Shown: piece by piece, positions 1 to 64,000 of the stretch | Position numbering within the stretch: position 1 is the stretch's first letter | Layout of the letters: every line of letters begins with the position of its first letter | Virus record (IMG/VR): IMGVR_UViG_3300024346_000005 | DNA length: 64,000 nucleotides | DNA from: a virus | Lineage: Duplodnaviria > Caudoviricetes | Reading direction: 5' to 3' (one strand) | Translations under genes and position numbers: made by a program | Notes under the pieces: model-generated | Told to the model about the DNA's origin: nothing | Databases searched by the model: none | What the model saw: the letters and a program-made list of their open reading frames with translations, nothing else

Positions 1-1506
1 CTTAGAGGTACAGTAGATGCCTTACGAGCAGAAACCACAACTCTAAATAATGGTCTTGGAAATGTTTCTAATCTAATACAGCAAGATAGTGCCGTAGAGA
101 AGCAACAGGCATCGGCAGAAGCAGAAAGTGAAAGAAAACTTGCCGAAACAAATATTAGACTGGGGAAAGAATCTCAACTAGAACAAAAAATTACAAATGC
201 TCTGGCAAAACCTGTTCAGGCTCTGCAGCAGAAAGTTGGTAATATATTTGGAAGAATAGGAGAGGCTCTAACTGCATTATTTGCCGGATGGTTGACTAAT
301 CAAGGAATAGAAGCACTTAAGGCAGCATCAGAAGGAAATAAAAACAAATTAGAAGAAATTAAAGATAATGTTCTTAAACATATTGGATTTGGCGTAGCTG
401 CTATTGGTGCAATCAAAATAGGATTTGATTTGGTAATCAAAACTATTACTGGTATTACTGGAAAAATAGGTTCAATTTTACTTAAACTTGCCAAAGCTCC
501 TCTAAAACTTTTAAGAAGTGCTCTTCAAGCTGCTCCATTAGTGGGAGGTCTTTTTGGTGGTCCAAAACCTGGTGGTCCAAAACCTCCTGCTGGACCTGGT
601 GTAAAACCTCCAGCATCAGGAAATCCAATTGCAAGAGGTGTGGGTGCAGTTGCCAATTTTGCTGGAAAAGCACTTACTGCTGTTGGTGGTGTTATGGATG
701 CTGCATCCGGGCAATATACAGACTCTGCTCTTGCCGCTGGTGCTTTACTTGCTCCCGGAGCACTCAAAATTCCTTTTGGTCTTGCATATGGTCTAGATTC
801 AATTAGAGAAATGTTTGGTGGTAATATTTTTGGTAAAAATCCAAATGAACCAGAAAAACCACCAACAACACCAGCGGCAAAAGTCTTACCAACAACTCCT
901 AAGGCAGGAAATCCAAAACCAGCACCAAAACCAGAAACACCACCACCAACAATAGTAGGACCAATAGAAGAACCAGCGGCAGCACCGGCAGCAGTGCAAC
1001 CACAAAACTCTATGTTGTCTCAACCAATATCAGAGGCAGCACCAATATCTCAACCACAAACACCGGCAATTCCTCCACCAAGTCCCGAAATGGTGAAAAA
1101 CTTTGAGATGGCTTGGAAATATAAAGATAACTCTATGGCAAGAGGAAGAATTGAGTCTGCCTGGAATAATATGACTTATGAACAGCAACAGCAGGCAAAG
1201 GAATGGGCAAAATCAACAGACAAGGATTGGACTGAAATGAAGTTGGTCGAAAAACCACCTACAGTCCAAGCAGTACCACTACCATCAGCACAGGTTCAAC
1301 CACTTCCTAAACCCACTCAAAATGTAGGAGAACTTACTGAACCGGCACCGAATGTGGTAATGATGTCATCGGGTCAAAGTAACAATCAACAATCTTCTAT
1401 TTCACAGGCACCAACGAATGGAACCGATACTCCTTTGATTAGTTCTTCTAATCCTGATAATTTTTATGTTCTTTACTCTCAACTGAATTATAATGTGGTG
1501 ATATAA
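1..1506 (+). CDS. 5'-truncated tail/baseplate-associated protein (Pro-rich)
   Basis: Frame 1 is open from base 1 to the stop at 1506, so the ORF-track start at 292 is internal. It lies directly upstream of baseplate hub genes. Confidence 0.6.
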   Translation, partial: LRGTVDALRAETTTLNNGLGNVSNLIQQDSAVEKQQASAEAESERKLAETNIRLGKESQLEQKITNALAKPVQALQQKVGNIFGRIGEALTALFAGWLTNQGIEALKAASEGNKNKLEEIKDNVLKHIGFGVAAIGAIKIGFDLVIKTITGITGKIGSILLKLAKAPLKLLRSALQAAPLVGGLFGGPKPGGPKPPAGPGVKPPASGNPIARGVGAVANFAGKALTAVGGVMDAASGQYTDSALAAGALLAPGALKIPFGLAYGLDSIREMFGGNIFGKNPNEPEKPPTTPAAKVLPTTPKAGNPKPAPKPETPPPTIVGPIEEPAAAPAAVQPQNSMLSQPISEAAPISQPQTPAIPPPSPEMVKNFEMAWKYKDNSMARGRIESAWNNMTYEQQQQAKEWAKSTDKDWTEMKLVEKPPTVQAVPLPSAQVQPLPKPTQNVGELTEPAPNVVMMSSGQSNNQQSSISQAPTNGTDTPLISSSNPDNFYVLYSQLNYNVVI

Positions 1507-1507
1507 T

Positions 1508-3469
1508 ATGGCAATCTCATCACCACTTCAATCAAAAGTTCCAACAGGTTCAACAAAAACGATTAGAAAGTTACAGACTATTCTACTCAATAGAACAAAA
1601 GTTAAACGAGAAATATTTCAAAGGCAAACAATCTTACAAAATCGTAGAATAGAAAATGAAAGAAGAAAACAGAGAGAGGATGAACTTGAGGCACCAAATC
1701 TTGTAACAAAACCTCGTGGAGCAGCAGGATTAATTGCAGGTAGTGCCAAAGGATTTTTTGAAAGATTGGTGGGATTCCTTAGTTATTTGACCGCAGGATG
1801 GATAATTAATAATCTACCCACTTGGATTTCGATGGGTAAAGAGTTTATTGCCAGAACTCAACAAATGGGTAAGATACTTGGAAACTTTGTTGGTAATGTT
1901 ACGACCGTATTTACTAAGTTTACAACACTTTTGGGTGCATCTTTACAAAATTTAATGACATTTGATTTTTCTGATACTTCTGGAAGAGTTAAAACTGCTT
2001 TTGATGACCTAAATTTAAGTGTGGAAAATTGGGGTACTGACTTTGAGAATGCAATCAAATTAATAACAACTCCATTAAGTGAGGGTATTGCTTCTGGAGA
2101 GGATGCCAGACCACTCGGAACTGAAAATACTAATGAGGGTGCCTATGAACGAACTGCACCTTATAGTGGTAGTCAAGGTCCAGAAACATCTGGTGGAAGG
2201 GTTAGTTCGCAAGCAGTATATTCTTATCTTAAAAGTTTAGGAGTTTCTGAAATACACGCTTTAGGTATATTGGCAAATATTCAAGGAGAGAGTGGTTTTC
2301 AAATTGGAGCTCAAGAAAAAGGTGATAGTAAGCAAGGAGTTGGTTTATTTCAATATACATTTCCTAGCCGAAAACAAGCATTTTTAAAAGCAGTTCCTGA
2401 TTATAAAACTAACTGGAAAGGGCAGATTGATTTTGCAATAAAGAGTGACCCGAATACTCCGTTATATTTAAGAAAACAGTTTAGTTCTCCGGAACAAGCA
2501 GCAGATGATTTTATGATACAGTGGGAGAATCCGGATCCAAGAGTTTATGCTGATAGGAGAAAAACACATAATGCTTTTATTAAATCATTCAAACCTGGAA
2601 GTTCTCAATCACAAGCATCTCAACAATCATCTGCACCATCAAGACCAGTATCAACAGGAACTACATCATTAATACCACAAACTGGTGCTGGTGGTTTTCT
2701 TCAAGGTGCTTCTGGAGATGGTAAAGAAGATCAGGGACGTTATGGCGTTCATTTCCATTTAAGCCCACCAAATATGACTGAAGATGGTTATAAAAAAGCT
2801 AGGGATGTTGCTTTTGCTGCTGTTAAAGCAATGTTGGCTAGAGGTTCTAGGATTCATTTTGGCAATATCAAAGAAGATCTTCTTGCTGGCGCTTCAGATT
2901 CTCAAATAAAATCAATGATTCTACGTGAGCAAAAAGCTCACAGTAAAAAAGGAAGAACTCAGGGTGGAATAGATCTTCAAGAAATAAATCCAAATGTTGG
3001 ACCAACTATTGCTGGTTTGCCTGGATCTAAAATTGCTTTTCCTCTTGCAGTAGGAAAAGTATCGTCTCTATCTAGTGGAAGTGGATATGGTAGAGAAGCT
3101 GAAGTTCTTGGTAGTGGCGGCGTAACGCTAGCTCACGGAGCAGCGGGATCTACTGCAAGTAATGTTTCGGGAGCATCACCACGGGCACAACTAGCATCTC
3201 AATCAGCAACACCACAAGCAAAACCCCCAACACCAGCACAAATAACACCAACCGGTACTCCACAAAATCCACAAATAAGTCAATCACTAGCACAAGAGAG
3301 AACCGGACCAACCGTGATTGTTTCTCAAAATCCTTCATCACCGGCACAACAAATGATGTCTTCTGGTGGTGGAGGTTCTTCTGGTGGAGGGTCTTCACCA
3401 ATAAGTGATTTTGCCTTGTTAAATAATTTTATAAAAAATAAACTTCTACTCGACCTCGCTTACCTATAA
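1508..3469 (+). CDS. Baseplate/tail-associated cell-wall hydrolase (phage tail lysozyme domain plus M23-like peptidase motifs)
   Basis: 'ALGILANIQGESGF...GVGLFQYT...QIDF' resembles the phage tail lysozyme (Phage_lysozyme2) family. HFH, GIDL and LAH motifs follow. Confidence 0.65.
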   Translation: MAISSPLQSKVPTGSTKTIRKLQTILLNRTKVKREIFQRQTILQNRRIENERRKQREDELEAPNLVTKPRGAAGLIAGSAKGFFERLVGFLSYLTAGWIINNLPTWISMGKEFIARTQQMGKILGNFVGNVTTVFTKFTTLLGASLQNLMTFDFSDTSGRVKTAFDDLNLSVENWGTDFENAIKLITTPLSEGIASGEDARPLGTENTNEGAYERTAPYSGSQGPETSGGRVSSQAVYSYLKSLGVSEIHALGILANIQGESGFQIGAQEKGDSKQGVGLFQYTFPSRKQAFLKAVPDYKTNWKGQIDFAIKSDPNTPLYLRKQFSSPEQAADDFMIQWENPDPRVYADRRKTHNAFIKSFKPGSSQSQASQQSSAPSRPVSTGTTSLIPQTGAGGFLQGASGDGKEDQGRYGVHFHLSPPNMTEDGYKKARDVAFAAVKAMLARGSRIHFGNIKEDLLAGASDSQIKSMILREQKAHSKKGRTQGGIDLQEINPNVGPTIAGLPGSKIAFPLAVGKVSSLSSGSGYGREAEVLGSGGVTLAHGAAGSTASNVSGASPRAQLASQSATPQAKPPTPAQITPTGTPQNPQISQSLAQERTGPTVIVSQNPSSPAQQMMSSGGGGSSGGGSSPISDFALLNNFIKNKLLLDLAYL

Positions 3470-4812
3470 TGTCAATTAGTAAATCCATATATGAAGAATT
3501 AGTTCTTGAATCAAACGACCAGAAAAGGACGGTTGATATTAAAAATGGAACAATCGCACTCGAATATTTTGAGGATATTTTCTCCCCAACAATTACTGCC
3601 AGAGTCAAGGTGGTTAATACTGGAAATACCATTACATCTTTTAAGGACCAAGACGGAGAAAAGCAATCAATTTATAATGGTCTTCCTCTTCGTGGTGGTG
3701 AAAGGCTCTCAATGAAAATTGCCGGAAATGTTCCGGGAAGAGAATCTTTGGACTTCTCAAATAATCCAAAAAAATATCTTTATGTTTCTAGTATTACCGA
3801 TGTAATCTCAGAAGCACAGCAAGAAAGTTTCACTCTAAATCTAGTTTCAAGAGAGGCAATCACGAATGAAACTTCACGAGTATCAAGAAAATATTCAACA
3901 TCATCAAAGATTAGTGAGTCGGTTCGTAAAATATTAACAGATGTTCTAAAAACTGATAGTATCGGAACAATTGATGAGACTTCCAATAAGTATGGATTTA
4001 TTGGAAATATGAGAAAACCTTTCACAACATTAATTTGGTTGGCATCTAAAGGTGTTCCAGTAGTTTCTGGAAATGCAACTGCCGGATTTGTATTTTATCA
4101 AACTCAGGATGGATTTCAGTTTCGTGCAATTGATAATTTAATCTCTCAAAAATCAAAGGCAACATATGTTTATAGTCCAACGACAGTTTCTTATAATGAT
4201 AATAATGAAAAAGTTGATAATGAATTTAAGATTCTGAATTATAGTACACAGAAAAATCAAAATTTAATTGAGAAACTTCGTCTTGGTACTTATGCAAGTC
4301 AAAGAACATTTTTCAATCCTTTAGATTTTACATTTACTGATCCTAAAGAAGGACTGTTTAAATTACAAAATTATTCCAATAAAACTAATAACCTTGGTGG
4401 GACAGATTTACAACTTCCTAAAATATCTGAGGGATCTGATTTATCTCTCGGAGATGCCCCTTCAAGAATTATTACTGCCATTCTGGATATTGGAACCGTA
4501 GAAAAAGAAGTATCAAAATCTGAAAACGCAGATCCATCATTATATCAATCTCAATCTTTAATGAGATACAATATTCTTTTTACACAAGCTTTGAGTGTAA
4601 TGATTCCCGTAAATACTGATTTAAGAGCGGGTGATGTCATCGAGTGCCTATTTCCAAATAATAGTAAATCGGATAAAAGCGAACACGATTCCGAAACAAG
4701 TGGTCTATATATGATTAAGGAACTTTGCCACCATTTTGATGTGAATAATTCCTATACTTCGATGAAATTGCTGAGAGATACTTTTGGAGTCAATAACAAA
4801 GAAAGAAAATGA
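3469..4812 (+). CDS. Baseplate hub / tail protein (cyanophage gp27-like)
   Basis: 'YFEDIFSPTITA...LPLRGGE', 'FYQTQDGFQFRAID' and 'SGLYMIKELCHHFD' motifs; position upstream of gp5. Confidence 0.65.
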   Translation: MSISKSIYEELVLESNDQKRTVDIKNGTIALEYFEDIFSPTITARVKVVNTGNTITSFKDQDGEKQSIYNGLPLRGGERLSMKIAGNVPGRESLDFSNNPKKYLYVSSITDVISEAQQESFTLNLVSREAITNETSRVSRKYSTSSKISESVRKILTDVLKTDSIGTIDETSNKYGFIGNMRKPFTTLIWLASKGVPVVSGNATAGFVFYQTQDGFQFRAIDNLISQKSKATYVYSPTTVSYNDNNEKVDNEFKILNYSTQKNQNLIEKLRLGTYASQRTFFNPLDFTFTDPKEGLFKLQNYSNKTNNLGGTDLQLPKISEGSDLSLGDAPSRIITAILDIGTVEKEVSKSENADPSLYQSQSLMRYNILFTQALSVMIPVNTDLRAGDVIECLFPNNSKSDKSEHDSETSGLYMIKELCHHFDVNNSYTSMKLLRDTFGVNNKERK

Positions 4813-6896
4813 TAGACGAATCTTTACTCAAAAGTAATTTTATAGGAAGAGATGGATTCCGTTGGTGGATAGGTCAGATTCCACCGGAGAGTTCTCATGG
4901 TGGGCAAATAAATGGAGCAGGATGGGGAAATAGATTTAAAGTTCGTATTATGGGGTATCATCCTTATAATACGGTAGAACTTCCGAATGAAGATTTACCA
5001 TGGGCACAGTGCTTATTACCAACAACTTCAGGAACTGGAGCAGGAAATAATGCAACTACGGTAAAAGTATCTCCAGGAGATACTGTATTTGGATTCTTCC
5101 TAGATGGAGATAATGCTCAGATTCCAGTTATTATGGGATGTTTTGGAAGAACTTCACAAGTTCCTTCCGGAGATTATGCCGGACCTTTTATACCTTTTAC
5201 TGGATATACTGGTAAGGTTAAAAAACCAAATGGTACACTGAAACCTGACCAATCACTTGAACAAAATGCAAAATCTCAAAAGTCTCCAAGAAGTGTTTCA
5301 CCACAACAAGCAGAAGCAATTGCAGATGATGAGATTTCTTCCTTTAGTGCAATTGGTGATAAAATTCTACTTGGAAATACGGTAAATAATACTATTATTG
5401 GTAAAATATCTACTGAGGTTGGTAATTTACTGAATAAGATTAAGGCACCGGCAATCTTTACAAATATTGCAAATGAAATTACTCGTGTAACCGATAAGAT
5501 ACAGGCAATTACAAATGGTCTTGTTGGTAATATGGTTAATGGTTTATACAAAGGTATGATACCAATATTGAATAGTGGTCTTCAATTACTTTATAATTCA
5601 GTTTATAGTATAGTTCTGGCAGCAACTCAAAATCCTGCTGCTGCTCATCTTGCTGGTGTTGCCGCACAAACTGCGATGGTTAATCCAATTAAGGCAGTAG
5701 AACAGGCAATTCCTTGTGTTGCCGGTGCAATCATAAGTGGTCTTGGAAGTCTCATAGAAGAGATACTTAATTCTGTAGTTGATAATGTTCAAAATTTTGT
5801 GTCTTGTGCCGCAAATCAATTTACTGGAGTACTCGTTAATGATATTATTGGTAAAATATCAAGCGGATTGAGTGCCTCACTTGGAGGAATCCAGACAATT
5901 TTAGAATTTACTCCATCATTTAGTGTTGATGGATTTTTGCGTAATAGTGTAGATTCAATCAAAGGTCTTGTTGGACTATTTGATTGTAATCAGAGTAAAG
6001 GAAAATCTAATGGTATTGTTGATGAATGGATAATTGGTTGCGGACCGACAAATGCACCTACACCTAATTTTGATGAAATTTTAGAAAATGCAAATGTTAC
6101 TAATGCAATAGCAACTGCTGGTGATGTATTAGGTGGAATACAAGGTGCTATTGGAGCAGTTACTGATATTGTTGGTGGAGTTGCGGGTGCATTTAGTGCA
6201 ATAAACAACATTCCAAATCAAATTGGTGGTTGTTATACCGGACCACCACTATTTTGTAGTGCTCCTGTGGTGACTATTTTTGGTGGAGGTGGAACAGGAG
6301 CAACTGCAATACCATTAATTGGGGCAATTTCTGGTTCAACCGGAAGTGTTATTGGTGCAAAAGTAACAAATGGAGGTTCTGGATATAGATTCCCACCATT
6401 CGTGGAGATTAGAGATAATTGTAATCAAGGATATGGTGTCGTTGCCAGAGCAACTATTAATGATGCCGGAGAAGTTGATTCGGTTTATATTGTATCCGAA
6501 GGAGAAAATTATCCAACGGGAGATTTATATGATAATTCAGTATCTACAACTGCAAACACAGTAATTAATAATTCAACCGAAAATCAGACACAATCATTAA
6601 TTGCCAGAAATTATAGTGTGAATAAGATTCTTATTCAAAATCCAGGTCAAAATTATATTGGGGGAGTCGGTGGAGACACGGCAACAGATCAATTTGATAA
6701 TGAATATTCTATTGAAATATTTGAGGGATCTATTACTAAGATACAACCAATAAATACTATAGTTATTGTGAACGATCTTCCAATAATTACCATTAAATCT
6801 GATACTGGTTCTGGTGCTATATTACGACCCATACTAGATACACCGCCAGCAGAGTTCCAAGGTGAAGTAAAACAAGTAATAGATTGTGTAACATAA
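4809..6896 (+). CDS. gp5: Baseplate hub subunit gp5-like (N-terminal OB-fold)
   Basis: 'GRDGFRWWIGQI...RFKVRIMGYHP...LPWA...GDTVFGFFLDGDNAQIPVIMG' is the gp5 OB-fold signature. Confidence 0.85.
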   Translation: MIDESLLKSNFIGRDGFRWWIGQIPPESSHGGQINGAGWGNRFKVRIMGYHPYNTVELPNEDLPWAQCLLPTTSGTGAGNNATTVKVSPGDTVFGFFLDGDNAQIPVIMGCFGRTSQVPSGDYAGPFIPFTGYTGKVKKPNGTLKPDQSLEQNAKSQKSPRSVSPQQAEAIADDEISSFSAIGDKILLGNTVNNTIIGKISTEVGNLLNKIKAPAIFTNIANEITRVTDKIQAITNGLVGNMVNGLYKGMIPILNSGLQLLYNSVYSIVLAATQNPAAAHLAGVAAQTAMVNPIKAVEQAIPCVAGAIISGLGSLIEEILNSVVDNVQNFVSCAANQFTGVLVNDIIGKISSGLSASLGGIQTILEFTPSFSVDGFLRNSVDSIKGLVGLFDCNQSKGKSNGIVDEWIIGCGPTNAPTPNFDEILENANVTNAIATAGDVLGGIQGAIGAVTDIVGGVAGAFSAINNIPNQIGGCYTGPPLFCSAPVVTIFGGGGTGATAIPLIGAISGSTGSVIGAKVTNGGSGYRFPPFVEIRDNCNQGYGVVARATINDAGEVDSVYIVSEGENYPTGDLYDNSVSTTANTVINNSTENQTQSLIARNYSVNKILIQNPGQNYIGGVGGDTATDQFDNEYSIEIFEGSITKIQPINTIVIVNDLPIITIKSDTGSGAILRPILDTPPAEFQGEVKQVIDCVT

Positions 6897-6897
6897 A

Positions 6898-7524
6898 ATG
6901 GCAGAAAGACCTTTTGATAAACAAAACTGGCAGGGAAGAAGTCTAACAAGCTTTGGACCGAAGTTCAGAATAGATATGAATAACCCTCAAATGGGTTGTA
7001 ATGGTACTGAAGTTTATAATCTTTATGCCGTAACTAATAATAATGATGTCTGTCTTACTGGATTGACTGAAGGTGGAAATTACAGACTATATAATGACCG
7101 ATCAATAGAAATTATTGCCGGGCAAAAAAGTGAGTCAAATGGTGTAGATATTATTATTAGTGGGAGAAATGGTGATGTTTGTATAACTGCAGAAAAAAAT
7201 GGAAGAGTAAGAATTCGTGCTCAAAATATTATGATTGATGCAGATGAAGATGTAGATATTAAAGCAGGAAGAAATATTACATTAGATTCTGGTTCGGGAA
7301 GAATCTTACTCAAAGCAAATAAGGCAGACTGTGATGCACTAACCGGAAATCTGGCACCAAAAAATACCAATTGGGGTGCTCAAGTCTTTGCCGGAACATT
7401 TGTTGGTTCTGATGTTCTTGATGCAGCATTTAATATTGCTGATGTCTTCGTTGAAAGTGGTGAGATCGGAGGCATCGGTGGCAGTGGCATCATTGGTAAT
7501 ATAACTTCAATTGTGGGTTTATGA
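6898..7524 (+). CDS. gp5 C-terminal-like baseplate spike protein
   Basis: Beta-helix-like I/D-x-I repeats, directly after gp5. Confidence 0.55.
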   Translation: MAERPFDKQNWQGRSLTSFGPKFRIDMNNPQMGCNGTEVYNLYAVTNNNDVCLTGLTEGGNYRLYNDRSIEIIAGQKSESNGVDIIISGRNGDVCITAEKNGRVRIRAQNIMIDADEDVDIKAGRNITLDSGSGRILLKANKADCDALTGNLAPKNTNWGAQVFAGTFVGSDVLDAAFNIADVFVESGEIGGIGGSGIIGNITSIVGL

Positions 7525-7732
7525 AATGACAAATATTAATTTACGGGCAGGTCGGATGGTGGAACGGCAAGTATTATACAAGGGTATGATTTTATAACTG
7601 ACCTCAATCAAATGTGGTTGGAAGATGGTGTTGATGGCGACTACAATGACCTTCGATGGATTCCAAGTCAGGGTGAAATATTTGATAATGGTGGTGGTAA
7701 TTTTACTTATATATTATACTATTGACAACCCC

Positions 7733-7761
7733 TTGACAACCCGCCCCAGATGCCCTATAAT
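7733..7761 (+). promoter_or_regulatory. sigma70-type promoter
   Basis: TTGACA-17 bp-TATAAT. Confidence 0.8.
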
Positions 7762-7787
7762 ACATAGGTAATCAAACGAAACGCCTG

Positions 7788-7973
7788 ATGCCTGTCGAAG
7801 AGACCCTGACCCGCTGTGTTGTCGATACTCTTGCTCGTAAGTTCTATCTGTATTCAAGCGAAGGTGGTGAAAAAGTTGTGAATTGTGAGACCGTAGACCA
7901 GTTTATGAATGTTCTTGAAGTGGTTCGTGCTCAGGTAAGTGATGATTGTCTTGCATACTCAAATCCTCTTTGA
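7788..7973 (+). CDS. Hypothetical cyanophage protein
   Basis: 61-aa ORF directly after the promoter. Confidence 0.6.
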   Translation: MPVEETLTRCVVDTLARKFYLYSSEGGEKVVNCETVDQFMNVLEVVRAQVSDDCLAYSNPL

Positions 7974-7976
7974 TAA

Positions 7977-8159
7977 ATGGAAAAGTTTACGGTAGAAGAA
8001 TTTCAATCAGACTTTGATAATCTACTAGAAAGAGTGGAAAATGGAGAGTCTTTTATTGTTACTAGCGAACACGGAGATGCTATGATGATTCCTTATAGTC
8101 AATACAAAGAAGCAGACGACCTCATACGAATACACACCGACCACGAAGAAGGTTGTTGA
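7977..8159 (+). CDS. Phd/YefM-like antitoxin-fold small protein
   Basis: 'FTVEEFQSDFDNLLERVENGESFIVTSEHG...MIPY' matches the Phd/YefM N-terminal pattern. Confidence 0.55.
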   Translation: MEKFTVEEFQSDFDNLLERVENGESFIVTSEHGDAMMIPYSQYKEADDLIRIHTDHEEGC

Positions 8160-8207
8160 GTCAAGGCAACTTATAGGTCTTATATGTTGCTTCAAGGCAA
8201 CTTTTAT

Positions 8208-8280
8208 GGGCGGATAATTTAATTGGTCAAAATGCTCTGCTTATAACGGAGTTATGAGGGATCATGGCCCTCTCTGCCTA
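8208..8280 (+). tRNA. tRNA-Ile(TAT)
   Basis: Cloverleaf: GGGCGGA/TCTGCCT acceptor stem, CTCTG-CTTATAA-CGGAG anticodon arm, GAGGG/CCCTC T-stem. No encoded CCA. Confidence 0.85.
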
Positions 8281-8313
8281 TTGACCATAATGACTCTTTG
8301 AGTTATAATGGTC
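8281..8313 (+). promoter_or_regulatory. sigma70 promoter embedded in a hairpin between the tRNAs
   Basis: TTGACC-17-TATAAT (8281-8309) within the inverted repeat GACCATAA...TTATAATGGTC. Confidence 0.6.
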
Positions 8314-8323
8314 TCATACACAA

Positions 8324-8405
8324 GCCCCCTTGGCGTAATTGGTAGCCGCTACGGATTTAAAATCCGTTGACTTTAGTCGTGCCGGATCGTACCCGGCAGG
8401 GGGTA
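8324..8405 (+). tRNA. tRNA-Leu(TAA)
   Basis: GCCCCCT/AGGGGGT acceptor stem, ACGGA-TTTAAAA-TCCGT anticodon arm, long variable arm, GCCGG/CCGGC T-stem. Confidence 0.88.
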
Positions 8406-8437
8406 TTGAAATAAATATAAGATATTGAGATACTCAA

Positions 8438-8746
8438 ATGTCTTTCAAGTATAAAATAAGTCAGTCATACTGTTGGTATAATAACGGAAGTATGATTGTG
8501 AAAATGTACTTCATCAACGAGATTCCATTTACCTTCGATGAATTACCTGACGGGCACTTATACGACCAAGACCTCTGTAGAACGGCAGATAAGTATCGTG
8601 CATATGAACCAGATGATTTATTTAAGAACTCATTCTATCTTATAGACGAGGAAGCACACCCATTACTTTTTGATATGGACCTAGAAAACCCCCAAGACCT
8701 TCCAGATGAAGGTTATGAGTTTTTGCGGCAGGACTTATCTTCATAA
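8438..8746 (+). CDS. Hypothetical cyanophage protein
   Basis: 102-aa ORF after a TAAATA late-promoter core. Confidence 0.65.
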   Translation: MSFKYKISQSYCWYNNGSMIVKMYFINEIPFTFDELPDGHLYDQDLCRTADKYRAYEPDDLFKNSFYLIDEEAHPLLFDMDLENPQDLPDEGYEFLRQDLSS

Positions 8747-8840
8747 ATAATGGTGCTTATTCGTGGTTGTTTAGGCAAAGATTAAGGGGCAGAAATGCTC
8801 CTTTTCTTGTATAAATAAGTATAACCACGAATAAAGTAGA
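8743..8840 (+). promoter_or_regulatory. Dual late-promoter / antisense-arm / terminator cassette (copy 1)
   Basis: ATAAATA, arm GCTTATTCGTGGTTGT, hairpin GGGGC-AGAAAT-GCTCC-TTTT, TATAAATA (8810-8817), arm ATAACCACGAATAAAGT, ATG. Confidence 0.75.
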
Positions 8841-9386
8841 ATGAATAATTATTACACTTATGCATATTTGCGTGAAGATGGAACACCATATTATATCGGT
8901 AAAGGTAAAGCAGGTAGAATTAATAATACCTTACACACTATTCATCTTCCAGTAAAAGAAGAAAGAAGAATATTCTTAAAGAAAAATCTTACCGATGAAG
9001 AAGCAAGGAAGCACGAGATTTATATGATTGCTGTTTTAGGTAGAAAAGATTTAGGAACAGGAATTTTAAGAAATATGACCGATGGTGGGGAAGGTTGTGC
9101 CGGTCGTGTTTTAAGTGAAGAAACAAAAAAGAAGTTGAGTGATAGTCATAAAGGAAGAAAGAAAAGTGAGGCACACCGAAAAGCATTAAGTGAGGCGGCG
9201 AAGAAAAGAAAAGCAAGTGAAGAAACAAGAGAAAAAATGAGTAAAGTTTTTATGGGAGAAAATAATCCGTCTTTTGGGAAAAAGTGGTGGAATAATGGTG
9301 TAGAAAATAAACTCTGTAAAGAATGTCCCGGTGAAGAATATGTTTTAGGATTTCTGAACAAGTATTGGATGAATAAACATAAATAA
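8841..9386 (+). CDS. GIY-YIG (Seg-like) homing endonuclease with NUMOD3 repeats
   Basis: '[19 protein letters not shown]', 'GILRNMTDGGEG' and 'LSEETKKKLS' repeats. Confidence 0.85.
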   Translation: MNNYYTYAYLREDGTPYYIGKGKAGRINNTLHTIHLPVKEERRIFLKKNLTDEEARKHEIYMIAVLGRKDLGTGILRNMTDGGEGCAGRVLSEETKKKLSDSHKGRKKSEAHRKALSEAAKKRKASEETREKMSKVFMGENNPSFGKKWWNNGVENKLCKECPGEEYVLGFLNKYWMNKHK

Positions 9387-9413
9387 AACATATTAGGTAT
9401 ATTAGTAATAAAT

Positions 9414-12400
9414 ATGGGATTAAACAAACTTGATAATTTTATAAAGAACACAGAAGGTCGCATTCTTTATGTTTCTCCAAGTGACCTTGATTCTACTGAT
9501 AGTATTAGTAATCAGGGTAATTCACTTGCTCAACCCTTCAAGACGCTACAGAGAGCACTTCTAGAAGCAGCAAGATTTTCCTATCAGAGAGGAAATAGTA
9601 ATGATGATGTAGAGAAGACTACAATTCTCTTAATGCCAGGAGCACATACGGTTGATAACAGACCTGGTTTTTCTATAAAAACTGTTGGTACTACTGCAAC
9701 AGTAACATCTCCAAGTGGGGCAACATCTGCGGCATCAAATACCTTATCACTTACACTCAATTCAGTATTTGACCTCACACAAGACGATAATATTCTTTAT
9801 AAGTTCAATAGTGTTAATGGTGGTGTTGTTGTACCCAGAGGAACCTCAATCGTTGGTCTAGATTTAAGAAAGACTAAGATTCGTCCAAAATATGTTCCGA
9901 ACCCAACAGATTCTTCTGTTCCAAACTCGGCAATTTTTAGAATTACCGGTGCCTGCTATTTCTGGCAGTTCTGTATCTTTGACGGCAGTACAGAAGGTAC
10001 GGTATATACTGACCCAACAGATTTTTCCGTCAATAACAAATCAATCCCAACATTCTCCCACCACAAACTCACATGCTTTGAGTATGCAGATGGAGTAAAT
10101 CTATATGAAGATACAGGTCTTACTGACTTGGATATGTATTATGCGAAACTCTCTAATGCATTTAATCTTGCATCTGGTAGAGACATCGATCAAAAGTATC
10201 CTGCCGATCCTCTTGGTTTTGAGAAGCAGAGGCCAGAATGGGAGATTGTAGGTGCTTTTGCCGCAGATCCTATTAAGATTTCTACAATTGAGTCTGGGTC
10301 TGGTGGAACCGCAAGTAGTCAGGTTACGGTCAAAACTTTAGTACCTCACGAACTCTCGGCAGGAACTCCAATTAAGATTAGTGGAGTTTCTCCGGAAAAC
10401 TATAATATCTCAACAAAAGTTCAGAGTATTAGTGATACGGACCCAACTGTCTTTACATATCTTCTTCCAAATTTCCCACTCAATCTAACAACACCAGGAA
10501 GTGCATCTAGTGCATTTGTAACAATTGAGACTGATACCGTATCCGGAGCATCTCCATATATCTTTAATATTTCATTGCGTTCCGTTTATGGTATGAATGG
10601 AATGCTTGCCGATGGTAGTAAGGCATCGGGTTTTCGTTCGATGGTTGTTGCACAATTTACTGGCGTATCTCTACAAAAAGATGACCGTGCATTTGTAAGA
10701 TATAATCCAACAAATAGAGATTATTCTGACAATATTGCCATCTCCAGAGTTGCCGGAGCAACTTTATCTGGTAATTCTTCTTCTACCAGCATAGCATATC
10801 ATCTAGAACCACTATCAATTTATAGAAGTGGATGGGAATCAAGTCACATTAAAGCAACAAATGATGCCTTTATTCAGATTGTTTCCGTATTTGCAATTGG
10901 TTTTAATAAGCACTTTGATTCTGAAAGTGGTGGAGACCTGAGTATCACTAACTCAAACTCCAACTTCGGGCAGATTTCACTTACTTCTTCTGGATTTAAG
11001 AAAGAAGCATTTGATAAGGACAATAAAGCATTCATCACCTCAATTATTGCTCCAAGAGCAATTGTAGGAGAAGAAGATAATATTGATTGGATTTCATTAG
11101 ATGTTGCCAAGATTGATGCACCGAGTAGTAATAACGCCAGACTATATCTATTTGGATTTACTTCTGAAGATGATGTACCACCAGTACTCACTCAGGGATA
11201 TAGAATTGGTGCAAAAGTAGGTGATAAACTATATTTTACTGCAAACGGGACAGAATACTCGGCAAATATTTTAATGTCCGATGGAGTCACAAGTTCTGTT
11301 AAAGAATATTCAGTAACTGGCATCCCATCATCAAATAAATTTACAATTGGATCTCATAATATTCAGACTGGTGAAAAAGTTATTATTCTGAGTGATGATG
11401 GTGATTTGCCAGAAAATATTGTAGAAAATACAGTTTATTATGCAATTGCAAGTGATGTTGACGGTAGTTTAACTGCAAATGAAATTAAACTTGCTTCTTC
11501 ACAATCGGCAGCAGTCAGTGCAAATGCAATTAGCGTTTATAAAGGAACTGGTCTAAGAATTCTGAGTCGGGTATCAGATAAGGTTGCCGGAGATGTCGGG
11601 CACCCAGTACAATATGATGGTACTCAGTGGTATATTACCACAAATGCTAATAGTGGCATTTATACGGCAATCAATTCATTGGGTGTTGCGGGATTAACAG
11701 AAAGAACCGAACCTTCTTATGTAAAGAGAACTGAAGATACCAGAAGTTTGGATGAAAAACTTTATAAGATTAGAGTTGTAATTCCAAAAGAACTTGTGGG
11801 TGCCAAAAACCCAGAGGATGGATTTGTAATTCAAGAATCAAGTTTTACTGGAATTAGATCGGATACTGACATTAATTTATCATCTCTTTCAACATCAGAC
11901 TATGAGTATAACAGAAATCCAAGATTTATTAGTACTTGCTCTTTCAATGAATCTACCAAAATTGTAACTGTTACTTCTGAACTTCCACACAATCTTCAAG
12001 TTGGTGATAGTATTATTATCAAGAATGTAACGGACAGCACCAACCCTGCTGGAGTTGGAAATTCTGGATATAATGGAACCGTTGGGGTTTCATCAGTTTT
12101 TGATGATATGACCTTTAGATATTCTGTAGGAATAACTACTTTAGGATCATTCACAAATGTAACCTCCAACAGAACAACCTCACTTCCAAGATTTGAGAGA
12201 AATGACTTACAAGCAAATCTTTACAATTATAGAAGCGAAGTAATCACTCCATACATTAGTGGTATTCAGGATGGTGTTTATCACATCTATACTTTAAGTG
12301 CCGATAAGGCAATTCCAACAGAGTTCACAAATATTAAGTATAGTCAGAATGTTGTTGATTTATATCCACAGTTAGACAGAGATAATATTAATGATAATCC

Positions 12401-15044
12401 ACTTCCTTCCAAGTCATTTGCCAAAAGGTCTCCTCTTGGTGAAGTTGTAACAAATGACCTCAAAAAGAGTATTACAAAAGAATCTACCGACACTTTACTC
12501 ACAAGTTTAGGAGTTGGTCTTGATGTTTCCTCTGTTTCTAATCCTACAACAACTTCACCAACAATTACCTTTGCAAGAAGGCACGGTCTTGCCGGTATTG
12601 TTACTGGAACCATAACTCCAAATGGTGGTACTCTTTATACTGATGGAACATATCAAAACCTCAAACTTCTCAATACTTCTCAAACTGGAACCTGGCAGGG
12701 AGCAACGGCAAGAGTTGTTGTATCTGGTGGTGGAGTTGATTCTGTAGATGTTGTTTCTTCTGGTTCTGGTTATTCTGCTGGCAATCTATTCTTTGATGCC
12801 TCTGTGATTGGTAATGGTAGTAATAATACAAGATACACTATTGCAACATCAGGAATCACTACGGCAGTTGGTAATGTAGTTCAATTTACTGGTGCCGGAA
12901 CAACTTCTGACACCTATCATCGTATTACGGCAGTTTCTGCCGATAATCAAATTTCAATTGCCAGGACTTCAGGAGACCCTGTAATTACATCAAATCAATA
13001 TGCTTATGTTGTTGGACCTTCAGTTCAGATTACAACCACCAGTTATTCTTCTGGTATAAGTACCTTTAATTGTTCTGGACCTCACGGATTAGTTGCCGGT
13101 AATAAGTTTAGAGTAATTGATTCTTCAAATAATAATAGAGGAGATTATATTGTAAAAGATAGAGTTGACATTGATACATTTACGGCACTTACACCTACCA
13201 TAAGTGTGAATGGTGGATATGTCCTCAAGCACGGTCTTTCTACAAATGATTCAAGTTCTGATTCTACCGCAGAAAATCTAGGAATCAGAAGTATTCCATT
13301 ATTTGATAAAGAAACACTTGTTGCTGCTAGTGCAATTACTAACACTACTTCTACAATTACAGTATCAAGTTCTGTAGGTGCAGCAGCAATCACGAAGAGA
13401 TTCCCACTCGGTTCTTATATTCAGATTGATGAAGAGATTATGAGAGTTGCTGGATTCCCTGTGGGTGGTACTTTTACAGTGATTCGTGGTGCTCTTGCCA
13501 CAAGACAAGTATCTCACGATAGTGGTTCACTGATCAGAAAGATTAAACCAATCTCAATTGAATTTAGAAGACCTTCAATTGTCAGAGCATCTGGGCATAC
13601 TTTTGAGTATCTTGGATATGGTCCAGGAAACTACTCAACTGGATTGCCTCAGGTTCAGAGCGTAACTTTGACAGAAAGAGAAGAGTTCTTAGTACAATCC
13701 CAAGAAAGGTCCGGTGGTATTGTTGTTTATACTGGTATGAACAATAATGGAGACTCTTTTATTGGTAATCGTAAGACATCTTCATCAACTGGTGAGGAAG
13801 TTACATTTGATAATCCAATTCCAACAATTACTGGTGAAGACCCATCTAGATTGAGTGCCGTATTTGATGAGGTAACGGTTAAGGAAAGACTTGTTGTTGA
13901 AGGAGGTAATTCTGGTACTGTTCTTTCTCAGTTTGATGGACCTGTTACATTCAATAAAGAAGTTAAGTTTGCTGGTGCAGTAAATGCTAAGTCACAATTA
14001 AAAGTAAGTGCCGATACCCAGTCCACAACTACGGCAAACGGAGCACTAGTTATATCTGGTGGTGTTGGTATTGCCAAGAACCTGAATGTTGGTGGAAATT
14101 TAAATGTTGCTGGTAGTATAATTGCTAATATAACGGGCAATACAACCGGTAATGTAACTGGTAATGTAACTGGTGATCTTACTGGTACTGCAACTAATGC
14201 AAATAACATAAACATTTCAGCAACTACATCAACAGATACATCAACTTCGGTAGTATTAGTCGCAAATCAATCAACTGGTAATCAAAGTCCGTTTATTGAT
14301 TCTGGATTGAGTTATAATGCTGATACTAATGCTTTAACGGCATCTACATTTGTTGGTGCTTTAAGTGGTACTGCTAGTTCTGCAACTCAACTACAAACCT
14401 CAAGGACCTTTAGTATTACTGGAGTTGTTGATGCTCCCGCAGTTTCTTTTAATGGAACTGGCAATGTTGAATTAGTTACTACTTTGGATGATAATTCGGT
14501 AACATCTGGAAAGATTGTTGCTAATGCAGTAACTACTGCAAAAATAGATTTCCAAAATGCATTAGTTCCTATTGGTGGAATTATTATGTGGTCTGGAATT
14601 GCGGTTCCAACAGGATGGTCATTATGTAATGGAAGTAATGGAACTCCAAACCTAAGAAATAGATTTATTGTTGCTGCAGATAGTCTTACTAAGACTGGAA
14701 CTACATCTCAAGCTGGAACCTCTCCATATGATCCTGGAGATATTGGGGGTAGTGCTGATGCAACTTTAGTATCTCACAGTCATACTGCAACTTCAGATGT
14801 TAATGATCCTGGACATACTCACACACTTGATACGAGAGATTCCACTGCAAATGAGGGAACCGGTCAAGGAGCAAATCAAGAATTTGCTGGGTGGGATGGT
14901 GGTCCCGATAGGGGAGCAGTAGTGACACAATCCAAGGTAACTCTCATCACAGTTGCGACAACAATTGATCCTTTCGGGGATCCTGCAACAAATGCAAACC
15001 TCCCACCATATTATGCTCTTGCATTTATTATGAGAACTTCATAA
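9414..15044 (+). CDS. Large virion structural / tail fibre protein with C-terminal tail-collar-like domain
   Basis: 1876 aa, Ser/Thr/Gly-rich. C-terminal 'PIGGIIMWSG...GWSLCNG.NGTPNLRNRFIV...NLPPYYALAFIMR'. Late-promoter core upstream. Confidence 0.8.
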   Translation: MGLNKLDNFIKNTEGRILYVSPSDLDSTDSISNQGNSLAQPFKTLQRALLEAARFSYQRGNSNDDVEKTTILLMPGAHTVDNRPGFSIKTVGTTATVTSPSGATSAASNTLSLTLNSVFDLTQDDNILYKFNSVNGGVVVPRGTSIVGLDLRKTKIRPKYVPNPTDSSVPNSAIFRITGACYFWQFCIFDGSTEGTVYTDPTDFSVNNKSIPTFSHHKLTCFEYADGVNLYEDTGLTDLDMYYAKLSNAFNLASGRDIDQKYPADPLGFEKQRPEWEIVGAFAADPIKISTIESGSGGTASSQVTVKTLVPHELSAGTPIKISGVSPENYNISTKVQSISDTDPTVFTYLLPNFPLNLTTPGSASSAFVTIETDTVSGASPYIFNISLRSVYGMNGMLADGSKASGFRSMVVAQFTGVSLQKDDRAFVRYNPTNRDYSDNIAISRVAGATLSGNSSSTSIAYHLEPLSIYRSGWESSHIKATNDAFIQIVSVFAIGFNKHFDSESGGDLSITNSNSNFGQISLTSSGFKKEAFDKDNKAFITSIIAPRAIVGEEDNIDWISLDVAKIDAPSSNNARLYLFGFTSEDDVPPVLTQGYRIGAKVGDKLYFTANGTEYSANILMSDGVTSSVKEYSVTGIPSSNKFTIGSHNIQTGEKVIILSDDGDLPENIVENTVYYAIASDVDGSLTANEIKLASSQSAAVSANAISVYKGTGLRILSRVSDKVAGDVGHPVQYDGTQWYITTNANSGIYTAINSLGVAGLTERTEPSYVKRTEDTRSLDEKLYKIRVVIPKELVGAKNPEDGFVIQESSFTGIRSDTDINLSSLSTSDYEYNRNPRFISTCSFNESTKIVTVTSELPHNLQVGDSIIIKNVTDSTNPAGVGNSGYNGTVGVSSVFDDMTFRYSVGITTLGSFTNVTSNRTTSLPRFERNDLQANLYNYRSEVITPYISGIQDGVYHIYTLSADKAIPTEFTNIKYSQNVVDLYPQLDRDNINDNPLPSKSFAKRSPLGEVVTNDLKKSITKESTDTLLTSLGVGLDVSSVSNPTTTSPTITFARRHGLAGIVTGTITPNGGTLYTDGTYQNLKLLNTSQTGTWQGATARVVVSGGGVDSVDVVSSGSGYSAGNLFFDASVIGNGSNNTRYTIATSGITTAVGNVVQFTGAGTTSDTYHRITAVSADNQISIARTSGDPVITSNQYAYVVGPSVQITTTSYSSGISTFNCSGPHGLVAGNKFRVIDSSNNNRGDYIVKDRVDIDTFTALTPTISVNGGYVLKHGLSTNDSSSDSTAENLGIRSIPLFDKETLVAASAITNTTSTITVSSSVGAAAITKRFPLGSYIQIDEEIMRVAGFPVGGTFTVIRGALATRQVSHDSGSLIRKIKPISIEFRRPSIVRASGHTFEYLGYGPGNYSTGLPQVQSVTLTEREEFLVQSQERSGGIVVYTGMNNNGDSFIGNRKTSSSTGEEVTFDNPIPTITGEDPSRLSAVFDEVTVKERLVVEGGNSGTVLSQFDGPVTFNKEVKFAGAVNAKSQLKVSADTQSTTTANGALVISGGVGIAKNLNVGGNLNVAGSIIANITGNTTGNVTGNVTGDLTGTATNANNINISATTSTDTSTSVVLVANQSTGNQSPFIDSGLSYNADTNALTASTFVGALSGTASSATQLQTSRTFSITGVVDAPAVSFNGTGNVELVTTLDDNSVTSGKIVANAVTTAKIDFQNALVPIGGIIMWSGIAVPTGWSLCNGSNGTPNLRNRFIVAADSLTKTGTTSQAGTSPYDPGDIGGSADATLVSHSHTATSDVNDPGHTHTLDTRDSTANEGTGQGANQEFAGWDGGPDRGAVVTQSKVTLITVATTIDPFGDPATNANLPPYYALAFIMRTS

Positions 15045-15064
15045 ATACTTAAAAAGTCTCCAAG

Positions 15065-17017
15065 ATGGCAAATTATAACAAATCATTTAATTTTAGAAAT
15101 GGAGTTCAGGTCGATGATGACAACTTTATTGTAAATGCAAATGGTTTGGTTGGAATCGGAACATCAATTCCTACAGAGTTTCTGGATGTTTACGGAACCG
15201 CAAAGGTTACCGGATTAGTCACGGCAACGAATCTGACAATCACCGGAGTTTCCACTTTTTATAGTGATGTAAGAGTTGGTTCTGGAATTACGATGTATGC
15301 CTCTACAGGAATCGTAAGTGCCACGGCATTTTATGGAAGTGCCGTTGGACTAACTAGCATTTATGCAATTGCAGTTGATGGATGGATTGTTAATGCCGGA
15401 AACCTCTCTACAACATCTAAAGTAGGTATAGGAACCACACTTCCATACCATTCATTACAGGTAGGTCAGAACCCTCTAACTGGGAATGGATTTTCGGTTG
15501 ATGCCATCACAGGAAATGTAAATACAACTGGAATTATAACGGCACCTAGTTTTGTTGGAAACTTAACAGGAAATGTACTAGGAAATATAAATTCTAGTGG
15601 TGTTTCAACTTTTTCCACACTTCAAGTAGGAACCGGAGTCACTATTAGTGGTGGTATTGTAAATTCTAATAGTTTTGTCGGAAACCTAACAGGAAATATA
15701 AATTCTAGTGGTATTTCAACTTTCTCCACACTTAAAGTAGGAACCGGTGTTACAATTAGTGGTGGTATTGTTACTGCAACCTCATTTAGTGGACCTTTGA
15801 CCGGTACTGTAACTGGCAATCTAACTGGAACAGCAACGACGGCATCAACACTTCCTTCTTCGGCAACTATATCAATTACTTCGGTAAATAGTGGATTTAG
15901 TTCAACAGGAATTGCAACAATAACTGATACTCTTTATGTAACTGGTAAAATTAAAGTAGGAACTGCCACGGCACCAGAGGCAGACATAGAAGTTAATAAG
16001 TCTGGTATTTCATCGATAAGAGTAATTAGTAGTAATAATGATATTGCAAGTATTGGTATTGGAAGAAGTGCAGAAATAAGAACCGGAAATGTCAATAATT
16101 TATATCCATATAGCACTAGAAACTCTCTTGATATTATAAACTATAATGCTGAAAATGTCAACTATTATCTTGATTATGGTTCGGCAGGGGTAGGAACTGG
16201 TAATTTTAATTGGATTTATGGGCAGAGTCCATCAAGTCCATTAATGTCACTCACCTATGGTGGAAATCTAGGATTAGGTATTACCAACCCACAATCAAAA
16301 CTTCATGTGGTGGGAACATCCTATATTACTGGCATTACAACAATTGATAGTAATTTAGATGTTAATCAAAATTTATATGTTTATGGAAATATAACATTTA
16401 ATGGGTATATAACTGGCAATCTTGGAATCACAACTTTTTCTAGACTAGGTATTTCTACAAGCACAATTTCAACTAATTCTTATGAATTCTTTGTTGGTGG
16501 TGATCCGGTATTTGGTGAAGGAGTTTCAATAACTAAGACTAGTATTAGAGCATCAGGAAATATTAGATCAACAAGTATAACCAGTACGAACATTAATAAT
16601 AGTGGTATTATAACTTCTACTTTAGGTTTTGTTGGTCCTCTAACTGGAAATGTAACTGGAAATGTAACTGGAAATGTAACTGGGACAGCAACAACTGCTT
16701 ATGGAGCATACAACCTTAATGGATCTCCCGATATTATAGTATCTTCTGTTGGTATCGGCACTACAACCTCCACAGGAACAGCATCACAAACACTTCAAGT
16801 TACTGGTGGTGCTTATGTTTCTGGTTCTGTCGGCATAGGAATTACAAATCCAAAAGGTGTTTTAGATTTAGTTTCTACAACACAACCATTATATCTTCCA
16901 AGAATGACAACAGCACAAAGAAATTTAATTGTTGGTATTTCTAGTGGTGCAGTTATCTTTAATACAAGTATCAATGAGTTTCAGGGATATACGGGAACTA
17001 ATTGGGTGACATTATAA
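15065..17017 (+). CDS. Tail fibre / structural protein
   Basis: Repeated 'VGIGT', 'GNVTG' and 'GVTISGGIV' fibre motifs; TAAATA upstream. Confidence 0.8.
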   Translation: MANYNKSFNFRNGVQVDDDNFIVNANGLVGIGTSIPTEFLDVYGTAKVTGLVTATNLTITGVSTFYSDVRVGSGITMYASTGIVSATAFYGSAVGLTSIYAIAVDGWIVNAGNLSTTSKVGIGTTLPYHSLQVGQNPLTGNGFSVDAITGNVNTTGIITAPSFVGNLTGNVLGNINSSGVSTFSTLQVGTGVTISGGIVNSNSFVGNLTGNINSSGISTFSTLKVGTGVTISGGIVTATSFSGPLTGTVTGNLTGTATTASTLPSSATISITSVNSGFSSTGIATITDTLYVTGKIKVGTATAPEADIEVNKSGISSIRVISSNNDIASIGIGRSAEIRTGNVNNLYPYSTRNSLDIINYNAENVNYYLDYGSAGVGTGNFNWIYGQSPSSPLMSLTYGGNLGLGITNPQSKLHVVGTSYITGITTIDSNLDVNQNLYVYGNITFNGYITGNLGITTFSRLGISTSTISTNSYEFFVGGDPVFGEGVSITKTSIRASGNIRSTSITSTNINNSGIITSTLGFVGPLTGNVTGNVTGNVTGTATTAYGAYNLNGSPDIIVSSVGIGTTTSTGTASQTLQVTGGAYVSGSVGIGITNPKGVLDLVSTTQPLYLPRMTTAQRNLIVGISSGAVIFNTSINEFQGYTGTNWVTL

Positions 17018-17025
17018 GGAGGGGC

Positions 17026-17134
17026 TTGACAGAATACTCATAATACTGCTAGACTAGGTTTGTCCCCGTTGAAGATGAGACTTTAATCCACTTAAAGAAC
17101 CGTCCACTGGGGGTCTTCACAGGACCCCTTTTTT
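17026..17134 (+). ncRNA. Possible short promoter-terminator transcription unit (~70 nt)
   Basis: TTGACA-18-TAGACT, then a GGGGTC-TTCACA-GGACCCC-T6 terminator with no substantial ORF between them. Confidence 0.4.
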
Positions 17135-17178
17135 GTTGTATAATTATATAAATAATAATATGGTAGGTTTCGCCACTT

Positions 17179-17721
17179 ATGTATTATACTTACGCATATC
17201 TAAGAGAAGATAAGACTCCATATTATATTGGTAGAGGAAAACATCATTCTGGATACAAATATCATAGAATGACTCAAAAACATACTTGCGGTATACCTCC
17301 ACAAGAAAGAAGATTAATCTTAAAAGATAATCTATCAAAAGAGCAAGCAATCAAACACGAAGAATATATGATTGACTTGTTTGGTTTAGTTTGGGATGAA
17401 ACTGGGGTATTAAGAAATCACGTTAGAGATAGTCGTGGTGGTAGTTGCAAAGGTAGAAAGCTTTCAGAGGAAACTAAACAAAAAATATCTGCTGCTATGA
17501 AAAATAAATGGCAAAGTGGTCTTTATGATACTGATGAATATAGAAATAAAATATCAGAAAGTAATAGAAAAAATCCAAGAGTCAAACAACATAGTGAAGA
17601 AACAAAAGAAAAACAAAAAAAGGCAAGCACCGGAAGACCTCAAAGCGAAGAGACTAAGCAAAAAAGGTCTGAAAGTATAAAAAGGTGGTGGACAGAAAAA
17701 AAACTGGCACAAGACCCTTGA
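17179..17721 (+). CDS. GIY-YIG/NUMOD3 homing endonuclease
   Basis: '[19 protein letters not shown]' and NUMOD3 repeats; TATAAATA at 17147-17154. Confidence 0.85.
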   Translation: MYYTYAYLREDKTPYYIGRGKHHSGYKYHRMTQKHTCGIPPQERRLILKDNLSKEQAIKHEEYMIDLFGLVWDETGVLRNHVRDSRGGSCKGRKLSEETKQKISAAMKNKWQSGLYDTDEYRNKISESNRKNPRVKQHSEETKEKQKKASTGRPQSEETKQKRSESIKRWWTEKKLAQDP

Positions 17722-17762
17722 GTTTTGCCAGAAAGTGCCTTATAATATGAGTATTGAATTGA

Positions 17763-19037
17763 TTGATGATGTTCCAACTCCGTCCTCACCAACAAACTGC
17801 TATGGATGCTCTCTCGCAGCATTCTAAAGGTATTGTCGTGATGCCAACAGGCGGCGGTAAAACTAATGTAGGTATTTTCGATGCTGTTCGCCAATTCCAG
17901 TCTAACATCTCAAAGACAATTGTAGTTGTTAGTCCTCGTATTTTGCTTGCTGAACAGTTGTCTTCTGAGTATCTTGAGTTTATCACTAATGCTAATGTTC
18001 TTCATATTCACTCCGGAGAAACTAGGCATTTTAGCACCACGAAACCTAATGTAATTCGTAATTGGTACGAGCAGGCACAAGGTCACAAACTTATCTTCAC
18101 CACCTATAACTCTCTACAGCAACTACAAAGGGCAGAAATCACCGTTGATACAATTTATATGGATGAGGCACATAATTCTATTCAACGTCACTTCTTCCCT
18201 GCGGTAGAGTATTTCAGTGCAGAGGCAGAGCGTTGTTTCTTCTTTACTGCCACCCCAAAATACAGCAATGTAATTGGTAAGGCAGGTATGAATGATACTG
18301 AGGTCTACGGTAGCATCATCGCTAAGGTTCCTGCTCCTCAATTGGTTCAGAACGGTTACATCATTCCTCCTAAGGTGATTTGCAAGCAGATGCGACTTTC
18401 GGTCAAGGGTGAGGACATCGCTCAACGGGACTGTGAGTATCTACTTGACCTTATCCTTAATCCCAAGCAGGTTACTGTAACTGAGGGTTTGGTTGATTAC
18501 TCAAACTCTGTTGATAAAGTCCTGATTTGTGCCAAGGCAACCAAGCACATTATTGGTCTGCTTTCCGAAACTGACTTTGCCGAACAACTGGCAGAGGAAG
18601 GTTATTCTGTGATGCACATTACTTCCAAGCACGGTGCCTTTATTGATGGTGATAAAGTCAATCGTGAGGTATTCTTTGATACTCTCAACGAGTGGGGTAA
18701 GGATGCCGACAAGAAGTTTGTGGTTCTTCATCACAGCATTCTGGCAGAAGGCATTAACATCTCTGCTCTGGAAGCGGTTGTGTTTATGCGTTCTATGGAC
18801 ATCGTAGGTATCGGTCAAACGGTCGGTAGGACGCTGCGTCTTCACCCCCAGGATGCCGCTGGAATCCGCTCTGGTGCCCTTGTGGCAGGTGCTCTGGACT
18901 CCTACACCAAATCCTATGGTCTGGTGATTTGCCCGACCTTTGACAAGGCATCTACGGGCACGGCACAGAAGGTTCAGAACGTGATGGACATTATCTTCCA
19001 GAAGGGGGATGTGGCAATCAGCACGATCAATCGCTGA
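17763..19037 (+). CDS. SF2 (DEAH) helicase
   Basis: Walker A 'MPTGGGKT', 'IYMDEAHN', 'TATP', 'EGINI' and 'QTVGRTLR'. Confidence 0.9.
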   Translation: MMMFQLRPHQQTAMDALSQHSKGIVVMPTGGGKTNVGIFDAVRQFQSNISKTIVVVSPRILLAEQLSSEYLEFITNANVLHIHSGETRHFSTTKPNVIRNWYEQAQGHKLIFTTYNSLQQLQRAEITVDTIYMDEAHNSIQRHFFPAVEYFSAEAERCFFFTATPKYSNVIGKAGMNDTEVYGSIIAKVPAPQLVQNGYIIPPKVICKQMRLSVKGEDIAQRDCEYLLDLILNPKQVTVTEGLVDYSNSVDKVLICAKATKHIIGLLSETDFAEQLAEEGYSVMHITSKHGAFIDGDKVNREVFFDTLNEWGKDADKKFVVLHHSILAEGINISALEAVVFMRSMDIVGIGQTVGRTLRLHPQDAAGIRSGALVAGALDSYTKSYGLVICPTFDKASTGTAQKVQNVMDIIFQKGDVAISTINR

Positions 19038-19102
19038 ACTGGCACAGGGGGTTGATCAACGGACCCCTTTCCTGCTATAATACTCTGAGATTTAAAATCA
19101 TT

Positions 19103-19705
19103 ATGACGAAACCAATTTTAACTCCAACTGAATATGATGCACTTTGTAACATTCTTGAATGGGCATGGACTTCTCTTCATCAAGAACCAGAACTTTGTTT
19201 AAAAGATATTAACTATTCTTCTGCATCAAAGGTAGTTAAACAAGAGCGCACTGAAGCGGAACCAGATAATGGATTGAGTCCAAGTCTTTATACAGAATAT
19301 GAACCAACTGGTGTAGATCCAATCAAAACTGGTGAGTGTGGTCTTGGACTTGCAGAAGCATTTGAATATACTTTAGAAGAACCAAATGCGGATAATATTC
19401 ATACTATGATTACCACCTTGATGTATAAGTTGAACTGTAATCCTTGTCTTGCAAATGGTCTTGGTAATACTTGGGAAAATCTTGCACCTCTTGTAGATAA
19501 TAACGAACGAGATCGTTTAGAAAATATTGGTGATGATCCAGATGTTACAACACAAACACTTGAAGGGTATGTTGTTGAAGATATTAGTTTGAAGAATAAG
19601 GTTTCCCGACTTCAAGAATACTTTGATGATGTAGGTGAAAATGGTCTTATTCAATTAGATGATAATCTTTGGATTGATGGTAGAAATTCCGATATTTTTC
19701 CCTGA
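19103..19705 (+). CDS. Hypothetical acidic protein
   Basis: ORF following the dyad promoter; ATG chosen at 19103. Confidence 0.6.
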   Translation: MTKPILTPTEYDALCNILEWAWTSLHQEPELCLKDINYSSASKVVKQERTEAEPDNGLSPSLYTEYEPTGVDPIKTGECGLGLAEAFEYTLEEPNADNIHTMITTLMYKLNCNPCLANGLGNTWENLAPLVDNNERDRLENIGDDPDVTTQTLEGYVVEDISLKNKVSRLQEYFDDVGENGLIQLDDNLWIDGRNSDIFP

Positions 19706-19809
19706 GACAATCGCTGAACTGACACAGGGGGTTGACAAGGATTCCTTTTTGGTATATGATACTCATATGCTCAATCAATTGATGGGCAATACACATCGCA
19801 TTAAACTAA

Positions 19810-20868
19810 ATGAAAAAAATTAAAGTTCACTCAGAGCAGGTTTTTCCTGTTCATCGTGTTGAGGTTACTTCTGAAGACGGACCTCAATACCCACTACTAC
19901 AGTTAATTGATGATAACTTCGTTCCACGATTAACTTCCAAAATCATTCCCACAACTGCCAATTATCCTCGAAAGACTGAACTTGCCAAGGGCAATCTGGA
20001 TGTTCTGATCGCATCAACAAAGGAAGGATGGGCAGTAAGACAATGGCCATTTAGTGTATTTGTAGATGGCGATGGTAATGAGAGTTTGTTCGACCATCGA
20101 CACCTTCTGAAGGCAGTAAAGGAAAACAACTATCACTCCGTTCCTGTTGCATTGTATGTGCGAAAGGATACTGGTAACGAACTTTACGACAATCTTTCTG
20201 ACAATTCTGCTTTAAGTTTGATGGGTTTGTATGCAAATGCAACGGATGGTACAGTAAATGCGGTTCAGAATGACTTTATCAACGTTGTGAAGTTGGTGAT
20301 TGAAGATGAGAGTCTTCCTCTGACTCGTGATGTTGTCGGGGAATTGCTAGATATCTGTGGCATTACTTCTCGGTATGCACATAAACCTGTCATCACGGCA
20401 ATTGAAAATGCTATTCTGGATAGAAAGACTAAATCTACCAAGGTTTTTAACACTACCAAGGAAGAAATCAAGCAGTGGATTAAATCCAATCCGATGTTTG
20501 GTTCTAACAACTATTCCTCTGAAGATGGAGTTGCAACCCGACATAAGATTCTTGACTCCCAGTTCACTTATCGGTATGCTGGAGACATTCTCAAGTGGGC
20601 GATATCTGCCTGGAGAAAGGGTGAAAAGGTTCGCGTAATCTGTAACAGCTACGCCGAGCACGAATCTGACATCGAAGCAGATCGCCAAGAGATTATCAAG
20701 GTTATGGAAGAAGTGTTCCTCGGACCTATTAACTTCTACTGTGAGAAGATTCACGCACAGTTTGGTGGTATGATTACTCCTCCTACAGTGTCTCTTGATG
20801 AACTCCCGCTTGAATTGTGGGCAGCTCCTCAAATTGAAGGGGAAACTGAAGCAATTCAACTCCTCTGA
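19810..20868 (+). CDS. Hypothetical protein with possible ParB/Srx-like N-terminal region
   Basis: 'PFSVFVDG...LFDHRHLLKAVKENNYHSVPV' resembles the ParB DG-x-HR motif. Weak match. Confidence 0.45.
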   Translation: MKKIKVHSEQVFPVHRVEVTSEDGPQYPLLQLIDDNFVPRLTSKIIPTTANYPRKTELAKGNLDVLIASTKEGWAVRQWPFSVFVDGDGNESLFDHRHLLKAVKENNYHSVPVALYVRKDTGNELYDNLSDNSALSLMGLYANATDGTVNAVQNDFINVVKLVIEDESLPLTRDVVGELLDICGITSRYAHKPVITAIENAILDRKTKSTKVFNTTKEEIKQWIKSNPMFGSNNYSSEDGVATRHKILDSQFTYRYAGDILKWAISAWRKGEKVRVICNSYAEHESDIEADRQEIIKVMEEVFLGPINFYCEKIHAQFGGMITPPTVSLDELPLELWAAPQIEGETEAIQLL

Positions 20869-20951
20869 TCCACTTTCATAACTGGCACAGGGGGTTTTCA
20901 ACGGACCCCTTTCCTGCTATAATACACAAGTAACCAAAAGAGGAAACTCAA

Positions 20952-22149
20952 ATGAAGTATCGGGTGATTTTTATTGCCGGTAATCAACGCCAAACAGAAG
21001 AAGTATATGCTAACAATCCTGCTGAGGCAAAAAAAGTTATTGAGGCACGAAATCTAAACGCCAGAGTTGTGAATGTCACATGCTGACCCCTAACATACCA
21101 AATACTCCCAATTATGATATTCTGAATAATAAACCTTCAGACCCTGCTGGTTATGTGACTAAAGACGGGAAATGGGCAGCAGTTCCTTGGGGTAATAAGT
21201 TCGTTATTATCTGTAATGGCGAACAGGTTCATACCTCAAATAACCTCACAACTGCCAAGGACTACATTCAGAAAAAAGTTAAACAGACTCCACGAAAGCG
21301 TACTACATCATCCAGTCTTGAGGAATATCTATGAAAAAACTTGTCTTTCTTCTTCCTCTTCTTTTCATTCAACCGGCATCGGCAAATGAAATGATGATTA
21401 CTGTAAATGTGAATCGGGTTTGTGCCGCAATTGTGAACATTCCCTATGCCTCTGATAATTTTTCGGATGCTGAATTTCAAAAGTGGAAGAATTGTGTGGC
21501 ATATCTTCGTCAGTTTGATGGAATTCAGTGATGGAAGTATTTCAACAAACCTCTGATGCCCCATATAATCGTCATAACTACGAACTTGTCCTGAAAAGTG
21601 GCAAAACCATATTTTTTGACGATTGGACGGGCGTTCAGGGGTATTGGTTCGTTCACAACCAAATCCCCGATTATTTGGATTATGTAAATGCCCTTGATAA
21701 AACTAAAAAGAAATCTAAGGCAGTCGGGTTCTAAATAGTGCCAATAAAGAGGTAATTTCATATGACACCTTTTCAATCTGCCTGTGTTGTAATATTCGGA
21801 ATACTCGCATACCTGATATGGGTAGATGAAAATATTGCGATATATTTGACTCTTATCTTCAAAGTTATAAAAATCAATACCGAAAGAATGTTGTGGATGA
21901 TAAGACTTCATCCAAAAAATCCGATTACAAACCTGATGATGAAATGGAAGTATGAAAGACTCGCAAGAGAACTTCAGGCAGAAATGGAATGTAAAGCAAC
22001 TGAACTCAACAACAATAGCAAGATTATTGAGTGAGCTTGAGGGAGTTTCATACTTACTTGATTGTATTGATGAAGAAGACTTTGAAACCATAACTCAACT
22101 CAAGAAAAAATACTATAAGATGTATTTTTCTATGCTAAAATCGGAATGA
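20952..22149 (+). other. Cluster of small hypothetical cyanophage ORFs (20952-21086, 21080-21334, 21331-21531, 21528-21734, 21762-22034, 21952-22149)
   Basis: Abutting or overlapping + strand ORFs with ATGA-type junctions. Confidence 0.65.
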
Positions 22150-22238
22150 CTAATCCAATTGAAGAACTGGCACAAGGCACTTGACCTTCCGAGTCAGGTG
22201 CCTTATAGTATATACATACAAATCCAAAGCGATGACCT

Positions 22239-23045
22239 ATGGAAATGAAAATCAAAGTAGTCAGTGATTTACATTTAGAGTGTTGTGAGCACGGGCACGG
22301 AGTTCCTGACCTTGGAGAAGGTGAGGTTCTGATTCTTGGTGGAGACATTCTTTGTGCTCGTCACTTTAAGAAGGATGGACCTCTTAAGAAAGTTTATAAT
22401 GACTTTCTACAAAAGTGTGTAAAGAACTTTGATGAGGTTCTGTATCTTGCGGGAAATCACGAAGCATATGGATACAACTATGAAGGAACTTGGGATGTTC
22501 TTGCAGAGCATCTACCAAAGGAAATTCATCTTGTAGAAAATGACTTTGTAAAAATCAAGGACTGGGTATTTCTTGGGACAACTCTATGGACTGATTTTCG
22601 TAATGAAAATGCTCTAGAGATGATGGAGGCAGCACAGTGTATGAATGATTATAAAGTCATTCGTATTGGTTCTAACTATCGCAAACTAACTACTGATGAT
22701 ACTCTCAAGTTTCATAAGAATTCCAAACTATTCCTTCAACAAAAGTTGGAAGAGTTTAAGGATACTAAAACCTGGGTTCTTACCCATCACGGACCATCTT
22801 ATCAATCGGTTCATCCAAAATACCGAAGTTCTGGTATTGCAAATGGTGCTTATGTAAGTGACCTTGATGATTTGATTTTGAATAATCCTCAAATCAAATG
22901 CTGGAGTCACGGTCATACACACGAAAGTATGGATTATATGATTGGTAATTGTAGAGTTGTATGTAATCCTCGTGGTTATTACAACGGATACAATAATGCA
23001 GACCTGAACATTAACTTTGACCCTAACTTTGAGGTAGAACTATGA
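22239..23045 (+). CDS. Calcineurin-like metallophosphoesterase
   Basis: 'SDLHLE', 'GGDI', 'GNHE', 'THHGP' and 'HGHTH' motifs. Confidence 0.9.
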   Translation: MEMKIKVVSDLHLECCEHGHGVPDLGEGEVLILGGDILCARHFKKDGPLKKVYNDFLQKCVKNFDEVLYLAGNHEAYGYNYEGTWDVLAEHLPKEIHLVENDFVKIKDWVFLGTTLWTDFRNENALEMMEAAQCMNDYKVIRIGSNYRKLTTDDTLKFHKNSKLFLQQKLEEFKDTKTWVLTHHGPSYQSVHPKYRSSGIANGAYVSDLDDLILNNPQIKCWSHGHTHESMDYMIGNCRVVCNPRGYYNGYNNADLNINFDPNFEVEL

Positions 23046-24431
23046 AAGTAAAAACACTTGTGATACTAGAACAAGCGATTGAAGAAGGTGTGCGGCGTGG
23101 TTATCGTCGTGCTCATAAGCATATTGAGAACCCGACTGAAGAGTCTATCTGTGACCATATTGAAGAGTGTGTAATGGCACAAATTTACGAATACTTTACC
23201 TTTGAGGACGAAACTTATGTCTGAACGCTCACAAGCATTTATGAACGCAGTATGGGATTGTAGGAACAATCAAGGTGCTGATACTGAAGAGAAACTGGTT
23301 TCTGCAATCCTACAAGTTGCCGCAGAAACTGTAAGGTTTTATAATGCTCAAGACAATTTGATTGTTCTGGATAAAAATGATATGCTACAACTCGCACAGG
23401 AACTTGACGAATAATCAAAGTCTTGCTATGATAACTAAGTATCTGAACCACTTTGCCAATTTATGATCAAACCCATTAAAGAAGAGTTTCCTCACGGAGA
23501 TGGATTTCCTATTAAAATAACTCATAAGGATGGTAAAGAACTAAAGGATTTCAAGACCTGCTATTTCCAGACCGAAGACCACGCTCAAAAGTACATTGCC
23601 CGTAACAATTTCAAAAAGAAAGATTACACTATTATCTACAAGAACGAACAATGACCACACGCACTTATACTCAAAAAAACGAAAACCAATGGGAATGGGA
23701 AGAAACTCCTGAAACCATTGAGGCACTTAAACAACTTCACGAAACAGTAAAAAAAGTAAATGACGGAAAAAAAACTGATTGATGATTGCTTTTATATTGA
23801 AAAAGCAAGATGGGGTGTTTATCACTCTTATAATAAAGAAGAAAAACGACTCATTACATCACTGACCGAGGAAGGTTGTATTAATGCCACTAGGTACTAT
23901 ATGAAAGGTCTTCAAGAAGGATTTATGGAAGTAATTACTCATCAGGGAAGCGTGGATGGAAAACTCTGATTATCCTTATCATACTCTGGACTCTACCACA
24001 CCTTGGTATGAGTGGTTGTGCTACTCCGAAATTTGTCATCAACTGAATGTACCAAATCAACCAAGTGTCGGTAGATTTATGAGGTACAGACAATATCTTA
24101 AAGAAATAGGAGTTTTGTGATGAGATTTAGATTATTTGATTGGTTTCTCAAAGATTATGAGATGCCTGACAAGTACAAACTTATCGTTTCTGATGAGCAC
24201 GATAATGAGTATTGTCTTGTAGGACTTTGTTCTTCTCTTGCCAAGCACGTTGCTATACTTGAAGAACGCATTACTACTCTGGAACAAAAGTATGAAGGTG
24301 CTCTTATAGACATTAAGCGTCTTGAAGAAGAGAATGTAGAGACTACAAATTGTCTGTATGAAAATGCCAACTCTATAGATGCAGTTGATGCCCGTATAGA
24401 TATTCTTGCCGAACATTATATGAATAAATAG
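23042..24431 (+). other. Cluster of small hypothetical ORFs (23042-23224, 23217-23414, 23463-23654, 23760-23969, 24117-24431)
   Basis: Co-directional short ORFs. Confidence 0.6.
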
Positions 24432-24517
24432 TGATGCTTATTTGTGGTTATTTAAGCAGAATGGGGGCAGAAATGCTCCTTTCCTTGTATAAATAACTAT
24501 AACCACAAGTAAAGCAG
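24424..24517 (+). promoter_or_regulatory. Dual late-promoter / antisense-arm / terminator cassette (copy 2)
   Basis: ATAAATA, GCTTATTTGTGGTTAT, GGGGC/GCTCC hairpin, TATAAATA (24488-24495), ATAACCACAAGTAAAGC. Confidence 0.75.
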
Positions 24518-25118
24518 ATGGAATATTATACTTACGCTTATTTGCGTGAAGACGGCACACCTTATTATATTGGAAGGGGAAAGCATCAAAAAAAAATCAA
24601 AATATAGAAGAATGAACACTAAATTTGGTCATAGTGTTTCTGTTCCAAATGAAAAAAGAAGAATTATACTAAAAGATAATCTTTCTCTTAACGATGCTAA
24701 TAAACACGAAATTTATATGATTTTCATTTTCGGTAAAAAATATGACGGAACAGGTATATTGAGAAATCTTGTAGATGGTGGAACTGGTGGAGGTGTTGCT
24801 GGTAGAAAATTAAGTGAAGAAACAAAAAATAAAATAGGAAATGCAAATAGAGGTAAAACTCGTTCAGAAGAACATAGAAGAAAAAATGGTGAAGCAAAAA
24901 AAGGTAACACTAATTGGTTAGGTAAAACTCATTCAGAAGAAACTAAAGAAAAAATAAGAAATGTCCATAAAGGAAAACCATTTCCAGGAACTCATAATAA
25001 TAATAAAGAAACAAAATGGTGGAATGATGGACAAATTAACAAAAGAAGTGTAGAATGTCCTGGTAAAGAATGGAAATCTGGAAGATTACCATTAAAACCC
25101 TATAAAAAGAGAAAATAA
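24518..25118 (+). pseudogene. GIY-YIG/NUMOD3 endonuclease frameshifted at an A9 tract
   Basis: ATG at 24518 reads [24 protein letters not shown], then A9 (24588-24596). The rest of the protein is in the +1 frame; A8 would restore it. Confidence 0.8.
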
Positions 25119-25119
25119 A

Positions 25120-25592
25120 ATGCCTTATGATAATTTAACAGAATATGAAAGAGCACTTGCCCGTTTTGGGGATAAAGTGGGTCTCATTGCGGGACTTGAA
25201 ATATCTGATAAAATCTCACCTGAAGATGCGTATCAGCAAATCAAAATCTTATATAAAGAACTTAAGGCACTCCGTAAAGAAGAAAAGTCCGAGTGGAACA
25301 CCCCAAACTAGAGTCTGCTCCAAGTGTGGTGTAGAAAAACCACTTGACAAATCGAATTTTCAGGTGGTAAAATACTTTAAGCACAATTATTCTTATTACT
25401 GCAATGAGTGTAACAAACCAAAACCAAGAGATTGATTCACTGAAAATTACTCAAAATGATGATGGGTCTTATGAAATGAGTTGGGACAAGGAAGACCCCA
25501 ATTGGTCGTGGTTGAATAACTTGACAAGCAAAGAGATTCAGGTTATAGTACGAGAAGCAATCCAAGACAGACTGAACCAAAATGACGACTAA
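25120..25592 (+). other. Small hypothetical ORFs (25120-25311; a CxxC/CxxC zinc-finger-like ORF ending at 25435; 25404-25592)
   Basis: Short ORFs, one with 'CSKC...CNEC'. Confidence 0.55.
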
Positions 25593-26154
25593 TTACCAAA
25601 AAATTTGGAATGTGATGAATGACCTAGAAATGGTCACCGCCAAAATTTCTTCTGCCCGTGAGATTTTGGATAGTGCTGTTGATAGACTTCAAGAGCATCA
25701 GTATGATAAAGCAGAAACTCTTCTGTATGCTGCGGATGAATTTCTTCAGTATTACCTTGAAGACTTTGATAGGAAGTTTAAGGATGCCTGGAAAGAAACT
25801 GTAACTAAAATCAATCAAGAAGAGACTGACGATTGTATGCCGCCTTGGGGGCACAGTGATTTGGAATATCTTTCTAATCTACCCCCAGAAGAACCTAAAC
25901 AAGATAAAGTAGTCAAGTGGCAACTTCCTGTTGAAGAAGGAACTGATTGTATAACCGGAGAGCAAGAATACTTTATCACATTCCCAGATGACTTGTTGGA
26001 AGCAGCAAATCTTTCTCCGGGTGATGAGGTGGAATGGGTGGATAATAATGATGGCAGTTTTCTTCTCCGCAAAATTACACAACCAAAAACTTATGATAAA
26101 ATGGTTGCGGCAGGTTGGACTATGACTGCCGATGGTTTCTGGTTTAAAGAATGA
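25582..26154 (+). CDS. Coiled-coil protein with C-terminal AbrB/MazE-like domain
   Basis: 'YFITFPDDLLEAANLSPGDEVEWVDNNDGSFLLRK' fits the AbrB/SpoVT pattern. Confidence 0.6.
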   Translation: MTTNYQKIWNVMNDLEMVTAKISSAREILDSAVDRLQEHQYDKAETLLYAADEFLQYYLEDFDRKFKDAWKETVTKINQEETDDCMPPWGHSDLEYLSNLPPEEPKQDKVVKWQLPVEEGTDCITGEQEYFITFPDDLLEAANLSPGDEVEWVDNNDGSFLLRKITQPKTYDKMVAAGWTMTADGFWFKE

Positions 26155-26307
26155 GAACCATTCAAACCTGTGGTGGATTTGATGGTGAAGTTTATAATAT
26201 CACCATTGCATTTGAGAAACAAGCAATTACCTTAGATGGACTTTCTAAGGATGATGTATTGGAACTAAAGTCCTGTATTGACTGTATGTTATTTGAGGAG
26301 GAAAACG

Positions 26308-27143
26308 ATGGCACTATCACAATCAGTTGAAGAAAATTTAAAAGATGCAGAACAATCTTTGAGAGCAGCACTGGCATTTGCAGCACGACAAGAACGACCT
26401 ATGATATGCTCAGTTATTGCTGATTTGATTAGTCGTATTGAATCAGTTCAAAATACTGATTCTATTCTGGATAAACTGGAGAATCGTAAATTTGGTGACA
26501 CCGGATTCTTTGGAACTATATTTGGAAAAGATGACTGAACCTAACGAATTTGGTAAGATGCTAAAAGAATGGTGGGCGTCTGATGCCTGCAAAGAACTTC
26601 AGAAGTCAAATGAAGAGGCAAAGCAAAGAGCAATAGGTAAGTACTTTATGCTCTCTGAGTCTGATAAACTTGATATGGTCCAGGCAATCTGCTATATTAT
26701 GTGTAAGGCAGAGAAAGAAGGAACCAGTCACAGAGGACTGCAAGATGCTCTGGGCATATATCCGGGCGGATTTTGGGTTTCGGAATTAATGACCGTACAT
26801 AACTCATTGTGGTCTTATTATCACGACCAAAAAGCAGAAAAGGAACTCAAAGATGATTTGGATGCTTTAGAGGAATTTGTTGAAAACAAAAGAGAATGTT
26901 AAGTTTCTACATAATATAAAGGATTTGTGTTAGAATCCTAACATTCTTATTAAACCCATGACACTTCCCAAAACAAACTCAGAATATCTCACTCAAGAAG
27001 AGTGGAGAGAACTGAATGCTCTGAGAGAAGCAATTAATTACAATCCGAGTCAAGTTTGCCCACAAAAGATGGAAAAATTTACGGCATTATTTGTTAGGTC
27101 ACTTTATGGTAAAGGTGACTCTGTATCCTCACAAACAAAATAA
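26308..27143 (+). other. Hypothetical cyanophage ORFs (26308-26538, 26531-26902, 26958-27143)
   Basis: Abutting + strand ORFs. Confidence 0.6.
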
Positions 27144-27174
27144 AATAAATATTATATCTAATTTACCGAGTATT

Positions 27175-27387
27175 ATGAGTACAATCGATCAGCATATCGA
27201 AAAAGACAAACAAGTTCTTGATGACCCAACAATTTCACCACAAAATCGTCGGCATACTTCAGAAGAATTAGAAGCACTGAAATCATATAAAGAAAATCAT
27301 CCAGAAGATTCTCACGATCCGACACGACTTGAACTTTATTGTGATTCGCACCCTGATGCTCTAGAATGTAGAATGTATGATAATTGA
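27175..27387 (+). CDS. cp12: CP12 Calvin-cycle inhibitor (cyanophage type)
   Basis: 'MSTIDQHIEKDK...RRH..EELEAL..Y...HP..HDPT.LELYCD.HPDA.ECRMYD' carries the C-terminal CP12 cysteine pair. Confidence 0.9.
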   Translation: MSTIDQHIEKDKQVLDDPTISPQNRRHTSEELEALKSYKENHPEDSHDPTRLELYCDSHPDALECRMYDN

Positions 27388-27449
27388 TTGCAAGAGGTTT
27401 GACAACCCTCTTTTTTTATGCTATGATTACATTCATATAGTGGGATATA

Positions 27450-28292
27450 ATGATTAAACCACCTCTCAAGTGGGCAGGAAACAAGTTTAGGGTCTTGCCC
27501 CATCTTTTACCTTTAATTGGAACACCCACCAGATATTGTGAACCTTTTGGTGGAAGTCTGTCTGTAGCACTAAACGTACAGGCATATGAATATATTCTAA
27601 ATGACATTAATTCAGATCTGCATTCTCTTTATACAAATATTGATATTGAGTTTGTTTCTGATTGTGCCAAGATATTTGTGGACGATAATAATACAAGACA
27701 AAGGTATATTGAAATTAGGAATAAGTTTAATTCCGAGACTGATGCCAGAGAGAGAGCTAAACTGTTCTTATACTTGAACAAACACGCCTTTAATGGTCTC
27801 TGTCGTTATAATTCTAAAGGTGAGTTTAATGTTCCCTATGGTAAGGAGAACAAGAACTCAAAGACTGGGGTAATAGAAAATACAAAGGCACACTTTCCCG
27901 AAAAAGAAATGTTGGACTTTATTGCCACATTTAATAATAGATGTGTTGAATTTACCAATACCACATTCTCCAACGAATTACTGTATGAATCTTTAGGAGA
28001 GGGTGATGTTGTTTACTTTGACCCTCCCTATGTTCCCACATCTGAGACTTCTAACTTTACCAATTATGCAACAGATGGATTTACTCACGAACAACAGATT
28101 GAATTGAGAGATTTAGCAGAAACTCTGGCAAATCGTGGAATTAAGGTGATACTTTCTAATCACGATGTTCCCGTTACAAGAGAACTTTATAAAAATGCCA
28201 AAATCCATTCAATTCAGGTGTCAAGGTCCATTTCTGCAAAGAGTTCTAGCAGAAAAAAAGCAAGTGAACTGATTGCCGTGTGGCAGTCCTGA
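27450..28292 (+). CDS. dam: Dam-family (D12 class) DNA adenine methyltransferase
   Basis: 'LKWAGNK', 'EPFGG', 'LNDIN', 'FNGLCRYNSKGEFNVPYG' and 'YFDPPY'. Confidence 0.92.
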   Translation: MIKPPLKWAGNKFRVLPHLLPLIGTPTRYCEPFGGSLSVALNVQAYEYILNDINSDLHSLYTNIDIEFVSDCAKIFVDDNNTRQRYIEIRNKFNSETDARERAKLFLYLNKHAFNGLCRYNSKGEFNVPYGKENKNSKTGVIENTKAHFPEKEMLDFIATFNNRCVEFTNTTFSNELLYESLGEGDVVYFDPPYVPTSETSNFTNYATDGFTHEQQIELRDLAETLANRGIKVILSNHDVPVTRELYKNAKIHSIQVSRSISAKSSSRKKASELIAVWQS

Positions 28293-28383
28293 AACTGGCA
28301 CAAGACCCCCCGAATCCCCTGGTGGATGCCCTATAATTACAGAGTAAACAATCGAATTGACGGCAATCGTCAGAAAAACTGTT

Positions 28384-29007
28384 ATGGCAAATTTGAATCA
28401 ATTTTTCAAAGAAATTCTTGAACTTAATTTTGTGTCTGGTGGATATCAAGTATCAGAACACGAAGTTTCTGTAGAAAATACTTTGATTTCTAATGGATTT
28501 TTAAAATCAAAAATTAAAAAAATTACAAAATTACAACTCAAAAAAGCACTTAATGGTGGTGATATTCCTGAATTAAAAGAAGGAGAATATATTTCACAAC
28601 CGACAGGAAAAAATTCCAGTCCGGATTTCATTGTAAGGTACAATGGTAAACTTTATTTTATTGAATGTAAATCATCCAACAAGACTTATCCCGTTTATAA
28701 TGGTGGACTTCCAGGGGAAGAGTATATTTACATTTTTACAAGTAAAGAAACTAATGAGACTACAATTTTTTATGGTAAAGATGTGCTAAAATCAGAAAAG
28801 AGAGAATTGTATTCAAAATTGCTTGTAGAACTAAATCAAATTCTGCATAAATATCAAAACATGCCAAAATGGGAAGATAAATCTCGTGGATTTGACTATT
28901 ACATAAGAAATATGTACACTCAGAATGGTAGTGCTGAAAAAACTAATTATTTTAAACACGAAGGGAGATTAATCTGTGAACAAAACGTTCTCAATTCTAT
29001 TAGGTGA
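28384..29007 (+). CDS. PD-(D/E)XK nuclease, putative type II restriction endonuclease
   Basis: 'QPTGKNSSPDFIV...FIECKS' catalytic motif; overlaps the downstream methylase. Confidence 0.65.
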   Translation: MANLNQFFKEILELNFVSGGYQVSEHEVSVENTLISNGFLKSKIKKITKLQLKKALNGGDIPELKEGEYISQPTGKNSSPDFIVRYNGKLYFIECKSSNKTYPVYNGGLPGEEYIYIFTSKETNETTIFYGKDVLKSEKRELYSKLLVELNQILHKYQNMPKWEDKSRGFDYYIRNMYTQNGSAEKTNYFKHEGRLICEQNVLNSIR

Positions 29008-29863
29008 TTCTAAAGAAGTGTTATCTAATTACGAAGATAATACTTTTCATAGTTGTATCACCGATCCCCCTTATGGAATGAATATGGACCATTGGGATCA
29101 TTCAGTTCCTTCCGTAGACATCTGGGTTGAAGTGTTTCGCACACTTCGCCCAGGTGCTTTTTGCTTAGCATTTTGTTCTCCAGAACTTTATCATCGTCTG
29201 GCATGTAATGTAGAGGATGCTGGATTTAAAATTAAAGATCAAATTATGTGGATGACCACTACTAAAATGCCCAAACATAATAGATTAAAACCAGCACATG
29301 AACCAATAGTAGTAGCACAAAAACCATATCAAGGAACACTTCAAAATAATTTTGAGAAGTGGGGATGTGGTTTAATTGATACTGAAAATACTAGAGTGCC
29401 ATGGGATAAGAAACCACCAACAGGTTGGGTAAAAGATGGTGCTAAACGTCGTACATTTGGACGTGATGGAAAAACTACAGGAACACAAGAAGAGTTTGGA
29501 ACTGTAGATGCTAACCCTGCTGGTAGATATCCTTCTAATATCATTGGTGACGTATTACCAGAACATCAAAAATATTTTTATGCTCCTCGTGCCACAAGAA
29601 AAGAAAAAGGATCCGACAATGACCATCCTACAGTCAAACCAGTAGATTTGATGGCGTATCTTATCAAGATCTATTCTCCTATCAATTCTACGGTACTTGA
29701 CCCGTTCGTTGGTAGTGGCAGCACAGGAGTTGCCGCCATTCGGGAAAATAGAAACTTTGTGGGTATAGATCTTAGTGAACACTATACAGAAATCGCAACC
29801 AAGCGGTGTGCAGACTGGGAACTGGCACAAGACCCTCAGAATCCCCTGCTGGATGCCCTATAA
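28976..29863 (+). CDS. N4/N6 DNA methyltransferase (beta class)
   Basis: 'ITDPPYG' near the N-terminus; 'HPTVKP' and 'VLDPFVGSGSTG' near the C-terminus. Confidence 0.92.
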   Translation: MNKTFSILLGDSKEVLSNYEDNTFHSCITDPPYGMNMDHWDHSVPSVDIWVEVFRTLRPGAFCLAFCSPELYHRLACNVEDAGFKIKDQIMWMTTTKMPKHNRLKPAHEPIVVAQKPYQGTLQNNFEKWGCGLIDTENTRVPWDKKPPTGWVKDGAKRRTFGRDGKTTGTQEEFGTVDANPAGRYPSNIIGDVLPEHQKYFYAPRATRKEKGSDNDHPTVKPVDLMAYLIKIYSPINSTVLDPFVGSGSTGVAAIRENRNFVGIDLSEHYTEIATKRCADWELAQDPQNPLLDAL

Positions 29864-29886
29864 TAACCTCATAAGCAAGCAAACCG

Positions 29887-30330
29887 ATGACGACCACCTT
29901 CGCTGACTACGCTGCCGCCACAGAGGCACGGAAGAACATTGAACTTGCCGTTCTGAAGCACACTTGGGAACTTTGTGAGGCACTGCGTCAAAACTTCATT
30001 GATTACAACATCAAGTCTCATGAATATGCCATTAAGAATAAGGATGAGTCTTATGTTCCTTATCATCAGGAATGTGTTGAAAAACTAAAGAATGGTGAAT
30101 GTGATTATGAGTTCATTATTGAGAGTGGTCGCAAGTATCACAAAATCATTATGAATGCTGCTGGTTCTCGCTCTGTTCATGCTTTTGTAGATAAGAAAAC
30201 TGGACAAATTTATAAAAGTGCCAGTTGGAAATCTCCTGCCAAAGGTGTTCGTTATGATTTGCGATTGATTGAGCAGCGTGAATGGTTGCTTGAGAATGCG
30301 GATTGGAGCGGGTCATATTTGTATAAGTAA
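29887..30330 (+). CDS. Conserved hypothetical early cyanophage protein
   Basis: 'GRKYHKI...SVHAFVDKKTG.IYKSASWKSPAKGVRY'; first ORF after a dyad promoter. Confidence 0.7.
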   Translation: MTTTFADYAAATEARKNIELAVLKHTWELCEALRQNFIDYNIKSHEYAIKNKDESYVPYHQECVEKLKNGECDYEFIIESGRKYHKIIMNAAGSRSVHAFVDKKTGQIYKSASWKSPAKGVRYDLRLIEQREWLLENADWSGSYLYK

Positions 30331-30382
30331 TCAAGACCCAATCATTCTGGTATAAATATAAGTAGTTATAAACCAATCAACT

Positions 30383-30883
30383 ATGAAACTTATACCAGGA
30401 TATGAGGCATATAGTGTCACCGAAGACGGTGTAATCTATTCTCATAAAAAAACGGGAGGAATGGGAAAAGGAAAAGTCCTTGATTATTCTTACAAAAGAG
30501 AACTAAAACCACAAATTAACCACAAAGGATATATGAATGTTATTTTGGAACAAAATACTTCTAATGCTAGAACTATGATTATTCATAGGGCAGTAGCATT
30601 AGCATATATTCCAAATCCAAATAATTATGATACTGTAAATCATATTGATGAAAACAAAACAAACAATCACGTATCAAATCTTGAATGGATGAGTAATGCT
30701 GACAACGTAGCATATTCACAAGCAAAAATCCGTTTGATTGAAACTCCAATTGGTGAAGTTATTGTTGTCTCTAATCTTACAAAATGGTGCCGTGAAGTTT
30801 TGGAACTTAAATCCTCTGGAAATATGTTAAGGTCTCTGCGAAATCCTGGAACAACTTGTAAAGGTTACAAATTACTAAAATGA
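30383..30883 (+). CDS. NUMOD4-HNH homing endonuclease
   Basis: 'IPGYEAYSVTEDG', 'IHRAVALAYIPNP...VNHIDENKTNNHVSNLEW'; TATAAATA at 30351-30358. Confidence 0.9.
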   Translation: MKLIPGYEAYSVTEDGVIYSHKKTGGMGKGKVLDYSYKRELKPQINHKGYMNVILEQNTSNARTMIIHRAVALAYIPNPNNYDTVNHIDENKTNNHVSNLEWMSNADNVAYSQAKIRLIETPIGEVIVVSNLTKWCREVLELKSSGNMLRSLRNPGTTCKGYKLLK

Positions 30884-31028
30884 TTAATTTTGTTGCTGGA
30901 ACTATCTTTGGTATTATTGCTGCAACGGTTGGATTTGGTCCAATCGCACAGGCACTTGATGGTGCCATGCTCGGTTTACAGAAACAAACATTACAAATGT
31001 CCGCTCCAAAACTTCCTCCTCCTTCACA

Positions 31029-31454
31029 ATGAAAAAACTTCTTCTCCTTCTTCCGCTAGTATTTCTGCCCGCACCAGTAATGGCACAACAGGTGAATCAA
31101 TTTGGTGTCTGTACTCAATATCAGGAAGTTTATGTTCCTGGTGGTTATGACCAGTACGGAAACTACTATCCGGGTGGAGTTCAGACTCAATCCTATAATG
31201 TTCCTTGTAATCAGGTGAGTGGTGGTAACTGGAATCCCACTTATCAACGTCAGAGAGTTTGTAATCCTGCTGCTGGTGCTGCCGTTGGTTATGGACTAGC
31301 GACTGCCCTCTCAGGTCAAACAGGATACAACTACAATTCTAACTATACTCGCAACCGCAACTCTGGTAGTTACAACTATTCTTATGGAAATAAGAGAAGT
31401 AATTCGTGGGGTATTTTTGGTGCGGGTATTGGAGCACTAATGTTTGGTTGCTGA
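31029..31454 (+). CDS. Secreted/membrane Gly-Tyr-rich hypothetical protein
   Basis: Signal-peptide-like N-terminus and glycine-zipper-like 'GAAVG' and 'GAGIG'. Confidence 0.6.
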   Translation: MKKLLLLLPLVFLPAPVMAQQVNQFGVCTQYQEVYVPGGYDQYGNYYPGGVQTQSYNVPCNQVSGGNWNPTYQRQRVCNPAAGAAVGYGLATALSGQTGYNYNSNYTRNRNSGSYNYSYGNKRSNSWGIFGAGIGALMFGC

Positions 31455-31515
31455 TTATGACTACTAAAGACAAACTGATTTTCATCTCATCATTCATTTG
31501 GTTCTTACATTGGTC

Positions 31516-31995
31516 ATGCACTCTCTCATTGAAATTAGTGGATACGGTTATCGCAAGCGGACCTGTGAGGATGTTGCCTCTTGGTTTCTGAATAAGTTCC
31601 TTCCACGACATAAAATCTATGTTCAGATTGTACATCGTGGATTGAGGCGTGAAGGTGTTTATGGTTGGTGTGATGTACTGGAAGGAACCTATCGCCCCAG
31701 AGACTTCATTATTGAACTGAATACCCATATGTGTGAAGAGTTGTATATAAAAACTCTTTTACACGAAATGACCCATCTGCGGCAGTGGGTAGTGGGTTCT
31801 CTCCGTCAGAAACGCGGAAAAATGTATTATGGTAAAGATTGTATGGAAGATTACGAATATTGGCATCAAGGGCATGAAATTGAGGCACGGGAGCAAGAAG
31901 AAACTCTATATGTTGAGTACTTAATTGATAAACAGGGTGTGCCAGCCCCCAAAGTGGCACAGTACTTCCCGAACCGCCTGTGTTCTGCCCTATAA
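31516..31995 (+). CDS. SprT-like zinc metalloprotease-domain protein
   Basis: 'TLLHEMTHLRQ' HExxH motif and a later 'HEIEA'. Confidence 0.7.
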   Translation: MHSLIEISGYGYRKRTCEDVASWFLNKFLPRHKIYVQIVHRGLRREGVYGWCDVLEGTYRPRDFIIELNTHMCEELYIKTLLHEMTHLRQWVVGSLRQKRGKMYYGKDCMEDYEYWHQGHEIEAREQEETLYVEYLIDKQGVPAPKVAQYFPNRLCSAL

Positions 31996-32021
31996 TAACA
32001 AGGTAATCAAGGAAACCACCA

Positions 32022-35000
32022 GTGACCCTCCCGACCTACAGCGCAATTCAGTTTAATGCCGAAGCAGAACATAAAGCGGCACTCTATGATGCCTGCCTGC
32101 TGATTGTGAATACTTATAATCAATCTGATATGCTTGATGGTTATTGTATTGAGAATTACAATGGCAATGTGACTGCATATGACTTTATGAAGTATGCTCG
32201 CAACATTCTCAACCAAATTGCTAACTGAAATGACTGCAACCACACTTTCAAAAGAACTCATCAACGATTTTGTTGATTATGTGATGTCGTTCTATGGTTC
32301 TGATGGTATCTATCCTATGGGTGCCAATCGTACTGTGATTCGTAAGGCAACTAATGACATCATCAAGATTGCCAGAATCAAAGGTGAAAAGTTCTGTGGT
32401 GATAGTATTGACCGCGAACTTGTAAGAGACCTTCTCATTTCCAAGTACAATCTCAAGTAATTATGGCACTCTCTAATCAAACAATTAGCAATCTGGCAGA
32501 TGCTCTGGTTCCTGAAGTGATTGATTACATCTATCTGGATGAGCGTTGGTGTGAATTTATGCAGGAGGTTGTTCCTGATGCTCTGAAAGACAAACTTGGA
32601 GAAATTGATGAGGACTTGCAATTTGACCTTGCTATGTGTATAATGGACCGTATCTGCCTCAAAAAAGGATGAGGAACTTTAAAAAACAGCGGATTCTGCC
32701 CGCACAGACCAAGCATAGTACCTAAGGAGTGAAAATCGCAAAAAATCAGGTTTTGACCCTAGTGTTTGTAAGGGTTCTGGGTGCCTCTCCAAGCACCGAC
32801 CGCTTCCTATGGTATCCCAGACAGTCAAAACCAATTTCCAAACTGGCCCAGCGGCACTGCTGTGGTGCTGGTAATGCCCTATAATAACAAGGTAATCAAC
32901 GGAGCACCAGATGCAACTCACTTCCACCACCGGCACAATGGTTGTTGACTATTTCCCCGTTGCCGGTGATACACAGTTTATCTACAAGGTTCTCAAGTTT
33001 CAGGGTACTGACGTAATGAGCACCAAATGTATCACCAAAAGTGACTTTGAGCACGAGTGTGATGAGCGTATTGGTCTTGGTTATAAAGTGACCGGATTCA
33101 ATACTCAACCTGCCAATGTCAATCCTATGATGGGTGCCTGCTGATGAAAGTTACTTACATTTTTCTTGCGTTTATTGGCATTCTAATGTATAATGCCGCA
33201 ATTGCCAAACGCGATATAGAACTCTTCAAGGCATATGATACTGTATGTGCCTCACTTCCACAACCCCATCCTGATTGTCGTTACTCCAAATGAGTGAAGT
33301 TCTTTCTCCTCTCTGGTATAGTTATTATGCCATTATTCAGCAAGATTCTCCCGAACTGATTGATGAATATATTGAGAGCACTGCCGCAAAACTGGAACTG
33401 ACGGTTGATTACTTTGTTGCGGAGTTTCTATGACTAATGAAATGAAGATTCTGCTGGCACTACGTCAGTTGGATAATATTATCAATTTGGTGAAGGGTAA
33501 TCAATGGGAGATGTTTTTTTCCCACAATCTGATTCCGGTAAGAATTGAACTTAGCCGCCAGTTGACTTGTCTACAACATTCTGCTAAAATAAAGGAGTAA
33601 TCAAACAAAAGAAATGAAGTATTTGTATCTGATTGATTTTTGGGTTCCTTTTCCAAGTTCGGAATATGGTGGACTAATCAATCTAATTGCCGAAAATGAC
33701 ACCGAAGCATTTAGTATTTTGTCACAAGAAGAATCCTATGACGAAAGGTATGTGAATCTGATTATGCCAAATGTAGTCAGTGCTCAGAAATTCAAACTCT
33801 CGGACGAGTACGAGTCCGGTATTATTGATTCATTTACAACCTAATGATTCCCGAGTTTCCTCATAAGGCACCCACAAAAGAATATTCTTATGAGTACGAA
33901 CAATTCAATACAAAAATAGTTCGTATTTGGTTGTGCTGTACTCGTAAGTTTGATTATAATCTGGGTGCTCCTACTAAAACTGTATGGGGATTCTATTCTC
34001 CAAAGAAAAGAGTCTATTATGCTCCGGTAAATTCTAAGACTCCTGGCAAAGAGGTAAATATAGAGAATACTACTTCTTATACTGCTATGCCACTCAAGAA
34101 AACTTCTTTGGAGATGTGTTTTGTATGATGACATTTACCACAGGAATTCAAGTTGAATACAAAAACTGTAATGGGTTTATTGAATTTGTATCCGATGAAT
34201 ATGTCACGGTTTGTATAGAAACCTATGATGATAAGTTCAGAAGTGTTTGTATGTTAGTTTATCCAAATGAATGGAAAAATATAGAAATTATTGGAGATTA
34301 TGAAACAGAAGCAAAGTAATTTATGGAAAATTATTGCGAAGTCTCTTGGGGAAAAGAGTGGTGATACGGATAAAGAATCGGACCAAATTGCGGTGGTTCG
34401 TCTGATTGCGTTTCTTTCCATTTTTATTACAAACTCATTTATTGTGTATAATGCTCTTCGTACTCACCATTTTCCTAATTATGAAATACAGCGTTGTCTA
34501 CCTCAAACCCAAGAAAAAGGGTCAGTTCAGTAAACAATCTGCGGTCTTCCTTGATGTTGAGAGTGCCTTTTTCTGGAAGAATATGGTAGAATCTCAGGGA
34601 TGTAAACAAATAGAAGTATTACCGGTATTTTGATATGACATTCTCTAAACCAGTATTAGCAACAGATAAAAAGAAAACTACCTTGAATTGGTGGGAGTAT
34701 TGGATTGGTCACTGCTGGATGACTGGATGGCAGAGCATTCGTGGAGCATTTCGTATCTGGGCAGACCTGATGGGTAGTAACTATGCGGATTATGCTTTGC
34801 CCAGAACCGTAGAAGACCCAGAACAAGAATGTATTGAATGGTTCTGGGCAACTCTTGGTGAAGATGAGGTTTATCCCAAAGAGTTCCTTGAGTATCTATT
34901 ACAAATGTGTGCTGATATTGATAGTGGTAAAGTGGAGACATTTCCACTCACCGAAGATTTCTTTGATAGACTAAAAGACCTTGTTGAAGATGTTTACCTA

Positions 35001-35337
35001 GAAGATGAAGACCTTACCTAATGCTGTATAATGACCTTATGAACATCAACCCCACTGACTAATTATGAGTTTCACTAAGACTATTTCTGCTTTTGCCGCA
35101 CTCGCAAGTATCTTTGGTGTGAGTGTTGCTGGTTATAAACTTGCCGAAAGTTCTGCGAATACTCCTTCACCAATACTTGAGGAGAAGATTATTCAACTTG
35201 AGAAACAACTGGAAGAAGTAAAAACACAAAAACCAGTTGTAGAAGTGGCACAACCACTACAACTACCAGCACCAGAACCTGTTATACTACCTCCAGTAAC
35301 ACCACTTCCACCAGTAACGGAGACGACTAATGAGTAA
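32022..35337 (+). other. Cluster of small early hypothetical ORFs (32022-32228, 32230-32460, 32463-32672, 32911-33144, 33614-33844, 33844-34128, 34125-34319, 34291-34533, 34635-35021, 35065-35337)
   Basis: Co-directional short ORFs behind dyad or sigma70 promoters. Confidence 0.65.
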
Positions 35338-35689
35338 CCATCCAATCACCCCACCGCCGGAGTTGGTGAAACAGTGGATCAAAGAGTGCGACAACCCTGA
35401 AGAACCTCGTTGGCAGGAGTATGAGCAAGACATCGCCACCCGCGCCGCCCGCTGGGGCGCCGACCAACAACTGGAAGCGTGTTGCGAACAACTAAAGAGC
35501 ATCCCCAGTCCGCTTGGCATTCCGTTTGGAGAGATGGCGTCTAATGCACTCCGCAACGCCTGTCGCCCAGAACCACCATCCTTGAAGGAGCAGGCGTTAA
35601 GCGAATTGAATCTAACTGCCGACCCCAACGGGGCAGAACTTTCACGAACCCAAGTTGAACTTATCCGTAAAGCACTGGAGTCATTATGA
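35330..35689 (+). CDS. Hypothetical protein, GC-rich (likely foreign)
   Basis: 'ITPPPELVKQW...AARWGADQQLEACCE'; visibly higher GC than its flanks. Confidence 0.7.
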   Translation: MSNHPITPPPELVKQWIKECDNPEEPRWQEYEQDIATRAARWGADQQLEACCEQLKSIPSPLGIPFGEMASNALRNACRPEPPSLKEQALSELNLTADPNGAELSRTQVELIRKALESL

Positions 35690-37823
35690 GATTTCGTAAC
35701 ATAGAATTTAGGTGGAGCACCTATAACAAAAAGCACGAACTCGTCAAGTGGTATAAGTTAGAGGAGAGGAATTATTCTTATGTGATTGCTTTATTTGATA
35801 AAACCAACGAGGGTTACAATATGAGAACTATTGGTGATAGGTTCTTTGAGGACAAGGATGCTTGGGTGGTAGGAAAACACGCAATTGAGTTTCTAAATGC
35901 TATTTTTGAGATTGAAAGAATTGAAGAGGAACTGAAATGACTAACACCGCATACCAAATCTGGGAAACATTCAAAGCAGAACTTACACAACCAGCAACAG
36001 ATGATATGAAAGAAGCATTAGCATCTTCTATCCGTGTGATTTCTTCTATCATTCATAGAGATGGAGTTCTTGAAAATGAACCTTGGCATCTTCATATTGC
36101 TGATGAACTGAATGAATATGCTGATAATGTGGAGGCACTATGACTGAAAGGGCAAAAAGAATTTATCGTGCTTGGGAAGATAAGTGGGTGGACAGTACAC
36201 ATCACGAAGAACTTTCTCTTGCTGCTGCTATTCGTGAGATTGTGAATGAGTTTCAGTATTACCAGTGTTGTGAAGAAGAAGGTGTAGAAGATATGGTAGT
36301 TGATGCTCGGGTGCTTTATGACCTTGCTAATGAATTGGAGGAACTGAATGACTGACCTTTCCAGAAAGACTGAACCAAAATTGGAAAGTATTAAAGAAAT
36401 CGCAGATTATTTGAATCTAAAATATAAAACAAATCTTCTTTGGGCAAACTTCACAAGAGAAAAAAGAAATGATGAATGGTATAAGAAAAATACTCCAACT
36501 TCATCACCCTTTGTAAATCAAAATGACGGACTAATGATTGACCTTTCCAGAAAGACTGAACCAAAATTGGAAAGTATTAAAGAAATCGCAGATTATTTGG
36601 AGGCATTATGAAACCAGTAAAAATCACAGCAGAAATCACACTCACTCCTGAAATGTTTAGTAGGTGGAATGAAGGCGACTTACCAGAAACTGAACTACAG
36701 TATCATCACTTTATTGAGAAGGTACTCTATTGTAAGTTTGGTGCTTGGAAAGATATTGGTGGTTATGAGGACTTTATCAACAAAACAATTGATGATAATG
36801 GAAACGGACTGAAACTGACTATTGAGGAACTGAAATGAAACTCGTAGAAACGATTGAAAGGTGTGAGACCATACTATCTAAAAGATACGAATATATTAAA
36901 CAAGAGTTAAATCATCCAGAAGAAAAACTTAAATTAGTTTTTAGTGATAATCATCGTAATGAATTAATTGATGAGAAAACTGAACTTTTTGAGATGTTGT
37001 ATAACTTGAACTTTATAAAATTTGAGAGTAATATTCAAGAACTTGATGAGGTATTGGAATGACTGACGACAAAAAACTTATAAAATATTTTAACCGAAGA
37101 CTTACTGATGAAGAATTAGATAATGAGTTACATTTGGATTTTTCACAATCAAAAAAAATAGAAGACCTAAAGTTTTCAAGAGAAACTCCAGCACCTTATA
37201 TTCCTCCCACTTATACTCCAACTGTTCCAAGTGATTGCTCGGCAGAAAGAGCACAAGAGTTTTTGAATAAATTTCAAGAAGTCTATCTTGCTAGTGATGA
37301 TGATAAGTATGTAATTGCTACTGTTATTCGTATGATTGTTTCTAGTCCCGATTTGGTTGATTTAACCGAAACTGATTTACTTGACCTTGCCGATAATATT
37401 TCAAAATTATGAGTAAATCCTACATTTCGTGTTACAATAATGAGACCAAAGAGTTAGAGCACGACGAACAACTACTCAATTCACTACAAGGAACTATGGC
37501 AACGATTGACCCGTATTCAGTTAAAAAAGAAGCACTTGATGAGTATCGTATAGATACAATTGAGGAACGACTTACTCGTATTGAAGATAAAGTTGATTTA
37601 CTCATTTCTCAACTTAAAATAGAGTTTTATAAGAAAAATGACGGGACATCCAGATGACATTATACTCACAAATCCCTCAAAGATGTTTGAGTATGAAAAA
37701 CTAGCAAGAAATATTGATAATTGTGAGAATGTAGAGGAACTACAGATTTCACTCAAAGGTATGTTAAAGTTGTATATGAAACAACAAGAAGTAACGGCAG
37801 AAGTATTAAAAATGAGAATGTAA
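35686..37823 (+). other. Cluster of small hypothetical ORFs (35686-35940, 35937-36143, 36140-36355, 36348-36611, 36608-36838, 36835-37062, 37059-37412, 37409-37657, 37638-37823)
   Basis: Mostly ATGA-overlapping ORFs. Confidence 0.65.
36353..36599 (+). repeat. Perfect 61-bp direct repeat (36353-36413 and 36539-36599)
   Basis: Identical TGACCTTTCCAGAAAG...CAGATTATTTG copies. Confidence 0.9.
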
Positions 37824-37982
37824 TGAAAATTGATATTACAATAGAAGATTATGGTATAATTATAAATGCTCTACACTATTATAAGAAAGTAGAGAAGAAA
37901 GGAAACTTTCAGCAGTATGATGACGAAAGAATTAATTCCTTGAGAGACAAACTCTCGCACCAAATTATATGGAACAAAATGA

Positions 37983-38090
37983 ATAAATAATGATGCTCTA
38001 ATGTGTTCGCATCCATAAGAGTGGGAAGGGTGTCTTCGGGCACCTTTTCTTGTATAAATAGTATTGCGAACACAATTTAGAAGCAGAACT
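37983..38090 (+). promoter_or_regulatory. Dual late-promoter / antisense-arm / terminator cassette (copy 3)
   Basis: ATAAATA, GCTCTAATGTGTTCGCAT, GGTGTC-TTCG-GGCACC-TTTT, TATAAATA (38053-38060), TTGCGAACACAATTTAGAAGC. Confidence 0.78.
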
Positions 38091-38786
38091 ATGGTAAATC
38101 CTAATAGGTTTTATACTTACGCATATTTGCGTGAAGATAAGACACCTTATTATATTGGTAAAGGTAAAGGTAATAGGGCATATAAAAAGCATCGAAAAGG
38201 AATAGGTGTCCCAAAAGATAAATCGAGAATTATATTCCTCAAACAAAACTTAACCGAAGAAGAAGCATTTAGACACGAAATCTATATGATTGCTGTTTTT
38301 GGTAGGAAAGATTTGAGAACTGGTATTCTTCACAACCTTACAGATGGTGGTGATGGTGCTTCTGGATGGGTTCCAAGTGAAGAAACTAAAAGAAAACAAA
38401 GTGAAGTGAAAAAAGGTAATACTTATATGTTAGGTAAAACTCTTTCAGAAGAAACCAAAAGAAAAATGAGTGATACGCGAAAAGGTAAAACTCATTCAGA
38501 AGAAACGAAAAGAAAACAAAGTGAGGTAAAGAAGGGTAAAACTTATTCGGAAGAAGCAAAAAGAAAAATGAGTGAGGCACATAAAGGTAAAACTCTTTCA
38601 GAAGAAACCAGAAGAAAAATGAGTGAGATACGAAAAGGTAAAACTCATTCAGAAGAAACTAAAAGAAAACAAAGTGAGGTAAAGAAGGGTAAAACTAAAG
38701 GTAAAAAGTGGTGGAATGATGGTTGTGGAAATTGTAAAAGGATGGTAGAATGTCCCGGTGATGGTTGGAGACTTGGAAGAAAATGA
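38091..38786 (+). CDS. GIY-YIG endonuclease with multiple NUMOD3 repeats
   Basis: '[19 protein letters not shown]', about six '(H/L)SEETKRK(M/Q)SE.KKG' repeats and a 'KWWNDG...CPG' C-terminus. Confidence 0.88.
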
Positions 38787-41700
38787 TTGACTGGGACGCA
38801 AGATTTGCTGAATTACCGGACGCAGAAAAGGATAAGATTGCTCTGTTGAGGGTCATAGAATGCTCAAATGGGTGTATTCAACATAAGTTTCGTGATGAGG
38901 ATGAGGATGCCTTATCAGTAGAAGAAAGCAGAGATGCGATGAAATTTTCAATGAGTGCGATAAAAACTATGGAAATCCCTTTGGGGGAAGAAGTGATTAC
39001 ATTTGCCCCTGAAACCGCAGAACTTTTTACTGAAATGAGACGATTGTATATCTCTGGTGTGAAACAGAATAATCAGGCAGATTATAATGAGTTTCTCAAA
39101 GGTTCTAAAGCAAATCTACTTGCGGTAGGTAAAGAACGCATCTTGGAAGCAAGACGACTTGCGTTTAATCATATTGACGAACTACCACCTCATACATTAG
39201 AATGGGGACTTGCTTATATCTTTAGTTTTGCCGAATGGATTCCTTATGACTGACTACCAACCAACACCATAAACAAATGACTAAAAACCATACCATCGTA
39301 ATAGATATAGAAAACGCAAGAATTGGTTGTCCTTATTGTGATAAATGGGAACCTTATTTTGGAACCAGATATACAGATACGCAGTTCTTATGTGATATAC
39401 TCTTGAAAGACCATTTGAGACGATTGGAGAATGAAAAATTTCTTATTGGGGATAAAGAATGACTGAAGAAGAAACTCAAAAACTTATAAAAAAATGGAAA
39501 CCTCTTTTGACTGCAGAAACATCCCCCGATGCAACTGTTTTACTTATTGAACCTATGGAAACACCAGTTAGTGAGGAAGTGAAATGACCCACCCATCTTA
39601 TTGTTGCCTTAAATGCGGAGAACAGATAGGATGGACTGGAAGGTTCTTTCAGTTCCTTCGTATTCCATTACATCGGTGTAAAAAATGACTGATATAAGAA
39701 CCCAACCATTCACAACTGACGCACTCACCATTCGGCAACTCAAAGAAATCTTGAGTGTTCTTCCTGATACAAATGAGTATGGTGAGGATTTTGAGGTGTG
39801 GATGAGTGTTGGTAATAATCTATCAAATGTGGTAAAATCTGTATGGTCGTTGAACTTACGAAACGACGGTTGTGATATTATTTTAGAATGATGAACCCTT
39901 TACTACAAAAATATGAGGAACTTTACGGAAAGAAAGAGAAACCAAAACTTCCAAGAATAGAAGATTATGAGGGTGAAGAAACATTCGCAGATGAACTGAA
40001 GAAATCAAAACCTCCAACACTCAAATCTTATGACCTTGATGACTTGAAAACTTCTTTTCAACAAGTCGCAGAACAACTCCAAAATGATGAGGCACAGGTG
40101 ATAAGTATGAATATGGAATTTGGAGACCATATGAATAAAATAACCTTTGAGGTTTATGTCTATAAACCTTGAAGAACTCCAAAAATACTTGGATGATAAT
40201 AACACCACACTTGAAGAGTATATGAGAGCAAATATGATTACTGATGAAGACAGAAAATATTTTGATAAGATATGGGTGGATGCGATTTATAAGAACTTTG
40301 GTGAGGACACTTGAACAACTGGCACAAGGGGACGCTCTGGGTGCCTCTGTTGGTGCTATAATACTCTCATACACACAGACACCTGATGATTGACCTTTCA
40401 CAACTGACCGAAGAACAACTCAACGAACTTGAACTTCAAATCCAAAAGCATAAGGAACAACAGAAGTTAAAGGGTGCTTTGGAAAACCTAAAAGGTTATA
40501 AAGTAACTTTTTATATTAGGTTTGACCCTGAAAAGCATAAGGATGATGATATGCTTACATATGATGGAGAACTTGACCCGAACATTTTTGCTGATTATCT
40601 GTGCGATAATCTTGTTACAGACCTGATTAGAAATTTTGAATTGTATGGTTATGAGGATGTGAATTATCCTACTGTTGAAGTAGCAACAAAACAAGAAATT
40701 GAAGAGAAATTTTGAGCAACTGAAATGACTGAACGCATTTATGAACTTGAGTGTGGAATCAGAAAACTCAACGGAGAATATTGAAATGAACCAAGCAAAC
40801 AAGAACTCATTTTTCTTTTATGTCCTCAAAGAAGGTGGTGGAAAAATTGACCCAAGAAATATAGAGTTTATGATTGAAGCACTCAAAGAATGGTTGCCTA
40901 ATACTATTGGATATCCAGACACCGACTATTCTATGAATGCTTATAAGTTGGGGCAAAGAGAATACAAAGAATTCATTATGAGGAACCTCAAATGACTGAA
41001 AACATTCAAAAGTATCCAAATGTAAATCGTGTTGAAGTCATCTCAAGTGAGGGTGAAGAGTTTTTTTGGGATGAATGGGATGAATGTTCCCAAGTTCAGG
41101 TAAGTTTTCATAATGACGGAAAGACACTCAAAGTATTTCTCACGGGGAACATAAAATGACTAAACACGAGATTGGAGCAACAATTGGATTTTATATTGTT
41201 GTGGGATTGATGGGTTGGGCACTTGTATCTTTCTTTCCTCTTACTTGGGGACAGGCACTCATAATCTCTTGGATGTATAACAAACTTACTGATGTATTAG
41301 AATGACTTCTATTCTCCAACAATACACTCTTGAAGATTTCGTAAAATGTCGTAATCAAAAGGAGTGGGTTTGTGATGAATGTAGAAAATGTGGTGATAGG
41401 GATTGTTGTTCTGGTAATCACATAATGTTTAGAGTTCCTAAAACTGATGATTGTCTCTGTTCTATTTGCTTGGAGAAACTGAAATGAAACTTTCATATAA
41501 TCTCAAACAGTTTTGGTTGCGAAGATTGATGTGGAGATGGTGTTTTGATTGGTGGTTTAGAGTAATGTATCCTCACATTTATTATAGTGAATATGGTAAA
41601 AGGTATGAGGAATATGTGAGTGATGATGATATGTTGTGGTTTTGGAACTATCTAAACAACTTTGATAATGAGGTATTATGACTTTACTTGAAACACTTGA

Positions 41701-42381
41701 ATACTTTCTCACAGAAACAGCAGCAGATATGGATGGTTTGTCTTGGGAAATCCGTGAGGAAACTAACTTTGAGGACAACAACATAGACCATTTGACTGAA
41801 TGTTATGATTTCAATAAAGAACTTTATGATAATCTCAAACAAATCAAATCCATTATTGAAGAACTGGAGGTATTATAATGTTTGGTATTGAAAAGGACTT
41901 CCAAAATCTAATGGAACAAGTTTATGGCCCTCTTGAAAAGAAAGAACAAATGACTGAAATTGAAGAAGTAAAAGCACAAATCAAAGTATTGGAAAAGAAA
42001 CTCTCTTTCCTTGAAGAACTGGAAAAAACAAAATCACCAGTAGAAGAAGCATATAAAAGAGTTTATGGTAAGTATCCTGTGAAAGATGTTAGTGAAGACC
42101 TTACTCCACTAGATAATTGGAATGTAATTTCTTGGGATGCTTTCCAGAAGGGTTATGATGCTGCTTATGAAGAGAAGGTGAAAGAAACCGCACAAGAACG
42201 GGGAGAACTCAAAACTCTTCATCAATTATTTCATGAAACAGTATGGATTGTACCTGATTGTGATGAGTTTTGTGGAATTGTAAAAGAATGGCTGTCTCAA
42301 TACACTCATAATGTGATGACTGGAGAATATTTGAAAGGATATGAAGAATGTCTTACTGTTTTGGAGGAGAACCTAAAGTAG
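38783..42381 (+). other. Cluster of hypothetical ORFs (38783-39253, 39277-39462, 39685-39891, 39888-40172, 40386-40715, 40787-40995, 41302-41487, 41484-41681, 41678-41878, 41878-42381)
   Basis: Co-directional short ORFs. Confidence 0.65.
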
Positions 42382-42385
42382 TCAG

Positions 42386-42440
42386 TATAAATAAAAATGC
42401 TTATGTGTGTCGTAACCAGAAGCAACGAGTAGCATAAGGA
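42386..42440 (+). ncRNA. Orphan late-promoter / sRNA-like half cassette
   Basis: TATAAATA then ATGCTTATGTGTGTCGT..., like the start of the endonuclease cassettes, but with no endonuclease downstream. Confidence 0.4.
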
Positions 42441-42664
42441 CACTTTCCAAACAGGCACAAGGGCACTTTACAGGTGCCTTTTTTTGATGTATGATACTTT
42501 CATACACAAAGGAACCCGATGACTGACAAACAAAAGATTCAATCCAAACTTAATGTATTGCACGAAGAGTTTGATACTCTTCAATCTCTTGGTGCAACGC
42601 ATAGTGAATTGAATGCGGTGCGGAGGGAGTTAAACATTTACTATGAAATGTTGAGGAAACTACG

Positions 42665-45600
42665 ATGAAAACTTATTTGCTGATTGCTGGAGACAATTAT
42701 TACCCTTCTGCTGATACTGGTGATTGGGTTGGGTGTTTCTCTACCTATGAAGAAGCAAAGGCACAAGTAGAACCCAAAAAAACCAAAGGATATACCGTAA
42801 ATGGACGGGATTGGGGTTGTGATTGGTATGAAATTGTTGATTTGAGAGACTGGATGAACCGATGACGAAACAAGAACTCAAAGAACTTCTCACACCAGAG
42901 TTTCTTTCCACACTTCATAGTGCTGTGGAGTGTTGTGGATGGGATGTTGATATGGTAGAGAGTATGAACTTTTGTGATTGGTGCTATAATGTAGCAGGAC
43001 AACCACTACCAAAATATGATATGAGTTTTGATATGGAGGATGTATGACTACCAAATGCACCTGTTCCTACATTCAAATAGGAACCAAAACTTCAAACACT
43101 CAAAACCTCAATCCAGATTGCCCTTTACACGGAACTGATAGTGTGTGGCATAATAGTCCAGAACAAGTCAAAAAACGAGAGGAGAGGTCGCAACGACTTC
43201 GGGAACTTTATGATACTGCTCGCAAAGCAAGGGAGAACTTGAAATGACTGAAACTATTCAACAACTCAAAGAGGATATTGCTATTCTCCAAGAGAAACTA
43301 CAAAAACTTGAAGAACAGCAACGAACAAAATCACCAGTAGAAGAATGCTACAAAGATTGGTGGGGGCAATATCCTGAATTAGAAACTGACTCCCAGTATG
43401 ATGATACAAGGTGGCAAGGTTTCCAAGCAGGATATGAGTTTGCTTACGCAATCTCTACCGCAAAGGAAGTAATGGAAAAAGTTCAAGAAGAACAAGAAGA
43501 TAATGAATGGAAATCTGTTGCTCTTCGTTTTGGTGAAAAGTTGAGTGGATATTTGAGTGATGGTTATTATGAACTTTCTCCTGCTGCTTGGTTTAGGTGG
43601 GCGGTATTTACTTATGGGAAAGGACAACAAATAAAAGATGCTGTTCGTGAGAGTAAGAAATGGTGTGAAGAAAATCCAGATAAAGACCCATTAGATTGTT
43701 TGAAACCTCAAACACCAGAGCAAGTTGCTGATGGATTGAAAGAAGCATTCAGGGAAGCAGTCAAGCAAGGTGTAGTTTCATCTACCAAACCACAAACTCT
43801 TTATGATGTGATTGCTGACTGGTGGGATGATACATTCACCAAGAAAGAAACATCACTTCAGGAACTTGTGGATGCCATTGAAGAATGGTTGCCGAAAGAA
43901 CAATCTGCCGCTGGGTCTCAAAATGCTTATGTTGAGTGTACTGTAGAAGGTTTCAACGATTGTCTCAATAAAATCAAGAGGAAACTACGATGAGATACCC
44001 ACAATACGCACTTGGATTACTTACTGGATTTTGTCTTGCTTGTCTGTATTTTATGGTGCCTGCTATTCTTGAGAGTTTCAAACAACCAGAAGCACAAGCA
44101 GTTGCAGAACCAGTTGAGAAACATGGAACTTTTACAGTTGTCAGTGAATACAAAGGTTGTGATTTAGTTCAATGGCAATATAATATGCTTTCTGAATACA
44201 AATATTTTCTCCACTGCCCAAAATGATTGAAATTCAAAAGAACTACAAAATCACACTGGACGAAGAACAGGCACGACTATTGTATCATATTCTTGATGTA
44301 ACTGATAATGATAGGAGACAGGGATTGAATGGACTTTATAATGAACTGAAAGGCACTCTCAAAATTGGAATACGATGACTGAATATACTGAATATACTTT
44401 TCCTGCTGATTACAATAAATCAAACACATATACTATCACACAACCAAAACTATCTAACTGGACTTGTTATGCGTTTGGTGGTGATGCTAGTTTTTCTCCT
44501 ATGACTTGGGTGCCACAAGAAGGTAAAGTTCCTAATGCTTGGGTAAGGTTCTGGTCTAAAGTATTTTTTGATTGTAACTGGGTGAAGAACAAATGAAAAT
44601 CACAGCACACGAACTTGCAGTTATTATTGATACTTTCAACCACTCTCTAATGGTATCAAACTGGAATGGAGTATATACTCACAAGTCAAGGGAGAGGGTA
44701 AGGGATTTGATTGCCGACATTATGAATGATATGAGTGTAGAGATTATCACAGACAAAGCAGAATTCACTATTGATGCTGACGCAGGTATTTGAAATGACT
44801 GAACCAACACTAAAAATAGGACCATCAGGATATAAACTCAATCCAGAGAAACTGAAAGGAGCACCTCAAAGTGTTCTTCCTTATATTCTTGGTTGTTTTT
44901 ATTTCACCGAAGATTATGAGTATTTTGATGTAATCAAAGATTATCTTGATATACCTGAACCTTGTAAAACTCTGGAAGAAATATCGCAAGAATTGGATGA
45001 GAAGATTGATGATTTGATTGAGAGAACAAAGAATAGTTTTTATAAGTCAAAGTATATTGCTGAAACTTTGTATGATACAAAGTTCAATAGAATTATTGAT
45101 AACTTTGAGTATGCGAAGGAACACGGACAATTTCCACCTAAACTTACATATTCTAACCTTATTGCGACTGGTAGTAATATTACTTCCAGTTTTGTGATTA
45201 AACAAGGAAATAAACACGAAGGATACTATACATTCGGTAATTGTAGGTCTTTCAAGTATTATATGCCGACTAAACCGAATTTTATAGTCCGTTTCTTTAT
45301 GAAAAATCTTCTTGGATTTTTCTGGGTGGATGAAAAATGAGATACTACGAAACCAGAACTTACGAACACCAAAAGGACTTTGATGAAAAGAACCGAGCAC
45401 AAAAGTATCTCACAGAATACCGAGATAAGTATCTTCATCTCCGTAAGGAAGTTCGTAATCTTGTAAGAGAACAAAACCTTACTATCACTCCTGATTTTGC
45501 TAAACTGATTGGATTGAAATGACCTACCCATCGTATTGTTGTCCTAAATGCGGGGATATGATAGGATGGACTGGAAGGTTCTTTCAGTTTCTTCGTATTC

Positions 45601-48600
45601 CATTACATCGGTGTGAGAAATGACTAATCCACTAATTGAAAAATATAATGAAATTCACAATCCAAAACCACCAGAGCCTCCAAAACCAGTAGAGAAACCA
45701 AAACCACGAAAACTCGCAAAATGTTATGACCGTGATGACTTGAAAGTATCTTTTCAACAAGTAGCAGATAAAATCCAACAAGGAAAAGCACAGGTTGCGA
45801 GTATGAGTATGGAAAGGGATGTAATGAGTATTATGCCTAATAAAATTATCTTTGAGGTTTATGTGGATGACTTATAAAGATAAAGACATTATAAGATTAG
45901 CAAGACACTGGGGAGCAACAGAAACCTACACTAGCATGATTTTTGAAACAATCCTTGAGGAACAGAGGACACTTGAGAAACTGGCACAGACACCCTCCAC
46001 AGGGGCACCAGATGCCCTATAATACATTCATACACAAGACAAACTCCAAATGACTATTGAAATCACAAACCAAGTTCGTATTCAAGAATACGGAGATTAT
46101 TGGTATACGGTAGAAGACACTCATATTGATGTGGGATGCGATGGATGCACCATTTCTTATTGGCAGTTTGATAAAGAAAAAGGAGATAAACGAATTCAAC
46201 ATATTTGTATGGGAAATGTAGAAGCACTTGCTGTTGCTGATGCCATCTACAAACTCTTCAAGGTGAACTGAAATGACTAAACACGAGATTGGTGAAACAA
46301 TTGGATTTTATATTTTTGTGGGATTGATGGGTTGGGCACTTGTGTCTTTCTTTCCTCTTACTTGGGGACAGGCACTCATAATCTCTTGGATGTTTAACAA
46401 ACTTATTGATGTATTAGAATGACTACCAAACTCGTTGATGATTATGTGAATTTCATTATGGATAGTATGTCTCAACAAATCAAAGAAGAAATGCTTTATG
46501 AGTATTTGGTGAATGACTATAAGGATTTGAGTGAGGAAGAACTCACTCAACAAATCCTTGAAATCTATGGTGATGAATGGTTTAAGGAGAACACCTGAAA
46601 TGAACTACCTCTGCCTTGTTGATGGTCTTGTAGAATATGGTAGCACCAGTTTGAGTGATTTTGCTCACTATCAACTGGTGTATGCCGAAGAACACCAAGA
46701 TGCTGATGTTCAGTATCTCACACTGACTGATGAAGAGTATGAATCTATGTTTCCTGTGGAGGATGAAGATAATGGATAAAGAAGAACTCACAATACTTTT
46801 TATTATTCTTGGAATACTTCTACTTTTCGCAATCCTTAACGGATTTGTTGTGAATTATGAGAAAACAGAATGTTTGAAAGAAGGTGGAAAGTGGGTTTCT
46901 GGTATGATTGCTGGTAATTATTCTTATTTCTGTGTGCCGAAATGACTAAAGAACAAATCCTGGAAGTTGCTGATGAGTTCCTTGAAGAATGGGAAGCAGA
47001 AGAGGATGGAAAAACTTGGGTAGAATATAGTGGAACTGCTCAAGAAATCATTTATTTTGCTCAACAAATTCGTAGAGATACACTTTATGAAATCATTCAC
47101 CTACTCTCAAATGTTCCTAATCCTCAAGCAAACCAAACAGCAATCAATCGTATTGAAATGGAGTTGAACTGATGAAAAAACAAGAACTCAAAGAACTTCT
47201 CACACCAGAGTTTCTATCAACTCTTCATACTGCTGTGGAGTGTTGTAATTGGAATGCGGATATGATTGAAACTATGGAGTTTTGTGATTGGTGCTATAAT
47301 ATGGCAGGACAACCAAAACCACAGTATGATATGGGTGTTGAGGGATATGACTGAACGACTAAAATTCACACAAGTATCCAGAGTAATCTGCCCCAAGACA
47401 GGTATTCATTATTTGGATGCGATTGATGAGTATGGGAACCACTGGACGGCACAACAGGAAACTAGTGTAGAAAAATGGATTACATATAAACAACTTTGGA
47501 CACAAGACCCTCAACAACCCGTAAAACTATGCCTGAAACCGACATCTCAAAAATTCTCATAGAAGGAGACACCGTAACCATTATGGGGGTTAGGTATCAA
47601 CGTATCATAGAACCTCAAAGTTTTTATGATAAACTCTATGGATTGCTAGACGATAATCTTATTGAATGGGTTGATACAGACGGTATTACTATTAGAGTAC
47701 TGGATTTGATTAGGGAGAATATTCCTGAATATAAAAAAGGTGTTGGACTACCAGAGTATAATGCTGGTTGGAATGACGCAATCAAAACACTCAAGGATAA
47801 ACTACGATGACTAAAAACTACCCTATAAATGACTGGGAGTTTGTTGATGAGATTGAAACATTCTTCAACGAATGGTTTTATTCCAATCATACTGACTATT
47901 CTTTCAAAAACGAATACTTTTATGGAGATTGTGCCGTTGAAGACCCAAAGACCCGTGAAGACCTAATGAGAAAATGGATATATGCGAGTTTTTATTCCGG
48001 TTTTATGATGGGACGATGTGCTAAAATGGAGAAGGAAGTAAATGAGAATTGAAATCACACAAGACATCAGTGGAACTGGTGATTATCGGTGGGAACTCTA
48101 TACTGGCCCTGAACATATTGATGAATATGTTGGATACTGTTATAGTTTGGGAGAATGTTTTGAGAAGATTGTAATGTGGAATACTTACAACGCACAAAAG
48201 TATTATGGAGGAACGGAAAATGATTAACGAAGAAAAACTCACTCTTCTTCTTGGAGTTCTCAAAACATACGCAGAACAAAAACACTGCTATGATGGTAAA
48301 GGTGGTGGAGATTACTATTATCTCCCCGAAAATAGTGATGATGCCTTTGAGGATGGTGCTGATTATGGTGAAATCCTCTTTGCCCGCACTCTATTAGAAC
48401 AAATCGGTGAAAAGTTTGAATACCCTTGTATGAAAGAAAATGAACGAAATTGAAAAAACAGAGGGAGAAATAAAAGTCCTTCAAGCAAAATTAGAACTTC
48501 TCAAAGAAATGGAGAAGCACAAATCACCAGCAGAAGAGGCATTCAAAAGAGTTTATTGTAGGTATCCTGATAAACTTGATGATAAATATGGTTCTGCTTG

Positions 48601-49558
48601 GGATATCTTTGAAAAAGGATATGCGAGAGCACAAAAAGATTATAAGGTAGGAGAGTATGAACCAACTTCACAAGAACCTGAAAATGACTGAAACCATTCA
48701 ACAACTCAAAGAAGATATTGCTCTCCTTCAAATGAAACTACAAAAACTTGAAGAAACTCAAATGACCCTTGAAAAATCAGGTGAGTTTTCTATCGTCTCA
48801 TATAATGGAGAAACTTATTATCGCAATCTTTATGATGGTATTTGTGGTGGTTGGTATAAAACTGATACAGATGGTGAAGTTTTTTATCTTGTAGAAGACG
48901 AAACTGAAAGAAAGTTGGAGAAACTTTATCAGGAACAAGTTGTAGTAAAAGAACCCAAAAAAGAACAAAAATGGGGGGATATTGTTCGTGAGAGTGTGAA
49001 ATGGTGTAAGGAGCATCCAGATGAGAGTGTGGAAGATTACCTAACTCCACAAACACCAGAGCAAGTTGATGCTGGACTTCGTAATGCTATGAGGAAAGCA
49101 AAGAAAGATGGAGTGTTTGATGAACCCAAGTTCTTGAAGTTTGAGTTAGGTAAAACTCTTGAAGAACTTATTTGTAAATGTATGGTAGATTATAATAGTA
49201 TTATAGCAGGTGGATTACTTGAAGATATTTTGAATAATATTGAAAAATGGTTGCCCGATTTTCAATCAGCTGCTGGTTCTCAAAATGTAGATACTGAATT
49301 ACTTGTAGATGGATATAATGACGCACTCACAAAAATCAAATCAAAGTTGAGGAATAAGAAATGAAACTCCACGAACGACTTACAGAATGGTATTATACTC
49401 ACGATGCCGTTCAATCTGGTGATGTGATTGCGAATGAGATTGTGGATGTCGTAAAGGACTGGTTGAAAACTCATCATAGAGAAGAAACCAAGTATGATGC
49501 CGATTATAATGCTGGATGGATGGACTGTATTGAGACACTTGAAAAGGATGCGAGGTAG
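42665..49558 (+). other. Dense array of small hypothetical ORFs with many internal paralogues (e.g. 42862/47172, 43244/48440/48684, 39888/45620)
   Basis: About 30 abutting + strand ORFs; paralogy visible in the translations. Confidence 0.65.
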
Positions 49559-49635
49559 GACACTTCCCAAACCGGCACAAGACCCCTCCACAGGGGCACC
49601 AGATGCCTTATAATAGTCTCATACGAAACAAACCG

Positions 49636-52600
49636 ATGAAAAACCATCAGTTCAAACCACAAATCTGTTTATGGAAACGAAAAGAACTAACCCTCAAATG
49701 TTGGATTTTTCGTTTTCTCACTCCTGTTGCCGGACTACTTGATGCTCTCGTCACAATTTGTTCTTTCACTATTCTAGTAAGCAACTTTGAGATGGAGGTG
49801 GTTACACTTCACACATACGAATACTTCAAAGCACTTAAAAAACAACGAACACAAAGGAACTCCAAATGACCGAACAAGAACTTATTGAACTCTGGGGAGA
49901 TGGAAGTGAGTTTGGTCTTTCTCCTAATGATGAACTGTTTATGAACAACGCATTTCGTGAGGTTGCTGTGAAGTTTGCTCTTGTAGTTGCCGATAAAGCA
50001 TATGGTGATGGAGTAAAGGTAGTTGCTGGTAAAGCATATAGTGTTGGTTATCGTGAAGGTTATGATAGTGTATATTTTTCATACGCGAGTAATTGACTTA
50101 TGAGTATTCTATCTTGGAACCACACCAGAAAAGGAACTCCAATGAAACAATCTGGGAGTTATGGTTCTCTTATGATTAGGGTGATGATGGTTAGGAGTTC
50201 TTATCCAAATCACCCTATGTTTATTGACGGAAACCCTGTATAATACTCTTACAAACACAAACACATTATGACTGCTCTTTATTTTGAATCCGAAGACGGA
50301 ACTCAATTTGATACTGCCATTTTTGATGGTTATCTTGTTGGAGACCGAATTCTTGAAGGTGTTAGGTTTATCGTGAAGATTGAAGATGGGAAACTTCATC
50401 CCACTATTCATCCTGATGATGCCGGATACTTTTCTACTCTGAATCAAAAGTATTGGATGGACAAAGTGACTGAATATGCTCAAGATTATGATGTATTTTC
50501 TCATCCTCAAAATAGAGAAGATGTTTATCTTGTGACTGATGAAACTCCCGAACCAGTTGTAGGAGTTGTTGGTAAAGCATACACTTGGGAAGAAGTCCTT
50601 CAAAAAGCAAAAGAACCAAAATGCGGGGTGATTGAGTATCTCAAAGCATTCAATTCATTATTTGAGGACAACTGAAATGAACCCAATCAAAATCGGTAAA
50701 CTGAAAATCGGCATTTTTGAAAGTTTGCTCTTTCTTTTTATTTGTGCTAAACTAACTCACACTATTGATTGGAGTTGGATTTGGGTATTGTCTCCCGGTT
50801 GGATTGCCTTTTCTATTGGAGCATTTGAAGGACTTACTGAATACTTTGAGAAACAAAAAAACAAATGACTGAACGCAACCTTACGAAACAACTTCAATAT
50901 TATGTCTATAATGACCCAGAATACGGGGAGGACATAGAAAATATTTCTTATCCTGCTTTGATTGAAATTATTGACGATTTGTATGATAAAATTGAGACAC
51001 TTGAAAGAGACAACGAACTCCTGAAATCTTATGCGTGGGAACGATGACTGATGCCCAAATATGCGAAATGGTTAATATGCACCGATACCTTATGATGTGT
51101 GAGATTAAACACGCATTTCATAAATTTTGTGCTGAAAATGGGAACCAAGATTACAGTGCTGCCAATCGTTCAGAAGCATTCAACGATACAAAATGGATTG
51201 AATTTGCTAAATGGTTCAAGGATATAAGAGATGAGTGAAGAATATGGGAATATTCCAGACGGGTTTCTACTATCTCAAAGTGAAATTGATGAATTGAGAA
51301 AATCAAAAAGAGAACTCACGGATTATGCTAAACAAAAATTGAAAGAACTTATAGAAAAACAGGAGGCACAAAATGATTGACTTATTCAACAAACTACTTA
51401 CCCGATTTGGGTTTCGGTTAGTTTCCAAAGAAGAACCTCATAAAGAAGAACGATGTTTCTTGGATGATATTACATCTCCAGAGTTTATTCAAAAACATCC
51501 AGAGTTTTTAGATAGGTATGTAGAAGGACAAAAGAATAAATCTCTTTATGCTGGAGTCATCAACTATCTTGAAGATAAGGATGGAAGAACTTATTATCAA
51601 GATAGTCGTAGTAAAAACTACTTCTGTGATTATGATGTTAAAAATCCATCTAAAGAAGTATTGGGTCTTATGATTACAGAAACCAAATTTACACCAGAAG
51701 AACTTGCGGAGAAACTGAATGACTGAAACAGCACAAAAAATTATAGCAGCAGCACGAAATGTTGCCGAAGGTTCTCCTACTTTGGGGAAACTTATTCGTG
51801 AGGGTAGAGACCCTATGATTACTAAAACTTATTATGAGTATGCTGCCGTATTGAGAACATTAGCAGAAGAACTTGGATATAATAACTTCAATATTGATGG
51901 AGACCACGGAATTAATGTCGTAAATGTAAAAGACATTCTTAAACTTGTTGATGAATTGGAGAACTTATGACTGACCCTACACTTGATGAAATGATTGAAG
52001 AAGCAGCACGGAGAGAAAGAAGTAATCGTATTCTTCAACGGTATAATGATTTCCATAATCTTGAAACTTCTGGACTTTCTTGGGGAACACCCGTAACGAT
52101 GGAACAGCAACAAATTATCGCATTTCAGTCTATGATTGATGCTCTCCGTTGTGAAAACCTCAATCAAGAATACACTCATATCGCAATTAGTGATATTGAG
52201 GACTTGATTGAGGCACTTTATCAACAATCAATTTCATTCCTTGAAAAAGTAAAAGAATTCAAAGATAGTGCGGAGGGTGTAGCATAATGTTATCACCAGC
52301 AGACCGAATTATAGAAGCAACGATGCCTCATACTCTGCGACCTAAAAGAGGAAACAGAGAGAAAGTAATTGCTGCTGCTCTGGAGTTTGTTATACTGGAA
52401 TATTCATATACTGATGGTGAGGGTGAAGATCTCATAGATGTAAGAGATTTACAGGAACTCATTAAAGAACTTCGGGAGACTGTGACACTTGAGACACTGG
52501 CACAAGACCCCACCAATCCCCCTGTGGATGCCCTATAATAGTCTCATAAGCACAAACACATTATGTCTCTTGATATTTCGTTGGAAATTGAAGTTGATAC

Positions 52601-52913
52601 GGGAGCACCTGAACCTCATAAGGTTGAGTTGTATTCTGGAAACATCACTCACAACCTGAATACGATGGCAGAAGAAGCAGGCATCTATAAGTGTCTGTGG
52701 CATCCTGATGACCTTTATGAAAATCCAACTGCTGATAAACTTATTCCACATCTTGAGGCAGGACTTCTAAAACTCAAATCTCATCCAGAGCATTATAAGC
52801 AGTTTGATGCTTCTAATGGTTGGGGAACTTATAAAGACTTTGTTCCCTTTGTGGAAAAGGTGTTGGGTGCTTGTAAAGAACACCCAAAGGCAAATGTAAT
52901 AACTTGGGTTTGA
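49636..52913 (+). other. Cluster of hypothetical ORFs (49636-49869, 49866-50096, 50268-50675, 50677-50868, 50865-51047, 51044-51238, 51373-51726, 51719-51970, 51967-52287, 52287-52538, 52563-52913)
   Basis: Co-directional short ORFs. Confidence 0.65.
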
Positions 52914-52981
52914 GGACAGCACAGACCCCCTCCACAGGGGCACCAGATGCCCTATAATAGTCTCATACACACAGAAACCTG

Positions 52982-53482
52982 ATGAACATCAACGGATACG
53001 AAATCAAACCCTTTGCTAACCTTAAAGGTGCTGACCTTTGGGGTGCTAACCTTCGGGATGCTAACCTTAAGGGTGCTAACCTTGAGGGTGCCGACCTTGA
53101 GGGTGCTAACCTTGTGGGTGCTGACCTTGAGGATGCTAACCTTCGGGGTGCTAACCTTGAGGGTGCTGACCTTAAGGGTGCTAACCTTGTGGGTGCCGAC
53201 CTTCGGGATGCTAACCTTCAGGGTGCTTACCTTGAGGGTGCTGACCTTGAGGATGCTAACCTTAGGTATGCTAACCTTAAGGGTGCTGACCTTAAGGGTG
53301 CTAACCTTGAGGGTGCTAACCTTGAGGGTGCTAACCTTGTGGGTGCTAACGTAACTGGAACCATTCTTGAGAAGAAAGAAGTTCTTCAAGATGATAAAGA
53401 CCTCAAGATTAAAGAACTTGAGGAAGAAAATGAGAAACTTAAATCTACACTTAAGTCTCTTAAGGCACTGTTGGACACCTGA
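52982..53482 (+). CDS. Pentapeptide-repeat protein with C-terminal coiled coil
   Basis: More than 20 tandem A(N/D)LxG repeats. Confidence 0.92.
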
Positions 53483-53553
53483 CGAACTGGCACAGACACC
53501 CCTCCACAGGGGCACCAGATGCCTTATAATACATAAGAACACACAGAACTCCA

Positions 53554-55749
53554 ATGACTTTTCAACCTTACAATATCGTTCCCGGAACTCAAATTGTTCA
53601 TAATTTGACCGATGTTTATGAACTCACCGATGAAGCAGAGGAAATGGTTTATCGTGTAGAACTAAATGCTGATAATGGTGGAATTTACATTCGTTCAAGT
53701 GAAAAAGGACTTGAAGAAGGTTCTAAAAACATCACCGAAGATATGTCTATCGGCAACAAAGAACTTTCCATTTGTGTTGCCCGTCGTATTCTTGAACTTT
53801 ATTCTGTAAACTAAAATGAAAATCACATTCAACGGGCACCAACAAACTGAACGACAAGTAGAACTCACTCAACAAGAACTTTTTCAACTCTTTGAGCTGA
53901 TGAAGGAATCACTTCTTGATAATGTTGAGTACGGGCAATTTGACGGATACTCTTTTTACAACGAAAAGACTATGAAGATTATGAAACTCTGTGAGACACA
54001 TAATGTAGATGTTGCTTATACCAAAGACCGTCTTGCTTTCTTTACTGAAATCATCAAAAATCTACCCAATCCTTATCAATGAATACTACAACTCCAATAC
54101 CCACAAAGTCGGGGCACATATTTTATGTGGTGATGCAGAAACGAAAAGATGGTGAAATCTATGTGGATTTACATAAAACCACAGAGAAAATCTATCTTCT
54201 TGAAGAGGACGCAGAATACGCACTAAATGAACTTGGATTTATCAAAGACCATTGCCATATTGTAAAACTGGTTGCTTATTTGTATGACTCAAGAGAATGA
54301 AAGAATTACCAATGACTGAAATAAAATTATGTAAGGATTGTAAGCACTATAAAAAAGATTGGTCTGCTCATATTACTGGTTCTGGGGACACATTTGATTT
54401 GTGCTTACATCCACTTATAACTGGAAATGTTGTGACTGGAAAAACTGATGGTCGTTATTGTGATGCTACAAGAAGGTTTCGCGAATGTGGTATGGAAGGA
54501 AAACTCTGGGAAGCAAAATGACTGAAAGACTTACCAATCCTGATGAGTTTGTGTTGGAAGATGTGAAGATGGTTCACTGGGAAAATATGGATACTGATGT
54601 ATATTGGTGTGGAATATACTTGAATGATGGAAGGATATTTCACCTTCATATTGGGGGTGATAATCTCAGGGTTTCTTTGAGTGATGAGACACCTGACGAA
54701 CTGGCACAAGAGCATCCCACTGATGCCCCTTGATGCCCTATAATAGTCTCATACGCAATTCGCAAACAGCAAATGAACATTACTATGAAACAATTCTTTG
54801 ATATGGTTGCGAAAACTATTGCGGAACCTCATACCATAATCACCGAGCACGATAAACGCAGAGCAATTCGTGTGTTTCTTTATCTTGATGAATTTATGAT
54901 GGAGAATGTGCCCGAGTATTGTGGTGATACAGAGTTAGGTGAGATTGACTTTGGTTCTTATGCTGCTGGTGTTTTAGATGAAATTGAAGGAAAATGACTG
55001 AAACAGAAAAACTCTACAAAATCTGTATTCTTGATTTGCTTATAGCAATTGATGATGATGTTGTGGATTGGAGAGACTATCCTAAACTCTGGACCGCAAT
55101 TCAAAAAGCAGATATTGCCCTTGATATTTGGGCAGGAATGAACCTCAAACAAATCAAACAGGAACTGGAAGGAAAATGACTTACAAACAACTCTCTCCTG
55201 CCGCACAGGCAGTGTCAAATGCCGCTAAATCAAGCCTGGATTGGTCGGCCGGATACCTACCAAATGCTGCTGCCGCCGCTGCCCTCCGTGCTGCTGTTGC
55301 TCACACACAACGATACCGGGAGTGTGACGCAGATGAACTCCTTGCCATCGCAAACGAACTGGAAGGAAAATGAAGACTTGGATTGAAGATGCTTATTGGC
55401 ACTGGCGTAATGTATTCTATTTCAGATTTTACGAGTATAATGACAACATAGACAGACTGGCATTTTTTGAGGAACTAAACTATGGTTGGTATCAAATGTA
55501 TTATGATAGTGAGGAATGGGAATGACTTGGAAAGAATACTGGAAAATGACTAAATGTGAGTGGTTTATTGAGGGTTTCCGCAACATCTCATACATCATAT
55601 CTTGTTATAATACTCCAGAACCTTATGGTTATGATGACTTCTGGGAGTCTCTCAGTTGGGGTTGGTGTTGTGAATATGTCTATCCTTATGATGACCCTTA
55701 CAATCCATACATATCAGAAGAACGCAAACTACGATTAGGAAGATGGTGA
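53554..55749 (+). other. Cluster of hypothetical ORFs (53554-53814, 53816-54082, 54079-54300, 54297-54521, 54518-54733, 54773-54997, 54994-55179, 55176-55373, 55516-55749)
   Basis: Co-directional short ORFs. Confidence 0.65.
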
Positions 55750-55853
55750 ATAAATAATAATGCTCTAATGAGTTCGCATCCATAAGAGTGGAAAAGGTGC
55801 ATTTTGGCACCTTTTCTTGTATAAATAGTATTGCGAACTCAATTTAGAAGCAG
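55750..55853 (+). promoter_or_regulatory. Dual late-promoter / antisense-arm / terminator cassette (copy 4)
   Basis: ATAAATA, GCTCTAATGAGTTCGCAT, AAAAGGTGC/GCACCTTTT hairpin, TATAAATA (55820-55827), TTGCGAACTCAATTTAGAAGC. Confidence 0.78.
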
Positions 55854-56600
55854 ATGTATTACTACACTTACGCATATTTGCGTGAAGATAAGACACCTTA
55901 TTATGTTGGTAAAGGAACTGGAGGAAGAATTTATTCCACCAATAGAAAAGGACTAAAACCACCAAAAGATAAATCAAGAATAATATTCCTAAAACAAAAC
56001 CTATCAGAACAAGAAGCATTCAGGCACGAAATTTATATGATTGCTATCTTCGGAAGAAAGGATTTAGGAACTGGTATTCTTCATAATAGAACTAATGGTG
56101 GTGAAGGTGCTTCTGGCACTATTAAAAGTGAAGAAACCAGAAGAAAGATTGGTGAAGCAAAGAAAGGTAAAAATAATCCCCAATACGGTAAACGAGGTAA
56201 GAATTCTCATAATTATGGGAAATCTCCTTCTGAAGAAACCAGAAAAAAATTAAGTGAGAGGCAGAAAGGTGAAAAAAATCATAATTATGAAAAATCTCCT
56301 TCTGAAGAAACCAGAAAAAGAATGAGTGAGGCACAGAAAGGTGAAAATAATGCTATGTACGGTAAATCACGTTCAGAAGAAAGCAGAAGAAAACAGAGTG
56401 AAGCACTTAAAGGTAAATATAGTGGAGAAAAACACTATCTTTACGGCAAATCACCTTCAGAAGAAACTAAAAGAAAAATAGGTGAGGCAAATAAAGATAA
56501 AAAATGGTGGAACGATGGCAAAGGAAATACTAAATTTACTGAAGAATGTCCCGGAGAAAATTGGGTTCGTGGTCGTGGAAAAAAACTATGTGACACCTGA
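55854..56600 (+). CDS. GIY-YIG endonuclease with NUMOD3 repeats
   Basis: '[19 protein letters not shown]', 'GILHNRTNGGEG' and 'SEETR(R/K)K' repeats. Confidence 0.88.
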   Translation: MYYYTYAYLREDKTPYYVGKGTGGRIYSTNRKGLKPPKDKSRIIFLKQNLSEQEAFRHEIYMIAIFGRKDLGTGILHNRTNGGEGASGTIKSEETRRKIGEAKKGKNNPQYGKRGKNSHNYGKSPSEETRKKLSERQKGEKNHNYEKSPSEETRKRMSEAQKGENNAMYGKSRSEESRRKQSEALKGKYSGEKHYLYGKSPSEETKRKIGEANKDKKWWNDGKGNTKFTEECPGENWVRGRGKKLCDT

Positions 56601-56629
56601 CGAACTGGCACAAGGAGACTTGATTTTTA

Positions 56630-57010
56630 TTGAGATTTTGGTATAATATCTGTATTACAAGGAGAATGATGGACTTTCCCATATTTCTAAACAAACTTAT
56701 AATCGGCAACAAGTATCTTCGGCACACCAGTTTTTGGTATTGGTTTCGTCTTACTAACCATTCTAATTGGAGAATGGACGACCATCAAAGATACTGGGAC
56801 TTCTGGTATTCTATCAACTCTGGATGGTGTGATATGGAGTATGATTGGGAGTTTGAGAAGTTCTGGGGTAAAGGTGCCAAAGCAGAGCAGATTGTACTAC
56901 ACCGAGAAGATTATGATGCTATTGTAGAAATGTTGAATGAACCTCCAAATGCTGCTATAATGGAGAGGTTGAAAGAACTTATGAATCGTAAAGCACCTTG
57001 GGATGAGTAG
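56630..57010 (+). CDS. Hypothetical Trp-rich cyanophage protein
   Basis: ORF after a dyad promoter; true start is probably near 56666. Confidence 0.6.
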   Translation: MRFWYNICITRRMMDFPIFLNKLIIGNKYLRHTSFWYWFRLTNHSNWRMDDHQRYWDFWYSINSGWCDMEYDWEFEKFWGKGAKAEQIVLHREDYDAIVEMLNEPPNAAIMERLKELMNRKAPWDE

Positions 57011-57052
57011 TACCGAGTACTCATAAATAAGACAAAGAGATATTGAGAGAGA

Positions 57053-58327
57053 ATGGGAATTGAACTTGGAGCAAAAAACTTATATAAAGCATACGGAGTT
57101 CCTTCATTAGACCTAACTTTTGCTGATAAAAAAAGTTTGGTTGATAGAATTAGTGGAAATAATCTTATCACGTTCACCCGCGTCATGACCGGCGCCTCAG
57201 TTGCCACCTACGTCGGTGCCGATGGCCTGATCAAGACCGCTGGCAATAACGTCCCGCGCTTCGATCACAACCCAACGACGGGGGAAAGTCTTGGGATGTT
57301 GGTGGAGGAGGCGAGGACGAATTTGATTACTTACAGCCAAGCTTTTAACAACACCAACTATTCCATTGGATATGATGGCGGTGGATTTACGGAAAATGCA
57401 ACTGTTGCGCCAGATGGGACTTTAACGGCATCAAAATTGACAAGGAATACAGGCACTAGTGGCGCTTTCTGGGGTAAATACAATAGGCAATCCATTCCAG
57501 TTACCAATGGGACCGCTTACACTCTTAGCTGCTTTTTGAAAGCAGCAGAAATTACAACGGTTCAACTTTACGGTGATGTTCGGGACGGAGGTGGGTTAGG
57601 GTTTTCAGCAGCATTTACACTGACTGGAAGCGGAAGTTATGTATTGTCTAGCGGAACGTCTGCTCAAATTTCCTCCGCTGGCAATGGCTGGTATAGATGT
57701 TCGGTCACAGGGACATCCGCCTCCACCGATGATGAAGAACCTGCTTTATTGGTTTTTGGGACAGGAGCAAGCGGGGACGGATTTTTTGCTTGGGGGTTTC
57801 AACTAGAAGCGGGCTCCTTCCCCACCTCCTACATCCCCACCACTTCCGCCACCGTCACCCGCGCTGCTGATGTGGCGAGCATTACGGGGACTAACTTTTC
57901 AAGTTGGTATAACCAAAGCGAGGGCACTTTGTTTGCTCAAGCCAGTCTTAACTTTTCCTTGTCCACATCTTCTGTTTTTCCATCTATTTACGAAATAGGA
58001 GGATATCCAAATAGATTATGGATGCTGTATCTTAACGGAACAGTTAATCACCTTACCATTGGATCGGATACACATACTAGGAATCTTGGAACATTTACTT
58101 CGTCTCCGCAATCATTCAAGGTTGCTCAAGCCTTGTCAAATACATCTCTTACCTATAGTGCTAGTAAGGATGGAGCAGCGCCACTAACTGGATCATTATT
58201 CAACGCAGTTACAGGGTTGTCTGCGATTTCCATTGGACCAAATGTGGGCGCCACCAAACACATCGCCCGCCTCACCTTCTACCCCGTCCGCCTGCCCGAT
58301 GCCACTCTCCAATCCCTCACTCAATAA
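57053..58327 (+). CDS. Fibre/spike-like structural protein with carbohydrate-binding-like modules
   Basis: 'FTR...ATYVGADG...N.PRFDH....GMLVEEARTNL', 'GNGWYRCSVT' and 'PTSYIPT....TRAADV'; TAAATA upstream. Confidence 0.7.
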   Translation: MGIELGAKNLYKAYGVPSLDLTFADKKSLVDRISGNNLITFTRVMTGASVATYVGADGLIKTAGNNVPRFDHNPTTGESLGMLVEEARTNLITYSQAFNNTNYSIGYDGGGFTENATVAPDGTLTASKLTRNTGTSGAFWGKYNRQSIPVTNGTAYTLSCFLKAAEITTVQLYGDVRDGGGLGFSAAFTLTGSGSYVLSSGTSAQISSAGNGWYRCSVTGTSASTDDEEPALLVFGTGASGDGFFAWGFQLEAGSFPTSYIPTTSATVTRAADVASITGTNFSSWYNQSEGTLFAQASLNFSLSTSSVFPSIYEIGGYPNRLWMLYLNGTVNHLTIGSDTHTRNLGTFTSSPQSFKVAQALSNTSLTYSASKDGAAPLTGSLFNAVTGLSAISIGPNVGATKHIARLTFYPVRLPDATLQSLTQ

Positions 58328-58332
58328 TCACA

Positions 58333-58623
58333 ATGACTAATTACCTCCGCTTCCCCGACGAAGACACCTTCAAATACGCATCCATAACTGCTGGTCTCTA
58401 TAAAGAACCAGAGGGCAGTTACATTCAGTATACTCACGAACATGCTATGGATATTGTAGGAACCATCTACAATAATGATGCTGTGCTTGACCCTGAAACA
58501 TTTGAACTCATCACTCCTGCTACTCAAATGGAAGGATGGCACATCAACTACATCGGTGAGTTACCTGATGGATGGGACCAGTATCTGGTAAGTCCTACTG
58601 CCCCTTATCGGGTATTTGCTTAA
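58333..58623 (+). CDS. Small partner protein of the fibre gene (possible chaperone/assembly factor)
   Basis: Starts 5 bp after the fibre gene and shares its GC-rich composition. Confidence 0.5.
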   Translation: MTNYLRFPDEDTFKYASITAGLYKEPEGSYIQYTHEHAMDIVGTIYNNDAVLDPETFELITPATQMEGWHINYIGELPDGWDQYLVSPTAPYRVFA

Positions 58624-58691
58624 TCATAGGTTAATTTGACTTCTGCCTCATAATACTCTATAATAGTCATAAGTTCTCTCATTTTGTTTTT

Positions 58692-59324
58692 ATGAAATCC
58701 AATGATTATTACAGAGCAGTGCTACTTGGTGTTATAGTTGGTATGGGATTACTTTCTCTGCTTATGGTGATAAATCCGGGAGAGGATGTAAAACCATCAC
58801 CACCAGACCAAAAGTTTGAGGTGGTGGATACTTATAAAGGATGTGAGGTTGTGAAATATACTGATAGTTCTATGGCAACTTATAAGTATTTCTTAGATTG
58901 TAGTAACAAATGAATAAAGATTTTGAGACTTGGTTTAATGATAATATGACACCATATACATTTCGGAGTGAATGCTTCTATGGTGATGTAGAAATTGATG
59001 ATAAGGAACTGAGAAAGGATATGATGTACAAATGGTTACTTGCTGCTTATGAAGAGGGATGTAAGGTTGATGGTAAGGTAGAACATTATATCTGTGCCGA
59101 CTCTTATACCGAATATAAGAAAACTGTAATTACATATGATGTTAAATCCAAAGGATAATATAATCCAAGCCCGTCTTTATTCACCTCATAAGTGTGAATA
59201 TGTTTGTGAAAGAGAGGATGGAACTCATTATGTGTATAGAAGATTAGGTAAGGAAGAGTATTATGAATTACATCCAAATCCAACAGGAGAAACTAAGTGG
59301 GTATGGGGATGTAAGATTAAATGA
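58692..59324 (+). other. Hypothetical ORFs (58692-58913, 58910-59158 and a short ORF ending at 59324)
   Basis: Short ORFs after TTGACT-17-TATAAT at about 58637-58665. Confidence 0.6.
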
Positions 59325-59336
59325 AATCCTATTTTA

Positions 59337-59882
59337 TTAATCCCAATTAGTTGCATTTGGTAAACGATTCATTACCTTACGAAGACCATACTGAGATATG
59401 TACTGCTCTAATGCACCCTCAAAAATACTATTCATAAAAGAATGCCCGTCTGGTACTGGTAATCCCTTACGAATAGATGCGACATGAACTTCTTTAGTCT
59501 TCATAAGTAAGTGATCGTTTAGTGTAAAACCTTTAATATCTTTATTGTATTTTTTATTTCTTTTAGATTCTATCCATTCTAAGTTTTCAATTCTGTTATC
59601 TTGTTGGTTTCTATTTAAGTGATTTACTTCTAATGAGAAATTATCGCAGGGTATAAATGCCATTGCCACTAAACGATGAACGAATAAGTTTTTTAATCTA
59701 CCATTATTACCTGTTAGTCTAACGAACAAATATCCACCTCTCTTCTTAGCCCATCCGGGACTTAATCTCTTTATTTTTTTAGTCTTCCAACTATACACAT
59801 TACCATCTGCATCTACGCCGTAATCATTGTATTCTTCAAGTCCGAGTATTTCATTTAATCCTTTTATCTTGGGTATATCCAT
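59337..59882 (-). CDS. NUMOD4-HNH homing endonuclease
   Basis: 'DYGVDADGNVYS', 'FVHRLVAMAFIP...EVNHLNRNQQDNRIENLEW'. Confidence 0.88.
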   Translation of the reverse strand: MDIPKIKGLNEILGLEEYNDYGVDADGNVYSWKTKKIKRLSPGWAKKRGGYLFVRLTGNNGRLKNLFVHRLVAMAFIPCDNFSLEVNHLNRNQQDNRIENLEWIESKRNKKYNKDIKGFTLNDHLLMKTKEVHVASIRKGLPVPDGHSFMNSIFEGALEQYISQYGLRKVMNRLPNATNWD

Positions 59883-60070
59883 GGGGTTTTTTGGTTAGTT
59901 TTTTCTACCAAAAATATTTAGTAGAAAAAAGTAATTTGTTTTGTACTTATAATAGATTAAATATGATTGTATACTTGGTTAATTTCTCATTAATGATGTA
60001 TTATTGAGAATAAATGTGTTAGAATACTTATGAATGCTTATAAATGAAACATCCTTATGCAAGTAAAGCG

Positions 60071-60099
60071 AGCATACCATAAGACTCACCGTTTGTCAA
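60071..60099 (-). promoter_or_regulatory. Divergent sigma70 promoter
   Basis: Minus-strand TTGACA-17-TATGCT. Confidence 0.55.
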
Positions 60100-60138
60100 G
60101 CCCCACTGCCCCCATAATACTATGAGACCCACACAAAA

Positions 60139-60387
60139 TCTCGACGAGACCTTGACAAATCTCATAATCTAGTCTAGAATACTCATAAGCACACAAAATC
60201 TAGTCGAGAACACATATATACTATCACAATCTCGTCTAGAATACACTTGCATCTAGTCGAGATCTGTGCTACAATCATCTAGTATACACACAATCTCGAC
60301 GAGTATTATGTACGACGACTACGATCTCGACTATACATACACAAACGACCACACAGATCTCGACGAGTATTATACATCTAGTCTAGA
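60139..60387. repeat. Array of nine 11-bp degenerate palindromes TCTMGWCKAGA
   Basis: Copies at 60139, 60168, 60199, 60230, 60252, 60294, 60325, 60358 and 60377, plus a half-site at 60278. Confidence 0.9.
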
Positions 60388-60460
60388 CCTAGATGAGGAT
60401 TATGCACGAGATTCACATGATTACGAATCACTTGCATATCGTCACTATGCATGATATAAT
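60152..60460 (+). promoter_or_regulatory. Three tandem sigma70 promoters; the first two overlap the palindromes
   Basis: TTGACA-17-TAGAAT (60152-60180), TTGCAT-17-TACAAT (60247-60275) and TTGCAT-17-TATAAT (60432-60460). Confidence 0.7.
60308..60454 (+). CDS. Small Asp/Tyr-rich hypothetical protein
   Basis: MYDDYDLDYTY...; overlaps the palindrome array. Confidence 0.5.
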   Translation: MYDDYDLDYTYTNDHTDLDEYYTSSLDLDEDYARDSHDYESLAYRHYA

Positions 60461-60687
60461 CTAGATACACACACATACACAACGAGACTCCTATGATTGC
60501 CCAGAAGCGCCTTGTACGGGTTACATTAGACATTATGTGTTATGATGACCTAGACCTAGAAACAACCGACTGGAAGGACCTTCTAGACCTCGAAGGTGAC
60601 GAAGATGTCTATGCTAGCATAAGGGAACTCGAACCGTGGATGTAATGTGCCACTTCATTAATTGGCACAAACTTATATAAATAAAAT

Positions 60688-60912
60688 CACTTGAGTTCTT
60701 ATATCATAGAGCAGCACTTGAACTCTCCTGCGGGATACAGAGTCAATCTGACAGAATATAAGAAACCAAGTGAACCTTAAATATCATCTAGGCGGACAGG
60801 GTTTAACTATAGGTTTCCCACGGCGCCGAATATAGCGAACAATCCAATATTACCGAACTGAATATAGTTATCTCGTGTTCTTGAAACGTATCAAGAATAG
60901 GAGGATTTTTTA
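60688..60912 (+). ncRNA. Candidate structured non-coding RNA
   Basis: TATAAATA at 60676-60683, a long stem TCACTTG..TTCTTATAT/ATATAAGAA..CAAGTGA enclosing three hairpins, more hairpins, a terminal stem plus T-run, and no long ORF. Confidence 0.6.
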
Positions 60913-61039
60913 GTATCTGGATATAATGATGTGACAATTCTCGAACTGGCACAGAACCCCTTGTGGAATGCCGGGTGAGGGGTTATTCTACATTCGTGGT
61001 TGAGGAATTCTCTACATTCTCCTCGTCACCCCAAATATT

Positions 61040-62670
61040 ATGAAACTCTTCGTCGCTAAGTTCTACCAAACTCTGATTCTAAATGTTGCTACCATCGCCG
61101 CAATCGTTGTTGGAATTGTACAATTTGGCATTCGTGCTTATAAAGAAAACAACGGCGCAGAAAAGACCCGCAAGGTGATTCAAACCGTGCTGCGGTTCGT
61201 TGATACTATTGTGGGGCAATTGCAGGCATTCGTTGATACTGATGTGCCAGTTGTAAAGGTGGCACCGAAAACTACCAAACGCCGCTGATTGGTGGTATTC
61301 TACTTTCATACCTGAGGAATTCATGAAACAAACTCATCGGTTCGTTACATTTAAAGAGGCACTTGTGTTTCTAATGAATGAGTTGCAATTGAGTAATCAG
61401 GAGGCAACACATTTCATTTGGGACAATCAGTTTACTATGGGAACTGATCGGGCAATTTGGATTACTATGCCAATCTGAGAACTGTCACAAGGGGGGTTGC
61501 GGTTCCCCCCAAAACCTGATATTCTACTTTCATACCTGAGAAATTCAATGGTTTTCGTCATCTCCGAACTCAACGGTTGCACTTACAAACTGGACGCAAA
61601 CAATCAGCGGGTCCTAATGTATGCTCCGCTGCTATCTGATGGTTCATATGAAACTGCAGGGTCGGCATATGATTGGGTAGAGTGGGACCGTTTAGACCCT
61701 GATGTTCTAGAAGAAGCAGACCGTATTCACAAACTGTTGCTCGCAGAGGTGTAATTATGAACTACGATAATTTCTGGAAGAACGTATTAGGGCAGGAAGA
61801 TTGGGTTAATGAACTAGTCAAATGGGAGAATGCTCATCCAGAGTATACACCCTTTCAAGAAGATAAAGACTCTCAACGCCAACAAAACACCAAACAAATC
61901 TAGATGACAACTTTTCTCACCAAAGCACAACGCCAAATCTTGATTGATTGGTATATTGACTGCCTGATTGATACTGAGTCTGAGTTTGTTGATGGTAGTG
62001 AAGAAGCAGAGCGTCAAAGTTTGGCATCGATGAATAACTCTTACTTCTATGAGTACGTTCAGGAGATGATGCCTAACTGTATGGAAGACCTTGCGAAAAT
62101 GAAACAGGATATGACAGTCTGACTAGTGGCACAAGGGGGGTTGCGGTTCCCCCCAAAACCTGTTATTCTACATTCATACCAAACAAATCCAAATGAAAAT
62201 TATCTGCTCCAAACCTAATGCTAAGGGTGGATATCACGATGTTGGTATGACTCACCGTAGGTTGACTGGTGATTATTCAACCGTACGTAACTTCATTCGT
62301 TATGGTGTACCTAGTGACTTCTATGGTAACACTCTGCGGTTGGAAGTCTTCTACGGTGAGAATATCTATCGGGCACCAGATAAAGTGTTGTATGTGACAG
62401 TCTAGAAAGTGTCACAAGGGGGGTTGCGGTTCCCCCCAAAACCTGTTATTCTACATTCGTACTCAAGCAATTCACCAAATGACATTCGACCGAGCACAAC
62501 TAGTTGAAGATTACATTCAACAACTTATTGAGGGTATGGATTATAAAACTATGGAGTGTCTGGTTTATGATACTCTGAAGGATAATCTCTCGGATTATAC
62601 TGATGAGCAACTCATCACAGAGGTTACAGAATACAATCCAGAACTGTTGGAGGATGTGCCAGTGGCATAA
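61040..62670 (+). other. Single-gene early cassettes (61040-61288, ~61548-61754, 61904-62122, 62193-62405, 62479-62670)
   Basis: Most ORFs are directly preceded by their own dyad plus TATTCT promoter. Confidence 0.7.
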
Positions 62671-62740
62671 GTGGCACAAGACCCCTAGACTTCCTGCCTC
62701 AATCCTGTTATTCTACATTCATACTCAAGCAATTCACCAA

Positions 62741-63163
62741 ATGACTATCACGATGACTGCCAACTACAAAGAAGTTCTGAAACTGGAAACTGTTGAGTTC
62801 ATTGAAGAGAACTGTGTTGAAGGTGAGTATGATTTAGATGATGCTCTCAAGTTCATTGATGAGCACAATGAGGATGACTTCGTGGCATATTATGATGAGT
62901 ATGTTCGTGTTGGTGAGATTCTGGGTTATGATGTAGTTGATGCCTTTATTGAATATCACGGTGGTGTTTCGTATGTTGAGCACGTAGAAGAAGCATACCG
63001 TGGAGTGTATAGTTCCGAAGCAGACTTTACCGAAGACTTCTATAACGAAGTCTATGGTGATGTTCCCTCTATGTTGGTTGTAGATTGGGAGGCAACTTGG
63101 CAGCAGAATCTATCATATGACTTTGACTTCGTGAATGGTTATGTGTTTAGTTCTTCGTTCTAA
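62741..63163 (+). CDS. ArdA-like antirestriction (DNA-mimic) protein
   Basis: Highly acidic; C-terminus 'YRGVYSSEADFTEDFY...LVVDWEATWQQNLSYDFDFVNGYVF' resembles the ArdA family. Confidence 0.65.
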   Translation: MTITMTANYKEVLKLETVEFIEENCVEGEYDLDDALKFIDEHNEDDFVAYYDEYVRVGEILGYDVVDAFIEYHGGVSYVEHVEEAYRGVYSSEADFTEDFYNEVYGDVPSMLVVDWEATWQQNLSYDFDFVNGYVFSSSF

Positions 63164-63607
63164 AGTATTCAACTCAACTCTAAATCCTTTACATTCTTTT
63201 CCTGTTCCTACGATAAGGTACATTCTCGATTTTGATACATTATGTTCTTTCGAAAACTTATGCAAATTGTCAGTTTCTGCATAACACCTTCCATCCTTGA
63301 ATATCTTATAGATAATTCCTAAATTACCTTTTGCGTGATGATTATTGTATGTCTCATTACACCACTCCAAGTTTGAAATGTTATTATTTGTTTTGTCCTT
63401 ATCAATATGATTAACTTGAGGCAAATTATCTGGATTTGGAATAAAGGTTTCTGCAACTAATCTATGAACTAACCTACTCATCCCATTAACTTTCATTTTT
63501 AAATAACCTTTAGGACAAACATATGATTTTAAATAGTTTCCTTTTTTTCCTATCACTTTTCCATCTTTTGTGATATAATAACCTTTATGTACCGGATGCT
63601 CTAACAT
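63113..63607 (-). CDS. NUMOD4-HNH homing endonuclease
   Basis: 'YYITKDGKV', 'VHRLVAETFIPNPDNLPQVNHIDKDKTNNNISNLEWC'. Confidence 0.9.
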   Translation of the reverse strand: MLEHPVHKGYYITKDGKVIGKKGNYLKSYVCPKGYLKMKVNGMSRLVHRLVAETFIPNPDNLPQVNHIDKDKTNNNISNLEWCNETYNNHHAKGNLGIIYKIFKDGRCYAETDNLHKFSKEHNVSKSRMYLIVGTGKECKGFRVELNTLERRTKHITIHEVKVI

Positions 63608-63715
63608 TTTATTTTAATCATTTTATATTATTTAGGGGAATGATGTTTGCCCCTGCTATTAAGCAAAAGTTACTCCTGTGGTGATATTATATCAATAGGG
63701 TTATGGGTGTTGTAT

Positions 63716-63750
63716 GTGAGGAGGGTGTGGTGACCTTCCTCATTTTTTTT
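63716..63750. terminator. Intrinsic terminator
   Basis: TGAGGAGGGT/ACCTTCCTCA stem followed by a T-run. Confidence 0.55.
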
Positions 63751-63864
63751 ATATAATCCTAGTTTTGTCAAGGTCTCCTATGCCAGTTCGTAGAGTGTCA
63801 CAGACCCCCTTGTGAGACCCCACAAACCCTGTTATATTACATTCGTACCTGAGACACCCACCAA

Positions 63865-63993
63865 ATGTTTGACGAACTCTGGAGTGAGATTGCTGATGCT
63901 CCCGGTGAGATATTTGACCTGCCCGAACTTCGTGAACTTGATGAAGAAAAGTTCAATCTAAATGACTACCTCAACTCTAACATTGATTACTGA
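63865..63993 (+). CDS. Small acidic early protein
   Basis: MFDELWSEIADAPGEIFDL...; follows the dyad promoter at 63780. Confidence 0.6.
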   Translation: MFDELWSEIADAPGEIFDLPELRELDEEKFNLNDYLNSNIDY

Positions 63994-64000
63994 AATGACT

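What the first reader, a model, noticed from the sequence alone, without database searches (positions are those of the whole stretch)
8743..9386. GIY-YIG endonuclease cassettes with a built-in cognate antisense-RNA module (candidate undescribed control system)
Seen: four GIY-YIG genes (8841, 24518, 38091, 55854) share a roughly 100-bp upstream architecture. It runs: late-promoter core ATAAATA at or overlapping the previous gene's stop codon; a 16-18-nt arm; a GC hairpin plus T-run (intrinsic terminator); a second late promoter TATAAATA; then a 5' leader that is the reverse complement of the first arm, ending 2-6 nt before the ATG. Known: T4 I-TevI is silenced by an RBS-sequestering hairpin with a late promoter inside it. 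Inference: the extra upstream promoter and terminator would release a discrete ~50-nt sRNA complementary to almost the whole leader of the nuclease mRNA. That resembles a type-I toxin-antitoxin-like, cognate-specific repressor travelling with a mobile nuclease. Alternatives are read-through attenuation or a DNA-level hairpin marking a mobile end.
Basis: partly seen in the sequence, partly recalled or inferred. Interest (0 to 1): 0.85.

Follow-up and report, generated by a model that had tools for sequence, protein, structure and literature searches.

The report
Portable leader module of phage homing-endonuclease genes
Four nuclease genes in this cyanophage-like genome each carry the same roughly 100-base control module (promoter box, arm, terminator, second promoter, complementary arm), a more elaborate form of the known phage T4 trick for keeping selfish nucleases untranslated, which may also release a small antisense RNA.

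Summary
All four sites carry the same order of parts: an ATAAATA box (P1), arm 1, a GC hairpin with T-run, TATAAATA (P2), arm 2, then ATG. A covariance model finds exactly these four copies in the window.

The module is widespread. At least 90 distinct copies occur in IMG/VR contigs and six in the cultured Synechococcus phage S-SRM01. It precedes several GIY-YIG subfamilies and HNH-like homing endonucleases.

Pairing of arm 1 with arm 2 covaries strongly: 23 of 24 pairs change on both sides.

The basic principle is known. A late promoter nested inside a helix that masks the translation start is described for T4 I-TevI, segB and Aeh1 mobE. Dassa et al. 2009 saw such hairpins in marine metagenomes.

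Four things seem not to have been described:
- a terminator sits between the arms;
- the upstream late-promoter box is invariant (92 of 93 copies), lies at the very 5' edge, and at two insertion sites is brought in by the cassette;
- the predicted start of a P1 transcript is a purine at the first base of arm 1;
- a covarying 5' hairpin displays the core of arm 1 in its loop.

These features fit a discrete RNA of about 55 nt that is complementary to the leader. No transcript data exist, so action in trans is unproven. The toxin-antitoxin analogy and strict cognate specificity are not supported.

The parts
8743..8749 (+). Site 1, P1: late-promoter-type box ATAAATA. It holds the TAA stop of ORF 8438-8746. 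Predicted +1 is G8755.
   Evidence: An empty allele joins 8741 to 9378 across a 9-letter repeat.
8754..8777 (+). Site 1, arm 1 (8754-8770) and its local 5' hairpin SL1
8784..8808 (+). Site 1, GC hairpin plus T-run (intrinsic-terminator type)
8810..8817 (+). Site 1, P2: TATAAATA late promoter between the arms. Predicted +1 is A8823.
8821..8838 (+). Site 1, arm 2: the leader complementary to arm 1, ending 2 nt before the ATG
8841..9386 (+). Site 1, homing-endonuclease gene (GIY-YIG-like N domain plus NUMOD3), 181 aa
24423..24520 (+). Site 2, whole module: P1 24424-24430, arm 1 24435-24454, terminator 24463-24480, P2 24488-24495, arm 2 24499-24516, ATG 24518. The gene behind it is frameshifted at A9 (24588-24596) and continues to 25118.
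37982..38093 (+). Site 3, whole module: P1 37983-37989, arm 1 37994-38011, terminator 38023-38050, P2 38053-38060, arm 2 38065-38084, ATG 38091
   Evidence: The empty allele lacks the box.
38091..38786 (+). Site 3, homing-endonuclease gene, 231 aa. Its TGA stop overlaps the ATG of the next gene (ATGA).
55749..55856 (+). Site 4, whole module: P1 55750-55756, arm 1 55761-55778, terminator 55790-55817, P2 55820-55827, arm 2 55832-55851, ATG 55854
   Evidence: Empty alleles lack the box.
55854..56600 (+). Site 4, homing-endonuclease gene, 248 aa. An early-promoter-type repeat follows at 56588-56650 and serves the next gene.
17110..17721 (+). Fifth paralogue (ORF 17179-17721) with a terminator hairpin and TATAAATA (17147-17154) but no arm 1. 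Its orthologues elsewhere carry a simple hairpin with the late promoter in the loop.

Best explanation
This is a portable 5' control module of free-standing homing-endonuclease genes in T4-like cyanophages (Kyanoviridae-type). Arm 1 base-pairs with the whole leader of the nuclease mRNA (arm 2, including a purine-rich AGAG/AAAG stretch 5-10 nt before the ATG) and so blocks ribosome access.

**Shown**
- The pairing is real, at RNA level and strand-specific.
- The module travels with nucleases of several families.
- The 5' box is part of the module.

**Inferred from fold energies and from the T4 precedent (I-TevI, segB, Aeh1 mobE)**
- Any transcript that starts upstream of P2 and passes the internal terminator carries both arms and is translationally locked.
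- Only transcripts that start at the nested late promoter P2 lack arm 1 and are open.
- The terminator insulates the nuclease gene from outside transcription.

**Inferred, not shown**
- The module's own late-promoter box P1 starts an RNA at the first base of arm 1, and this RNA ends at the terminator.
- The result would be a 52-60-nt RNA of two hairpins, with the core of arm 1 in the loop of the first.
- This RNA can pair in trans with the 5' end of the P2 mRNA (about -22 kcal/mol, against about -7 for its own hairpin). That would put a threshold on nuclease translation late in infection.

I rate the lock acting in cis at about 0.85. I rate production of the short RNA at about 0.65 and a functional effect in trans at about 0.45.
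For: **Pairing of the arms**
- Across 94 copies, 23 of 24 model pairs change on both sides.
- The covariation score is 0.572, against 0.225 for shuffles (0 of 500 reach it) and 0.10-0.15 when the partners are slid.
- Cognate arm duplexes average -22.3 kcal/mol, non-cognate ones -8.6.
- 136 of 2162 cells are G-U pairs, and the minus strand scores 24 bits against 100. So the helix is RNA on the + strand.

**P2 and the open mRNA**
- TATAAATA lies between the arms in every copy.
- The RNA that starts at P2 is unstructured (-11.6 kcal/mol, z -1.2).

**P1**
- TAAATA is present in 92 of 93 modules, preceded only by A (71) or C (21). Both forms are described late-promoter variants of T4-like phages (PMC1524935, PMC2984593).
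- In the window, ATAAATA occurs 21 times on the + strand and never on the - strand. The G/C/T-TAAATA variants show no such bias.
- Other genes here use N-ATAAATA 20-25 nt before their ATG.
- Empty alleles of sites 3 and 4 have no box, so the cassette carries it.
- Relatives that lack the internal terminator also lack P1.

**The short RNA**
- The 5' hairpin SL1 is cognate-specific: -6.49 kcal/mol against -3.47 +/- 0.35 for permuted partners, 0 of 2000, using one representative for each of 33 arm types.
- SL1 plus the terminator is the minimum-energy fold in 90 of 90 copies.

**Generality**
- 83 of 95 sites found by DNA pattern alone have P1 and arms. They precede GIY-YIG, other GIY-YIG-like and HNH-like ORFs.
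- Six copies stand before six different nuclease ORFs in the cultured phage S-SRM01.
Against: - No transcript 5' or 3' ends are available. The RNA libraries held only assembled contigs of relatives. One contig starts at 8755 (predicted P1 +1) and one at 8826 (P2 +1 is 8823), but assembly branch points explain these equally well.
- At site 1 the empty allele already has a late box at the junction. There, P1 could be the resident promoter of the tail-fibre gene.
- On the model-fitted alignment SL1 is less clean than the long helix: 61.5% of cells are paired.
- P1 and P2 are both late promoters, so a repressor made at the same time as its target has no obvious timing role.
- Two related architectures work without P1: a simple hairpin, and arm 1 held in a large hairpin loop. 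The lock in cis alone is therefore sufficient in close relatives.
Confidence: 0.5

Rival explanations
1. The module is a lock acting in cis only, of the I-TevI/segB/mobE type, with an added insulating terminator. P1 has no RNA-level role. It persists because it marks the 5' end of the mobile DNA (short homology with resident late boxes) or because it supplies a stop codon to the upstream gene. The short transcript is a by-product.
For: - The mechanism is established for T4-type homing-endonuclease genes (PMC2988022). It was proposed for marine metagenomic ones with TATAAATA inside the hairpin (PMC2677866).
- Relatives without P1 keep the arms around the late promoter.
- Site 1 is flanked by a 9-nt repeat that contains the box.
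- The stop codon of the upstream ORF lies inside the box in 37 of 76 cases and at +4 in 12.
Against: - It does not explain why a module built to shut out upstream transcription carries a perfect late box of its own into sites that had none.
- It does not explain why that box is as invariant as P2 while the arms diverge completely.
- It does not explain why the tail after arm 1 covaries to form SL1.
- In about a third of cases the upstream stop lies before the box.
- Stops in all three frames are rare, 14 of 92.
- 3' ends carry a late box in only 18 of 89 cassettes, so recombination between two boxes is not general.
Confidence: 0.3
2. Transcription from P1 regulates P2 at the DNA level, not through RNA pairing. 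Polymerases that start at P1 and stop at the T-run, which abuts the P2 box, occlude initiation at P2 or hand over to it.
For: - The T-run ends 0-3 nt before TATAAATA in nearly all copies, as the conserved string CTTTTCTTG-TATAAATA.
- The P1-to-P2 distance is tightly distributed, mostly 61-73 nt.
Against: - It gives no reason for the arm 1:arm 2 covariation or for SL1.
- A terminator followed directly by a late promoter is a generic junction in T-even phages.
Confidence: 0.07
3. The inverted repeat works as DNA: as a cruciform, a recombination hot spot, or an operator for the nuclease itself (as I-TevI binds an operator over its late promoter).
For: - I-TevI autorepression through an operator that overlaps its late promoter is known (PMC2988022).
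- The arms flank P2.
Against: - Frequent G-U pairs would be A-C mismatches on the other strand, and the model score is strongly asymmetric between strands.
- Unrelated nuclease families share the module, which argues against a protein-specific operator.
- The arms lie about 50 bp apart.
Confidence: 0.03
4. It is a type I toxin-antitoxin-like addiction module: an unstable antisense RNA holds a toxic nuclease in check and stabilises the cassette.
For: Only the analogy: a potentially harmful nuclease with a complementary RNA encoded next to it.
Against: - The 'toxin' is a 181-248-aa site-specific nuclease, not a small membrane peptide.
- A lytic phage has no post-segregational setting.
- Nothing is known about relative RNA stability.
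- The site 2 gene is frameshifted yet its module is intact.
Confidence: 0.03

Closest known systems
Translational-repression hairpins with a nested late promoter in T4-type phages (I-TevI, I-TevII, I-TevIII, segB, Aeh1 mobE; also genes e, soc, 49), as reviewed in PMC2988022
   Same: An RNA helix covers the translation start of a homing-endonuclease gene. A late promoter lies between the two arms, so that late transcripts lack the 5' arm. Several layers of control stand on one selfish nuclease gene.
   Different: Here the arms are about 50 nt apart and enclose an intrinsic terminator. An invariant second late-promoter box sits immediately 5' of arm 1. Arm 1 has its own covarying hairpin. One module serves many nuclease families and insertion sites.
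Hairpins in the 5' UTRs of free-standing GIY-YIG and Vsr-like endonuclease genes in marine metagenomes (Dassa et al. 2009, PMC2677866)
   Same: The setting is the same: uncultured marine phage-like DNA and free-standing nuclease genes. TATAAATA lies inside the hairpin, and two conserved motifs complement each other in the stem. This is very likely the same or a sister family.
   Different: That paper reads them as simple translational hairpins of the mobE type. Its text does not mention an internal terminator, an upstream promoter box, a 5' hairpin or a short RNA. I could not compare sequences, because the figures are not held.
IS10 RNA-OUT / RNA-IN antisense control of transposase (from my own knowledge, not tested here)
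   Same: If the reading in trans holds: a stem-loop RNA whose loop meets the free 5' end of the mobile element's enzyme mRNA, with the duplex covering the ribosome binding site.
   Different: RNA-OUT is transcribed from the opposite strand across the same DNA. Here the anti-leader is a same-strand inverted repeat upstream, with its own promoter and terminator.
PeSL composite terminator/early-promoter cassettes of T4-like phages (PMC2839356, PMC4122927)
   Same: A short, conserved terminator-plus-promoter unit recurs at the borders of mobile gene modules. PeSL-like repeats are also abundant in this window.
   Different: PeSLs carry sigma-70-type early promoters and are proposed to act as recombination sites. 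This module carries late boxes and an anti-leader helix.
CfrI antisense RNA of cyanophage S-PM2 (Millard et al. 2010, cited in PMC2984593)
   Same: A non-coding RNA associated with a homing-endonuclease gene in a T4-like cyanophage.
   Different: CfrI is about 225 nt and is transcribed antisense across the endonuclease gene and psbA. It has no sequence or architectural relation to this module.

Membership tests
T4-type nested-late-promoter translational hairpin (I-TevI/segB/mobE class) | A stable RNA helix includes the ribosome binding region or start of the nuclease gene | tested here: met
   The helix ends 0-8 nt before the ATG and covers the purine-rich stretch. Folds have z -3.8 to -6.5, and there is covariation in 94 copies.
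T4-type nested-late-promoter translational hairpin (I-TevI/segB/mobE class) | A late promoter lies between the arms, so that the late transcript lacks the 5' arm | tested here: met
   TATAAATA is invariant between the arms. Its predicted +1 lies at the first or second base of arm 2. The start site is predicted from the T4 rule (PMC1524935), not measured.
T4-type nested-late-promoter translational hairpin (I-TevI/segB/mobE class) | The inhibitory structure forms on long transcripts that read in from upstream promoters | tested here: inconclusive
   An intrinsic-terminator-type hairpin with T-run stands between the arms, so only read-through transcripts would carry both. The efficiency of termination is unknown.
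Type I toxin-antitoxin system | The toxin is a small, usually membrane-active peptide whose mRNA is stable | tested here: not met
   The products are 181-248-aa nucleases with NUMOD3 repeats.
Type I toxin-antitoxin system | An unstable antisense RNA with its own promoter neutralises the toxin mRNA | not testable with these tools
   A promoter box and terminator are present. There are no expression or stability data.
Antisense control of the IS10 RNA-OUT type | The antisense RNA is transcribed from the opposite strand over the 5' end of the target mRNA | tested here: not met
   Both arms lie on the + strand, 50 nt apart. The minus strand scores only 24 bits.
Antisense control of the IS10 RNA-OUT type | The loop of a stem-loop RNA is complementary to the free 5' end of the mRNA | tested here: met
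   In 90 of 90 predicted short RNAs the arm 1 core lies mostly (69%) unpaired in the SL1 loop. It is complementary to the first bases of the predicted P2 mRNA. This is a prediction only.
PeSL (promoter-early stem-loop) | A stem-loop terminator fused to a sigma-70-type early promoter | tested here: not met
   The promoter after the hairpin is TATAAATA, not TTGACA/TATAAT.
Any Rfam family | A match to a curated covariance model | tested here: not met
   Only two tRNAs reach the gathering score in the window. Nothing matches the module or its variants at E<=0.1.
GIY-YIG nuclease superfamily (the gene product) | GIY and YIG motifs, a conserved Arg, Glu and Asn, and the three-stranded sheet fold | tested here: inconclusive
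   Y4-T5-Y6, Y16-Y17-I-G19, R25, E59 and N78 are invariant or nearly so in 41 sequences. TIGR01453 matches at E 6e-15 to 2e-6 but below its cutoff. The AF2 model has pLDDT 80, and its best Foldseek hits are GIY-YIG domains (UvrC, PD-T4-3) at E 0.02-0.3 and TM 0.43-0.55. There is no Pfam PF01541 hit.

The most novel reading that the evidence does not exclude
The module encodes a same-strand, tandemly placed antisense RNA. It would be about 55 nt, run from P1 to the terminator, and consist of a 5' hairpin displaying the anti-leader plus the terminator hairpin. It would travel with homing-endonuclease genes of several nuclease families and titrate the leader of the nuclease mRNA in trans. That would be a self-contained expression governor which lets selfish nucleases settle anywhere in a phage genome. 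The same arm would lock read-through transcripts in cis.
Probability: 0.45. Interest if true: 0.8.

Novelty: new variant of a known kind. Interest (0 to 1): 0.6.

Why it matters
Homing-endonuclease genes are the main selfish elements of large phages. How they avoid harming their carrier is only partly understood, and what is known comes mostly from T4 itself.

This module shows that in cyanophage-type myoviruses one compact, portable control unit is shared by unrelated nuclease families and moves with them. It inserts into late regions, early regions and gene junctions. It brings its own promoters and terminator, and at some sites, such as site 4, a promoter for the next host gene.

If the short RNA is real and acts in trans, it would be an antisense regulator encoded as an upstream inverted repeat rather than on the opposite strand. 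I know of no such design described for phage mobile elements.

The element is easy to annotate with the covariance model. It marks nuclease genes that are currently misannotated, for example as 'translation initiation factor 2' in S-SRM01. It also occurs six times in a cultured phage-host pair, so the hypothesis can be tested directly.

Tried and rejected
1. **Chance or simple repeat.** Rejected on fold z-scores, model hits and covariation.
2. **Known RNA family.** There is no Rfam match.
3. **The 5' box as a universal stop in all three frames.** Only 14 of 92 modules have stops in all three frames.
4. **Cassette bounded by late boxes at both ends (box-to-box recombination as the general mode of movement).** Only 18 of 89 have a box near the 3' end. 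It does hold for site 1.
5. **P1 as a resident host promoter at every site.** Rejected for sites 3 and 4, whose empty alleles have no box.
6. **Specific to GIY-YIG genes.** Rejected, because HNH-like and other nuclease ORFs follow the same module.
7. **Strict cognate specificity.** Rejected within subfamilies.
8. **RNA-seq evidence.**
   - Only metatranscriptome contigs of relatives were available, and contigs cannot show starts or ends.
   - No whole genome is held for the window.
   - No close cultured relative exists: the best is S-SRM01 at 73% nucleotide identity.
9. **Consensus fold of SL1 on the plain MAFFT alignment.** It gave no structure because the columns are out of register. Per-sequence tests and a second model were used instead.
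10. **Sequence search of solved structures with the nuclease.** It gave nothing meaningful.
Full report
**1. What is in the window**

- an ATAAATA box (P1), at or beside the stop codon of the upstream ORF;
- after 5 nt, an arm of 17-20 nt;
- a short A/G-rich tract;
- a GC-rich hairpin followed by a T-run;
- immediately after that, TATAAATA (P2);
- after about 5 nt, the reverse complement of the arm;
- the ATG, 0-8 nt later.

If the RNA is taken from just after P1 to the start codon, it folds into a long outer helix (arm 1:arm 2) that encloses the terminator hairpin. Free energies are -31 to -39 kcal/mol and z-scores are -3.8 to -6.5, with none of 200 shuffles as stable. An RNA that begins at the predicted P2 start is essentially unstructured.

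The sites fall into two subfamilies, 8841/24518 and 38091/55854. Their arms are unrelated in sequence, but each pair differs by compensatory changes.

There is also a fifth paralogous gene at 17179. It has a terminator and TATAAATA but no arm 1. The gene at 24518 is broken by a frameshift at an A9 run.

**2. The gene products**

- They match NUMOD3 and PHROG homing-endonuclease families.
- They match the I-TevI-type family TIGR01453 below its cutoff.
- The GIY and YIG motifs, an Arg, a Glu and an Asn are invariant or nearly so.
- An AlphaFold model (pLDDT 80) finds GIY-YIG domains as its best, though weak, fold matches.

I accept them as GIY-YIG-type homing endonucleases, while noting that the Pfam model itself does not match.

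**3. How widespread the module is**

With three of the paralogues as queries, 240 loci were fetched from IMG/VR.
- Of 179 distinct upstream regions, 126 have a late box 8-50 nt before the ATG.
- Of these, 93 carry the full module.
- A covariance model (R1) finds exactly the four copies in the window and 94 copies in 87 sources.

A search by DNA pattern alone, using the T-run plus P2 and no protein, gave 95 distinct sites.
- 83 of them have both the upstream box and complementary arms.
- 59 of the 95 sites precede close GIY-YIG paralogues.
- The rest precede other GIY-YIG-like proteins and HNH-like proteins that match PHROG homing-endonuclease families.

The cultured freshwater Synechococcus phage S-SRM01 (Kyanoviridae) has six copies in front of six different nuclease ORFs. 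Some of these are annotated as 'translation initiation factor 2'. The module is therefore a general leader of homing-endonuclease genes, not a GIY-YIG peculiarity.

**4. The pairing is real and is RNA**

- On the model alignment, 23 of 24 pairs show changes on both sides.
- The covariation score is 0.572, against 0.225 for shuffled partners (0 of 500) and 0.10-0.15 for slid partners.
- 86% of cells pair, against about 43% when slid.
- Cognate arm duplexes average -22.3 kcal/mol, against -8.6 for non-cognate combinations.
- G-U pairs are frequent, and the reverse strand scores far lower. This argues against a DNA cruciform or a protein operator.

**5. What is already known**

The review of T4 mobile elements (PMC2988022) describes the principle. 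[quoted passage not shown] A late promoter inside the structure gives a transcript that lacks the 5' arm and is translated.

Dassa et al. 2009 (PMC2677866) reported hairpins with TATAAATA and two mutually complementary conserved motifs. They found them in the 5' UTRs of free-standing GIY-YIG and Vsr-like endonuclease genes in marine metagenomes, and read them in the same way.

The core of the finding is thus a known kind of device. Relatives in my own sample show the classical form:
- orthologues of the 17179 gene have a simple hairpin with the late promoter in its loop;
- another group holds arm 1 in the loop of a large hairpin upstream of the promoter.

**6. What goes beyond the known form**

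a. **An internal terminator.** A terminator-type hairpin with T-run lies between the arms in all copies, and it abuts P2.

b. **An invariant upstream box.**
- TAAATA is present in 92 of 93 modules and is preceded only by A (71) or C (21). The base before that is random.
- In the 90-sequence alignment the only invariant columns are this box and P2.
- ATAAATA and CTAAATA are both described late-promoter forms in T4-like phages, with the box at -12 to -6 (PMC1524935; PMC2984593).

c. **The box looks like an active promoter signal here.** In this window ATAAATA occurs 21 times on the + strand and never on the - strand, whereas the G/C/T-TAAATA variants show no bias. Other genes have N-ATAAATA 20-25 nt before their start. 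The signal therefore appears to be potent wherever it stands.

d. **The predicted P1 start.** By the T4 spacing rule, the +1 of P1 is a purine in at least 92 of 94 copies and is the first base of the arm 1 helix.

e. **The box belongs to the cassette.**
- Empty alleles of site 3 (for example L369) join the upstream and downstream genes through an ATGA stop/start overlap, with no late box. In the window the inserted DNA runs from about the first A of ATAAATA to the TGA of the nuclease gene.
- Empty alleles of site 4 likewise lack a box.
- At site 1 the empty allele, seen as a joint from 8741 to 9378 in a metatranscriptome contig of a relative, does have a box. The cassette there is flanked by a 9-letter repeat that contains it.

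f. **A covarying 5' hairpin, SL1.**
- The 5' half of arm 1 also pairs with a tail just after the arm, leaving the arm core in the loop.
- With one representative for each of 33 arm types, cognate energy is -6.49 kcal/mol, against -3.47 +/- 0.35 for permuted tails (0 of 2000).
- The minimum-energy fold of the predicted P1-to-T-run RNA is SL1 plus the terminator in 90 of 90 cases.
- A second model-fitted alignment supports SL1 less cleanly, with 61.5% of cells paired.
- The 5' half of arm 1 therefore covaries with two alternative partners. That implies the state without arm 2 is itself under selection.

g. **P1 goes with the terminator.** Relatives without the internal terminator have no P1.

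**7. Reading**

The lock in cis follows from the folds and from precedent. I consider it nearly certain for any transcript that carries both arms.

The features in section 6 are not needed for that lock. Some are awkward for it: a module that shuts out upstream transcription would hardly carry a promoter of its own at its 5' edge.

They are what one expects if P1 and the terminator form a small transcription unit whose product is a compact two-hairpin RNA bearing the anti-leader. If that RNA is made late, alongside the P2 mRNA, pairing in trans is favoured by about 15 kcal/mol net. It would start between the SL1 loop and the free 5' end of the mRNA.

This could cap nuclease output independently of the insertion site. 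I put the short RNA at about 0.65 and a functional effect in trans at about 0.45.

**8. What I could not show**

No raw-read RNA data exist for this phage or for close relatives. The metatranscriptome contigs that touch the region are from relatives.

One contig starts at 8755, the predicted P1 +1, and runs through the terminator into the gene. Another starts at 8826, 3 nt after the predicted P2 +1. Contig ends can equally reflect assembly branch points at the borders of a repeated cassette, and the tool warns against reading them as RNA ends.

**9.

- Specificity is by subfamily only. Within the window, non-cognate pairs of the same subfamily reach -13 to -17 kcal/mol, against -17 to -22 for cognate pairs.
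- The toxin-antitoxin analogy does not meet that family's defining features.
- The element is not tied to GIY-YIG genes.

**10. Verdict**

This is a real, conserved and widespread RNA-level control module. It is a new and more elaborate variant of the nested-late-promoter hairpin of T4-type homing-endonuclease genes. The hypothesis of a built-in antisense small RNA is well motivated but untested. A cultured system, S-SRM01, is available to test it.

Noticed in passing
It has a terminator hairpin and TATAAATA but has lost arm 1. Its orthologues (L161-L165) keep a simple hairpin with the late promoter in the loop, the classical I-TevI-type arrangement.
   Followed up: partly
window 24518-25118 (A9 run at 24588-24596): The site 2 nuclease gene is out of frame after 29 codons and continues in another frame. 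This could be a pseudogene, a sequencing error in the homopolymer, or slippage. Its leader module is intact.
   Followed up: no
window 19702-63860, e.g. 28283-28356, 45966-46033, 52482-52549, 62109-62191: There are many copies of a repeat of about 70 nt: ACTGGCACA(A/G)G, then a GC stem-loop, then CCCTATAAT. It looks like the PeSL composite terminator/early-promoter cassettes described for T4-like phages. One copy sits at the 3' end of the site 4 nuclease gene and would serve the next gene.
   Followed up: partly
window 37983-38786 versus L369; window 55750-56650 versus L425, L430, L432: Empty alleles define the inserts. At site 3 the cassette sits exactly in an ATGA stop/start overlap between two genes and regenerates that overlap at its own 3' end (AAAATGA repeat). 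At site 4 the insert also brings an early promoter and Shine-Dalgarno sequence for the downstream gene.
   Followed up: yes
window, whole: ATAAATA occurs 21 times on the + strand and never on the - strand, against about 22 expected on both strands together. This suggests strong selection against antisense late promoters.
   Followed up: partly
window 52969-53433: At least 21 tandem copies of a 15-nt unit lie inside ORF 52982-53482, giving a pentapeptide-repeat protein. An ORF on the opposite strand overlaps it.
   Followed up: no
L043-L079 (e.g. L050:1440-1503, L054:1440-1503, L064:800-866): More distant GIY-YIG relatives carry a different conserved leader after TATAAATA: GTG-Y-AG..CGCG....CTCTAA....AGGAG..CAGC-ATG, about 60 nt. 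It has a covarying stem, no Rfam match and unknown function.
   Followed up: partly
MW015081.1 (S-SRM01) 62515-63273 and other places: Homing-endonuclease genes with lysine/glutamate-rich NUMOD3 repeats are annotated as 'translation initiation factor 2' in cultured cyanophage records (S-SRM01, B3, B23, Sf-CH5).
   Followed up: partly
window 42386-42530: TATAAATA is followed by a sequence that resembles the start of arm 1 (AAAATGCTTATGTG..), a local hairpin, and then a PeSL-like terminator/early promoter. It may be a remnant or a relative of the first half of the module. Model R1 does not hit it.
   Followed up: no
window 8208-8405: Two tRNA genes lie just upstream of the site 1 region. In T4, segB sits in the tRNA region.
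   Followed up: no

Follow-up and report, generated by a model that had tools for sequence, protein, structure and literature searches.

Homing endonucleases are the main selfish elements in T4-like phages, and to our knowledge the control that renders them harmless has been worked out only for a handful of genes from coliphages and Aeromonas phages. The T-even genes for I-TevI, I-TevII, I-TevIII and segB, as well as mobE of the Aeromonas phage Aeh1, carry a hairpin by which the ribosome site is concealed in RNA made from upstream promoters; late transcripts start from a late promoter within this hairpin and are unable to form it (PMC2988022). Such translational masks are also found on the T4 late genes e, soc and 49, as reviewed in the same article (PMC2988022). 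In 2009, Dassa et al. described hairpins ahead of endonuclease genes from marine metagenomes that contain TATAAATA together with two motifs complementary to each other (PMC2677866). These "fractured gene" loci, for which a cyanophage origin is probable, resemble the locus reported here in that free-standing endonuclease genes of the GIY-YIG and other types carry RNA hairpins in their 5' UTRs, ten of which contain TATAAATA; in the passages of that paper that describe them, and by which they are compared here, the hairpins are read purely in cis, with no upstream box, nested terminator or arm diversity (PMC2677866). The principle of a hairpin with a late promoter is already known, and marine examples have been published.

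Selfish elements elsewhere limit their own enzyme by means of an RNA complementary to the start region of its message, as with RNA-OUT and RNA-IN of IS10 (PMC5006887) and art200 of IS200, in which a trans RNA and mRNA structure are found side by side (PMC4513863). The copy-number-dependent inhibition logic of IS10 would apply to replicating phage DNA. The cassette described here resembles these systems in that complementarity, but unlike in IS10 and IS200 its predicted RNA would come from an inverted repeat that lies upstream on the same strand. A short regulatory RNA made from a phage late promoter and a close terminator, as predicted for the cassette, has a counterpart in StxS; as that report describes it, StxS is, unlike the cassette RNA, an antitermination by-product with host targets and is not complementary to a downstream leader (PMC7547250).

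The window, meaning the whole stretch of 64,000 nucleotides that was analysed (one strand of the IMG/VR virus record IMGVR_UViG_3300024346_000005), is part of a T4-like cyanophage. Its nearest isolate is the T4-like cyanophage Synechococcus phage S-SRM01 (Kyanoviridae), where the third of the cassette copies described below is found at 94% identity. The leaders resemble T4-type masks in that a homing endonuclease gene of a T4-like phage is preceded by a stable hairpin with its 3' strand over the start region, and in that a putative late promoter of the TATAAATA type lies within the hairpin, such that predicted late transcripts lack the 5' strand. They differ from those masks in four respects: a strong GC hairpin with a U tract is nested in the main hairpin, a second box of the late-promoter type lies at a fixed distance upstream, the 5' arm has a covarying local hairpin of its own, and the leader as a whole is conserved as a portable module that occurs with many arm variants and with nucleases of several families. 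In a literature search, neither the upstream promoter box nor the nested terminator was found described, and the same holds for the local 5' hairpin and for so broad a range of arm variants.

Organization of the cassette

Each cassette is a control module of about 105 bases placed ahead of a selfish nuclease gene. Its 5' half consists of an [A/C]TAAATA box, the 5' arm, a linker and a GC hairpin with a U tract, and its 3' half of TATAAATA and the 3' arm, followed by the start codon of the homing endonuclease (Table 1). Copies 3 and 4 begin with an ATAAATA box, four bases and TGCT. Their 5' arm reads GCTCTAATG-T/A-GTTCGCA and their 3' arm TGCGAAC-A/T-CAATTTAGAAGC, the GC-rich inner hairpin of 11-12 pairs terminates in CCUUUUCUUG, and the nuclease ATG lies 2-6 nt past the 3' arm. 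A 29-nt core of this scaffold is found exactly twice in the window and in 0 of 100 shuffles. Copies 1 and 2 have the same scaffold as copies 3 and 4, with arms built on GTGGTTRT/AYAACCAC instead. The preliminary description of a scaffold common to all four copies, with the arm sequences replaced, is borne out by this part-by-part comparison.

The arms of copies 3 and 4 form an outer stem of 18 pairs around the GC hairpin, with folding energies of -39.7 and -39.4 kcal/mol and z scores of -4.6 and -5.9, which no shuffle equals. In each of the four copies the outer stem wraps the inner hairpin, with energies of -31 to -40 kcal/mol and z scores of -3.9 to -5.9. An Rfam search of the window returned two tRNAs only, and no match at the cassette. 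Two tRNA genes (8208-8280 and 8324-8405) lie upstream of copy 1, with one short open reading frame (8438-8746) between. One further nuclease gene of this family, the fifth (ATG 17179), has a leader (region 17036-17181) with a GC hairpin, a U tract and TATAAATA (17147). No complementary arms were found in this region, whose fold does not surpass that of shuffles (z 0.17), and it represents the cassette in either a simpler or a decayed form.

Table 1. Positions of the cassette copies, their parts and the nuclease genes in the window
Feature	Position	Strand	Remarks
Copy 3 whole mobile unit (cassette and homing endonuclease gene)	37983-38786	+	804 bp
Copy 3 cassette	37983-38093	+	
Copy 3 upstream late-promoter-type box ATAAATA (P_up)	37983-37989	+	T4 rule puts start at G37995
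Copy 3 TGCT	37994-37997	+	
Copy 3 5' arm GCTCTAATGTGTTCGCA	37995-38011	+	Swap base T38004
Copy 3 local 5' hairpin (5' arm and linker, 3' arm absent)	37995-38022	+	From fold
Copy 3 GC hairpin and U tract (CCUUUUCUUG), intrinsic-terminator-like	38023-38052	+	12-pair stem; hairpin proper 38023-38050
Copy 3 putative inner late promoter TATAAATA (P_in)	38053-38060	+	Predicted start G38066, two nucleotides into 3' arm
Copy 3 3' arm / mRNA leader TGCGAACACAATTTAGAAGC	38065-38084	+	Swap base A38072; ends 6 nt before ATG
Copy 3 homing endonuclease gene, 231 aa, GIY-YIG-like N-terminus	38091-38786	+	Pfam NUMOD3 E 8e-21; PHROG 314 'homing endonuclease' E 2e-23
Copy 4 cassette	55750-55856	+	
Copy 4 upstream box ATAAATA	55750-55756	+	Immediately 3' of TGA stop of upstream ORF
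Copy 4 TGCT	55761-55764	+	
Copy 4 5' arm GCTCTAATGAGTTCGCA	55762-55778	+	Swap base A55771
Copy 4 GC hairpin and U tract	55790-55819	+	Hairpin proper 55790-55817; from fold
Copy 4 inner TATAAATA	55820-55827	+	Predicted start G55833
Copy 4 3' arm TGCGAACTCAATTTAGAAGC	55832-55851	+	Swap base T55839; ends 2 nt before ATG
Copy 4 homing endonuclease gene, 248 aa	55854-56600	+	Pfam NUMOD3 E 9e-40; PHROG 314
Copy 1 cassette, other arm group	8743-8843	+	5' arm 8755-8770, TATAAATA 8810-8817, 3' arm 8821-8837, ATG 8841
Copy 2 cassette, other arm group	24424-24520	+	5' arm 24436-24451, TATAAATA 24488-24495, 3' arm 24499-24515, ATG 24518

Nuclease genes and mobility of the unit

Genes preceded by the cassette encode NUMOD3 repeats and match PHROG 'homing endonuclease' families, and an N-terminal motif, YTYAYL...YYIGKG, is visible. 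A scan of the copy 3 and copy 4 proteins for Pfam GIY-YIG gave no match at E 0.01 or better; the gene of a related cassette matches PHROG 5123, 'homing endonuclease with GIY-YIG motif'. GenBank calls several of the NUMOD3-repeat nucleases 'translation initiation factor 2', namely those of S-SRM01 (QPX48079.1; L001, 3109-3867), B3, B23 and Sf-CH5. This label is probably a misannotation, most likely arising because the repeats are rich in lysine and glutamate.

Mobility of the unit can be seen at copy 3. In related contigs (L183-L185, around 1480-1510) the site is empty and the neighbouring genes are joined by an ATGA stop/start overlap. Metatranscriptome contigs from two RNA libraries join position 37973 to 38777/38780, which is the joint of the empty site; the RNA data examined were Logan contigs, as small shares of 4 of the 16 listed runs. 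The first bases of the 804-bp insert are exactly ATAAATA and its last bases are the nuclease stop codon, which restores the ATGA overlap with the downstream gene, and the insert is flanked by the near-repeat TGGAA[C/G]AAAATGA (37970-37982 and 38774-38786). As read from these junctions, the copy 3 nuclease unit is a presence/absence polymorphism at a defined intergenic site. Given that the insert starts at ATAAATA, the upstream box is part of the mobile element, not of the resident genome.

Among the isolate phages searched, the cassette was found in S-SRM01 and B3/B23 only; in S-SRM01, a cassette with arms of the copy 3 type occupies 62407-62520 of MW015081.1. The same cassette also stands ahead of proteins on three IMG/VR contigs (L088, 6559-7344; L035, 4401-5219; L109, 2503-3021), with the N-termini MELKEYHYVYYSYEE, MTSQSPRIYLYKITF and MNKVSVQALNECF, respectively. 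These proteins gave no Pfam match and no informative PHROG match, and they may represent undescribed families of homing endonucleases.

Pairing of the arms

The sole difference between the arms of copies 3 and 4 is T38004/A38072 in the former versus A55771/T55839 in the latter, which turns a U-A pair into an A-U pair. This reciprocal T/A versus A/T swap between the copies at 37983 and 55750 had been reported in the preliminary description, which is correct in every detail. Among 15 members of this arm family, drawn from the window, S-SRM01 and viral metagenome contigs, U-A is found in 7, A-U in 8 and a mismatch in none. Both states of the swap are present in different contigs and contexts, such that it is old and widespread and predates this genome. 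Pairing is well supported by this difference between copies 3 and 4, which adds no new principle.

To follow pairing across the module, cassettes were taken from three IMG/VR scans that were anchored on different parts of it, each of which gave at least about 115 loci. After deduplication, the matches listed come to more than 100 cassettes, among which there are 65 unique arm pairs and 29 different variants of the 5' arm. The arms retain 13-18 base pairs in all cassettes among these matches. For the 65 arm pairs and 29 variants among the matches listed, arm positions 1-14 are paired in 86-100%, positions 4-16 each show 2-5 canonical pair types, and position 10, the site of the swap, is U-A in 54 arm pairs and A-U in 11. 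A canonical-pair fraction of 1.000 is true by construction, and the informative values are the per-position pairing rates and the shuffled value of 0.57. An alignment of 31 cassettes with MAFFT and RNAalifold recovered just 7 of the outer pairs because arm lengths vary, and pairs were then counted per cassette with RNAduplex; RNAalifold gave 11 pairs with double changes. Taken as sequence evidence, these patterns support selection on both arms to pair.

The stems among the matches listed contain 30 G-U or U-G pairs versus 0 A-C mismatches, an asymmetry that points to a constraint on the RNA of the sense strand and counts against a DNA palindrome or operator. On this sequence signature, the pairing of the arms is at the RNA level and on the sense strand. 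The duplexes are also specific: across the 29 variants, the cognate arm/leader duplex has a mean energy of -19.3 kcal/mol versus -10.1 +/- 3.5 kcal/mol for non-cognate ones, and for 22 of the 29 arm variants among the matches listed the best leader is the cognate one.

Promoter-type boxes, hairpins and putative terminator

A scan that did not require the upstream motif [A/C]TAAATA-NTRR-TGCT recovered it in 94 of 95 unique cassettes among the matches listed, and the distance from the box to the arm is fixed across these cassettes. All 21 NATAAATA/TATAAATA boxes in the window lie on the + (coding) strand, with 0 on the - strand. NATAAATA has been reported as a cyanophage late promoter (PMC2984593), and CTAAATA as a late promoter of Aeh1 in the paper from which the T4 spacing rule for late-transcript starts is taken (PMC1524935). 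The NATAAATA/TATAAATA boxes of the window are probably late promoters of the phage, mostly without T at -13. Boxes of the form CATAAATA or AATAAATA (9378, 15040, 57022 and 8410) are also found 17-28 nt before open reading frames of 1876, 650, 424 and 102 codons. Two other readings of the upstream box were rejected. A stop-codon cap does not fit, with the second TAA present in 77 of 104 cassettes and TAAATA invariant among the matches listed, and an upstream open reading frame does not fit, with no conserved ATG in NTRR.

The inner TATAAATA is present in all cassettes among the matches listed, with one variant that has CATAAATA, and lies 3-5 nt ahead of the 3' arm in every one of them. By the T4 spacing rule, the predicted +1 of the late mRNA falls 1-3 nt inside the 3' arm, and the leader of copy 3 is by itself unstructured (-2.5 kcal/mol, z 0.7). 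The predicted upstream start, the G of TGCT, is both the first nucleotide of the arm and the first paired base of the local 5' hairpin. When 37995-38052 is folded, two hairpins result (-22.1 kcal/mol, z -3.7). The local 5' hairpin forms in 29 of 29 arm variants among the matches listed and its stem covaries with the linker, with 0 of 20000 permutations as good; the stem of the GC hairpin also covaries across cassettes.

A simple terminator scan of 37700-38400 made 0 calls, missing the GC hairpin because its longest stem pairs the U tract with an upstream A tract; when the 7-pair GC core is taken, the tail UUUUCUUG has 6 U in 8. Between the end of the outer stem, of 13-18 pairs, and the AUG there are 2-8 nt. 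The masked stretch ahead of the ATG contains AAGCAG but no visible canonical Shine-Dalgarno sequence, and therefore sequestration refers here to an occluded landing region, not to a defined Shine-Dalgarno sequence.

Two kinds of repeat were also noted in the window. Units of about 70 nt with CTGGCACA, a GC hairpin, TATAAT and CATAC are present in many copies (22152-63860; families D7, D8, D11 and D19), both between small genes and directly 3' of the copy 4 nuclease gene (56590-56650), and they resemble early-promoter stem-loop (PeSL-like) cassettes. At 52969-53433, a 15-nt unit is present in more than 20 tandem copies (family D1), and this array may encode a five-residue protein repeat.

A probable lock in cis

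We consider it rather probable that the cassette is a translational mask of the T4 type to which a nested terminator has been added, that it is unlocked by the inner late promoter, and that it serves as the portable leader of a free-standing homing endonuclease gene. The arms would pair as RNA over 20-25 nucleotides just 5' of the start codon and, given that they would cover the region upstream of it, ribosomes are proposed to be unable to load. Most RNA coming from upstream would be halted at the GC hairpin and U tract, and RNA that reads through would have both arms and be translationally locked. From the inner TATAAATA late promoter, the nuclease mRNA would begin 1-3 nt into the 3' arm (G38066 in copy 3, G55833 in copy 4), such that the late mRNA would be without the 5' arm and its leader would be open. 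For this lock, we infer the termination, the transcription starts and the repression of translation. The T/A and A/T states of copies 3 and 4, like the other arm family of copies 1 and 2, would be compensatory changes that built up in independently mobile, module-exchanging cassettes, and would not be tuned to individual nucleases. A lock that acts in cis only leaves the upstream [A/C]TAAATA box and the covarying local 5' hairpin without a role, and both count against it. The empty terminator scan and the lack of a canonical Shine-Dalgarno sequence weigh against the lock as well.

Other explanations

It had been proposed in the preliminary description that orthogonal sRNA-leader pairs allow several nuclease paralogues to be controlled independently; in the form considered here, the arm families are selected specificity classes and each paralogue is under its own sRNA. 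The energies uphold part of this. In a 4x4 duplex matrix the cognate pairs reach -16.8, -17.4, -21.6 and -21.8 kcal/mol versus -6.6 to -10.5 kcal/mol across the two arm groups, such that the two groups would not, by these models, cross-react, and the per-site difference between cassettes is greater in the arms (0.49) than in the terminator cores (0.32). Within the groups, however, cross-pairing reaches -17.4 and -16.4 kcal/mol for copies 3 and 4, and -13.2 and -14.7 kcal/mol for copies 1 and 2; the one swapped pair that separates copies 3 and 4 costs just 4-5 of about 22 kcal/mol, and these two copies therefore represent one specificity, not two. The arms and nuclease types are moreover many-to-many. 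Among the matches listed, one nuclease type stands behind up to 8 arm variants, the same arms stand before different nuclease types, and as many as 6 arm variants accompany a single terminator type. Non-cognate pairs that share a genome (n=24, five genomes) differ no more than pairs drawn at random across the population do, with means of -10.7 versus -10.2 kcal/mol, and the swap itself predates this genome. Given this free combination and a co-residence that equals background, the diversity looks like compensatory drift and module exchange among independently mobile elements. No evidence of selection for independent control of paralogues was found, either in the matching of arms to nucleases or in co-residence in the five genomes, and designed orthogonality is improbable. 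That the inverted repeat acts as DNA, as a cruciform, as a site of recombination or as an operator to which the nuclease binds, is more improbable still. I-TevI is known to repress itself through an operator over its own late promoter (PMC2988022), and the 3' arm of the cassette lies directly 3' of the inner promoter, but the asymmetry of 30 G-U to 0 A-C is a strand-specific RNA constraint, the arms do not follow the nuclease family, and they are 50-55 nt apart with another hairpin between.

An explanation that is compatible with the cis lock, and that we regard as quite possible if somewhat short of probable, is that the upstream box is a late promoter for a two-hairpin RNA of 52-58 nt, reaching from the G of TGCT to the U tract, that blocks the late nuclease mRNA. 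Its hairpin loop and 5' strand would pair with the 5' end of that mRNA and, by analogy with RNA-OUT on the IS10 transposase mRNA (PMC5006887), it would act as a copy-number-dependent brake; IS200, with its sRNA and mRNA structure, is a further analogue (PMC4513863). The box is conserved at a fixed spacing, is of the late-promoter type that is found before large open reading frames and on the + strand only, fits the published NATAAATA and CTAAATA consensus sequences (PMC2984593; PMC1524935) and is exactly where the mobile insert begins, and the predicted +1 opens the 5' hairpin that all 29 variants among the matches listed retain with a covarying stem. By duplex and cofold energies, the predicted RNA is complementary to the translation start region of its target. 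Its nucleotides 1-17, comprising the 5' strand and apical loop, form a duplex of -12 to -19 kcal/mol with the opening 12 nt of the predicted late mRNA, with a net cofold gain of -11 to -16 kcal/mol for cognate pairs. The sRNA-leader pairs of the preliminary description hold to the extent that the box, the 5' hairpin and the terminator-like hairpin would give a discrete leader-complementary RNA of about 55 nt. The RNA and its action in trans are so far predictions, and the cis hairpin known from T4-type homing endonuclease genes accounts just as well for the entire covariation (PMC2988022; PMC2677866). Both promoters would be late, such that repressor and target would be made at the same time, which also counts against a trans RNA. 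A scan anchored on the upstream half yielded no solo sRNA module, with 84 of 84 upstream halves among the matches listed leading into the inner promoter and 3' arm, and no such RNA of a T4-like phage appeared in the literature search. The two arms are both on the + strand, with a complementarity that arises from an inverted repeat, not from opposite-strand transcription as in cis-antisense RNAs; the cassette could work like the IS10 RNA-OUT type, yet is not a member of it.

Significance

The mechanism is ordinary in kind, and the cassette is an interesting variant of it with a possible antisense RNA. The principle of a late promoter in a hairpin is found here as a portable and widely shared cyanophage module, and its natural compensatory variants are ready-made mutants. 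As a more tentative extension, each cassette may make a late RNA of about 55 nt that represses in trans all nuclease mRNAs with a matching arm, including those of hundreds of replicating genomes and of co-infecting phages, in which case the arm variants would be the specificity classes of a brake that senses copy number. We know of no such trans RNA described in the T4 superfamily. If the extra promoter does make an antisense RNA, it would be a rare phage-encoded trans regulator of a selfish gene, and the arm variants would be a natural set of largely non-cross-reacting RNA pairs.

Follow-up and report, generated by a model that had tools for sequence, protein, structure and literature searches.

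The operators of phage lambda (OR and OL, bound by CI and Cro), of P22 (Arc and Mnt) and of phi29 (p4 and p6) are short dyad sites laid over the cores of strong early promoters. Two to four such sites, about two helical turns apart, lie on one face of the helix, which permits cooperative binding, and divergent and tandem promoters are packed together with them into a few hundred bp of non-coding DNA. Helix-phased palindromic repeats are found also at the lambda origin of replication (ori-lambda), in or beside the initiator gene and close to a very AT-rich, repeat-containing tract. The T4 origins oriF (uvsY) and oriG (34) present another design, a MotA-dependent middle promoter reading into easily melted AT-rich DNA. 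Plasmid centromeres, such as sopC of F, parC of R1 and the omega sites of pSM19035, are composed of phased short sites to which a small dimeric protein binds cooperatively. In the PeSL cassettes, finally, which T4-type phages repeat at gene boundaries between the small ORFs of the hyperplastic early region, a terminator hairpin precedes a single early promoter.

T4-like cyanophages rank with the most abundant marine viruses. As a review of these phages points out (PMC2984593), cyanomyoviruses lack both MotA and AsiA, and the timing of their early, middle and late transcription is therefore an open question. An operator system of the lambda kind is not on record for T4-like lytic phages in the searchable literature. 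Our present results describe a control region of about 450 bp in a 64-kb stretch of viral DNA (the window), which belongs to a T4-like cyanophage (Kyanoviridae) whose nearest cultured relatives, S-SRM01 and S-PM2, are about 85-87% identical to it in patches. The region is made up of an inverted repeat, tandem AT-rich units, a conserved block with a leftward promoter (PL) and an array of helically phased palindromes set into rightward promoters; no description of it or of its motif was found in the literature searched. Judging from the arrangement of the sites, we consider it rather probable that the array is a cooperative operator array, through which a predicted dimeric DNA-binding protein would shut off immediate-early promoters.

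All nine palindromes are confined to positions 60139-60387. Six match TCTMGWCKAGA exactly (60139, 60168, 60199, 60230, 60252 and 60377), against 0.06 exact matches expected in 64 kb from dinucleotide shuffles, and three more (60294, 60325 and 60358) carry one mismatch, in agreement with the nine degenerate 11-bp palindromes listed in the initial annotation. A one-mismatch scan of the rest of the 64 kb gave only two matches (172 and 16439), which is the chance level (2.5); the motif is thus not dispersed at background frequency, and the initial annotation had likewise noticed it nowhere else in the window. Tandem Repeats Finder (TRF) does not see the palindromes as a tandem array. Each of them is 11 bp long with a 5-1-5 architecture, two half-sites being inverted around one central base, and is thereby a dyad-symmetric site sized for a protein dimer. 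The half-sites TCTCG and TCTAG are freely mixed and the two degenerate positions do not covary, which argues for half-sites in duplex DNA recognized by a dimer and not for an RNA hairpin.

At a helical repeat of 10.5 bp, the phases of copies 1-9 are 2.5, 0, 10.0, 9.5, 0, 0, 10.0, 1.0 and 9.5, so eight of the nine deviate by at most 1 bp from a common phase. Their pairwise cosines average 0.65, a value reached by random spacings with p about 0.001. The offsets of 31, 62, 84, 126, 157, 190 and 209 bp from the copy at 60168, as well as the placement of eight copies on one helical face, had been proposed in the initial annotation, and both are confirmed.

The palindromes are interleaved with three rightward promoters, which by their sequence are of the host sigma70 type. 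P1 (60152-60180, plus strand; TTGACA, 17 nt, TAGAAT) agrees with the consensus at 11 of 12 positions in a promoter scan. Copy 1 (TCTCGACGAGA, 60139-60149), the sole copy off phase (by 2.5 bp), is located just upstream of its -35 hexamer, and copy 2 (TCTAGTCTAGA, 60168-60178) overlaps its -10. Copy 3 (TCTAGTCGAGA, 60199-60209) is followed by a conserved CATATATAC element; a promoter P2 once considered at this element was dropped, as it has no acceptable -35. After copy 4 (TCTCGTCTAGA, 60230-60240) comes P3 (60247-60275, plus strand), composed of TTGCAT (60247-60252), a 17-nt spacer and an extended -10, TGcTACAAT, with the hexamer at 60270-60275. Its spacer is filled by copy 5 (60252-60262), centred near -25. 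Copy 6 (TCTCGACGAGT, 60294-60304, one mismatch) lies in the leader and ends 3 nt before the ATG of a small gene, ORF A, and copies 7-9 (60325, 60358 and 60377) lie inside that gene. P4 (60432-60460, plus strand; TTGCAT, 17 nt, TGaTATAAT) overlaps the last codons of ORF A and would drive the following ORF B. The unit of ORF A and ORF B is closed by a hairpin, GTGCCA...TGGCAC (60647-60668, plus strand), whose dyad is shared with the many early cassettes of the window. The two sigma70 promoters said earlier to be overlapped by copies were indeed found, both on the plus strand. Because the promoters are near consensus, an activator should not be needed, and the placements of the palindromes appear, from sequence, to be classic repressor positions.

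Metatranscriptome contigs from four studies cover 60074-60692, that is the array, ORF A and ORF B; they are unstranded and come from relatives 90-95% alike, and so show only presence in RNA libraries. Together with the location of most copies downstream of P1, where they would be transcribed, and with the low G content of the leader (22 G in 177 nt), they could be taken to mean that the repeats act in the mRNA leader and coding region of ORF A, as binding sites for a protein or nuclease or as small hairpins. We regard such an RNA-level element as very improbable. Lacking covariation at the variable positions, the 4-bp stem is often broken, and a stem with a 3-nt loop would be very weak in any case. 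Copies are present upstream of P1 as well, single ACGAGAT half-sites of relatives occur in either order, and no Rfam family matches the region. Independent half-sites combined with palindromic symmetry are the signature of a dimer on duplex DNA.

Conservation of the array was followed in cultured phages and in environmental contigs. A near-identity search of the locus gave no match in cultured phages, and a search for distant DNA similarity located it in S-SRM01, S-T4 and S-SKS1, the last being an unrelated siphovirus with the same arrangement. The array is present also in the Prochlorococcus phage P-SSM2, whose ORF A is PSSM2_098. Among IMG/VR contigs, 458 stretches were retrieved with ORF A as query and 380 with ORF B, and after removal of near-duplicates 79 non-redundant homologous loci remained, those of S-SRM01, S-T4, S-SKS1 and P-SSM2 among them. 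Across these, copies preceding ORF A recur near -13, -54, -85, -117 and -150 relative to its ATG, with coding copies at +47 to +53 and at +86. The leader copy stands at -12 to -14 in nearly all loci, and where loci were read closely, 2-6 nt separate the end of one copy from the ATG. Adjacent spacings peak at 31-32, 42 and 22 bp, corresponding to 3, 4 or 2 helical turns, and a periodogram of all palindrome pairs across relatives has its peak at 10.5-10.6 bp, so that the phasing, too, is conserved. Information is confined to the motif and an AA 5' of it (extended consensus AATCTCGWCGAGA), the spacers being variable and G-poor; sites and arrangement are thus kept while the flanks drift, as in operator arrays.

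The relation of sites to promoters is similarly fixed. P3 is found in all 79 loci, 70 of them with the extended -10 (TTGCAT-17-TGnTAYAAT), and in 64 of the 79 a palindrome is centred at -25/-24 within its 17-nt spacer. P-SSM2 has a perfect TTGACA, a palindrome in the 17-nt spacer and TATAAT, so that sites overlapping core promoter elements, seen in the window at the P3 spacer and the P1 -10, are found there alike. P4 is kept in S-SRM01, S-T4 and most other loci, and about 30 have a promoter equivalent to P1 between -185 and -120. Certain lineages carry single ACGAGAT half-sites in place of full palindromes. In loci L129, L122, L016 and L023, and in that of S-SKS1 (L182, 1160-1520), most full palindromes have given way to repeated single half-sites (C/T)ACGAGAT, before ORF A as well as within it.

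ORF A (60308-60454, plus strand) encodes a very acidic, tyrosine-rich protein of 48 aa that begins with MYDDYDLDY and ends with LAYRHYA. Five copies had been placed upstream of this ORF; with its start at 60308 the number is actually six, the remaining three being internal. The internal copies are read as D-L-D-E, and an ACGAGAT half-site, which the ORF also contains, as A-R-D. We asked whether ORF A might be a non-gene, kept only by the DNA motifs it contains, and rejected this, as 63 of 65 loci maintain its frame although the ORF occurs in 13 different lengths. The coding copies are under selection at the DNA level: the second aspartate of D-L-D-E is encoded by GAC in 80% against 41% elsewhere in ORF A, and the glutamate by GAG in 95% against 51%. 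The leucine is CTC or CTA in 98%, a figure given without a comparison to leucines elsewhere in ORF A, where CTC and CTA also fit partial motif copies. This codon bias means that the DNA constrains the protein and not the reverse, and coding by ORF A alone, the explanation that the initial annotation had named as its possible undoing, does not account for the copies. The conserved C-terminal LAYRHYA peptide and the stop (60432-60460) are encoded by the same bases as the -35 and the extended -10 of P4, and the peptide is retained even where the locus has lost the P4 -10.

Among isolates, the presence of palindromes follows that of ORF A, not that of ORF B: P-SSM2, S-T4, S-SRM01 and S-SKS1 have both ORF A and palindromes, and Bellamy, S-SCSM1 and DSL-LC03 keep ORF B and lack both. 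ORF A is so far the sole gene seen to follow the array in this way. This co-occurrence, and the use of the same word to encode D-L-D-E, would also be expected if the repeats were functionless by-products that arose when the D-L-D-E coding repeat of ORF A was duplicated in tandem and then decayed. We disfavour this origin of the repeats and hold it to be extremely improbable. Among loci whose ORF A proteins share 60-80% identity with that of the window, the spacers have diverged and the motif has not; positions and phasing are conserved, TRF reveals no recent tandem array, clusters exist far from ORF A, and the codon bias shows the constraint to run from the DNA to the protein.

Palindromes are not limited to the ORF A locus. 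P-SSM2, with 252 kb, and the closest complete relative, G002, with 234 kb, each have a single palindrome locus; G001 has two clusters, S-SRM01 three, and other contigs up to four within about 12-15 kb. A scan of viral contigs for paired sites matched at least 120 contigs, and of 173 clusters listed 86 adjoin ORF A and 87 do not. Clusters of the latter kind are found repeatedly before three further small early genes and directly behind the anti-restriction (ArdA-like) gene; some secondary clusters follow a stop codon and have no obvious promoter, which counts against the operator reading. A paired-site scan of about 185,000 genomes of cellular species gave 15 matches, near chance, and none in any cyanobacterium. 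A host regulon with paired sites was rejected on these grounds, and the array is, as far as paired sites can tell, phage-specific. Of the three functions suggested in the initial annotation for its cooperative platform binding a dimeric protein, the repressor hub agrees best with these data, given the spacer copy in a conserved promoter in 64 of 79 loci and the further clusters before other early genes in relatives; the platform itself also fits, and origin and packaging are unsupported, as explained below.

Candidates for a protein that would bind the array were sought, and none of the four considered (ORF A, ORF B, a gp177-like protein and an ORF of S-SRM01) qualifies as the cognate regulator. 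ORF A, which has no Pfam or PHROG match and only a low-confidence AlphaFold2 (AF2) model, is far too acidic for DNA binding and might instead be a DNA mimic. ORF B (60493-60645, plus strand) encodes a conserved, acidic protein of 50 aa belonging to phrog_12516, of unannotated function. Its AF2 model (pLDDT 88) contains one four-residue helix only, as assigned by DSSP; no fold match was obtained with Foldseek and VIA-align, no match in the PDB and no convincing one in Pfam, where only weak Tudor-like matches appear. An autoregulator of ribbon-helix-helix or AbrB-like type, which its N-terminus might suggest, is therefore unsupported. As a binder, ORF B was set aside because it has no recognisable DNA-binding fold and persists in Bellamy and S-SCSM1 without palindromes. 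The gp177-like protein (ISKKAKNRFANLM) is present in Bellamy, which is free of palindromes, and has no match in P-SSM2, S-T4 or S-SKS1. The fourth candidate is an unannotated ORF of 100 aa (L003 2535-2837, corresponding to S-SRM01 90334-90636), which has a winged-helix look by eye and belongs to a GC-rich insert that immediately precedes palindrome cluster 3; it was found in no other locus.

In the left part of the control region, a conserved block of about 55-70 bp (60053-60106, minus strand) contains PL, with TTGACA at 60099-60094, a 17-nt spacer and an extended -10, TGnTATGCT (TATGCT at 60076-60071). This is the divergent promoter of the initial annotation, and the AT-rich non-coding stretch noted there beside the array proved to contain the lowest-GC 150 bp of the window (59896-60045, 19% GC). 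Of the 79 loci, 66 have the TTGACA of PL, and all but one of these (65 of 66) have TG at -15/-14 as well; PL fires leftward into DNA with a mean GC content of 26%. In the window this DNA is an AT-rich tract (59883-60052) comprising an inverted repeat, TTCTCATTAAT / ATTATTGAGAA, at 59984-60010, tandem units of about 10 bp at 60022-60046 (TRF period 10) and a late-promoter-like element, TATAAATG, at 60039-60046. The three elements recur in relatives, the sequence and copy number of the unit vary, and the units resemble TATAAAT. The inverted repeat, as a recurring element TTCTCAATAA / TTATTGAGAA (59984-60010 in the window), precedes the tandem units at the left end of the control region.

Upstream of the conserved block, L023, L024, L141 and L017 carry tandem AT-rich units of 10, 20, 30 bp or more in 2 to about 10 copies, and TATAAAT, which forms the core of T4-type late promoters, is found in many of these units. 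The TTCTCAATAA / TTATTGAGAA repeat occurs twice (L006 4720-4752 and 4866-4893) in another non-coding stretch, of 700 bp, after a secondary palindrome cluster. One contig from an RNA library starts at 60058-60074, about 10-20 nt downstream of TATAAATG (60039-60046), and could reflect a late start reading rightward through the whole array.

A promoter that reads into an AT-rich unwinding element resembles the design of T4 oriF and oriG, and for this part of the region an origin reading may be possible. PL would then prime an R-loop in the AT tract, and the palindromes would be iterons or sites of a regulator of origin firing. The conservation of PL and the extreme AT content of the tract it reads into agree with this idea, as does the variation of the tandem units between phages, which implies that the content of the transcript is not conserved, only the act of transcribing AT-rich DNA. 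The single locus in P-SSM2 and G002 would fit a unique cis-acting site, and lambda iterons are likewise palindromic and beside an AT-rich region; here the array (60139-60304) and the tract (59883-60052) are separated by about 90 bp with the conserved block.

We nevertheless judge an origin at this locus to be rather unlikely. The neighbours are homing endonucleases, acidic ORFs and the anti-restriction gene, with no initiator, helicase-loader or other replication gene nearby, and in S-T4 a distance of over 90 kb separates the locus from the replication genes. Two to four clusters per genome are present in S-SRM01, in G001 and in many contigs. The palindromes lie in rightward promoters about 90 bp away from the AT tract, and Bellamy and S-SCSM1 retain the block, PL and the AT tract without palindromes, which are hence dispensable for whatever that part does. 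A weaker point is the cumulative GC skew of S-T4, which falls monotonically with no V-shaped inflection; transcription dominates skew in these one-strand genomes, the S-T4 locus lies in the only stretch (about 9 kb) of near-zero skew, and the skew of the window, also dominated by transcription, flattens from 58 kb onward. For the same reasons (no initiator or terminase gene nearby, several clusters in many relatives, no skew inflection in S-T4), the origin or packaging function suggested in the initial annotation is unsupported. Its remark of knowing no defined origin in T4-like cyanophages should be qualified, since a single theta origin has been predicted for Syn9 (PMC2984593).

In the S-T4 record (NC_048049.1), positions 1-9513 and 171570-181082 appear duplicated, the motif sites recurring at an offset of 171,569 bp. 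This terminal duplication of about 9.5 kb, within which the locus lies some 2.5 kb from the record end, may be either an assembly overlap or a real terminal repeat.

An extended form of the origin idea, which we consider unlikely, takes the whole control region of about 450 bp as the primary origin of T4-like cyanophages, coupled to an immediate-early switch. DNA synthesis in the AT tract would start from the leftward transcript as primer, at a time set by the palindrome-binding protein. If PL and the AT tract were an origin, another gap in the biology of T4-like cyanophages would be filled; if the whole region were, cyanomyoviruses would have their first sequence-defined origin and their first early regulator.

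Two HNH endonuclease genes bracket a block of about 3.2 kb that extends from the array over ORF A and ORF B through the anti-restriction gene. The left one (59337-59882, minus strand; Pfam HNH_3, 2.4e-08; PHROG HNH endonuclease, 3e-28) forms the border outside the array, and the right one (63113-63607, minus strand) sits where relatives have a palindrome cluster after the anti-restriction gene. The anti-restriction gene itself (62603-63163, plus strand; phrog_36653, 8e-29) is ArdA-like and is found in a run of small acidic ORFs, which looks like an early anti-defence block. About 20 cassettes in the window (among them those at 28327, 29854, 46013, 52529, 52948 and 53520) contain a GTGNCA...TGGCAC dyad, a C-rich stretch and TGCCCTATAAT and lack a good -35; another subclass, located right of the array (60984-62709), has TATTCTAC as its -10. 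These early cassettes resemble the PeSL cassettes of T4-type phages.

This neighbourhood raises the question of whether the palindromes are targets of the adjacent homing endonucleases, or boundary repeats promoting the shuffling of early genes in a PeSL-like manner. The flanking of the block by HNH genes, one of them in the cluster position of relatives, speaks for it, as do HNH genes beside two of the three S-SRM01 clusters, a GIY-YIG-like gene upstream in L025 and the PeSL-mediated shuffling known in T4-type phages (PMC2839356, PMC4122927). A normal homing site, however, is a long, asymmetric sequence present once, and insertion destroys it; phased arrays standing intact beside a nuclease gene do not resemble such sites. 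The arrays of S-T4 and P-SSM2 have no adjacent endonuclease, and neither the fixed position in a promoter spacer nor the helical phasing is explained. The PeSL paper searched makes no mention of such a palindrome. A role in homing or recombination is on balance quite improbable.

We therefore return to the operator array, and propose how it would work. The palindromes would be operators, duplex-DNA sites for a sequence-specific dimer, and P1, P3 and P4 would drive ORF A and ORF B, the first genes of an early block to which the anti-restriction gene also belongs. After injection, unmodified host RNA polymerase would fire from these promoters, until a regulator, either an early phage product or a host protein, fills the sites. 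As the sites are 2, 3 or 4 turns apart on one face, bound dimers could contact each other and load cooperatively. Copies in the P3 spacer, at the P1 -10/+1, in the leader at about +17 and in ORF A would then occlude polymerase or block elongation, and the immediate-early unit would be switched off. In relatives, the same sites would gate other early genes and so form a small regulon. What the sequences show is the sites themselves, their phasing and conservation, their constant place in conserved promoters and the selection on the coding copies as DNA; that a protein binds the array and that its effect is repressive, we infer.

The significance of the array lies in the concrete cis-element it defines, with a conserved motif, a fixed promoter geometry and a conserved helical phasing, in hundreds of environmental phage genomes. 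It is present in culturable systems, P-SSM2 on Prochlorococcus NATL1A and NATL2A, S-T4 and S-SKS1 on Synechococcus WH7803, and S-SRM01, and the question of its regulator can therefore be tested. Since the block that begins with the element encodes small acidic proteins and contains an anti-restriction gene, the regulator may gate the first wave of anti-defence.

Compared with the systems described above, the array shares with plasmid centromeres phased short sites suited to cooperative binding of a small dimer; contrary to them, its sites lie in promoters, the phage is lytic and has no need for partition, and no gene of ParA, ParB or ParR type is present among the ORFs of 58.5-64 kb. Like PeSL cassettes, it is repeated regulatory DNA at gene boundaries between small ORFs of a hyperplastic early region. 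Its motif is another one, no stem-loop precedes P1 or P3, and its promoters have consensus -35 and -10 elements, whereas the PeSL-like cassettes of the window use another dyad and another -10 context. PL shares with T4 oriF and oriG the reading into easily melted AT-rich DNA of unconserved sequence, but has a sigma70-type extended -10 in place of a MotA-dependent middle promoter. With ori-lambda the array has in common helix-phased palindromic repeats close to a very AT-rich tract containing repeats; it differs in being neither in nor beside an initiator gene, in having its repeats inside promoters, in its several copies in many relatives, and in an AT tract that, together with its promoter, persists in phages without palindromes. 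From the operators of lambda, P22 and phi29 it is distinguished by a strictly lytic, T4-like phage background, by the lack of an adjacent cognate regulator gene, by five to nine sites at a spacing of three turns instead of two to four at about two, and by sites that run on into coding sequence. What it shares with them is the short dyad site over the core of a strong early promoter, the placement of several sites on one helical face, where cooperative binding is permitted, and the packing of divergent and tandem promoters into a few hundred bp of non-coding DNA.

Follow-up and report, generated by a model that had tools for sequence, protein, structure and literature searches.

Two small genes, at 60493-60645 and 61040-61288, flank a non-coding interval in a stretch of viral DNA of 64,000 nucleotides (IMG/VR record IMGVR_UViG_3300024346_000005; the whole stretch analysed is called the window below). 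The interval contains, in order, a copy of an early-region dyad, a T4-type late promoter box, a long hairpin, a second structured domain, a linker, an intrinsic terminator and a second dyad copy (Table 1). About 225 nt without an ATG follow the promoter box, and the longest open reading frames in the element are 29 and 21 aa on the plus strand, with TTG/GTG starts, and 49 aa on the minus strand, none of them conserved. On the plus strand the minimum free energy (MFE) of folding was -55.8 kcal/mol, compared with -44.0 +/- 4.4 for shuffled sequences (z = -2.7), and the minus-strand fold was less exceptional (z = -1.9). The preliminary description had proposed a structured non-coding unit bounded by a T4-type late promoter and an intrinsic terminator; this outline was borne out by covariation among homologues, by the lack of an Rfam match and by the strand specificity of the promoter motif. 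Its promoter box, upstream early-type dyad, terminator-like stem, closing stem and lack of a long open reading frame all stood, whereas its interior helices, apart from one in the middle domain, did not.

Table 1. Features of the RNA unit and its borders, with examples of late-motif sites elsewhere in the window.
Feature	Position	Strand	Basis or remark
Early-region dyad, upstream copy, TGTGCCA-N10-TGGCACA	60646..60669	+	Read in sequence; left cassette border
Late promoter box, T4-type, TATAAATA	60676..60683	+	Sequence match
5' domain, single long irregular hairpin	60684..60779	+	MFE fold, CM, covariation, RNAalifold
P1a	60688-93 with 60767-72	+	MFE fold, covariation
P1b	60696-704 with 60756-64	+	MFE fold, covariation
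P2	60712-14 with 60748-50	+	MFE fold, covariation
P2b	60718-21 with 60743-46	+	MFE fold, covariation
P3	60723-25 with 60740-42	+	MFE fold, covariation
P3b	60726-28 with 60733-35	+	MFE fold, covariation
UGCG tetraloop	60729-32	+	MFE fold, homologue alignment
Middle domain, helix P4 and inner hairpin	60791..60827	+	RNAalifold alignment of window-type relatives
Variable linker	60828..60871	+	Alignment of window-type relatives
Intrinsic terminator, 12-bp stem and U6	60872..60911	+	Fold and alignment
Dyad, downstream copy, TGTGACA-N10-TGGCACA	60930..60953	+	Right cassette border; part of next early promoter
Late-motif sites in the window, examples	9378, 15040, 57022, 8810, 17147, 24488, 38053, 55820	+	Motif scan

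The box TATAAATA is separated by 4 nt from the first paired base of stem P1, and the same box and spacing recur in relatives. A core-only scan of viral contigs, in which the promoter lay outside the search pattern, recovered further members from different genomic surroundings; with a single exception, which reads CTATATAA, the members found in this promoter-blind way carry TATAAATA, CATAAATA or ACTAAATA upstream at a fixed distance. ATAAATA occurs 21 times on the plus strand of the window and never on the minus strand, and the tail-fibre and tail genes at 9414, 15065 and 57053 are each preceded, at 24-36 nt, by NATAAATA (also given as CATAAATA). NATAAATA has been reported as the late promoter of cyanomyoviruses (PMC2984593). 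Because the motif is strand-specific, precedes tail genes and equals this reported promoter, late expression of the element is probable on sequence grounds. A scan for sigma-70 promoters listed none at 60640-60690.

Contigs from RNA libraries bear on transcription more indirectly. Metatranscriptome contigs of three studies (X19, X22 and X23) covered 60631-60995 and left the next open reading frame without cover, and RNA-library run X21 gave no cover over 60631-60995. The contigs come from relatives, cross the promoter, show neither transcript ends nor strand and may derive from DNA or from read-through; their cover is a weak hint of transcription. One X23 contig joins 60464 directly to 60676; in this relative the 50-aa gene and the dyad are absent, so that the TATAAATA box follows the preceding gene.

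The MFE fold and covariation agree that the 5' domain comprises an outer stem (P1), conserved internal loops and an apical stem with a UNCG tetraloop at its tip. The closing stem proposed earlier is real, at about 15 bp (CACTTG/CAAGTG plus TTCTTATAT/ATATAAGAA), on the evidence of both fold and covariation. The four-way junction that it was thought to enclose is replaced, in the MFE fold and in the covariation alike, by one coaxial hairpin, and instead of the suggested AGAG/CTCT, CTG/CAG and GTCA/TGAC hairpins, which were unsupported, the interior pairs CAG/CUG, UUGA/UCAA, CUC/GAG and UCC/GGA and closes with the UGCG loop. Two bulges, one a single A and the other of 4-5 nt, and an internal loop rich in purines (AUAGAG / ACAG) interrupt these helices. 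Alignment of homologues reveals a near-invariant core, CTTGAAYTCTCC-TNCG-GGA, in which the tetraloop is UGCG, UACG or UUCG and thus varies at N alone, and near-invariant junction nucleotides lie between stems that covary freely. The apical hairpin is the only part common to all four subfamilies; the GAGCAGC/CUGACAG junction is common to subfamilies A and B and is not kept in C and D.

Downstream of this hairpin, helix P4 joins GGCG (60791-94) to CGCC (60824-27) and encloses the hairpin GGGUUUAACUAUAGGUUUCCC (60799-60819). In 16 window-type relatives the inner hairpin is invariant and P4 pairs covary (CG 8, UA 7, AU 1; GC 13, UA 2). Three short hairpins had been suggested for the 3' part of the element. 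The GGG..AAC/GTT..CCC hairpin was upheld by the alignment, being invariant among window-type relatives; for CGC/GCG there is a competing helix, GGCG/CGCC, which has better support, and AACTG/TAGTT is specific to the window and not conserved. The CGCC segment could pair either with the upstream GGCG or with a downstream GCG (60835-60837), and at loci L274 and L278 all three segments change together (GGUG/UACC/GUG and GGCG/UGCC/GCG). Read by eye, the middle-domain alternatives suggest two mutually exclusive helices.

The middle domain is also exchangeable, the window-type hairpin module being replaced by an H-type pseudoknot module in other members. The type-B pseudoknot (L218, L223, L232, L255, L147, L150 and others) lies about 110-160 nt into the RNA and consists of GAGGGAG...UCUCC followed by an AAUAAAA linker; the 3' part of its loop pairs with a downstream tetramer (CCUG with YAGG, or NCGG with UCGU). 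Two of its pairs covary between the two groups, and the stem also has a compensated variant, GAGAGAG/CUCU.

In the alignment of window-type relatives, conservation is lowest in the single-stranded linkers. The long linker has a 16-nt deletion in relatives, and GAAUAUA stands directly before the terminator. The terminator stem (CUC.UGUUCUUGA / UCAAGAAUA.GAG, 60872-60903), which includes the GTTCTTGA/TCAAGAA(T) pairing noted previously, is followed by GA and by U6 at 60906-60911; its predicted strength is -15 kcal/mol, and one of its pairs covaries in the 16 window-type sequences (UA 11, CG 4). A simple terminator scan missed it because its G-C pairs were too few for the scan rule. Other subfamilies have a hairpin and U-run, found by script or by eye, 165-300 nt downstream. 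The bases just past the U-run (60906-60920 in the window) are unusually alike across subfamilies, reading UUUU(A/G)GU(A/G)UCUGG, UUUUGUUGUAUC or UUUUAGUGCGUAU.

The structure supplied to the first model, CM R1, was taken by hand from the MFE fold of the window, whose own 5' domain scores 98.9 bits with it. Realignment (A3, 37 distinct sequences) gave a rebuilt model, R2, and then alignment A4 of 101 hits, 73 of them distinct. CM alignments are fitted to their model and the pair counts therefore lean towards it; with this in mind, 88.7% of the pair cells in A4 are standard pairs, a share that falls to 32-45% after a shift of the 3' partners by 1-3 columns, changes occur on both sides in 26 of 31 pairs, and the covariation score was reached by none of 500 shuffles. 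Individual positions are informative: P3 pair 42/63 is CG in 38 sequences, UA in 32 and GC in 2, P2b pair 37/71 is UA in 50 and CG in 23, and the P1 pairs show three to five pair types each. A plain MAFFT alignment of all subfamilies misaligned the freely varying outer stems, so that RNAalifold recovered the tetraloop stem only. Independent MAFFT alignment and RNAalifold folding of 16 full-length window-type sequences returned the same 5' domain, together with the P4 hairpin and the terminator.

The well-aligned inner helices contain 25 G-U cells and no A-C cells. This imbalance fits transcription of the plus strand, with which the UNCG tetraloop, the promoter box and the terminator also agree. 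In P1, A-C cells cluster at columns 5/104 and 16/92, and the outer stem is partly out of register in the alignment for distant subfamilies. Neither strand offers a protein-coding explanation. Plus-strand frames across the core are broken by stops in 60, 69 and 80 of the 81 unique members and minus-strand frames in 70, 79 and 67 of them, relatives differ by indels of 1, 4 and 16 nt, and no reading frame that would mark a small protein gene is conserved among the 81 unique homologues on either strand. ARAGORN found no tRNA or tmRNA at the element; the window's only two tRNAs lie at 8207-8405. A DNA-level likeness of TCTGACAGA to an upstream palindrome array was considered and dropped, the palindrome not being kept in other subfamilies. 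At 42386-43244, long plus-strand open reading frames are likewise lacking over about 850 nt after another TATAAATA, and the family CM finds no match there. On this evidence the element is very probably a genuine structured RNA gene, single-copy and independently transcribed, with a non-coding product of about 225-230 nt.

Both flanking small genes recur in many IMG/VR contigs. Among these, the element is present in four at 96.5% identity and in six at about 75%, and in many others the two genes stand about 112 nt apart and the element is absent. Scanning metagenomes with the core added 92 stretches; in total the strict core pattern has 154 instances and 81 unique sequences, and searches of viral and metagenome contigs with the 5'-domain CM yield 101 copies, 73 of them distinct. 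When four members (the window, S-SRM01, L150/L155 and L159) were used as blastn queries against 50,697 deposited phage records, the Synechococcus phage S-SRM01 was the sole carrier. Its copy (86512-86605, minus strand; 35 bits with R1 and 52.7 with R2) occupies an unannotated gap, with the dyad and TATAAATA ahead of it and ...GTGGTTTTTGTTGTATC at its end. The CMs did not match phages S-SKS1 and S-T4.

The gene is single-copy: a complete relative of 233.9 kb has exactly one copy, and the window gives a single CM match and no second copy. A candidate second copy in L264/L139 (11893-11987) was rejected as false, since this 39-bit match lies inside a coding region and has no core; CM E-values are rough. 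When the core pattern was run over one genome for each of 185,579 prokaryote species, the only match was a phage contig. This 3343-nt contig (JBMTBW010000058.1, L306), filed under a Candidatus Nanopelagicaceae MAG, has the full dyad-promoter-RNA-terminator-dyad unit and a cyanophage early promoter, and is almost certainly a mis-binned phage contig. The family, with at least 81 sequence variants, was found across freshwater, estuarine and marine samples and is specific to T4-like cyanophages (Kyanoviridae-type).

In the alignment with RNA-less relatives (A6), a block of 284 bp (60646-60929) is either wholly present or wholly missing; besides the RNA with its promoter and terminator it holds one copy of the dyad and a TATAAT-like box. 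Three relatives (L020, L005 and L011) have no block and retain a single ATGTGACA-N10-TGGCACA, and the same alignment assigns the upstream dyad copy to the inserted block. The genes downstream have an early promoter of their own (TTGTGG-17-TATTCT), which ends at about 60988 and includes the downstream dyad. A cassette pattern of this kind, termed PeSL, has been described for T4-type phages (PMC2839356, PMC4122927). The 284-bp unit is flanked by repeats, relatives keep one repeat, and it thereby conforms to the PeSL type; like PeSL cassettes, it is accessory and sits in the hyperplastic early region between two promoter/stem-loop copies (PMC2839356, PMC4122927). However, PeSL cassettes carry protein ORFans under early promoters, whereas here a non-coding RNA with a late-type promoter forms the cargo, and the repeat, a TGTGNCA-N10-TGGCACA dyad, differs from the PeSL described. 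Comparison of 60601-61060 with the window itself gave matches limited to this recurring intergenic dyad/promoter motif, downstream of 60930.

The orientation of the RNA relative to the same neighbouring gene is not fixed. It follows the neighbour in the window type, converges on it in S-SRM01 and subfamilies C and D (for example in S-SRM01, L176, L186, L196 and L199) and precedes it elsewhere; where the two converge, a bidirectional terminator lies at the end of the RNA. Because orientation varies in this way, the element is read as an independent gene and not as a leader or a 3'-UTR element. A gene for a small acidic protein (phrog_12516) always lies within about 2 kb of the RNA gene, in three arrangements (for example 60493-60645 in the window, +274..489 in L150 and, on the opposite strand, 625..822 in L175). 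The RNA is present at only about 10 of the 72 loci retrieved with the phrog_12516 protein.

Comparison with known RNAs argues for novelty. At gathering score, Rfam 15 matched two tRNAs elsewhere in the window and nothing at the element, and at E <= 10 on 60400-61200 it returned only chance-level mir-509, STnc630 and S15 hits of 12-18 bits; seven loci of other subfamilies likewise gave no match at the element. The preliminary description had left open whether the element was a manA, wcaG or PhotoRC motif, and none of these, nor any other Rfam 15 family, was matched. Cyanophage RNAs listed in the literature searched are CfrI, PhotoRC-II, wcaG, manA, glnA and abiF (PMC9964418, PMC2984593, PMC2864571). 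The manA, wcaG and PhotoRC-I/II motifs, the glnA riboswitch and abiF are likewise structured RNAs of T4-like cyanophages that came to light through comparative genomics (PMC2864571, PMC9964418), but they match the window RNA neither in sequence nor in structure. Furthermore, the cyanophage motifs known to Rfam are mostly cis-regulatory leaders, unlike this promoter-to-terminator unit of variable orientation. CfrI of S-PM2 is also a non-coding RNA of about 225 nt from a T4-like cyanophage (PMC2984593). It runs antisense to a homing-endonuclease gene and psbA, a description that sets the window RNA apart: the minus strand at 60676-60912 has no psbA or endonuclease gene, only the non-conserved 49-aa reading frame. 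A survey of IMG/VR from 2023 gave 8,495 predicted short structured RNAs, all unnamed (PMC10690425), and a fragment of the window RNA may already be among those candidates. From the sequence comparisons, the RNA family is apparently uncatalogued.

More distant parallels can be drawn with small RNAs of other phages and of cells. T4 encodes two structured small stable RNAs of unknown function, rnaC and rnaD (species 1 and 2), which are processed from the tRNA cluster transcript. These and the window RNA are stand-alone structured small RNAs of T4-type phages; however, the window RNA has its own late promoter and terminator, shows no tRNA-like features and lies far from the tRNAs at 8.2 kb. The pRNA of phi29, 6S RNA and Y RNAs are possible functional analogues, with internal loops between stems serving as protein-binding surfaces by analogy, and have neither homology to the window RNA nor an Rfam match there. 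We know of no requirement for RNA in packaging by T4-type phages.

The explanation that we favour, and regard as reasonably likely taken as a whole, is a late trans-acting structured RNA gene for which protein binding is the most likely mode. The gp55-type late machinery would transcribe the RNA late in infection, and the product would accumulate as a stable small RNA. It would then act in trans through its UNCG-capped apical hairpin, A-bulge, 4-5-nt bulge and purine-rich internal loops, as a scaffold or decoy that binds or sequesters a protein of phage or host. The protein-binding mode in itself is put forward tentatively, and base-pairing with mRNA appears less likely than that. Recognition of a folded surface is favoured over seed pairing because the apical hairpin is shared, the modules are swapped and the linkers are the least conserved parts. 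A base-pairing sRNA made late, which would use AUAGAGCAGC, ACAG or the pre-terminator linker to pair with host or phage mRNAs and alter their translation or stability, is accordingly judged unlikely. It would account for the promoter-to-terminator layout and the A-rich/GAAUAUA single strand before the terminator, both typical of bacterial sRNAs, and for the constant proximity of the phrog_12516 gene. However, the most conserved nucleotides lie in helices and internal loops and not in an open seed, the single-stranded linkers vary most, and complementarity of the RNA to the phrog_12516 start region at 8 loci was no better than in shuffles (z -0.7 to +2.7). The strong terminator and the separate early promoter of the downstream genes make it very unlikely that the unit is a cis-acting, riboswitch-like leader or attenuator gating late read-through into early-region genes, despite its co-orientation with the downstream genes in the window and in subfamilies A and B and the two covarying partners of CGCC (60824-27), which look switch-like by eye. 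Moreover, the convergent copies of S-SRM01 and subfamilies C and D end at a bidirectional terminator and would have nothing downstream to regulate.

Near-invariant junction nucleotides between freely covarying stems could belong to a new class of catalytic or self-processing RNA, and the patchy distribution as a repeat-bounded cassette could belong to an RNA that serves cassette mobility. This is highly improbable, given that no known ribozyme family matches, that the GAGCAGC/CUGACAG junction is lost in subfamilies C and D, and that dyad-dyad recombination explains gain and loss without any activity of the RNA (PMC2839356). A decayed homing-endonuclease cassette was first suspected because six of the eight TATAAATA boxes in the window precede homing-endonuclease genes (five GIY-YIG and one HNH), and an HNH gene lies 800 bp upstream of the element. 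The remnant was rejected when 60601-61060, compared with the whole window by blastn and tblastx, showed no similarity to those genes. The broader proposal, that the element does not function as RNA and is such a remnant, a spacer, a small-peptide gene or a DNA-level site, is largely refuted and in our estimate barely credible: the fold is maintained by compensatory changes over 73 distinct sequences, no open reading frame is conserved, and UNCG loops and G-U pairs are features of the RNA level. The endonuclease-linked TATAAATA boxes are mostly placed after a terminator hairpin.

To our knowledge, few non-coding RNAs are known from cyanophages and almost all of them are cis-regulatory leaders. 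The RNA described here contrasts with these as a stand-alone structured molecule that is apparently expressed late. It is conceivable, if doubtful, that the late trans-acting RNA favoured above represents a new viral RNA class with a specific biochemical activity, either as the subunit or decoy of a late RNP, which could for example neutralise a host nuclease or defence protein, or as a ribozyme or ligand-binding fold with swappable modules. The presence of a copy in the cultured pair S-SRM01 / Synechococcus sp. KCZYC6 makes such proposals directly testable. For the biology of these phages, the cassette-like gain and loss within the hyperplastic early region suggests that the gene has an accessory role in the interaction with the host, and PeSL-type shuffling can move RNA genes as well as protein ORFans.
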